A stretch of 64,000 nucleotides of DNA from the human T2T-CHM13v2.0 reference genome, Homo sapiens. The notes beneath the pieces are model-generated. The model saw only the letters and a program-made list of their open reading frames with translations. It did no database searches and had not been told where the DNA came from. Of the stretch, positions 1-64,000 are shown one piece after another. The stretch lies in NCBI RefSeq assembly GCF_009914755.1, contig NC_060927.1. One strand, written 5' to 3'. The position numbers and the translations under genes were made by a program. Position 1 is the first letter of the stretch. Every line of letters starts with the position of its first letter.

Positions 1-2623
1 AACTGCCTGCCAGGCCTGTGGGGTGTGGTGGGCTTCCCCACTCTGGCTCTGGGTCATCACCTCACAGGGATTCAGGAAGTAAATCAGAGCTTCCATAGAG
101 AACATGGTCACCATGGGGATGCTATTTTCAGGAACTCAGCATCTTGCCCTCCTTGCTCCTCCGTCTCGGTCTGAGGTCATTACTAACCAACAAAAGGCAC
201 AGAATGGGCAAGATCACTCTCCAAACATGGCCAACTTCCTTGTGTCTCTAGATAAGCTTGCCCTTTCATTGAGGGAATCACAGACTCCTGGCATGAACCA
301 GCCTGATCCTGACATCTACAACCCATTAGCAAATGGCTCTCCTAACTCAGGAGACACTCAAAGCTCTGTACATACTACCACGGCTGCCCCAGCACCAGCG
401 TAAGGACTCCAGGACTCACACACCTCACAGGGCCCCCAGTGTGCCAATCACCTCATAAACCCACAGTCCTTGTTGCACAACATGTAAAAACCTTCGTTGC
501 TGTCTCTGACAGGCTCTTTCAAATATCAGAGAAATGCGTTTTATAAAATCTTTGGAAGCATTGAATTTCCTTGCCAACAACTCAAAATTATGTTTAAGCC
601 TATCCAAAATGTCTGAAAACATCCAGTTTTCTGACAAAGAGGAAAAGGGACTCAATGCATTTTTTAAAATTCTTATTTTTCACTTGGTACTACTGTATGA
701 GTTCCTAGTCATGACCTAGATATCATTTTAGAAGTAAAGGACCTTCTCTGACCTCCAAGTTTTTTCTATACCTGCCCAGATGCCCTAAATGCCTTAAACA
801 ATAGCAACGGCAATTTAGTCAAATTAAGATACAAAGATGCTGACTGACTCATGCAAACCTATTTATGCTATGGTCCAAGTGACTAATACTCATAATATTG
901 CCCAGAAACTGGCTCAGACAGCATCTGAGTAGTCACACAAGGAAAGAAGAATCATCAGGGGAGGAGGAGGTTGGAGGCGTGGAAGTCAACCTTTCTCCAC
1001 CTTCAAAATTTTGCTCCCAACACAATAGCTAAGGGCTGACCCAGAGAGGACACCTTACAGTTGGATTCCTCCCCCAGTCCCAAATAAGGAGGAGCCTACC
1101 AGTTGTAAAGTCTCCCCTGACCAAGAAAGAATGTTAAGGACAAGGATGGTTAAAAAGGCAGAAAAGCCTTTCTGGAAGAGTCCATTGCCTAGGCCTGGTT
1201 CAGCACACCCAACGGCAACTATCTAGTTACCACCTACAGAAAGGGAGGCACTTGGCTGGTACCTGCAGCTTCGAAGGCCTGGAGGTCCTGCTGGCCCAGG
1301 GGCTGGAACAATCAGTGGGCAGGCAGACTGCCCTTCCCAGAGCTTCAAGAGGGTGGCTAGGAGAGTGCTCCGGAGTTTGCCAGAGGCCAGCTCAGAGGCA
1401 GGCATTTCAGCACACGTGAACAAAGACTCATTAGGTGACCCAACCCCTTGGACCTATGATTAAAGTGTTAACCCACTGCATGCCTGGGTCATCTTTCCCA
1501 AACACTCCTTTTTGCTTGTCATCTTCTCTCTTTCATAAAGGGAATGAGAACTTGAGGCTTTGCCATGGCTTCTTCAACCTTCTCTTGGTCCCCTTCCCCC
1601 CACCAACAATAGCAGTTTCCTTGGTTGCTCTCCCAGAACACATACAAAACAGCCACTATTCGAGTCCATGGACCCCAGAGAGCAGGACTTAGAGGGCTCT
1701 GAGGTGTTGCTTTTGGATCTGGGGAAGCCAAGTCTTTTTTTAGTGAGGTGGGCAGTTGCTCAAGGGAGGAGCCACACCTCTGTACTTGACGCTGTGGGGC
1801 TGAGAAAATATCCAAGAGGTGACAATGACAGGCATGAGAATCTGGACAATCTCTGGAACAACTGCATCAATAATTAAGAACTCAACTGGTGCATCTACTC
1901 CTGCTCCAAAGAATACAGGCCCAACCTAGATGGGGAAAAACTACAGATCTCCAAAATTATATGCTCTGGGACCTCTCCTGACCGAAGTGTCAGGGGGTCA
2001 ATCCAGCTAGTTATGAACTAAGAACTGAATCTCTGATAGAATATGACATAGCCACAAAACATGGCCTTGAGGAAGCAGCAGGCAACTTCTGTGTGCTAAC
2101 AAACTGCCAGCCAGGTAAAAGGTATTTTTTGGCAGCACGATTAAGAGGCAAGCCTGAACCAGGAGCCGGGGCTATAGCTGTGAAAAGGGGCAGTGGGTGG
2201 AGCTCTGACCTTTAAGGAACTCAGGCTCAGCAGGAGAAATAGATAACATATACCCCAATAAAAACTAGTAAGAAGGAGCACTTGAGGCCTGGTAAGTGCT
2301 TTGATAAGAACAAGTGAACATACAAGGTACCACACTGTACTCCGCTCATGATTCTCAGCCCTCACTGCAGAGTCTCACATTATGCTTCTGTGGCTTCTGG
2401 GGCCATTTGTCACAATGGTAATTTTTTGTTGAATCTCTATTCTTTCCACTTGACTGTAAACTTCGTTGCTGTTCATGATTTCCCCTAGCACAGTTCTGGC
2501 ACATGGAGAGCCCTCAATAAATTACTGCTGAATGAATGAATGAATTAGACAAAACAAAACACATAGATCCTTGCCCCACCATACAAACTAAACTTTGAGG
2601 CATAGAAATGTACAAAGATGTAA

Positions 2624-2955
<332 letters not shown>

Positions 2956-3637
2956 ATCATGAGCACATTTTTAAAAAAATTCTATTTCTCTGATTTTTCA
3001 ATTTTCCTTTATTGAGCATAAATTATTTGTATGTTGAATAAAATAATGCACTTAAAACACCATGTAGAAATTGTGAACATTATGTTGTAATTATTGTAAA
3101 AATATTGTGAGCTATTATTCCCAGAGTGAATAGAATAATATAATTCAGGGATGGATGAAGTGTGTCTACTCCACACTGCCTACCTAGCCTCTCTTTATAA
3201 ACAGACCTCTGGTGTCCTGAGAGCTCAGGTGACTGCTGTCAGACATGGGTACAAATCTCTTAACCCAGCTTGTGAGGCCCTTTACAGATGGGCTGCCTGA
3301 CCTCGATAGGGATAGGCCCATCTTCTTGTCCCTCCTCCTTCCCTTCTTCCCCTCTGCCTATGTTCAGGCATCCCTGCGATGCCCTTCTGTGGCTGGGCCC
3401 TGCCTCCAGGGTTTGAATGCTCTGCTCCCTCTGCCAAGGCCATGCCCTGCCCAGCTCATGCTCCCTACACCTTCCTTTGGCCAGCTGCTCCAGTCTCGCT
3501 GGGTTTGGTGTGGACAGGAGGAAGTGTGAACCACAGTTCGGTTCCCGAGGAAGCCTTACCCACAGCCTCCTTCACCCCATCCTGGAAAATGAAAAGCACC
3601 GCCACCCTCACAAACAACCCTGCTAACCCAAACCTCC

Positions 3638-4047
3638 TGTCAGGGGGTGAATTGTGCACACCACCCCACCGCATTTCGATGTTGAAGCCCTAACCCTCAT
3701 ACCTCAGAATGTGACTGCATTTGAAGACAGGGCCTTTAAAGAGGTAATGAAGATTAAATGAGGCCATGAGAGTGGGCCCAAATCCAATTGGAACTGGTGA
3801 GTTTATAAGGGGAATTCTGGACACACACAAGAGATACCAGGGATGCGGAGCACAGAGGAAAAGCCGTGTGAGGCCACAGCAAGAAGGCGGCTGTCTGAGA
3901 GCCAAGGAGAGAGGCCTCAGGAGAAGCCAAACCTGCCAATGGCTTGATCTGGGACTTACAGCCTCCAGAACTGTAAGAAAGTACATTTCTGCTGCTTAAG
4001 CCACTCAGTTTGTGGTATTTTGTTATGGCAGCCCTAGCACAAATACA
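3638..4047 (+). mobile_element. MaLR solo LTR (MLT1A/B-like)
   Basis: TG...ACA termini, MLT1 motifs (cagaatgtgactgcatttg, gttatggcagccctag), 5-bp TSD cctcc on both sides. Confidence 0.85.
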
Positions 4048-7000
4048 CCTCCCAAGGCCCTTGTCTCTCCATTCCTGAAAGTGTGCATGTGACACCATCA
4101 ACAAGGCAACCTGGGGAGGGGAGGTGCTGGTGGGCCTGGGTTCTGTTGCACTTCTTGGGGAGGAGCATGACAACAGCAGTGCCAGCGTAGGTGCAGAGAG
4201 GCAGAAGGTGGGGCCATGCTGCAGATGGGAGGGGCAAGCAGGACCCAGGATGGCTCTGAAGCTGGAGTTGGAGCAATGAGCAAGATATTTTCTTCTCTCT
4301 TACCAGTGGTAGCCAAGTTTTGTCAAATGGGACCCTATTTAGATTTTGGAATCAGACTAGTTACGTGAACTTTCCATTATGTATTATGCAACAAAGATCA
4401 TGCCATGGTTGGGTGAGACCCAAGGTATATTTAGCTTACTCAACTATTTTTAGGCACTCTATCTGTCCTGGGGAAGTCATTTGACCTCTTCCTACCTTTC
4501 TTTTTTCAGATGCAATGTTGAGAGGTAAACTTCCTTCATGTGAATTAATTAAGAATTGCAACCCTTGAAGGAGGTGGGAAAGGGGGGGTAACAGACATTC
4601 TCAGTGGCTGAGGCTTCTAAGTGTCCCCTCCCTGCTCCTGACCAAGTCTACAGATACCCTGGAAAAAGCATCTGGGGCTGCAGAGTCAACTTCAGGAAAT
4701 TCCTTCCAGCTCCATTTTAAACCACTGTTTCTGATTCAGCTATCCAGCCCTATCCTGGACTTCACATAGGGATTCTTCTCTTGGCCTTGCCCCCTGCATG
4801 CTAATGGTTTTCTTGGAATGCTTTTTTTGGTCCAAGCTTTTCTTTTGTATGCTAAGGACTTCCCCTAACTCGGGTTCCTGGGACTGGCCTAGGGTATAGT
4901 ACTCTAGATTCCTGAGGTAGTTGGCCAGATCAGCCCTTGGGTCCCAGCCACAGGGCCACAATACTATACCCAAACCACAGATTCTCCTTAAGTCTTTCAT
5001 CAGAACCACACTGATGTACACATCCTCCAAATGGCATCCGGCCTAATGAGAAACAGGCCCTTGGTGCCTTTCAAATGCCACAGAGATCCAAGTGAACAGG
5101 AAGGACCACTGGAAGTTACTAAAATCAACAGGTTGACTGGCTCCCATGTGAGAAAAGGGATAAAACTGCTCTTGCCTAACTGAGCACAGCTTCTGCCATC
5201 ATCCTCTTCTCAAAGCCATGGGGCCCATTTGCTCCAAGGCAATGGCTCTTATTATGGGGGTAGTACAGACATTTCAGCCATTTTTGTGATGTATCAACGA
5301 ACAGCAAGAAGGTAAACAGCATTTCCATAGGTAGAACCACAGAAACATTCCAATTCCCACCCTATTGATTTATTTAATTGCTCAGATAGAGGCTCTTATA
5401 CCAATAAAGACTTCTTATTTTCTTGAAACTGGCATTGAGCTCACAAACAAAATACTGTTTATCTTTTGACTAAGACAAGAACATAGCAGTCATGACGTGA
5501 GCAGATGTTGCCCTGACCATAATGGACTCATCTGTGCTCACAAGTTGCCTCTGTAATCACAGGCACCAGTTAATGACCCTTACCTGCTGCCTAGGGCTGC
5601 TTGCAGTGAACGTGGTTCCTAAATCTAGGTGCCTACCAGTGATTTCCACCATAAGACCACAGCTAGACAACACACTTCCTCTGCCTCATGTTTAAAGACA
5701 TTCTAGTCTTGAGTCACCAAAGCTGTGTCTTTGGAATCTTCAGTAAACAAAAGTTACCTATCAGCTAAACATCTCCCCTAAAGGGAAGCAGGGTGGGTGG
5801 GGGTGAGGGGGCTGCCATTTCTTGCGTACCTACTTTGTATTCTTGAGTCAGCAGTCCATAGCCTTGGTGACCAATATGGGTCAAAGCTACCAGCTGCTCT
5901 GATCTTGCTCTGTTATGGGTGATTCCTCTCATCACAAACATCTATGGGGGCCATCCCCCTCAAAAAGGACCAGGTTAAAAACTTGGCTCCTGAAATTATA
6001 CTGGTGCTCCAAACCCAGCCCCAAGGGGCAAAGGTCATCGGAACAACAGCTAAAGGATCACTGCCTGAGACTGTTACCAATCTCTAAAGTAACTGCAAAA
6101 AAAAAAAAAAATCAAAGTAAAATATTAAGAATTGAGTATACGGATATTCACCATACAATCCTTTCAGTGATTCTGTATGTTTATTTTTCTAATAAAATAT
6201 TAAAAACAATTTAAAAAGTAAATGAAGTGCTACACAAAGATAGTCACTTTGAACATAAACAGATAAACTCTATTTCCTAAAGCAAGAGCCTTTAGGAGAG
6301 ATCCTATTAATCAAAGGAGGCTGAGATCCATCACTGTGACAATTAGCTCTTATTTTCAGGGTGATAATAACCACGGTGCACAACTAGTATGGGGCATTCA
6401 ATGCTTTCAGAACAGTGGTTGTCACAGAAGGGAGGGTCAAGTGGAGCTCACTCAACAGGGGTCCACTTCAGAAGGTGGGAACTACTGAAAGCAGAAAACC
6501 TTGGCATGATAGCTCCAGCTCCCCACCCCTCCCCCACACCAGCCCCCAACACCCTCCAGCCGCATTAGGCAGATGGCAGGGGAATTAAGCTTGCAGCCTG
6601 AGACCACAAGGCCTGCACGGGCAGGAGAACCAGTGAGCAGATTAAGCCCTGGATCCTCTGCCCCGCAAAAGCCCCTGACCCATTTCTCTGTCGGGAAAGG
6701 AAACTGCTGTGGTAAGACAAGCAGAGGGGCTGAGAGGCTCTGGCCAACACAGGCAGTTTCAACAAGTGTTCTATTTTTTTTTCTGGAGAGGACACCCAAT
6801 GGGAACAGTGAAGAGTGACAGGGACATCAGAGAATACATGTGCTTTAACAGGGGGCCACGCGGTTAACGTGTCAACCACATGTGCTTTTCTTACAAAAAA
6901 TAAAATCCCGCCATCCTCCCCCCTCCCCGCCCCACCCCCGCCAGGTTTCAACAGCACGGACTCCAGTCCAGTGCAGTGCCGCCACACCAGAGACAACAGG

Positions 7001-7599
7001 TGTTTCGGGAAAAGACCCCTGGGGGCTAGCTCGAGACCCTGCGCATGGGCACAAGGGGCAGTGGATAGTGAATAGGTCTTGGCCAAAGGATGGGCCAGGA
7101 AGAAAGAAGCTTCTTCCCCTCCTGGGAAGAGGGCAGAGATCCGAGCACCAGCGGAGTCTTGCAAAGTGAAGGTCTGGGCTGTCCCGGCCCAACTGGGCCA
7201 GAGACTAAACTTCCTAAAGACCACGCAGGCAGGAACTCCGGGGCCTGCCCCATCCTGCGCTAAGACATTCAGGCTTGTTCTGAGACGCCGCATGGTGGGC
7301 TCCTTTCCTTTGCGGGCCCTCCGCCCTCCGGGGTCTTGGAACTGGTGTTTGGGGTCTGTCTTTCTAACCGACCAACAGAGGCAGGCTGGGTGCCTGGGCC
7401 GGCTTCCACCTGCCCGAGGTGCTTCCCGGCCCGCTGGGCAAGGACGGGGGCGCTCGGGCAGGGTCTGAGGGAGACCTGGGATGGGCGGGGACTGTAAGGG
7501 CAACAGGTGACAAGCCGCGCCCCGAGCGAAGCTCTCGCCTCAGGGATCGTGAGCGACCCAGGTGCCCCCAGAGTCCAGCCGGTCTTCCGCGGCACTTAC

Positions 7600-7700
7600 G
7601 CGCTCGTGGGTCCACCGCCGGGCAGAACCGAAACTTTCTGGGGCCAAGCGGAAGAGGACGGGAACGCGGTGCTGACGGCCATGACGCGCACACCAAGAGG
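7600..7700 (-). other. FYCO1: Non-coding first exon (5' UTR) of FYCO1; intron 1 runs to the window start
   Basis: Strong minus-strand donor GC|GTAAGT (acttac at 7594-7599) inside the CpG island, just downstream of the promoter motifs; TSS approximate. Confidence 0.7.
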
Positions 7701-7712
7701 GTGGCGGGGGCG

Positions 7713-7794
7713 GACTACAACTCCCGGCGTGCTCCCCGGGGCTGAGGCCTGCAACTCCCATCGGACTCCCGGGGCTCCGACTACAACTCCCGGC
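7713..7794 (+). promoter_or_regulatory. Three tandem ACTACAnnTCCC (ZNF143/SBS, THAP11-associated) motifs
   Basis: gactacaactcccggc at 7713 and 7779, variant gcctgcaactcccatc at 7747. Confidence 0.8.
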
Positions 7795-7959
7795 GACTCC
7801 GCAGGGCGGGGTTTAAGTGCTCCCACCGCCCAGTCCCCGGACCGACTGTCCCACCCGCGACCCATGCTGGCCCCAGGTTAACGCCTGCAACCCCGGAGGG
7901 CCACAAATCAAAGGTCTGGCATCTTGACAACAACGCTGTTCTTGTGTGGCTAAGGAGCA

Positions 7960-8125
7960 CTCCAAAGGTAGCTAGTTCGAGTTGAATCGTGCACGTGCTG
8001 TAAGTGTGAAATACACCTAGGTACCAAAGAGTCCGAAGAATGTTAACTAGCTCATTAATTTTTAGTGATTGCATGTTAAAATGATAATATTTTGATATAT
8101 TGGGAAATAGAAAAACATGTATTGG
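7960..8125. mobile_element. hAT-Charlie DNA transposon fragment (MER33/MER3-like)
   Basis: gtgctgtaagtgtgaaatacac...gttaaaatgataatattttgatatattgg resembles the MER33 consensus. Confidence 0.55.
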
Positions 8126-9435
8126 TGGGCCTAATTTCCCATCTTTTAATCCCCCTTATTTCTTAATATCAGGGTCTTACTTAAAATTAGTGCTCAAAAA
8201 CTACGTGTTTATGAACTACCACCCCTAACTTTGGCCCCATCCTCAGCCCAACTTCTATTTATAAGATGGGTGTTGCAAAGCACTGTGGAACTGAATACGA
8301 TAGAACAAAATGCATTCAATCAGTGTCCGCTATGGGCACAGTAGAAAAGAGGAACACTACACGGGGACTTTGGCTTCTAACTGACTGCATTCCTTAGCTG
8401 TGGCTGGCTATCCTTTACTCTCTGCCCTAGTTCTCATCATTTAAGCCAGAAACAGCTCTCTCCCTTGTAGGACCTAGCTCGTGGTATCCAGTCAGGAACC
8501 GTGGTGGCCCAACATTCTAAACTGAGGAAGCAGGGTGTTGTCTGGGTACAATAATACAGAAAGAAAATCAATTTCTTAGTCGATTTTAGGCTATGACATC
8601 TCATTAGCCATCTAATTTTATAAATTAGATGTAGCTAAAACAGTGAGTTGGATGGATGGAGTAGTCAGTTTGGGGGTGGGGTTGGGAGGAGGTACATGAA
8701 TAGAAGTGATTTCCACTCTTGTTAACAGAAAGGAGAACAGAAAGAAAACGGGGGGAGTGAGAAGATGACAAAGAGAAAAGTAATCAATGTAGTGGTCTAA
8801 GAGAAATCATTGCTCCAACCACTGTCTGAACAGCTTCATGCAATATTAAGGATGAGAGAGATTTTAATGTTGGTCATCTGGTCCAATATCCTTGTTTGAA
8901 ACTGTGTGGGGAAAAAAAAACCTCCCTCAAACCGTATTTTTCCTCTACTCTTACACAACAGCAATCATCAACACAGGAGAATAATTTGGTGACCAGATGT
9001 GTGTGGGGTTTTCCCCACACACTGAGCAGTGGACCGCACCTGGGTGTCCTCCAATTCAATTCCGACACTATCTACCTGGAGTATCAGATCCCACAAGTGG
9101 AGGGCTCAGTCCCCAAGACTGCCTCCTCACCTTTAAACACCAGTTGTAAGTCTAGGCCTCCAGAATTTTGGAATGACTGGCTTCAAGTTGAGTTCCCACG
9201 ACACCCTCTTTGGGTTCAGCTAATTTGCTAAAGTGGTTCATAGAACTCAGAGAAACACATTTACTGGTCTATTATAAAGGATACTGCAATGGATGCAGAT
9301 AAAGAGACACGTAGGATGAGGTGTGGAGGAAGGGGCGTGGGGCTTCCATGCCTTCCCTGGATGCACCACTCTTCAGTAACCTCCACGTGTTCAGCTATCC
9401 CGAAGCTCCCCGAATCCAGTCCTCTTGGGCTTTTA

Positions 9436-9868
<433 letters not shown>

Positions 9869-9996
9869 TTAAAGCAGGTGAAAGGAGGGCAGAAGGCCAG
9901 AGAGATTCGGTTTCCTGAAGCCTAACATACCTAACATAACAAAAGACTGTAACAAGGGCTATGGGAGTTATGAGCCAGGAACCATGGAAGAAAACC

Positions 9997-9998
<2 letters not shown>

Positions 9999-10048
<50 letters not shown>

Positions 10049-10066
10049 CAGACAGATAGACAGACA
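9999..10066. repeat. (GATA)n/(GACA)n tetranucleotide microsatellite
   Basis: About 12 GATA units followed by mixed GACA/GATA. Confidence 0.95.
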
Positions 10067-12961
10067 TCATAATACCACAGAAACTTAAACCCAAAAGGAG
10101 TTTGAAAAGAAAAGGAAAACAAACCTAATATTTATTGAGGACCTATATGCCAGTCCCTAGCCCCCCAGCAAAAAAACAAAAAACAACAACAAAAACCCAT
10201 TCAGCATTATATTTAAAACTTGCAGCCACTTGGTGACATAATTAGTATTCATTATCATACTTTGAAGATGAGGAGATGAAGCTCAGAGAGGTTAAATGAC
10301 TGTCCTGGTCCACCCACCTAATAAGTGGTGGAGAGTGGTGGAGGCTGGGGTAGAGCTGGGGGCTCCTGAGGGGTCTTCTGTCACCCAGCACACTGTCAGA
10401 TACAGGGAAGGTTAACAAAATCACTACTGTTCAGGTAGTTTAACTTGGATTTCCTTTATAGATACAGCAGAGTATTTCAAACTATAATCTTTCAAACAAA
10501 CATACAAACAAACGCAGCATATTCTTGTGTTCTGATGTGAATACACATTAAGAGATCAGATTCAAAATCACCAAATCCCCACACCCTCTCCTTACAGCCT
10601 TAACAAGTGGCAGAAGAGGAGACTATTCCTCACGGGAAGCTGACCGTGCCCACGGCCCTGAGGAGGGATGAGGCTCTTGGAATGATTGTTAAGGGCTTTT
10701 TATGTGCCAGGTGCCATGTTATGTGTATTCCACACCTGGTTTAGTTTTATCCTTATATCAGTCTCATGATACATAATTATCCACATTAAGCAGATAAGCA
10801 AACAGCCTTAGAGAAGTTAGCTAATTTGCCTAAAGCCCAAACCTTATAGTGGCAGAGACAAATTTTGAGCTCAGGTCTGTCCAATTAGAGTTTAAGCCTT
10901 TAACCACTGTGATGGCAGCTCCTTCCATGGGGCAGCCATGTGCTCTGCCAAGGACCCTACCATTGTGGCCCCTGCTGGTCAGGCCAGAAGTGGATGCCAG
11001 CCATGCCAATGGCATGGGGTGGCAGCTCAAAAGAGTCAGCCTCCTCTTGATAGTCACTGGTCAATTAATCTCTCTGCTGGAAAATTCGAGTGTAAGACCC
11101 ACGGAAGGAATCAGAAGTTGACTGCAGAATCAACAGCTCTAAGCTGGTTGAGCTATCTTCCCCTACAGAACACAGCTTTTCAGTAATGATTCATAGACAA
11201 TGCAGAAGGATGTGGACCTCAGGGCTCCGGAATTTGGTTTGAATTCTGACATGTATATTTTCCAGAATTTTTTCTCCATAACTCTACTATTGACTTTTCT
11301 CCTCAACCCTTCATCAACTGAAAACTTTTGAAATTTTAAAATAAGCTCTTGATAATACAGATTTAGACTTTTTCCATTTTAAGTGATAATAATAGAAAAT
11401 AGCATTTCCCACAGAATAAGGGGACTATACTTCCTGGTTCAGCCAAGAGAGCCCTGTTATCCCAGCATGAATATTCACAGCACCTCTGTTCACTCCCAGT
11501 GGTGTCCCATTTTCTCAATACATTATAGTTACTGTTCGGGAAAAACTCTCAAACCGGTTTTCCTCTGTTCTCACACCACAACAATCAACACAGAAGACTT
11601 CTGCATTTCCTGAGGATTCCTTTCCACCACAAAGCAAGCAATCACTTCTGCAGCAGATACCAACTGGGTGTCCTCCAATTGAATTCTGACACTGTCTACC
11701 TGAAGATGGTGTCAGAGCCTGCCACTTTGGGGCCCACAACCCAAGAATCATGCTTCCCTCCTTAGATACCAGTCACAAGTCCGGCCCTCCAGAACTTTTG
11801 ACTGACCAGCTTTGAGTTGGGGTTCCCAAGACCTCCTCTTTGGGTTTGATTGGTTTACTGAAGCACCTCACAGAACTCAGGGAAACACATTTACCAGTTT
11901 ATTAAAAGGATATTACAAAGGATACAGATAAAGAGACGATACACAGGGCAAGGTATGGGGGAAGGGGCGCCAGAGCTTCCATGCTCTCCCTGGGCATACC
12001 ACCCCCCAGGAACCTCCACGTGGTATGGAAACTCTGTGAACCCAGGCCACTTGGGTTTTTATGGAGGCTTCATTATATAAGCATGATTGATTAAGTCATT
12101 GGCCATTGGTGATCAACTTAACCTTCAGCTTCTCTCCCCTCTTGGTAGGTTGGTGGTGGAGCTAAGTCCCAACCCTCTAATCATGCCTCTGTCTATGGTG
12201 ACCAGCCCCACCCTGAAGCTGTCAGTCTCTTATTGCAGGTAGCTAGGCAGACATGAGCAGGGCAGGAGACCCCCTCACCCCTGCCAAGGAATGTCAGGCA
12301 ACCATCAGGTGATGGTTAGGGAGGAGGACGAGGAATCTCACATACACGTTTTCCTCCATTTCTTGAATCACTTCCATGCCCTTGCCAATATGCATCCAGA
12401 CCTTCAAGGTCATATTTGAAGGGAAAGAAGTCCATTCCATTCTGGCAGTTGGCTGAACTGGTACAGACACAGGCTTCTCATCTACTTTAAGAAAAATGTG
12501 AAATGAGATGATAAGAAAAGAGATACTCACTTTGTTGCTAGAATGCTCTGAGAGAGTCACTGTAAGTTCATGGATACAAGGATATAGGCTGGCCCAAGGC
12601 CACAGGCTCAAGAGACAAAAGTACCCACCGGACAGAGATGAAGGCTGGTCCCAGGCTACAGGCACAGAATAGATTACCCTAGAACAGAGATGAAGGCAAG
12701 GTTAGGGGTATCCGTAAGACCAGTTCATTCTGAAACTCCAAGGATGAATAAGGGGACCCCTATTCACTCTGGTATCTCCTGTCTTCTCAGGTGGATAAAC
12801 ATGATGAGATGGGAGCAAGCTTAAGGGTACCAGGTAAGACCGGTTCACTCTGGAGCCCCAAGGATGAATGGGGGATACCCTGTTCAGGAAGGGATAATAG
12901 GGAAATAAGAGAGGATACCTTCTTTTTCCCTTTTTTTTAATCCTCTATTCTCTCTTCACAG

Positions 12962-14445
12962 ATGGATAATCACATATTCATACCATGGGACATGCCCCTC
13001 GGATGCATCCTCAAGAAGGGAGAAAAGTTTGAACCCCAAACCCTAAAAAGGAAAAGGCTAATATTTTTCTGTAACACAGCTTGGGTTGAATAAAATCTCC
13101 AGGACCAGTAATGTTGGCCAGAAAACAGAAGCATAAATTTTAATACAATCCATCAACTAGATTTGTTTTGCTGTCAACAGGGAAAATGAACAGAAATCCT
13201 TTATGTACAGGCCTTCGTGGCCCTAAGAAACAACCATGGCCTTTGTCAGGCTTGTAAAATGGATCCAGTGATGATAGCGGCCATTGTCAGGCAGCTGCCA
13301 CCAGTTGGTTTGGGAGGCCTCTTATTGGGTTTACCCAGGGCTCAAGCCCCAGAGGAACCAAGGGCAGAGCTTGGGTCAAACCCCACTGCCCCTTCTACCC
13401 CTTAATATCCAAGTCTTCCAGCCTTGGATCCTTGCTCTTTCTAGCCAGGGCCACCCTCTGGACACCACCCCCTTAAGTTATGCCCCTTTCAAGAGGTTAG
13501 CAGCCCCAGTGGACCCACTAGAGTCCAGACTCCGTTCACTATGTAAGACCTGAGCCAGATTAAGATGGAAGTAGGAAGTTTATGGAAGACCCTGAAAAAT
13601 ACATCAAAGCGTTCCGTAAACTGGGCTAAACATTTGAACTCACCTGGAGGGCCCTCTCAGTCATACTATGGCAAACTCTGTTTAAGGGAGAATGTGACTC
13701 CATTACAGAGGTGACCCAGCAATTTATAACTACAATGCACATGACTGACTCTGGTGGCAACACTGTGGGGGCCACCGCAGTTCCCTAGGTTGACCCTAAT
13801 TCGGGTTACCATACCTGGGGGCGGTATATGGGCAAGGAACCACATGTTTCTCTGTCTGGTAGAAGGAATGAAAGCTAGCAAAACAGAGCCTATGAACTAT
13901 AATAAATCGGCCTTAATAGATCAAGGCCCTCTTGAAAACCCCTAGAGAGGCTACAAGAGGCACTAATGAAACATACTAACCTAGACCCAGACACACCAGA
14001 AAGACAACTGACCCTAAAGGACCATTTCCTAACTCCGGCAGCCCCAGATATTCAGAGGAAACTCCAAAAGCTAGCACTGGGCCCCAACGCCCCGGGCCTG
14101 ATATCTTCAAAATAGCTTCCTCAATCTTCTACAACCAAAACCAGGAGAAGGAGGAAAGAGCTCAGGAAAAGGGAGGCAAAAGGAAAAGTAGCAGCTCCAA
14201 CTCTTGGCTGCACTACAAGTCTGCCAGCCCCCTCCAGGTTGCCCTCAGATTACCCTCGCAGGTAACTGCCATCAGCACAGGAGGGCAGGCCACTGGAAGG
14301 CAAACTGCCCCAATAGGACTGATGGAAAAAAGCCCCGCATGGCTTGCCCCCACTGCCACAAGCTTGGCCACTGAAAATGGGACTGCCCTGAGGATCGAAG
14401 GGACTCTGGGACAGAATCCCAACCCCTGATGGCCTTGAGCTGAAG
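12962..14445 (+). pseudogene. ERV gag remnant
   Basis: PLGCILK..KFEPQTLKRKRLIFFCNTAW matrix start; two decayed CCHC-type knuckles (NCHQHRRAGHWKANCP, ACPHCHKLGH*KWDCP); stops and frameshifts. Confidence 0.85.
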
Positions 14446-15082
14446 GAGCCCTACACATCAGCCAGCTCCCAGATTGAACATCACTGTTGAAGGGACAGAC
14501 CCAAGGGCTGCTTTGGACATGGCAGGTAGGACTATAAGTTTTCTTTTGGATATGGGAGTGGACTACTCAGTGCTTACCTCTTTTCCTGAGCAATTATCCT
14601 CCAAATCCTCGCTGGTGCTGGGGCTAAATGAGGTGCCTATAAGCTGAAGATTTACTCCTCCTCTCTGGTGCCTGTAGGGGGAAACTGTCTTTTCTCATTC
14701 ATTTTTAATGATGCCAGAATGTCCTATGCCCCTTTTGGGTAGAGATAGTTTATTTAGACTAGAGGCTTAGTTAACCTTTCCTCTAAGGCAACACCTCCTT
14801 TTCCAAATGCAATCTTATGCCTCAAGGAAACCACACACAGGATGAACTGCTAACAGACCTTTCCATTAATCCAGAGGTCTGGGCCACAGGAATACATGGA
14901 AAGGCCATAATGGCAATGCCTGTAGTAATTCATCTCAAGGATCCTTCTTGCTATCCTTGTAGAAGGCAGCTGGCCAAAGAGGGACTTTGGCTCCTGATTG
15001 AAAATTTTCTGTAACGTGAATTATTAATACTCGATAACTTGCCCTGTAACACCTGCATCCTACCTGTTAAGAAGAGCAATGA

Positions 15083-15429
<347 letters not shown>

Positions 15430-15475
15430 TCATAAATGAGGCAGTAGTCCCAGTGGTCCCCAACCCATATATATT

Positions 15476-16517
15476 AATAATTCTAGGAGAAGTACCTCCA
15501 GATACTCAGTTGTTTTCAGTCTTAGACCTCAAAGACACTTTCTTTCGTATCTCCCTAGACTCATCCTCCCAATTTTATTTGCATTTGAGTAGGAGAATAA
15601 GAAAGCAAGGCATCAACAGCTCACCTGGACAGTGCTTCCACAAGGTTTCACAGATAGTTCCCATTTGTTTGGGCAAGCCTTGGCTAGAGATTTGCAGGAC
15701 CTGACTCTTGAGGTGGGGCAGATGGCTCCTACAGCATATGGATGACCTGTTAATCTGCTCCCCCACAAGACAGCTGGGAATCCAACATCTAGTCCAGACA
15801 CTAAATTTACTGGCAGACAGAGGGCACAAGGTGTCCAAGGCCAAGACACAGCTACTAAGACAAGAGGTCCAATACTTGGAGATAATCATGACCCCTGGAG
15901 AACATAAGTTCTCCCCAGAATGGATACAGGCCATCTTTAAAATACTTCTCCCAGCCACCCAAAAGCAGCATCAGGCCTTTCTAGGGATCACAGGATATTG
16001 CAGAGTTTGGATACTGGGACATGGTGGGATTGTTCAGTACTTATATCAGGCTCTAAAAGAAAGGACTGATAGGCACCCACTTCTTTGGGTAAATGATCAG
16101 GAGCAAGACTTTATACAGCTAAAAACTGCCCTCTTACAAGCCCCAGACCTTGGGCTACTCACACTAACCAATCCATTTCAGCTTTTTGTCACTGAAAGGC
16201 AAGGTGTAGCCCTAGGAGTTCTAAGTCAAACCATCGAGCCAATCAAACATCCGGTAGGCTGTAGGAGCCATCTGCCCCACCTCAAGAGTCAGGTCCTGCA
16301 AATCTCTAGCCAAGGCTTGCCCAAACAAATGGGAACTATCTGTGAAACCTTGTGGAAGCACTGTCCAGGTGAGCTGTTGATGCCTTGCTTTCTTATTCTC
16401 CTACTCAAATGCAAATAAAATTGGGAGGATGAGTCTAGGGAGATACGAAAGAAAGTGTCTTTGAGGTCTAAGACTGAAAACAACTGAGTATCTGGAGGTA
16501 CTTCTCCTAGAATTATT
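15476..16517. repeat. Perfect 260-bp inverted repeat (arms 15476-15735 and 16258-16517; 522-bp spacer)
   Basis: A manual base-by-base reverse-complement comparison found no mismatch; identical peptides appear on opposite strands in the ORF track. Confidence 0.97.
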
Positions 16518-17901
16518 TTTAAAGAACCTAGACCCAGTAGTGCAAGTGTGGTCACACTTGTTGCAGTGGCCATCCTACTTGAGGAGGCCCTTAAAATCAC
16601 CATGGGACTGTCAGTCCGACTCCTGACATTCCAGCAAGTAGGCCCCTTATTGAACATAAAAGTGCCATAATGGCACACTGATAACAGACTGCTAAAGTAC
16701 CAAGTCTTGTTGTTAGAAAACCAACAGGTAACAGTTGAGTGGTATTCCACCCTTCACCCAGCCTCCTTACTGCCACTACGAGGAGACTATAACTCAACAC
16801 ATTCATGTTGTGAGATACTTAACCAAATTTATGCCAGCTGGGAAGACTCAAAGAATCAGCCCCTAGATAATCCGGACGAAATATGGTTTTCAGATTAAAG
16901 TAGTTTTGTCTGGAATGGAACTAGATATGCAGGGTACACTATAGTGTCCCTTCATCTAGTTCTGGAGGCTAAAGCTCTGTCCCCGGGGACCTCAGTGCAA
17001 GTAGCCAAACTCATTGCACTAACCAGAGCCCTAAAACTAGGGAAAGAAAAAGAATAACCATGTATACAGATTTTAAATACGCCTTTCTGGTGTCTCATGT
17101 CCATGTGGCTATCTGAAAGGAAAGGGGGGTACCTAACAGCTTGGGATACTCCTATTAAGTATGGGCCTCAAATCTTAGAGCTCCTAGAGGCTGTTCATTT
17201 GCCCTGGGAAGTGGCAGTAGTGCACTGTAGAGGACACCAGAAGGGTTCTGATGAAACTGCATGAGGAAAACGGTTAGCTGACCAAAAAGCTAAAGAGGCA
17301 GCCGTCTCAAAAAATACCTTCATGGAGGCCTCGCTCCCCTCTCCCACCAGTGAACTGCCCCCTTTCCAGTACACTAAGGAAGAAATAGATTGGGCCACCC
17401 AACGTGGGTATAAGGAAGAAATCAGTGGTTGGTACAGGTTGGGAGGGCTTCTCTATCTACCTAAAGCCTCCCAAAGAAAGTCATCAAGAGTTTCCACAAC
17501 TCCTGCCGCCTTGGAAAGGACAGACTAGGGCAAATTTGTAAATGGGCGTTTAGCAGGAAGGCACTAAATAAAACTATTCAACAGATTTGTCAAGCCTGCA
17601 CCTTGTGCACCATAAATAATCCTCTGAGAGAGAAGCCCCCTCCATTAATAAGTGCAATCCAAAGGAGAGGCACATACCCTGGGGAGGACTGGCAGATGGA
17701 CTTCACTCAGCTTCCCAAATGCTACAGGAGCTGAGTGAAACTCAACTCCAACCCATGGAGCCACCTGCCCTGACAGCTAACAAGAGGCCAAGAACCACAG
17801 AACAACCACCACTGCCCCTCTGTCAGCAGGAAGCAGTTACAGAAGACTGTTCTTCGTCCATTTTCCCAAAGAATTGGGTCTTGGACTCTTTAGGGGGGAA
17901 A

Positions 17902-18596
17902 TGTTAGAGTAGGTAGTTAGGCAGACATGAGCAGGGCACAAGGGGGCCCTCCTCCCCACCAGGAATGTCAGGCAACTCTCCGATGATGGTCAGGCAACTC
18001 TCCGATGATGGTCAGGCAGTTGTCAAACTGTCTCTCTAAAATAGTAATTAGTTGCAGCTGGCAACTAGACAGTCTCCCAATAGACAGAAAACACTTGAAG
18101 CTGGTGATCAGTGGCTTCCCAGTAAGATCTCAGGAATTGGGGAAAATGGGCTGAAGCATGCACACTAAGCAGCAAAATGGTGGAGTTTAACTGGTAGATG
18201 ACCTTCACCTAAGAACACTCAGTTGGTAAGGGAAAAACGCCTCAAGTGAGCATATGTACAACTTCCTAAACACACTGCGCATGCAGCCCCTCCCAAGTGC
18301 TGGCAGGCCAGTGTACTGAGGACAAGCTGTCCTGAAGGAAAAAATCAAAGAAGAGAGATGCAAAACCCCAGAAGCATGCCAACGTATAAAACCCCAAGTC
18401 AAGGGCCAGATGGGGCACTTGGATCTCTCAGGTCACCCACTTGGCCCTCTTCCAAGTGTATTTTACTTCCTTTCACTCCTGCTCTAAAACTTGCCTCTGT
18501 TTCTCCCTCTGCCTTATGCCCCTCAGTTGAATTCTTTCCTTTGAGGAGGTCAGAATCGAGTTGCTGCAGACCCATGCAGATTCGGCATTACTAACA
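17902..18596 (+). mobile_element. 3' LTR (MER50-like)
   Basis: tgttagagtaggtag...ctaaca; TATA-like gtataaaa near 18385; internal 22-bp tandem duplication 17967-18010. Confidence 0.85.
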
Positions 18597-19181
18597 AGTC
18601 AACATTAGCATACAAAAAACATAGCACTTGGAAGATTCCAAGAATTTTAGGAGTTGTATGCCAGGAAATGGGGATGAAGACCAAATATCTATTGCATAAT
18701 ATCACAGTCACTCTCTCCATGAGTCAAGTAGTTCCCTGAGATAGTAAAGAGTGTTTCATCAACAATATTAGACCCTGTGGTCAAATAAGTTTTGAAAACA
18801 GGATTGGATGAAGACAAAAAACAAAGTCCATACCACAGGACTCTGGGGAACCTCCAAATGTTTAAAAATGAGCCCCTGGTTGCAGTTGCTTCCAGGAGTC
18901 CAGGAAGCAATTGCAGCTGGAGATTTGCCATTTCATACTTGTGAGCAGTTTATCTTGTAAGGGATGGGGACTTCAATTCACCTTTGGGCAAAATGTTTCT
19001 TTATTTTGGGAAAAAACACTGAAATGGGCCTCTTTGTGCCCATTCTCTGTTTTATACTTAAAAACAAAAACAGAGTTTGGTAATAGAAACTGTTTGGTAA
19101 TAGAAAAGTTGTATTTGGTTAAATCACAGCTATTTATTCATCAATAAATATTTATGGAGCACTCCAGGTATTATTCTGGAT

Positions 19182-19392
19182 CAGGGGTTGACAAAATTTA
19201 TATGTAAAGAGCCAGAAGTAAATATTTTAAACTTTGTGGCTCATATGGTCTCAGTTGCAACTGCTTAAGTCTGTCATTATGGTGCAAAAGCAGCCATAGA
19301 CAATACATAGGTGAATGGACATGGCTGTGTTTCAACATAACTTTATTTAAAAAAAACAGCAGCAGGTCAGATATGGCCATTTGCTGACTCCT
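19182..19392. mobile_element. MER58A-like DNA transposon
   Basis: caggggttgacaaa...tttgctgactcctg terminal inverted repeats and internal consensus. Confidence 0.75.
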
Positions 19393-19620
19393 GGCTTAGA
19401 TGCCTGGGCTTCAGCAGTGGACTGAATGGACAAAAATCTCTGTTCTCATGGAACTTATATTCTAGAGGAGGGAGACAATAAGCATGATAAAGAGAATTTA
19501 AATGTTAAGTTAGAAGGTGACAGATACTATGGGGGAAAAAGAAACCATGGAAAAGGAATTGCAAGGCTGGGATCGGGGGTTGGGTGGGAAGAAAAAGTCT
19601 CTCTTAGAATGTGACATTTT

Positions 19621-19777
19621 GGCTGGGCATGGTGGCTCACACCTGTAATCCTAGCACTTTGGTAGGCCTAGGTGGGAGGATCATTTGAGTTCAGGAGTTC
19701 AAGACCAGCCTAGGAAACATAGCAAGACCCTGTCTCTATTTTTTTTTAATGTTCAAAAACTAAAAAAACAAAAAAGA
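19621..19777 (+). mobile_element. Alu left monomer (FLAM-like)
   Basis: Single Alu monomer with a degenerate tail. Confidence 0.8.
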
Positions 19778-19809
19778 GAAGGTGACATTTTAGCAAACTT
19801 GAAGGAGAT

Positions 19810-20375
19810 GAGTATGGCAATTTTAAAACATGTTCATAAGCATGTCTTTGACATTACTCTCACCCAGAGGTAGTGGTGGTGGGTGGGAGGATTCTATGTC
19901 TTCTCCCCTTGAATCTTGGCTGACCTTTGTGAATTGCTTGTAACCTAAAGAACGCAGCAAGTGATGCTATGGAACTTCTGAGGCTAGGTGGGAATAGACA
20001 GTGCAGTCTCCATCTGGTTGCCTTGGGATTGTTCTCTGTGGGAGCCAGATGCTATGTAAGAAATCTGATTCACTGAGAACTCCCTGCTGGAGAGTCCACA
20101 TCTATAGCCCAGTGGAGCTTCTAGCTGACACCAGTGTCACCTGCCAGCCGTGTGATTGCACCATCTTGGACGTCCTACCCAGTCAAGCCATGAAATGATG
20201 GCAGCTTCAGCCGACATCTGACTGCAACCGTGTAAGTGATCCTAGGTGGGAACTGCCCTGCTGAGCCCTTCCTGTATTCCTGACCCACAAAATCCGTGAG
20301 CAATAAACAAATAAAATGATAGCTTTAAGCTGCTAAGTTTCAGGATAATTTGTTAGGCAGAAATGGTATCTGAAA
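19810..20375 (+). mobile_element. Old MaLR LTR (MLT1F/H-like)
   Basis: ttcctgacccacaaaatccgtgagc...tttaagctgctaagtttcaggataatttgtt MLT1 3' signature. Confidence 0.6.
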
Positions 20376-20658
20376 TAGAAATCTGCTAAAAGTGGACTGG
20401 GAAAAGTGAACTGTGTCAGATTGTATTTTCCAAAGACGGTCACAACACGATTTCCCATCCCTTGTGTTTTTCCACAATGTGACCTTGCCACTCTCCCATC
20501 AAGAGGCGGAGTCTAATTCCCCTCAACTTGATCCTGAGTCGCTGGCGACTGCTTCCACCAATACAGAATGCAGAAGCAACACTGTGTTTTCCAAGGCTGA
20601 GTCACGAAAAATGATGTAGTTGGAGTTTTGAACTTTCACGTAAGAAGTCTGACTACCC

Positions 20659-20965
20659 GCCGGGCGTGGTGGCTCACACATGTAATCCCGGCACTTTGGG
20701 AGGCTGAGGGGGGCGGATCACAAGGTCAAGAGATCGAGACCATCCTGGCTAACACGGTGAAACCCTGTCTCTACTAAAAATACAAAAAAAAAAAAAAAAT
20801 TAGCCGGGTGTGATGGCAAGCGCCTGTAGTCCCAGCTACGCAGGAGTCTGAGGGAGGAGAATGGCGAATGGCGTGAACCCGGGAGGCGGAGCTTGCAGTG
20901 AGCTGAGATCATGCCACTGCACTCCAGCCTGGGTGACAGAGTGAGACTCCGTCTAAAAAAAAAAA
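20659..20965 (+). mobile_element. AluY inside an MLT1 fragment (~20413-21010)
   Basis: AluY diagnostics (gatcgagaccatcctggctaacacgg, gaatggcgtgaacc); TSD agaa(g/a)tctgactaccc. Confidence 0.95.
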
Positions 20966-21502
20966 GAAATCTGACTACCCTGAGACAGTCATGCCATGAG
21001 GAAGGCCACATGGTGAGATGGATATGGAGTGAGCCTTGGGGATAACTGGAGAAATAATTTTAGGCAAAAAGAACAACCAGCACAAAGGCTCTGAGTCAAG
21101 ACCTGGGCCTCGTGTGTTTGAGGAGCCACAAGGAGGCCAGTGTGGCCGGAGGAGAATAGACTGTAGGGGCAAGGGAAGAAGCAGGGAGCCACTTATGAGA
21201 GTGCAGGTGAGTCAGTGCGGTTGGTCACAGAAGAGATAGGGGTGAGAAGTGGTTGGATTAAAAGGTAGAGCTGAGAAGATTCAGTCATGAACTGGTCATA
21301 AACACTGAGAGAAAGAAAGGAACCAAAGATGATTCCTAGCTTTTTGGCCAATGGAAGAATTGAATTAGCAAAAGCAGAAATGGTGAAGACTGTAGAAGCA
21401 GATGTAGGGTTGTATGTAGGGGGCAGGTCAAGAGCTGGGTTTTAGACATAGATTTCAGATGCTGATTAGACATCCAAGTGGAGGTGTCCGGCAGGCAGAA
21501 GC

Positions 21503-22014
21503 TATCACCAGAAAAGGGGTCTTGTCCCAGACCCCAAGAGTGGGCTCTTGGATCTTGCACAGGAAAGAATTCAGGGCGAGTCACAGAATATATTGAAGTT
21601 AAGTTTATTAGAGGCTACTCAATTACAAAGTAGGGCGTCCTCAGAAAGCAAGAGGAGGAATGCACTACCTTAAACGTAGTGCTGGCTTATCTAAGTTATT
21701 AAGAATAGTGTACTCTATCACAAAGGCCTGTGATCAGCTTGTAACAGTCTATTAGTATTGTTACTTTCCTGTTACTATTATCTTTAAAGCAAAACCTGTT
21801 CTTAAACTAAAAATCCTTTTTCTTCTTAAAGTACTGGGACGTTTCCATAAGTTCTGGGTCTTTATTTAGTTAGTTAACACTATTAACTCATTCCCTCAAC
21901 CATAAACATCTTGTGACCAAGAGTGCCCAGCTCCCTGGGAATGTAACTCAGCAGGTTTGGCTTTATCCCAGCTTTATTAAAGATGGAATCACTCTGGTTA
22001 GGACACCTCTGACC
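21503..22014 (-). mobile_element. MER41-family solo LTR within an L2 remnant
   Basis: The minus strand begins gtcagaggtgt..aaccagagtgattccatct and ends ctcttggggtctgggacaagacccctttt, like the MER41 consensus. Confidence 0.7.
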
Positions 22015-22149
22015 AAGATGCATGAGCCCACATGCAGGGGAGAGGTTTGAGCTGTGGCAGATATAAATGTGGGTGTCATCAACATACGATTGGTTTAAAG
22101 CAATGACTTTCAGTTTGATCTCAGATCCCTTTAAAAAATTGTTTTTATT

Positions 22150-22446
22150 GGCTGGGTGCGGTGGCTCACACCTATAATCCCAGCACTTTGGGAGGCCAAG
22201 GCGGGCAGATCATGAGGTCAGGAGATTGAGACCATCCTGGCTAACATGGTGAAACCCCGTCTATACTAAAAATGCAAAACAAATTAGCTGGGAATGGTGG
22301 CGGGCGCCTGTAGTCCCAGCTACTCGGGAGGCTGAGGCAGGAGAATGGCGTGAACCCGGGAGGCGGACTTGCAGTGAGCCGAGATCGCACCACTGCACTC
22401 CAGCCTGGGTGACAGAGTGAGATTCCGTCTCAAAAAAAAAAAAAAA
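22150..22446 (+). mobile_element. AluY
   Basis: Full Alu; TSD aaaaaattgtttttatt. Confidence 0.95.
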
Positions 22447-22717
22447 TTGTTTTTATTATAGTAAAAACATGTAACATTGAATTTATTATCTAACAAAATA
22501 AATTTATTATCGTAATCATTTTAAGTGTACAGTTCAGTAATGTTGAGTATATTCACATTATTGTGCAACAGATCTCTAGAACTTTTTCATCTCACAACAC
22601 TGAAACTCAATACTCATTAGACACTAGCTCCTCCACCCCCAAGTCCTTGGTAACCACCTTACTACTTTCTGTTTCTATGCTTTTGACTACTTTATCATGA
22701 AGGAAATGAAAATAATT

Positions 22718-23394
<677 letters not shown>

Positions 23395-24256
23395 TCATTG
23401 CAGTGTCCTGGCAGAGGGACAGTGGAGAGGTGACTTCCTGAGAAGACTGGGTGGAAAAGCTCAGCAGCCATGGTCCTCAGCTCACATTGACAGCATCTCT
23501 GTGAGAGGCTGAGTCAAGCGGAGTAGCAGGTGGGGCTTGGCATCACCACTCTCTGGTCACCCCTCCTCATGAAGTAGCCTCAGGCAGCGCTGGGAGTCTC
23601 CACAATGGAGAAAAGGGAGATGATGGTATTTCTACAACTGAATCACCCCAGGAACCCCTGGTCATGAACCATGTTAAGGATTAGTGTTCCAGGAAACACG
23701 CTGGCACATGCAGATGAAAACCAGAGGAGACAGAAGGGACCAGTGTCAGTATGTTGGTTCACTGGCTCTCATTGGGGTCATCAGAATCACTTCTGATGAA
23801 GGTACTTAAATATATAGTTGCCTGGGCCCATCCAGGCTTAACAAAAAATACATGTCCTGGAGCCTTACCCTCTGCAGCATTCTGATTTAGTAGGTCTAGA
23901 CAGGGTCAGGGCATCTGTAGTTTTAAGTACCTTTCCAGGTGATACTGTCATGTACTCCTGGTAAAAACCCTCTGATCTAATTCCTTGTATTGCAGATGAA
24001 CAAACTAAGGTCTAGAAATGTCAATAGGGTTATGAAAGGAGGCACAGTGCTAGTTGAAAGCTTAGGTTTGAGTCCTGACTATGTGACTTTGGATAATTTG
24101 TTTAATCCCTCCATGCTTTACCATCCTCATCTAGAAGAAGGGGCAGTAACAGCAATTCCAAATAGTTTTGGGAGCATTAAATGAGCTAAGGCAATCCAAG
24201 CCCTCTACCATGGTGCCTGATATAAAGTTTCTGCTGAATAATTGCTGGCTACATTG

Positions 24257-24378
24257 TCATATCATCATCAGCAGCAGCACCGTCATCATTATCGCCATCA
24301 CCACCACTGTCATCATTATTGTCACTATCACCACCACCCCCACCACCACCACTATCATCATCATTTTCATCATCGCTA
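24257..24378. repeat. Degenerate (CAT/CAC)n trinucleotide low-complexity repeat after a MIR
   Basis: catcatc/caccacc arrays. Confidence 0.85.
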
Positions 24379-24564
24379 TTTCAGAAAGTGCCCCCCAGCC
24401 AGCTAGTGGCAGAGCTGGGACGATTTTGGTTTTCAGACTCCAAATTCAGTGACCTTTCCACTACTGAAGCCTCCAAATTCTCAACACAAACTTAAGTATT
24501 TCCTTGGCCAAGACAGTGTAACAAAGTCTTTTTTTTTCTGAGTGGAAAAATAAATTGCTCTTAA

Positions 24565-24880
24565 TTTCTTTTTTCTTTCCTTTTTTTTGGTGGGGGGAGG
24601 GGGATGGAGTCTTGCTCTGTCACCCGGGCTGGAGTGCAGTGGTGTGACTTAGTTCACTGCAACCTCTGCTTCCCAGGTTCAAGTGATTCTCCTGCCTCAG
24701 CCTCCCGAGTAACTGGGATTACAGGTGCCCGCCACCACGCCCAGCTCATTTTTGTATTTTTAGTAGAGATGGGGTTTCACCATGTTGGCCTGGCTGGTCT
24801 TGAACTCTTGACCCGTGATCCACCTGCCTCAGCTTCCCAAAGTGCTGGGATTACAGGTGTGAGCCACCGCACCCGGCCCA
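24565..24880 (-). mobile_element. AluS, antisense
   Basis: Alu consensus; tail interrupted by a G-run. Confidence 0.93.
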
Positions 24881-26281
24881 AGTTCTTTTATTTTCAAACT
24901 GGCTCTTGACACTCAGAATAAAGGAAATCAACTCCATCTAAGACATGAGAAGAAATTGAAAAACCTCTTTGGAAAAACTCAGCTTTGCTACCAAGAAATA
25001 ACCTTTAAGTAAATGGCTGGTAGGAAGGAAATTCTCAATAGTACTATTGTAGAAAATTGAGCCCGCCATTTTCCAAGTGCTTCACTGTCTCTTGAGTAGT
25101 TCTGTTGATGTGGGCAGGGAGCAGTACTGCTGATGGGAGCAATTTGGGGTGGGGTTTGATCGTATCACTTGTCAAAGGCTTATCCTAAAATGTTTTTGGT
25201 GTGCCCAGTGGTGTCACACCTCTGACCTCCTATCTTAGTGGCTTAGACTGTAAGCCACTGGCTTTCTCTACTGGCAGAGCAGTAGAAAACCTCAGTAACC
25301 TTTTTCACACTTGTGGTGGCCATTAGCTGATCCTGTGGCTGAACTCTCCCTGCTTGGGGGGATTCCTCACCACGAGTCTTGGTGGGAGGCAGAGCCCACT
25401 TCTGTAGGAGATAAGGAAGCCTGGGCGCTCTTTCCCAGCTCCCTTGAGGCCAGAGTGTGGGTGTGTGGCCTTGGCTCACTCTGTGAGCCTCGTGTACCTG
25501 TTTTTTGTAATGCAGGTGGGAGAAGTCTTTCTAGAGTCACTGTAACCTCTGGCTCCTGCGGTTGTTGTGCCAGAGACCACCTCCCTTTGTTCTAGCTGTT
25601 TCTCCTGCCTTCCCACCAGTTTTGTGAGCTACCCAGCAGCTTTTCTCTTTCTTTGAGTATAACCTCTTCTATATGTCATTTCTCTCCAATTTTAATGTAT
25701 AATTACACACATTTTTCTTTTTTTAATTTTTTGCCGAATCATTTGTGATGTAGTTGCAGACATCATGACACTGTACCCTGCCGCATCTCTGATGCAATTA
25801 CAATGAAATCACATGCAGTATCTTTTCCACACATTTTCTTCTGCCGTGGCAACTAGAGGCAATTTCTGTTGCTTATGGTTAAGAGTCCTGATGGGCATAT
25901 CATTTGGGAAATTGGCAAGATGTGATGGAAAGAGTAGGTGTTTGGGTACAATACAGACCTGAGTTTGGCTTTAACTTAAGAAAGTCATTTATCTCTCCAA
26001 GCCCCCCTTTTCTCATCTGGGTAGTGACAATGCCTACCTTGTAAAATTGTGAGAATGTGGCATAATGTGTGCAAGGGATATAGCACAGTTTCTAGCACCC
26101 AGTAGTTGCTCAATAAATATTCATTGAGTGAATGATTGAATAAATAAAGACACTAGATCAGTGATTGTCAAACATGGCTGTACATTAGAACCACCAGGAG
26201 ACTTTAAAAACATCCTGAGGCCAGGTTGCACCCTAGAACAATTGCATCAGAACCTTTGGGGTAGAAACTCAGACATTAGTG

Positions 26282-26563
26282 TTTTTTTTGTTTGCTTGTT
26301 TTTGTTTTTTGAGACAGAGTCTTGCTCTGTTGCCAGGCTGTAGTGCAGTGGCGCAATCTCAGCTCATTGCAACCTCCGCCTCAGCCTCCCGAGTAGCTGG
26401 GACTACAGGCGTGCACCACCACGCCCAATTAATTTTTGTATTTTTAGTAGAGACGGGGTTTCACCATGTTGACCAGGATGGTCTCGATCTCTTGACTTCA
26501 TGATCTACCTGCCTCGGCCTCCCAAAGTGCTGGGATTACAGGCATGAGCCACTGCGCCCGGCC
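26282..26563 (-). mobile_element. Alu with an internal deletion, inserted in a MER5A-like element (~26158-26610)
   Basis: TSD acattagt(g/a)tttt; lacks the cccgggttcaagcgattctcctg segment. Confidence 0.9.
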
Positions 26564-26872
26564 AACATTAGTATTTTTTAAGCTCCGCGTGTGATCTGAC
26601 ATGTAGCCTTGGATGTTGGAGTGTGACCTATTCTGGTCCCTTGTATCCTCCTTAGTCAAACTGGAGAAAACAGAAACCTCGTAAGGTAGCTGTGAGACGT
26701 GAAAATGTATGGACCTAATACATAGTAGGTCTCAGTAAACACTAGCTTCCAATCTCCTCTGCATGTCTTCAGTTAGGTGTAGCCTTCTGTGTAGGTGCAG
26801 GAGACACTGGAACATCATGGAAGGTTTGGAGGTGCACTGGGATTCCGCTCCCACACACTGAAATTTGTGTCC

Positions 26873-27337
26873 TGTATTAATTTGCTCCGGCTGCCATTAA
26901 CCAAGTTCCATGACTGGGTGGCTCGAACGAGAGAAATATACTGTCTCACAGTTCTGGAGACTGGAAGTCTGAGATCTAGGTGTCAGGTTCATTCCTTCTG
27001 GGGCTGTAAGGGAGAATCTGCTCCATGCCTTTCTCCTTGCTTCTGGTCGCTTGCTGGCAGTCTTTGGTGTTTTTTGGCTTGTGGCAGCATAACTCTAGTC
27101 TTCACATGACATTCTCCTGTGTCTGTGCCCAAATTTACCCTTTTTGCAAGGACACCAGCCATATTGAATTATAAACTCACCTTACCTCAGCATAATCTCA
27201 TTTTATATGATCTGCAATAATCCTATTTCCAAATAAGGTCATATTCAGGGAGACTGTGGGTTATTCAGGGAGACTGTGGGTTAGGAGTTGAACATATGAA
27301 TCTGGGGGCAGAGGATGACACAATTCAACCTGTAACC
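26873..27337 (-). mobile_element. MaLR solo LTR (MLT1C-like)
   Basis: tgtatta...ctcacagttctggag...tttccaaataaggtcatattc...caattcaacc; 20-bp tandem duplication near 27242-27281. Confidence 0.8.
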
Positions 27338-30300
27338 TGCCCTAAGCTACAGATTTGTATCCCCTGAAGAACTTCATCAAAATGTAAGCCATGAAATTTT
27401 AGACCTATAGACTTTGTTTTTAAGCATAAGAATAGATCTGAGTGCAAACCTCTCTAGTTAAGATGAAGAAATAAGCTTCAAAGGAGGGGAAGTGACTTGC
27501 TAAAGACCCAGCCAGAAAAGTGGGCCTGATTTGTATTTTTTTCTCTAATTTTGAAGTAAACAGAAGATTCTTTGATAAATTAGCAGGGCCCAGTGGTTCT
27601 TCCTCCCCCACCCCCGCCCCCCAATTTAACCTTACTATTGGGAAACTGTATATTGGCATATCGTTGAACCAATTGCAACCAAAGTTGAGGGTGGGAGCAG
27701 GTAAAGGTGGGTACCTCCTACCCCACATTCCCACAGTTCATTGCAAAGTGCCTTGGAAGAGCTTTAATAATACATTTAAAGTGAGCATCCCCAGTTGTGT
27801 GGACAATAAGCCAGGTCATTTTCTTTCAGTCAAGAGAGGTCAGCAAGGTGGTCTGGGAAAAGGAACAGGAATTTCTTGGGCCTGGAGTAATCCTATGGGA
27901 ACTTTTCTTCAAATGGGTATGACTAGAGGGTGGCCAACTTGAGAGTGGGGCCAATTCATCTTTGTGGTCTCACTCTCCACAACATGGGCTTTGCTCTGCT
28001 CTTGCATTGGGAAAATACTCCAAAAAAGTAGCCAGGGGTTGCCTGGAGGTTTGCATGCCATTGTCTCACACCCTTCTCTCCCTTCTCACTCCTGCAACCA
28101 TCCAACTGTCCAGTTCTTCTTTCTAACCATGAATGATGCTCAACGCTGATTTTCTGACATGGTCAAAGTCAAGGAACCAGGCTTCCTTTGTTTTTCTTTG
28201 GTCCCTCTGGTCTCACTTCCTTTTGTGGAGGGGCCAGTGGACATGTCGGGGGACGGTTGCAGCAACCCCACATCTATGATCTGGGCTGGCCTTAAGGTAG
28301 AGAGCAAAGCTCTGTGCTCAGAATAAGTTGGTGAAGAGTTAGGATAATCCCTCTTACCCTTCCCAATCTTCCCTGAAACCCCCAAGTATCTCCCACCAAG
28401 TTTTCAGCATGCCTGAAATTTCCAGCCAATAATAGTATCATACCTTCTGATTGTAGGACTGTATTTCTGAACGGTCCCTGTTCAGACCCAAATATTTTAT
28501 AATACAGAAAATAAAAGCCTTGGACTTGGAGACAGAAGACTTGGGTGTCAAGCCAGGGGAGAAATGGGGATAGGAAATTGAGTCACAGAGCATTCAAGAT
28601 AGACTTGGTCTCCTGGACAATTTCACCTAAGGTCTAAATTGAGCCAGTTTCCCACCACCCTGACTCACACAGGCCTTTTTCCACACTTTGTTCTCCAATC
28701 CTGAATCCCTAACCCAGATCTTCCATAAGTAGAAGACTTTTAAGAACCTATATGCTCTTGGTAGAAATGAGGGGACATAATCAATGCTATGGGCTGAGTG
28801 TTTGCCACTCAGTTTATGGTATTTGTCATAGCAGCCCGAACTGACTAAGACAGCCAGCCAAAGGTAAGACAATACATGCTAATCTTTTACTTGTGCATAT
28901 TAACACAGTGAAGCTTTCTTGTTTAATGAAATGATGCATAATAATTCATACTTATCTGGGACAGAATGATCAACAAAGCAAGTAGTTTTACATACATGAC
29001 CTTATGCACAGCCTCATAGTGTGGATGAGTCTGTTATTGGCTTCTCTACAGTTTATAGGTGAGGAAACTGAGCCTTGAGAGGCCCAAGGTCACAGTGGGA
29101 AAGAGCTTGGATTTGGAGTTTAGGTCCAGGGCTCAAATGTCATTCGACTCCACAGACAGTTTACTTTGGACATCTTTAGACCAGGTTTCCATGTTTGCAG
29201 ACCTTTTTGTCCCATCACAGGCATTTGCATAAATGAAACCTGTGAAAAGTTCAACAAAGCTTAATTCCAAACAAAAAAGATGATGTTTAGGCCGGTGGGC
29301 CCCAGACAAGTTCACAAGAAGCTCATGGGGTGAGTACCTGGTGTTGACCAGAAGATGAGATGTAGGCAAGTATAGTAAGAGAAAACAGAGGTAGAAAAAA
29401 GGCCAAAAGATGGTCTCCTGTTAACTCACTCAACCAACCACAAACATTGCCAGGCACTGAGGGAGATGGTAGGAACTGGGTTTGTGCCTTTGAGGGATTT
29501 CCACTCCAGTTGAGGCCATTGGAGTTCTGGGGCTGGCCTGAGCTTGGAGACATGCTCCGCTCAGAGATCAGCGAGGTTCTTCTCTTCTGGATTCTGTCTG
29601 AGGGAAACTGGAGGTGTAAATGCTGTAGAACCACCGTGGGTTTTTTTATGTTCCAGGAGTGGTTAGAGGTCTGCAGCTCTGTGTCCAGGACATCTCTGTT
29701 TGGAGGGAGAGATAGGCCTGCAAGAGTCCAGTTGAGATTGAGCAATGGTTTCTGTGGGTGGAGGGAGGGGAAGCCCAGGAGGTGGTGGCCAGTGGAGGTT
29801 GTGGTCAGGGACAGACAGCGTGGCTCATGGTGTGCAACTCTCTGGAAACTCCTTTTCAGCAGTGTCATCTGCCACTCCCTCTCTGACTGGGTTACCCTTC
29901 TATCTTCCTATTCATACTTCTCTTTGTGCCTCTTCCCTTGGGTTCTTGAGGAGCTAGATTAGGGGAAGACTCCTGATTAAAGACTGCCTTGGGAGCCAGT
30001 CTATTAGGGATGCCAAAACATCACTGGAAGTATAAAGAGTCAGATATGAAACGCTCCCAGGGAGATGGCTGGATGTGCTGAAAGAAATACAAGAGAAGCA
30101 TCTTGGGATGGGTAGGAATGGGATGGCATGGGGAGAGGGTGAAGTGAGCTTCTCAAGGGGCCTCAACCCCCAAACCTGCCTTCTAAGAAGGGTGGGTTCA
30201 AAGCCCAAGGTGCTTTGGTTTTGCTAAGTGGGTATGTGAGTAGGAGTCCTTTGCCTTTTTGCTCCCTGGCTCAGCCTGCCCTCTGAGTAAAAGTTGAACA

Positions 30301-32823
30301 AAATGTTAAGAATCAGTGTGAAACTGTGTTTGAAAGATTAGGCCAACTAGAAGCCCATAGGCTTAGCTCTGATACCACAAACTACCTCATTATCTCTTCC
30401 TTATGCTGTTTCTCCCATCGGTGGTGAGTAGTGGCCCCACCTGTAGGCTGGCAGGTAGGTCCATGGGAGCCCCTTCCCTTCACTGGTATGCCGCCCAGCC
30501 CTGTCCAGCAGGTGCTACTGGCCTCATTATTAAAACTAGGCCCTGGCTCTTCCCTAGACCGATAAACTCCTCCAGATCTACTGCCCCATTGGCAAATAGA
30601 TCATTGAAGTTGCATCTGGAACTGAAGGGGAAATGCCTTACAAGCTCTCTCTAGGTTGGCCAGAGGGCTACATTGGTATCTACTTTATTCAATAACAAGA
30701 TATTGAGTGTCTTCTGTGTGCAAATCCCTGCTCAAGGGACTGTAGAAGACTCTGGACTCCTCATTTTTTAAAAAAGTTGCAGCCAAATGTACCTAATGAA
30801 GGTGCATGTCAGAATCGCATGGGAAGCTTTTCCAAATCCCCACGCCAGAGCCAAATCAGGTTCACAGATTGGGCCCAGGTCTTTGTGGCATGGCAAAGTT
30901 TAGAGAGTGGCTTTTATTTATGCCCTTGGGTGTGAAGCAATGGGCCAGTGTGAGAGGCAGGGATGCGTACCATGAACTAGAAGGCAAGGTGAAGCATAGC
31001 CATCGCCACAGAGAGAGATAAGCAATCTCTCTACTACTACACCCTACTCTCTTTCTACTACTCTCTGAGAGTGTAGACTAGGAAAGAAAGGTTAATATTT
31101 ATAGAGAAGCAGCCTGGGACAAAGAAGGTAAAGTGTGCCCCAGGGCATGGCTCCCCAAGAAGCATAAATCTGAAGGATAATAACAGCTGTTGATTCTTTG
31201 CTCCCACTGAGCACACAGTGATAGAACACTGGGGTTCAAGACCAGGTTCCTGCCCTCAAGAAGCTTGCAGCCTGATGGGGCAGGGAGATAAGACATTGCA
31301 TGTGTGTAACTACAACACAAGGTTGTTTTATTTTAGAGGGGACAAGCAGAATCCCACGACAACCCAGAGAATGTTCTAATTTGCAGATTAGGGAGGGCTT
31401 CCTGGAGAAGCTGGCCTGTCAGCTAGAACATGTTCCAGGCCCAGGTGACAGCATGACAAATGCCTAGAGGTAGGGTACTGGGGAGATATGTGTCTGAAAG
31501 AAGGCCAGTGGTGTTTTGGGGTTGGATCCCAAGCTGCTGTGGGGAGGAGGCTTAGAGTGGAATAAGAATGGAAAAGTTGGCTGGCATCGGATTGTGGAGG
31601 CCTTGAAAGCCTTGCTAAAGTGTATGGACTTCATTTGTAAGTAATGAGGAGCCACTAAGGGTTTTGAAGCACCTGGTGTAAGGGCAGAGAACAGCCTGGT
31701 GGGGAAAGAGAGGAGCAGTGGGGAGATGCCAAGGAAGTGAGGCCCTGTTTCAGGGATGAAACCATGGGCATGCAATGGCAAGAATGAGTCAACTCTGAAA
31801 GCCACTAGACAGGCATAGTCATTTGGACCTGGCTGTGGGAGTTGAGGAAAAGAAAACACAGGCCTCCAAGAGGACTTGAGGTTTGGAGTGTGGGTGGGTG
31901 GGGGGAGCTACCACCATCAACCAAATAGGAGGAGGACACTTTAGGTACAAAGTGATAAATGTGAAGTCAGCTCACTATCCACCTGGGAAGGATGAGATGT
32001 CGGAGGAGTCCACCCTAGATGCCTTCACCAAGGTGGGTGTTCACCAAGGTAGGTGAGCCTTTGGAGCTGGGCTGTTGGCCCCTGGAGGGTAGCAACTGTA
32101 TCTCATTCATCTTTGTATTCTCTGAATAAATACTTAGTGCAGAAGGTAGCACTTATTAAATTCATTCCTTCAATCAAATATTTATGAGCTAAATTTTTAA
32201 GGGCCAGTTCGTGGGCTAGGACTTGAATCCAGGATACAGAACATTTCTCCAGTCTAGTTGTGGATTTTTAGAATCCAGATATCAACATGACTGCTTATCT
32301 CAGGGTATGGCGACTTTTGTCTTCCAGACAGCCTCATCCAGCAGTACCTGAGGAATACGGAGCCAGGCGCCTCCAAAGTGAATAAACCAGTAGGGACAAC
32401 CTTACAGTCAGGGAAGGGAGGCATTGTCTTGTCAGCATCGTGCAGTTATCACAATGAGCTTTAGGCCCTGTAAAGTCTCCAAGGAAGCACCTTTCCCAGA
32501 ATCCTTTCATGTCTTAGAACCTTCTGAACTAAACAGTGATTAGAAACACATGTCTAAATGAAGGAGCGTGCAAGATGAACTCAGAGTTCAAGAAATGTTT
32601 TTTTGGATGGCAGTATAAAATTCCCAGGTAGGAAGCCACTTTCCCGCAGATGAGAGGCTGGCGGGACCCACTGGTGTAATGAATGACCTTCACTGCACGC
32701 CTGCAGCGGAGGAGACGTCTCCACCCTGCTGTGTTCTGCAATGCTCCTTCCAGGCCCGCTTCTCCATGACCCCCATTCCAGTCCCTGTCCACCTGCACCT
32801 GCGCCTGCACCGCCACAGGCCCC

Positions 32824-33825
32824 TCAGTAGAAGGAGGCGCCCTCATAGGCGAAGGCACCAGGGGAGTGGGGGATCGAGGCTGGGCTGGGTGCCTGCAGCC
32901 GGCAGAACCAGAACTGCCGGAGAACATGTTTCAGGTGTGTGCGGAACTTGACCCCCACGAAGACATAGAGCACCGGGTTAAAGCAGCAGTGGGAGAAGGC
33001 GAGGTTGCGGCAGATGAGCAGGGCGTATTCTAGCTGCTGTTTGGCCTCGCAGCTCCGGATGATCTGGGTCCGAAACAGCGTCTGCAGAAACAGGGTGAAG
33101 TTGTAGGGACCCCAGCTGAGGAAGTAGGCCACCACGATGGCGAAGATGAGCTTGACCGTGCGGTGGCGCCGCTTGGAGCGTGAGCGGAACAGGGTCCTGA
33201 GGATCTCCACGTAGCAGAACAGGATAATCCCCAGGGACAGCAGGAAGAAGAGGTTGTGCTGGTAGACGGAGGTGAGGTACCACGTGAGTTCGGAATAATC
33301 ACAGCCCGAAGAAAGCACCTTGTGGAAGATGGTGTCGAGGATGGAGGACAGGATGCTGGCTACCCACACAGCCATGGTCACCAGCACCCGGCAGCGGAGG
33401 GTGGGGACGCGCAGGGTGGAGAGGGGGCTCACTACCGACAGGTAGCGGTGGATGGTCATGATGGTCAGGAAGAAGATGCTGCTGTAGAGGCTGATGGAGA
33501 AGATCATATTGAGGAGTTTGCAGAGGAAGTCTCCCAGCACCCAGCCCCAGTGGTATGGGGAGATCCACACAGGCAACAAGCAGGCGAACACCAGGTCTGA
33601 GAGGCACAGGTTGAGGATGAAGATGTTGGTGAGGGACTCCAGGCTCTCATACTTCACCAGGACCCACAGGACCAGGCTGTTGCCCACTAGGCTGAGGAGA
33701 AACACCAGGCAGTATAGGACAGTGGTGGCGAGGGTAGCAAAGACCCAGGCCTGGTTCTCACACGGCTGGCTCTGAAGGTCATAGTAAAAAAAGGTGGTGC
33801 TCTCTGGGTTGCCTGAGGACTCCAT
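32824..33825 (-). CDS. XCR1: X-C motif chemokine receptor 1 (lymphotactin receptor, class A GPCR), 333 aa, single coding exon
   Basis: Intact 7TM ORF MESSGNPESTTFFYYDLQSQPC...; GN, LSDL, HRY (in place of DRY) and HCCFNPVLY motifs; matches human XCR1 as I recall it. Confidence 0.99.
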   Translation of the reverse strand: MESSGNPESTTFFYYDLQSQPCENQAWVFATLATTVLYCLVFLLSLVGNSLVLWVLVKYESLESLTNIFILNLCLSDLVFACLLPVWISPYHWGWVLGDFLCKLLNMIFSISLYSSIFFLTIMTIHRYLSVVSPLSTLRVPTLRCRVLVTMAVWVASILSSILDTIFHKVLSSGCDYSELTWYLTSVYQHNLFFLLSLGIILFCYVEILRTLFRSRSKRRHRTVKLIFAIVVAYFLSWGPYNFTLFLQTLFRTQIIRSCEAKQQLEYALLICRNLAFSHCCFNPVLYVFVGVKFRTHLKHVLRQFWFCRLQAPSPASIPHSPGAFAYEGASFY

Positions 33826-33856
33826 CTGGACCAGATGGCAGGGACGTTTAGAGCAT

Positions 33857-33880
33857 CTGAAATGATAGAGACATGGAGTT
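33857..33880 (-). other. XCR1: Splice acceptor of the XCR1 coding exon (exon starts at 33856)
   Basis: Minus strand ctctatcatttcAG|ATGCTCTAA, 31 nt upstream of the CDS ATG. Confidence 0.75.
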
Positions 33881-33894
33881 TAAAGCCATGTGGT

Positions 33895-34205
33895 GGCTGG
33901 GTACAGTGGCTAACACCTGTAATCCTAGCACTTTGGAAAGGCCAAAGGGAGAGGATTGCTTGACCCCAGGAGTTTGAGACCATCCCAGGCAATATAGTGA
34001 CACCCCTGTCTCTACAAAAAATTTAAAAATTACCCGGGTGTGGTGGCGCATGCCTATAGTCCCAGCTACTCAGGAAACCGGGGGGTGGGGAAAGATTGCT
34101 TGAGCCCAGGAGGGCGAGACTGCAGAGAGCTGTGATCATGCCACTGCACTCCAACCTAGGTGACAGAGAAAAACCATGTTTCAAAAACAAACAAAAAACC
34201 CAAAA
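33895..34205 (+). mobile_element. AluJ in the XCR1 intron
   Basis: Diverged Alu with J-type features (gaggattgcttga). Confidence 0.9.
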
Positions 34206-34971
34206 AAGATGCCAGACTCTTAGTTAATTCTCTCCTGGATCAGAGAAAAGACCTGGAATGGGAAGGGGATTCTCTACAGAGTGTATTTTCCCCACAAGAG
34301 ATAGCTTTCCAAGACCATTTCAAAATATTCCTATCTGTCATGTTGGTATCTTATTGCTACAAAGAGTCTATTCTATCAGGCTTAAGGGCTGCTTTAATGT
34401 TAATACTGGTCAGCTGTGCTGAATTACAAAAGGAGGAGAGTATAATGAGGCATGTCTGACTACCTATTCCCATCATGGCCTGAACTAATATTTCTTTAGA
34501 ATGCCCTTCCTTGGCTGAGGAGTCCGTTCAGTTAGTTGTGAGGCTTAGAATTATATTTTTTATTTATAAAACTTAAATGCTTGTTAAGACAAACACCAAA
34601 TAACCAATCAACACTTTTCAGAAAAATGAAACAAAATCCAGAGTCTACACAACATAACAATGTTTAGGACACAATCCAAAATTACTCAGCATATAAAGAA
34701 ATAGGAAAACATGACCCATACTCAAAAGAAAAGACAATCAAGCAGCTGCCTGTGAGAGGGGCCACATGTTGGAATTTGTAAATATGTATCAAAATGTAAC
34801 TAACTATTATACCTGTTCCCAAGGAAATAAAGGAAACTATATTCATAATGAATGGAGAGATAGAAAGTCTCAGCAGAGAAAGAAAAGTTATATAAAAGAC
34901 CCAAAAGGAATTACAAATCAATAACAAGATATCAAGAAAAGCTTCAATAATTTGGAAATAATTTTAAAAAC

Positions 34972-36797
34972 ACCAGCGCGTGTGACGTCATGGCGCCGTG
35001 CGGGGTCGCGGCGGCGGCGCAGGGGGCGGGCCCGTGGCGCGGGGCCTGAGGAGGAAGTGGAGAGATTGTTGCTCCCTCTGCGCCCAGAGAGGACGCGGCT
35101 GCGTCGCGCTCCCCTGCGATCCCCTCCATGTTCCCTGGCCCCACCGCTCCCCTTCCTAAGGCTGCTGCTGTCTATGGAAGTAATGGAAGGACCCCTCAAC
35201 CTGGCTCATCAGCAGAGCAGACGAGCCGACCGTTTATTAGCTGCAGGCAAATACGAAGAGGCGATTTCTTGTCACAAAAAGGCTGCGGCATATCTTTCTG
35301 AAGCCATGAAGCTGACACAATCTGAGCAGGCTCGTCTTTCACTGGAATTGCAAAGGGATAGCCACATGAAACAGCTCCTCCTCATCCAAGAGAGATGGAA
35401 AAGGGCCCAGCGTGAGGAAAGATTGAAAGCCTAGCAGAACACAGACAAGGATGTAGCTGCCCATCTTCAGGCATCTCACAAACTCTCTGCCGAGGATGCG
35501 GAGGGCCAGAGCCCCCTTTCTCAGAAGTACAGCCCTTCTTCAGAGAAACGCCTGCTTGAGATTCAGGGGATCTTTGACAGGGATCCAGACACACTACTAT
35601 ATTTACTTCAGCAAAAGAGTGAGACAGCAGAGCCATGTATTGGAAGCAAAGCCCCAGAAGATGATAAAACAATTATAGAGGAATAGGCAACCAAAATTGC
35701 AGATTTGAAGAGACGTGTGGAATTCCTTGTGGCTGAGAATGAAAGATTAAGGAAAGAAAATAACTAAAGGCTGAAAAGGCCAGACTTCTAAAAAGGTCCA
35801 GTAGAAAAGGAGCTGGATGTAGATGCTGATTTTGTAGAAACGTCAGAATTACGGAGCTTGCCGCCACATTCAGAAACTGCTACAGCCTCCTCAACCTGGC
35901 AGAAGTTTGCAGCAAATGCCGGGAAAGCCAAGGACATTCCAATCCCCAGTCTTCCTCCCTTGGATTTTACATCTCCAGAACTTCCCCTTATGGATCTCCC
36001 TGAGAATATTCTGAAAGGATTTATGAATAATTAAAATGGAAGGCCACAGAAGAGGGGAGAAGAGGAAATAATACAGTAATAGTTAATCCAGCAAAAAAAA
36101 AAAAAAAAATGAAAAGGGAAAACCACGTAGAAGGGGCATCCTGGTCCCGGAAATGTTTCATCATCTGGTGGACTGTGGGAGAATAGGCATTGCCAGGACT
36201 TGGGAAACAGTCACTGTGAAATGCGTTGCATATCTCATTCACTGACTTGAGCTAATGATTCCAACTTGATAAACACTAAACTCATGGAGGTTCAGTTTCT
36301 GCTGATACAAACCAAATGGCTACTTGGAATAATTTTTTTCAAGCAACAGTTATTTTTCTTATCTTCAGGGTTAAAATGTATAAAATATGTTATGTGTAAT
36401 TAATCTATAATGCCATAAATGATAATGCAAAACCTAAATAATATGGTGGCCCGAGGGGCTGCCTTGTATTTGAAACATGCTTTCTATCATGTATTGACTG
36501 TATGCATTTTGTTAATGCCCATTTTGTTTAAATAAGGTGTGTAAGATACACACCTTATTTGTTAGTTGTAAGATATACACCTTAATTGTTAGTTATGCTT
36601 TTTTAAACAAATTACCAGTTTACATGATTAATCAGGGTGCATTTTAAGTTCTAATTTTGTTTATTGTATAATGCATCATTTGAAAATACCAAGGAGGAAA
36701 TATCCTTTGTTTTTAATGATGCATGAGTGGAAGTAATGCTAGTTGGCAGTATTTGATTGTAAGAAATCAATAAAGTAATTGTGTTTTATTAAAAAAA
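34972..36797 (+). pseudogene. NRBF2P2: NRBF2 processed pseudogene, antisense within the XCR1 intron and inserted into an old L1
   Basis: Intronless copy: ATG at 35174 (MEVMEGPLNLAHQQSRRADRLLAAG...), premature TAG 35432-35434, a further TAG near 35684, frameshifts near 35760-35795, parental stop 36032-36034 (..KGFMNN*), 3' UTR, AATAAA 36769, short A tail. The P2 suffix is from recalled location. Confidence 0.93.
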
Positions 36798-36799
36798 CC

Positions 36800-38055
36800 C
36801 AACTGACTTCTAGACTCTGAGTCAAAGAAGAAATCAAAAGGCAAAGTATAAAATATTTTGCATTGATAATAATGAAAATACCACATATCAGAATTCATGA
36901 AATGCAACTAAAGCAGTACTTGGAGAGAAATTTATAGCTTTAAATGCGTGTATTAGAAAGAATAAACGTCTAAAATCTAAGACTTAAATCAGTGACATAA
37001 GCTAGAAATAGAAGAGCTAATTAAAGTAGAAGGAAGGCATTAATAAAAATAAAAGCAGAAAAAATAAAATAGAAAATAAAATGAACAAGATCAAAATTGG
37101 TTGTTTGACAACATTTTAATACATTGATAAAATCAGCAAGGAGCAGTGGCTCATGCCTATAATTCCAATGCTTTGAAAGGCTGAGGCAGGAGAATCCCTT
37201 GAGGCCAGGAGTTTCAGGCTGCAGTGAGCTATAATGGCGCCACTGCATTCCAGTCTGGGTGTCAGAGCAAGACCCTGTCTCAAAAGAAATAAAGAAAGAG
37301 AGAGAGAGAGAGAGAAAGACCAAAAAATTGATGAAGCCTTATCTAGATTGATTGAGAACAAAGAGAAATATGTTACAGATCTTATAGACTTTACAAGAAT
37401 AACAAATAAATATTATGATCAATTTTATGTTAAAAAATCCAACAACTTAAATGAAATGGATGAATTTCTTTTAACATGCAGCATATCAAAACTGACATGG
37501 GATGATATGGCAAATGTGAATAGCCCTACATTTGTTATAGAAATATAATTAACTATATAAATCCTTACCACAAAGAAAACTTTAGAACTAGAGGATTTTT
37601 CTAGTGATTTTTTTAAACATTTGGGGAAGAAATAACACCAGTTTTACACAAACTATAAGAAATAGAAATAAAGGATGGAATATTTTCTAACTCCTTTTAT
37701 GAGGCCAGAATAACCCTGATACCAAAATTAGACCAACAAATTACAATAAGAGAAAACTACAGAACAATATTCCTCGTGAACATAGACAGAAAAATTCTTA
37801 ACGAAATATTGGCAGATCAAATCCAGCAATACATTTTAAAAGAATAATATAACATGACCAAGTTGAGTTTATCCCAGAAATATGAGATTGTTTTAATACA
37901 TGAAAATCAATTTAAGTCACCATATCAATAGAATAAAGAAAAAAACTATATGATCTTTTCTGATAAATGTAGAAAAGCATTTGACAAAGCTCAACACCCT
38001 TTGATGATATAAACTCTCAGCAAATTAGAAATAAAAGGGATATTGGACATCTATA
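36800..38055 (+). mobile_element. Old L1 ORF2 fragment with a partial Alu (37137-37318)
   Basis: L1 ORF2 signatures (tatgaggccagaataaccctgataccaaaa, aaaagcatttgacaaa). Confidence 0.85.
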
Positions 38056-38365
38056 AAAATCATTCATTTTTTTTGCTGGTTATTAATTCATTTACTCAAA
38101 AATTTCAGAGGCAGTCATGTTCTGGGCCTGGAAGCCTTTGGAGATAAAAAGGAAAATGATGTCAAATCTCAAACCCCTCCAAGTTACATTCAGTGAACTG
38201 GCTCCCTTTTGCTGGTTGTCTCTCTCCCTCCCCATCTCTGTGGCCCACCTCAACTCTAAGGGAGTGAATTTAGCTTTCTGGACTGTAATATAATTTAGAT
38301 TGAGAAAGACAGCTCTAAATTATACAACCACCAGTAATAACAAGGCCTTACATAAAGATATGTAG

Positions 38366-39092
<727 letters not shown>

Positions 39093-39294
39093 AGATCAGC
39101 TTTTCTGAAAAGAATGCAGATTCTTGGGAAATCCCTATACCAAAGGAATAAGAGCCTTCAGAGGTAGCTCAGGAATCAGCATATTTACTAGCCCTCCAGG
39201 TGGTTCTGATGTGCAGCAAAGCTTAAGAACTCCTGATATAGGCTGTTACAATTAGAGGAAAACATAAGTTTAAAATGTTTGTAAAGGAACTCAC

Positions 39295-39360
39295 CTGAAT
39301 CTACACCTCTTTACATGCGTCTTGAGGCAGAAATGGTGCTTCTCTGTTTCATATTTCACT
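39295..39360 (-). other. XCR1: Putative XCR1 non-coding exon 1
   Basis: Consensus donor CAG|GTGAGT (actcac 39289-39294) in a unique-sequence island between repeats, with IRF/E-box motifs adjacent; TSS approximate. Confidence 0.65.
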
Positions 39361-39380
39361 TAAAGAAACTGAAACACCTG
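39346..39380. promoter_or_regulatory. ISRE/IRF and E-box cluster at the XCR1 proximal promoter
   Basis: GAAACTGAAAC 39365-39375, CACCTG 39375-39380, and an opposite-strand AGTGAAATATGAAA. Confidence 0.6.
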
Positions 39381-39455
39381 TCCTGCCCAGAAGGCTGGAG
39401 GAGGAGGATGGGAGGAGTCTCAGAGAGAGCCAGGGGGCCAGAGGGGGACAGCTAG

Positions 39456-40175
39456 TGAGAGAGGAGGAAGGAAGAAGCCAGTCAGGCAGGCAGTTAGGGT
39501 GGATCCTTGGTGGAACTCCTTCAAACCAAGAACAGCCTGAAAATCAAGCTGCAAGCCCTGGATAAAGAAAAGAGCCTGCATGTTTGAATAGAAACGCCTA
39601 CTCCATGAATCCAGATGAACAAATTCCACTCCTTTTTTGAACATATATCCCTCTCCTTGGCACGCCTTTGTCTCATTTCACATGCTTCCTCCCGATTGGT
39701 CCTTACCTTTTACCTGTTTAACATATACCTATCTTTCTGTGATTAGCTGCTCGCCAAATTTTCATTTGCATAAAGTGTAACGTCACTTCAGCCCCTGATT
39801 GGTCCTGGGCCAAGGTCTCAGTCCAAGCTTTCACTTCAGCCCCCAATTGGTTCTTTACACTATTGTACCTCTTCCTGAGTAGTGCTTTTTCCAAGCCTAC
39901 CCATAAACCAATCAGCACGTATTTCCTCATTCTAAGCCTGTAAAAACCTGTGACTCAGACTTTTAGCTAGCAACCCTCTTTTGGGTCCCCTCTCTTTGCT
40001 GAGAGCTTTTCTGTGGCTTAATAAATCCAACTCTGCCTTCTTCACTCTCCAGTGTCTGTGTGCCTTATTTTTCTTGGTCGTGGGACAAGAACTTGGAGCT
40101 CACCAGTGGGGGGAGTAAAAGAGCTGTAACACTCCCTCCCACTCACCAAACAACAGGAGTGAAACAGCTGCAACA
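39456..40175 (+). mobile_element. ERV1 solo LTR (LTR27/LTR1-group-like)
   Basis: tgagagagg...gcaaca; near-TSD ctag/gtag; several CCAAT boxes, octamer ATTTGCAT 39764, AATAAA 40020. Confidence 0.75.
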
Positions 40176-40189
40176 GTAGGAGACAGTTT

Positions 40190-46605
<6,416 letters not shown>

Positions 46606-46607
46606 AA

Positions 46608-53945
<7,338 letters not shown>

Positions 53946-53959
53946 CAACTATTATGGCA

Positions 53960-58031
<4,072 letters not shown>

Positions 58032-58479
58032 TATAACCTGCATGGACCTAGGGGGACTGAACAAAGGGGGCGAACGCAGGAATAAAAGACAAAGATGAAA
58101 GAGTATATTTGGAAGAAGGGGTCAGGGGGCACCTTGCCTCTAGTGGACAAGGGCCCTGAGCTTTACACAGCCCTCCATATTTATTAGGCAAAAGAGATAG
58201 CGAGAAGGGTGGCGTGGAAAAGGGGTCGGCTGCTCGGTCCAGAGTAGGCTTGCAAGACTGCATTCTCTAGATGTCCCAGTAGATAACCTTAAGGAACTCA
58301 GTGCCAGGAAGTGACTGCCTTCAGCAAACCATCTGGCAGTGAGAGCAGTCGTGAGTTTGCCCACATCCTGCATTCATGATAAACAGTTTGCTGTTTGATC
58401 ATATAGCCTCCAGTGGAATGCTGAGTTGGTCATGTCCCATGGGCCTTTGGCTCCCTGCATATCCCCCTTTCTGTTTATG

Positions 58480-60400
58480 TATTAATTGAAAGAATGTAAG
58501 GCCAGGCTGAGCAGCTCTCATTTTTTGATTGGCAGTCCATCTGAGTTTACAGACTATAAACAGAAGACAGAGACAAAAAAACATTATTCCAAGAACTACA
58601 TATAAGATGTTAATGTGGTGCTTTAGATAGGTCCAAGGGTTGAGGCTCTCCAGGCCTTCCTGGAATTTGGTCCAGTCTTCTAAAGAAGGCTGAAACTCTT
58701 GAGTTTGCCTATTTAAATCAAGAATTTTGTTTTATAATTCACCAATATCAAAGGTGATGTTGGATGTGAAAGCTCCCTGCAAATGGGCTTTCACAAGGTC
58801 CCATGGATACTCACTTTGGTTATATTTTAAGTTGGTTACACAAATATGAGTGTGATTAAAATGACAACGCAATTGCTGCTGCAATTGCAAGCTTTGTGCT
58901 TTTCCCCTAACCATAGAACCGTGGATTTCAACATTGCCACTTCAGTTTGTAACTCAGTGTTAATTTTATTCTGAAGTAGCCACACTTGGTAGGCTGTGTG
59001 CATCCATTTCTCCACATACTGAGCTGTTTGAATAGAATTATGCAAAGCTACAGAAGACATCACAACAGAAGTTATTAGTGTGACCAAGGAAACAATAGCA
59101 AAAATTATCAGGCCCAAGGCTCTACAGACACGATGAGTAAGCTAAGTTAGAAGAAGTTTCACAAAATGCAAAGCAGGTGTGGCAGCCCAAGGCTCGGACA
59201 GATTAACAGGAATCCATAGCCAAGGGATGCAACCTAAAATCATCAAAGTAGAGATACTACGTGTTTGCAATGTGCTATGATTAATGCAGTGATATAACTG
59301 GCAAGATTTACAGGTCAATTTGGTATTGTTTACCTGGAGCTGGTCCTTCTTAGCTGCCAAAAAGACATAAGGATTAAAAACACAAACTGTAAATTGAGTG
59401 GTGATATTCTTTACAAATGTAACATTAAGACTGTGTGGCTTACTATTGCTATTATTGGATAGTATTCCAACCCAGATGTTGCTATTCATAAATGGGAGTG
59501 CTGCATTCCATATTGTCTCTTGAATTGGTCCTTTCCTTCCTAGATAATGCCACTGAGGAAGAGGTGGGCTAAAGCCTGCTCCATGCCAAGCAATCTGGGT
59601 GGCAGACTGGGATTGGATGCCAGTGTTGTATAAAGAAGAAGAATTAAAAGCTTGCCACCAATGCCAGCACAGTTTGTGCCATGATTTCTGATTTTTGTCT
59701 TTTCCATCTAATTGACCTTTAGGTCCGCAATGTCTCCAGTTAACATAGATTGTTTTCTAGCCAGTGGGCCAGGACAGGGGGTCCATGGACGGGGGTAGGA
59801 ACTATTGAAGGGAATCCATTCTGTATAGTCAGCACAATTAGGGCGACTGGGCCGGGAATGGTTGATTAGCACACCAGTTACGTTAATAGAACCAAGACTT
59901 AATAAGTACATGATTTTACCATAGTGACTCAACCATGTTTGAGCTTGAATTGTAAGACAGCTATGGCTGAGTGACGTTTTTGTGGTGATACACAAAGGGA
60001 GCCCTTCCAGTGGAGCGGTATAATTAATGACATTATTCTGAGAGTCTAACTGTTCTATGTCAGGGGGAGTTTGGGATCCTGGAGCCCACTCTCCCTGATT
60101 GTGATAAATCTCAGGAGGAGTGTCACTCCAAAGTACAGGTCGTACTGCTGGGGGATTGGGAACATATGCCTAATATGTTTTTGCTTCTGCACAGGAAAAC
60201 ATACCGCACAGGACATTATGGCTAACATGGCCAAGAACATGGAATCAGGGGTTTTTGCCTGTCCCTGACACTCCAGTAGTTTCTCAGTTTCCTGTGTGGC
60301 TTTCTTGAGTTGTCCCCAGGTTACGGGGGTTGATGTCATTGTGATTCTGGTCGGCCTTCTCTCCCTCTTTGCACTCAGGCTCAGCTGGCTCATGGCTCGT
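58480..60400 (-). pseudogene. HML-6 env remnant
   Basis: Leader TWGQLKKATQE..TPDSMFLAML; TM-like IIFAIVSLVTLITS..VALHNSIQTAQYV; CHFNHTHICVT loop; frameshifted. Confidence 0.85.
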
Positions 60401-63009
60401 ACCGGAGGGACTGGGCCCATGGTTGGCCACCCTGGGTTCCTCTAGTCTCCCATTATGTGGTCGCATGCACCTTGAGGGCACCCACACGGCTTGTCCATCT
60501 CCTGTGAAAACACAAGCATATCCTCTTCCCCACTTCAGTAAACCCACCAGACCTTTTCATTGTCCTTCTTCCAGGGATTTCCGTAACATTTTTGGATAAA
60601 CTTTCCTCTTTTCCTCTAACACTTGCCAATGTCTTTTTGCCGGAGTCTTACCATCCATACCAGGAGTCAAAAAATTTAAAGTAAATAAGGCTAAATATAG
60701 TTTTGATTGAGGTGGTAGTTGGCCTCCTATACCCACTTTTTGTCTTTTCAACATGCATTGTAATGTTTGATGTGCCTGCTCTATAATGCCTTGTCCTCTA
60801 GGATTATAAGGAATTCCTGTTTTATGGGTTATAGCCCAAAGCTGCAAGAAATTTTTAAAAGCGTGACTAGTATAAGCGGGTCCATTGCCAGTTTTTAATT
60901 GTTTAGGTATCCCCATATGAGCAAATGGTGATAGGCAATGTCACTGTACATGACCAGCTGTCTCACCTGTTTGGCACATAACATGCAGCGTATGAAAATA
61001 AGTGTCTATAGTCACATGAACATAGCTTACCAAAGGTTGCTGTGTGTGTAACATCCATTTGCCAAATTTCATTTGGAGCCAAACCTCGTGGATTACATCC
61101 TTCTACAGGTGTGGCTCCAGGGGCATGCTGGCAAGTAGGACAGGTTTGTGTTATAGCCCTAATATGCCTGTGAGATAAATGGAACATGTGAGTAAGGGCG
61201 GAAGTATTTTGGTGCAGAAGCGCATGAGATGCTTGAGCTTGCTGAAACACAGAACCAATCAGTTTGTCTGCTTTCTCATTACCTAGAGATAGTGGCCCAG
61301 GAAGTTGTGTGTGAGAATAAATATGAGAAATATGAAAAGAAGCTGCATGAGAGCGAATAACTTGTTGAAGTCTTAAAAATAAGCAGTTCTGGGTCTAGTG
61401 TATTTTTAATTGTAGCAGTTTCTATGTGACTGGCTACATTTACAACGTAAGCTGAATCACAGACAATTTTGATAGGATCTGAAGCTGTGAGCTCTAACAC
61501 CTGAATGACTGCAATTAGCTCTGAGGATTGAGCTGAAACCCCAGAGGTCATTATTGTTTGAGTATGTTTTGGTCCATAGATAGCTGCATGACCTTTGGAA
61601 GAACCATCAGTAAAATAAGTCTGTCCACCTGGAGTAGGCTTGTGATGAATAATGAATAATCACAGGAAGAATGAAAGAATGGATTTTATAAAATTGTAAA
61701 ATTTTGTCTGAAGGGTAGTGGTTATCTATAGCACCCACGAAGTCTGCAAAAGTAGTCTGCCAGGCAGTTGACATTTCCCAAGCTGTGGCTTGTTGCTGGG
61801 AGTCTACAGGAACAATAATTTTGTCAGGATCATATCCCATAAGCATTCTTGACCTATGCCTGCCCATAGTCACAATTTGTGTAATTAAAGAAAGATAAAC
61901 TTGCAAGGTTTTGACTGTTTGATTAGGTAGAAAGAGCCATTCTATTACTGTTACAGACTTGTCTATGAACTGGCCCAAAAGTCCTCTTGGAGAGTTGGGG
62001 GTAGGAAGAATAAACAAAAGCAAAGGTTTTTGCAGTTGTAGCGGTGAGGCATGTCTCTGCTGTGACATTTGCTCTACAAGCCGTAATTCGGCTTCTGCCT
62101 CTTTAGTTAATTGCTGCAGCGAATTTAAAGAACAGTCTCCTTGCAGGGTTTGGTAAAGATGTGTAAGTTGATAGGTAGCAGCAATACTTAACATCGGTCG
62201 TAGCCAGTTAATATCTCCTAATTGTTGAAAATCATTTAAAGTCTGTAACCTGTCTTTACAGAGAACTACTTTCTGAAGCCGTACACTCCTCTCCATTAAC
62301 AATACTTCCTAAGTATTGGTATGGGGAAGTTGTTTGCACTTTCTCTGGAGCAATTTTGAGATTCCATTTGACAAGAGCTCGCTTTACTTCTCTGAATAAT
62401 TTATGTAAAATTTGATCTGTAGGAGGGGCCAAAAGAATATCATCCATAAAATGAATGATATACGCAGTGGGAAACATATTTTGAGGCTCCTTTAATGCTC
62501 CTCCCACAAAATGCTGAGGTAATGTGGGACTGTTAAGCATGCCTTGAGGTAAAACTTCCCATTGATAGTGAGACACGTTCTCTTTGATTAACAGAAGGCA
62601 CAGAGAAGGCAAATAGAGGCTCATCCTTCTCGTGTAAGGAGGGTATAGTAAAGAAACTATCCTTAAGATCTATAATTACAAGAGGCCAGTCTCTTGAAAT
62701 GGCCACTGGGGAAGGTAAACCTTGCTGTAATGCGCCCATCGGTTTAATTTGTGCATTAATAGCTCTCAAATTATGCAGCAATCACCATCTTCTGGACTTT
62801 TTTTGGAATAACAAATACCGGTGAATTCCAGGGGCTGACTTTTCTGTATGTCCTGCATTCAATTGCTCTTTTACCAACAGATGAAGTTGATCTAGCTTCT
62901 CCTGTGTTAGGGGTCATTGATCCACCCACACAGGTTTGTCACTAAGCCATTCTAATGGTAAGGGCTTAGGCGGAGGAGAAATATCAATGACCCCCGTCAG
63001 AAATTCTGA

Positions 63010-63010
<1 letters not shown>
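60400..63010 (-). pseudogene. HML-6 pol remnant (RT, RNase H, integrase)
   Basis: [75 protein letters not shown]. Confidence 0.92.

Positions 63011-64000
<990 letters not shown>

What the first reader, a model, noticed from the sequence alone, without database searches (positions are those of the whole stretch)
15476..16517. Perfect 260-bp templated inverted insertion inside an ancient ERV pol
Seen: 16258-16517 is the exact reverse complement (260/260) of 15476-15735, with a 522-bp spacer. The host provirus is old: its two LTR starts differ at many positions and its ORFs are broken. Removing the copy restores the pol connection motif CCG GTA GGC TAT TTT T-A AAG AAC CTA GAC CCA GTA (PVGYF-KNLDPV), so essentially nothing was deleted. 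The junctions show microhomology (GCT left, TATT right), with no TSD or poly-A. Inference: a very recent microhomology-mediated template switch (MMBIR/FoSTeS or Pol-theta templated insertion), possibly human-specific or polymorphic. Gene conversion between the arms could also maintain the identity.
Basis: partly seen in the sequence, partly recalled or inferred. Interest (0 to 1): 0.8.

Follow-up and report, generated by a model that had tools for sequence, protein, structure and literature searches.

The report
Inverted self-copy inside an old retrovirus relic
A 260-base stretch of a decayed endogenous retrovirus was copied backwards and pasted about 520 bases downstream, an ordinary DNA copying or repair slip that is evolutionarily young but is carried by at least two human reference genomes.

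Summary
Window 16258-16517 is the exact reverse complement (260/260) of 15476-15735, with a 522-nt spacer. It is the only inverted repeat in the window above 89% identity.

Arm 1 is the original. All 11 related ERV copies elsewhere in the genome are colinear through it and lack the second arm. The insert replaced 0-2 nt, has no target-site duplication and no poly-A, and shows GCT (3 nt) and TT (2 nt, possibly TATT) microhomology.

Arm 2 carries all 16 changes private to this copy, so it was made late in the provirus's history.

Best reading: one microhomology-mediated switch-and-return template switch, pattern 3-2-1-4 / 1-4-3-2. It is larger than the catalogued short-range events.

Zero differences only bound the age at about 6-7.5 Myr (95%). 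8.7% of 260-nt windows are identical between an X/Y pair of the same family. "Human-specific or polymorphic" is untested.

A published hg19 provirus table implies that GRCh37 carries the insert too. That argues against an assembly artefact or a variant private to CHM13.

This is a new member of a known kind, of modest interest.

The parts
15476..15735 (+). Source arm (the template): a stretch of pol in sense orientation. It covers the reverse-transcriptase region from the LDLKD-like motif through the LPQGF motif and ends just before the YxDD-type motif (HMDD here).
   Evidence: Colinear with 11 paralogous copies at 75-85% identity. RVT_1 hits on the overlapping frames. ORF translations.
15736..16257 (+). 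522-nt spacer: native pol sequence (end of RT, start of the RNase H-like connection domain), in its original orientation.
   Evidence: Colinear with paralogs (query 4-859 continuous). RVT_1 profile 149-201 and RT_RNaseH_2 profile 1-63 of 100.
16258..16517 (-). Inserted inverted copy of 15476-15735. It interrupts the RT_RNaseH_2 domain, with a net gain of 253 nt.
   Evidence: 260/260 reverse complement. It is a gap in 11 of 11 paralogs. It is 100% identical to the local arm but at most 85.5% to any other copy.
16255..16260 (+). Left junction. GCT (16258-16260) is shared by the host sequence and the copied sequence, and 5 of 6 nt (TAnGCT) match the template context.
16514..16520 (+). Right junction. 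The copy ends in ...ATTATT and the host resumes in its T-run. TT (16516-16517) is shared. 0-2 host nt are lost, depending on the ancestral base.
16540..16575 (+). Cluster of changes private to this copy, 25-55 nt past the return junction: a 13-nt deletion relative to paralogs, several substitutions, and a perfect 8-nt hairpin (16543-16550 / 16553-16560). It may belong to the same event; this was not resolved.
   Evidence: alignment. (7 private changes in bin 16518-16567, against about 2.3 per 50 nt elsewhere)..
12230..18597 (+). Host provirus, class I and HERV-FRD-like (MER50 LTR). 5' LTR remnant 12230-12320, leader and gag from about 12322, gag stop 14441-14443, pro, pol, and 3' LTR about 17899-18597. 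No env lies between integrase and the 3' LTR.
   Evidence: Vargiu et al. 2016 supplementary file 1, row 2080.
15076..15398 (+). Alu inserted in pol, 78 nt upstream of the source arm. It is not part of the duplication.
   Evidence: Hub repeat mask. Metazoa_SRP-like Rfam hits at 15084-15378. Alu-type direct repeats.

Best explanation
One switch-and-return template switch copied 257-260 nt of the provirus's own pol in reverse complement into a site 522 nt downstream. Read on the + strand: a growing + strand ending ...GGTAGGCT-3' left its template. It annealed by GCT (5 of 6 nt, TAnGCT) to AGC at 15733-15735 on a + strand. That strand was either its own upstream part folded back or the opposite template across the fork. 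It was extended leftwards to 15476, then returned to the original template in the host T-run through TT. The host lost 0-2 nt. Read on the - strand, the same product is pattern 1-4-3-2, which only an inter-strand switch can give. I put about 0.45 on a replication-fork or MMBIR-type switch and about 0.35 on snap-back synthesis at a resected double-strand break (SD-MMEJ / Pol-theta type); the product is the same. The event happened late in the provirus's history, most likely within the last 6-7 Myr, and the allele is in both GRCh37 and CHM13. Shown here: identity, polarity, junctions, absence from paralogs, inheritance of the private changes, and equal length in hg19. Inferred: the enzymology, the exact age, and fixation. 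No function is implied. The result is a perfect 260-bp inverted repeat able to form a long hairpin in single-stranded DNA or RNA.
For: 260/260 reverse complement. In 11 of 11 paralogs (10 independent, since L007 and L009 are an X/Y pair) the two flanks of the insert are adjacent, and one search shows query 4-859 followed directly by 1117-1301 in each copy. The copy is 100% identical to the local arm and at most 85.5% to other copies, so the template was local. There is no duplicated target and no A-tail, with GCT and TT shared at the junctions; chance of at least 3 nt is 0.016 and of at least 2 nt is 0.06. 16 substitutions where at least 80% of paralogs differ (8 seen in no paralog), plus one private 1-nt gap in arm 1, are all present in arm 2. 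This places the event in the last 9-19% or less of the copy's private history. Loytynoja & Goldman 2017 (PMC5453318, passages) define event 3-2-1-4 as creating an inverted repeat. Walker et al. 2021 (PMC7954356, passages) report 1-4-3-2 and 3-2-1-4 as the majority patterns generating single inverted repeats. Osia et al. 2021 (PMC8421209, passages) describe MMBIR templated insertions as inverted copies of nearby templates flanked by microhomology, with about 100 germline events of at least 25 bp per person. For hg19: the gag-end landmarks of two proviruses flanking the insert are 49,677 nt apart in hg19 and 49,677 nt apart in the window. In addition, bin 10 of the hg19 similarity string falls on 16206-16531 and is reverse-oriented to the same reference as the forward-oriented bins 7-8.
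Against: No orthologous ape sequence, read data or population data could be examined, so the ancestral state rests on paralogs, not orthologues. The copied length (260 nt) and the jump (522 nt) exceed the ranges those catalogues searched: 100-200 bp flanks, templates within 100 bp. Membership of those sets is therefore by mechanism, not by their operational criteria. Microhomologies of 2-3 nt are weak evidence on their own. Arm-to-arm gene conversion could erase differences and make the event look younger than it is. The hg19 inference assumes that RetroTector's 'gagpos2' is the base before the gag stop codon in both proviruses, and that no compensating indel exists.
Confidence: 0.8

Rival explanations
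1. The inverted duplication is old (shared with other apes or monkeys), and its arms have been kept identical by repeated arm-to-arm gene conversion, as in sex-chromosome palindromes.
For: Arms are perfectly identical inside a provirus whose copies differ by 15-25%. Arm-to-arm conversion is documented for large palindromes (abstracts of PMC6790999 and PMC8327919 in the listing).
Against: The arms are only 260 nt long. That is near the lower limit for efficient homologous exchange in mammals (recalled, not tested). Documented cases have kilobase-scale arms. Identity ends sharply at microhomology junctions. Recent origin is simpler and fits zero differences. Nothing in the sequence distinguishes the two readings directly.
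Confidence: 0.08
2. Assembly or consensus artefact of the T2T-CHM13 assembly (a fold-back chimera).
For: None beyond the fact that fold-back chimeras occur in single reads (general knowledge).
Against: The structure of about 1 kb lies well within single long reads. The hg19 provirus table gives the same inter-landmark distance (49,677 nt) and a reverse-oriented segment exactly where the copy lies. An independent clone-based assembly therefore shows it too.
Confidence: 0.02
3. The rearrangement was made by retroviral reverse transcriptase (strand transfer) before or at integration, so it is as old as the provirus.
For: Retroviral RT switches templates readily (general knowledge).
Against: Both arms share 16 changes and a 1-nt gap private to this copy. 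No other family copy carries the insert: 0 of 11 and 0 of 10 loci with any inverted repeat. Arms as old as the provirus would have diverged, as the LTR remnants have (80% over 85 nt).
Confidence: 0.01
4. A non-templated cut-and-paste or capture event: a double-stranded fragment of the sister chromatid or homologue was ligated by end joining into a break, or an L1-endonuclease-mediated insertion.
For: End joining can capture fragments, and junction identities of 2-3 nt are also seen in classical end joining (general knowledge).
Against: The source is intact and lies only 522 nt away on the same molecule. There is no target-site duplication, no poly-A and no endonuclease-type site. Capture would need a fragment excised from a second copy of exactly this locus.
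Confidence: 0.05

Closest known systems
Template switch mutations, four-point model, event type 3-2-1-4 (equivalently 1-4-3-2 on the other strand); Loytynoja & Goldman 2017, Walker et al. 2021
   Same: A fragment is copied in reverse complement from nearby sequence between one switch and one return. The product is a single new inverted repeat, the spacer is not inverted, and both intra- and inter-strand routes are possible (passages).
   Different: Those catalogues searched about 100-200 bp around mutation clusters, with fragments from 10 nt up. Here the fragment is 260 nt and the jump 522 nt. The event is a net 253-nt insertion rather than a cluster of substitutions. It was not found in Walker's supplementary files: 0 hits for 12 coordinate prefixes in 6 files. 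Those prefixes rest on derived hg38 coordinates.
MMBIR-type templated insertions (MMB-TI), Osia et al. 2021
   Same: An insertion in inverted orientation to a nearby template, flanked by microhomologies; such events are present as germline variants in healthy people (passages).
   Different: Their operational definition puts the template within 100 bp and limits insert length to the read length. Here the template is 522 nt away and the insert is 260 nt.
Snap-back synthesis in alternative end joining (SD-MMEJ / polymerase-theta-mediated end joining)
   Same: A resected 3' tail folds back on itself at a microhomology, is extended, unwinds and anneals to the other end. This leaves a templated inverted insert with little deletion (abstracts of PMC5728401, PMC2943611 and PMC7165422 in the listing).
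   Different: Typical templated inserts are a few to a few tens of nt (recalled). 257 nt of synthesis and a 522-nt loop would be unusually long.
Large sex-chromosome palindromes maintained by gene conversion
   Same: Near-identical inverted arms around a unique spacer.
   Different: Those arms are kilobases to megabases long, conserved across species and gene-bearing (abstracts in the listing). This one is 260 nt, non-coding and probably young.

Membership tests
Template switch mutation, four-point model type 3-2-1-4 / 1-4-3-2 | The middle fragment is the exact reverse complement of nearby sequence on the same chromosome | tested here: met
   260/260. The local arm is the best donor: 100% against at most 85.5% for paralogs.
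Template switch mutation, four-point model type 3-2-1-4 / 1-4-3-2 | Order of switch points 3<2<1<=4, giving a single inverted repeat without spacer inversion | tested here: met
   Point 3 = 15476, point 2 = 15735, point 1 = 16260, point 4 is adjacent to point 1 in paralogs. The spacer is colinear with paralogs.
Template switch mutation, four-point model type 3-2-1-4 / 1-4-3-2 | Short range, as operationally searched (flanks of 100-200 bp) | tested here: not met
Template switch mutation, four-point model type 3-2-1-4 / 1-4-3-2 | Ancestral state without the event shown by an orthologous outgroup | not testable with these tools
   No primate genomes are held. Paralogs served as proxy, and 11 of 11 lack it.
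MMBIR templated insertion (MMB-TI) | Inverted insert with microhomology at both junctions | tested here: met
   GCT on the left, TT on the right.
MMBIR templated insertion (MMB-TI) | Template within 100 bp of the insertion | tested here: not met
   522 nt. Criterion taken from passages of PMC8421209.
MMBIR templated insertion (MMB-TI) | Further switches or a mutation cluster near the junction (low-processivity synthesis) | tested here: inconclusive
   A 13-nt deletion plus 7 private changes lie in the 50 nt after the return junction, against about 2.3 per 50 nt elsewhere. No nearby template was found for them beyond a local 8-nt hairpin. Whether they arose together cannot be known without orthologues.
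Polymerase-theta end joining with snap-back templated insertion | 2-6 nt microhomology, a small deletion, and an insert templated from flanking DNA | tested here: met
Polymerase-theta end joining with snap-back templated insertion | Dependence on POLQ; inserts usually of tens of nt | not testable with these tools
   The length of 257-260 nt is atypical (recalled). Enzyme dependence needs an experiment.
Retrotransposition (target-primed reverse transcription) | Target-site duplication and a poly-A tail | tested here: not met
   The flanks abut directly in paralogs, with 0-2 nt lost and no A-run at either end of the insert.
Palindrome kept by arm-to-arm gene conversion | Presence in related species, with the arms homogenised within each species | not testable with these tools
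   No ape sequences were available.
Host element: class I (gamma-like) ERV, HERV-FRD-like with MER50 LTR | gag with two zinc knuckles, in-frame gag-pro, RT, RNase H and integrase domains; labelled HERV-FRD-like with MER50 by a published classification | tested here: met
   Zinc knuckles at 14267 and 14345, with the gag stop at 14441-14443 in frame with pro. Pfam RVT_1, RT_RNaseH_2 and Integrase_H2C2 hits, all below their gathering scores. Vargiu 2016 supplementary file 1, row 2080, lists the same knuckle peptides with polclass ERV_FRD_pol, supergroup HERVFRDLIKE and RepeatMasker MER50.

The most novel reading that the evidence does not exclude
The insert is human-lineage-specific and still segregating. 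When the provirus is transcribed, its perfect 260-bp inverted repeat makes a long double-stranded RNA hairpin. Alternatively, it flips the 522-bp spacer by recombination between the arms. Either way it would affect innate sensing or regulation in the FYCO1-XCR1-CXCR6 chemokine-receptor cluster at 3p21.31. A milder novel reading: the insert, the 13-nt deletion and the mutation cluster just past the junction are one multi-switch MMBIR event fixed in the germline.
Probability: 0.03. Interest if true: 0.6.

Novelty: new member of a known kind. Interest (0 to 1): 0.25.

Why it matters
It is a clean example of a template-switch insertion of intermediate size, and its age can be bounded. At 260 nt copied over a 522-nt jump, it is too large for the short-range template-switch scans and too small for CNV-level MMBIR studies. 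Perfect inverted repeats of this size can form hairpins or cruciforms, can mediate inversion of their spacer, and confuse short-read mapping. A census of such repeats in complete assemblies could measure how often the process acts in the germline. For this locus itself nothing points to a function: it lies in a dead provirus, outside the annotated exons given for the window.

Tried and rejected
1. Earlier scan notes: the search of earlier findings was not open.

2. Dating by LTRs: only 85 nt of the 5' LTR remnant align to the 3' LTR, at 80%. The 5' LTR is mostly deleted, so no usable LTR clock exists. I used paralog-private changes and the X/Y pair instead.

3. Published inverted-repeat maps (PMC11794170): the abstract says pairs of at least 200 bp and at least 80% identity were mapped in GRCh37, GRCh38 and T2T. 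The maps themselves are on GitHub (section 17). The two readable supplementary files have 0 hits for XCR1, FYCO1 or LOC105377063.

4. Walker 2021 supplementary files: 0 hits for 12 hg38 coordinate prefixes, 460035-460046, in 6 files. Their method caps gaps at 50, so absence is expected.

5. Ape structural-variant tables: PMC6178954 is not held (the id was recalled).

6. First attempts to map hg19 to the window from the gag ATG or RetroTector LTR ends gave conflicting offsets (46029323 to 46029710). RetroTector's LTR segments (192 nt) sit inside the true 426-nt LTRs. Only the gag-stop rule gave one offset for both proviruses.

7. Rfam: no RNA family on either arm, only Alu-type SRP and miRNA-like hits at 15084-15378.

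8. A nearby donor for the cluster at 16540-16575: only chance 8-9-mers were found.

9. The HERV locus reported as transcribed near XCR1 (PMC13186335) is a different provirus: HML6, window 58034 onward.

Full report
**Observation**

A script confirms that window 16258-16517 is the exact reverse complement of 15476-15735, 260 of 260, with 522 nt between the arms. The repeat finder lists 263-nt arms as 100%.

Across the whole window, 8 inverted pairs of at least 60 nt lie within 5 kb of each other. The other seven are 83-89% complementary and lie at NCBI-masked repeat stretches; I checked only 15076-15398 as Alu. Only this pair is perfect. As a control, 0 of 10 loci holding related ERV copies (about 38 kb) contain any inverted repeat of at least 40 nt. 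As single-stranded DNA the region folds into one uninterrupted 260-bp stem, with a minimum free energy of -395.7 kcal/mol. No Rfam family matches either arm.

**Which arm is the copy**

I searched the window's own genome with 15400-16700. Related copies on chromosomes 14, 9, X, 3, 7, 4, Y and 12 match query 4-859 and then continue directly at about 1117-1301. They are colinear through arm 1 and the spacer and skip arm 2.

I aligned 11 copies across the site: L002-L011 and L015, of which L007 and L009 are an X/Y pair, leaving 10 independent copies. In all 11 the two flanks of the insert are adjacent, reading ...CCTGTAGGTTAC|TTTTCAAAGAACCTAGACCCAG... with small variations.

The inserted arm is 100% identical to the local arm and at most 85.5% identical to any other copy, so the template was local. 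The insert sits at profile position about 63 of 100 of the RT_RNaseH_2 domain. Arm 1 covers the RT region just upstream of the YxDD-type motif.

**Junctions**

- Left: the host ends ...CCGGTAGGCT and the copy begins GCTGTAGG..., so GCT belongs to both. Counting the template context, 5 of 6 nt (TAnGCT) agree.
- Right: the copy ends ...GAATTATT and the host continues TTTAAAG. The host T-run has five Ts in the window, as in two of the 11 paralogs (L003 and L005); the other nine read TTTTC there. TT is therefore shared.
- Host loss and gain: the host lost 0-2 nt, and the net gain is 253 nt.
TATT therefore depends on a base that cannot be observed.
- Other signatures: there is no target-site duplication and no A-tail. 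By chance, at least 3 nt of junction identity has probability 0.016, and at least 2 nt has probability 0.06.

**Host element**

The provirus is a decayed class I element. Its frames are broken throughout, and the Pfam hits to RVT_1, RT_RNaseH_2 and Integrase_H2C2 all fall below their gathering scores. An Alu sits in pol at 15076-15398.

The only LTR-to-LTR match is 12237-12320 against 17911-17994, at 80% over 85 nt. Own-genome searches show that 17899-18597 is a common LTR of about 700 nt. They also show that 12322-13085 is leader plus the start of gag, not an LTR. The 5' LTR is therefore almost wholly deleted, and env is missing between integrase and the 3' LTR.

Supplementary file 1 of Vargiu et al. 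2016 (PMC4724089; I read rows 2080 and 2778 only) lists this provirus as rvnr 938, at hg19 chr3:46042891-46049398. It gives the same two zinc-knuckle peptides, polclass ERV_FRD_pol, supergroup HERVFRDLIKE and RepeatMasker label MER50.

**Age**

Arm 1 holds 16 positions where the window differs from a base held by at least 80% of 11 paralogs. At 8 of these the window base occurs in no paralog. There is also one private 1-nt gap. All of these are present in arm 2, so the copy was made after them, within the last 9% (k=16) to 19% (k=8) of this copy's private history at 95% confidence.

In absolute terms, zero differences in 260 nt bounds arm-to-arm divergence at 1.15% or less. Using recalled human-chimpanzee figures (1.0-1.2% divergence, 6.5 Myr) and a flat prior:

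- median age 1.4-1.7 Myr;
- 95% upper bound 6.2-7.5 Myr;
- probability of being younger than the human-chimpanzee split 0.93-0.96.

An in-genome calibrator tempers this. The X and Y copies of the same ERV family (L007, L009) are 98.7% identical, with 41 substitutions in 3,834 nt. I recall that pair as lying in the X-transposed region, which duplicated a few Myr ago. 8.7% of their 260-nt windows are identical. "Young" is therefore justified, but "very recent" is not shown. Gene conversion would invalidate all of these bounds.

**Is it only in CHM13?**

The Vargiu table gives hg19 landmarks on both sides of the insert.

- Host provirus (rvnr 938): gagpos2 = 46044054. In the window the gag-frame stop that precedes the in-frame protease ORF is at 14441-14443, so the last gag base is 14440.
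- HML6 provirus downstream (rvnr 937, row 2778): gagpos2 = 46093731. The stop of the frame carrying its second zinc knuckle is at 64116-64114, so the last gag base is 64117.

Both landmarks give the same offset, 46029614. The distance between them is 49,677 nt in hg19 and 49,677 nt in CHM13. Without the insert it would be 49,424. A shift of 253 nt would place either gag end upstream of its own zinc knuckles, which is impossible.

A third landmark fits the same offset: propos1 of rvnr 937 falls on the first base after a stop codon. With this offset, bin 10 of the table's 20-bin similarity string covers 16206-16531. That bin is reverse-oriented to the same reference (con_herv4) that bins 7-8 match in forward orientation.

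I conclude, at about 85-90% confidence, that GRCh37 carries the insert. This argues against an assembly artefact and against a private CHM13 allele. It says nothing about fixation.

**Mechanism**

The product is what the four-point template-switch model, or 1-4-3-2 read on the other strand. Loytynoja & Goldman 2017 state that 3-2-1-4 creates an inverted repeat (passages). Walker et al. 2021 report these two patterns as the majority and as generating single inverted repeats. They add that intra-strand switching is possible only when point 2 precedes point 1 (passages). Osia et al. 2021 describe the MMBIR signature as an insertion inverted relative to a nearby template and flanked by microhomologies, with about 100 germline events of at least 25 bp per person (passages).

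I commit to a single switch-and-return event. I put about 0.45 on a replication-fork or MMBIR route and about 0.35 on snap-back synthesis at a resected break. The sequence cannot separate them.

The event is larger than those catalogues could see: their flanks were 100-200 bp and their templates lay within 100 bp. It is therefore a member of the kind by mechanism, not by their operational criteria.

A possible trace of low-processivity synthesis lies 25-55 nt past the return junction. It comprises a 13-nt deletion relative to paralogs and 7 private changes in the first 50-nt bin, against about 2.3 per bin elsewhere. There is also a perfected 8-nt hairpin. After allowing for 36 bins this is only suggestive, and its timing is unknown.

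**Rivals**

- An old duplication kept identical by gene conversion: 0.08.
- Fragment capture by end joining: 0.05.
- Assembly artefact: 0.02.
- Rearrangement by retroviral RT before integration: 0.01. The shared private changes and the absence from all other copies contradict it.

**What stays open**

No ape orthologue, read set or population call set could be reached. The bioRxiv and PMC copy of the primate SV paper had no readable supplements. Those supplements may already answer whether the insert is human-specific or polymorphic.

I found no paper on this particular event in searches for 3p21.31, XCR1, structural variant and endogenous retrovirus. The template-switch and inverted-duplication searches also found none.

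**Verdict**

The feature is real and neatly explained, and it belongs to a known mutational class. It is of modest interest unless it proves to be polymorphic or transcribed.

Noticed in passing
window 58034-64000, continuing to about 66352 (L021): An HML6 (HERVK3/LTR3) provirus on the minus strand. Its 3' LTR at 58034-58459 is 92% identical over 428 nt to the 5' LTR at 65926-66352 (window-equivalent). It is rvnr 937 in the Vargiu table. It matches the hg38 locus that a 2026 PLoS One paper reports as transcribed in CD14+ monocytes of long-COVID patients.
   Followed up: partly
window 16540-16575: A 13-nt deletion relative to paralogs, a cluster of private substitutions, and a perfect 8-nt hairpin (16543-16550 / 16553-16560), just past the return junction. 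It may be a second small template switch of the same event.
   Followed up: partly
window 12791-12833 and 12962-13161: The last two annotated exons of lncRNA LOC105377063 lie inside the provirus leader and the start of gag (gag ATG at 12985). The lncRNA is therefore partly ERV-derived and ends 2.3 kb upstream of the source arm.
   Followed up: no
window 12230-12320 vs 17904-17994: Only the first 90 nt or so of the 5' LTR survive. In three other copies (chromosomes 7, 8 and 14), about 1.1 kb lies between the 5' LTR and the sequence that abuts the remnant here, so this copy has a large 5' deletion.
   Followed up: partly
window 17967-18010: A perfect 22-nt tandem duplication in the 3' LTR.
   Followed up: no
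L007 (chrX) and L009 (chrY): An X/Y pair of the same ERV family, 98.7% identical over 3,834 nt. It was used here as an internal clock. I recall it as lying in the X-transposed region.
   Followed up: partly
window 12714-12766 and 12834-12886: A 53-nt direct repeat (79% identity) in the provirus leader, 120 nt apart.
   Followed up: no
window 10000-10071: An (ATAG)n / (ACAG)n microsatellite upstream of the provirus, likely variable in length.
   Followed up: no
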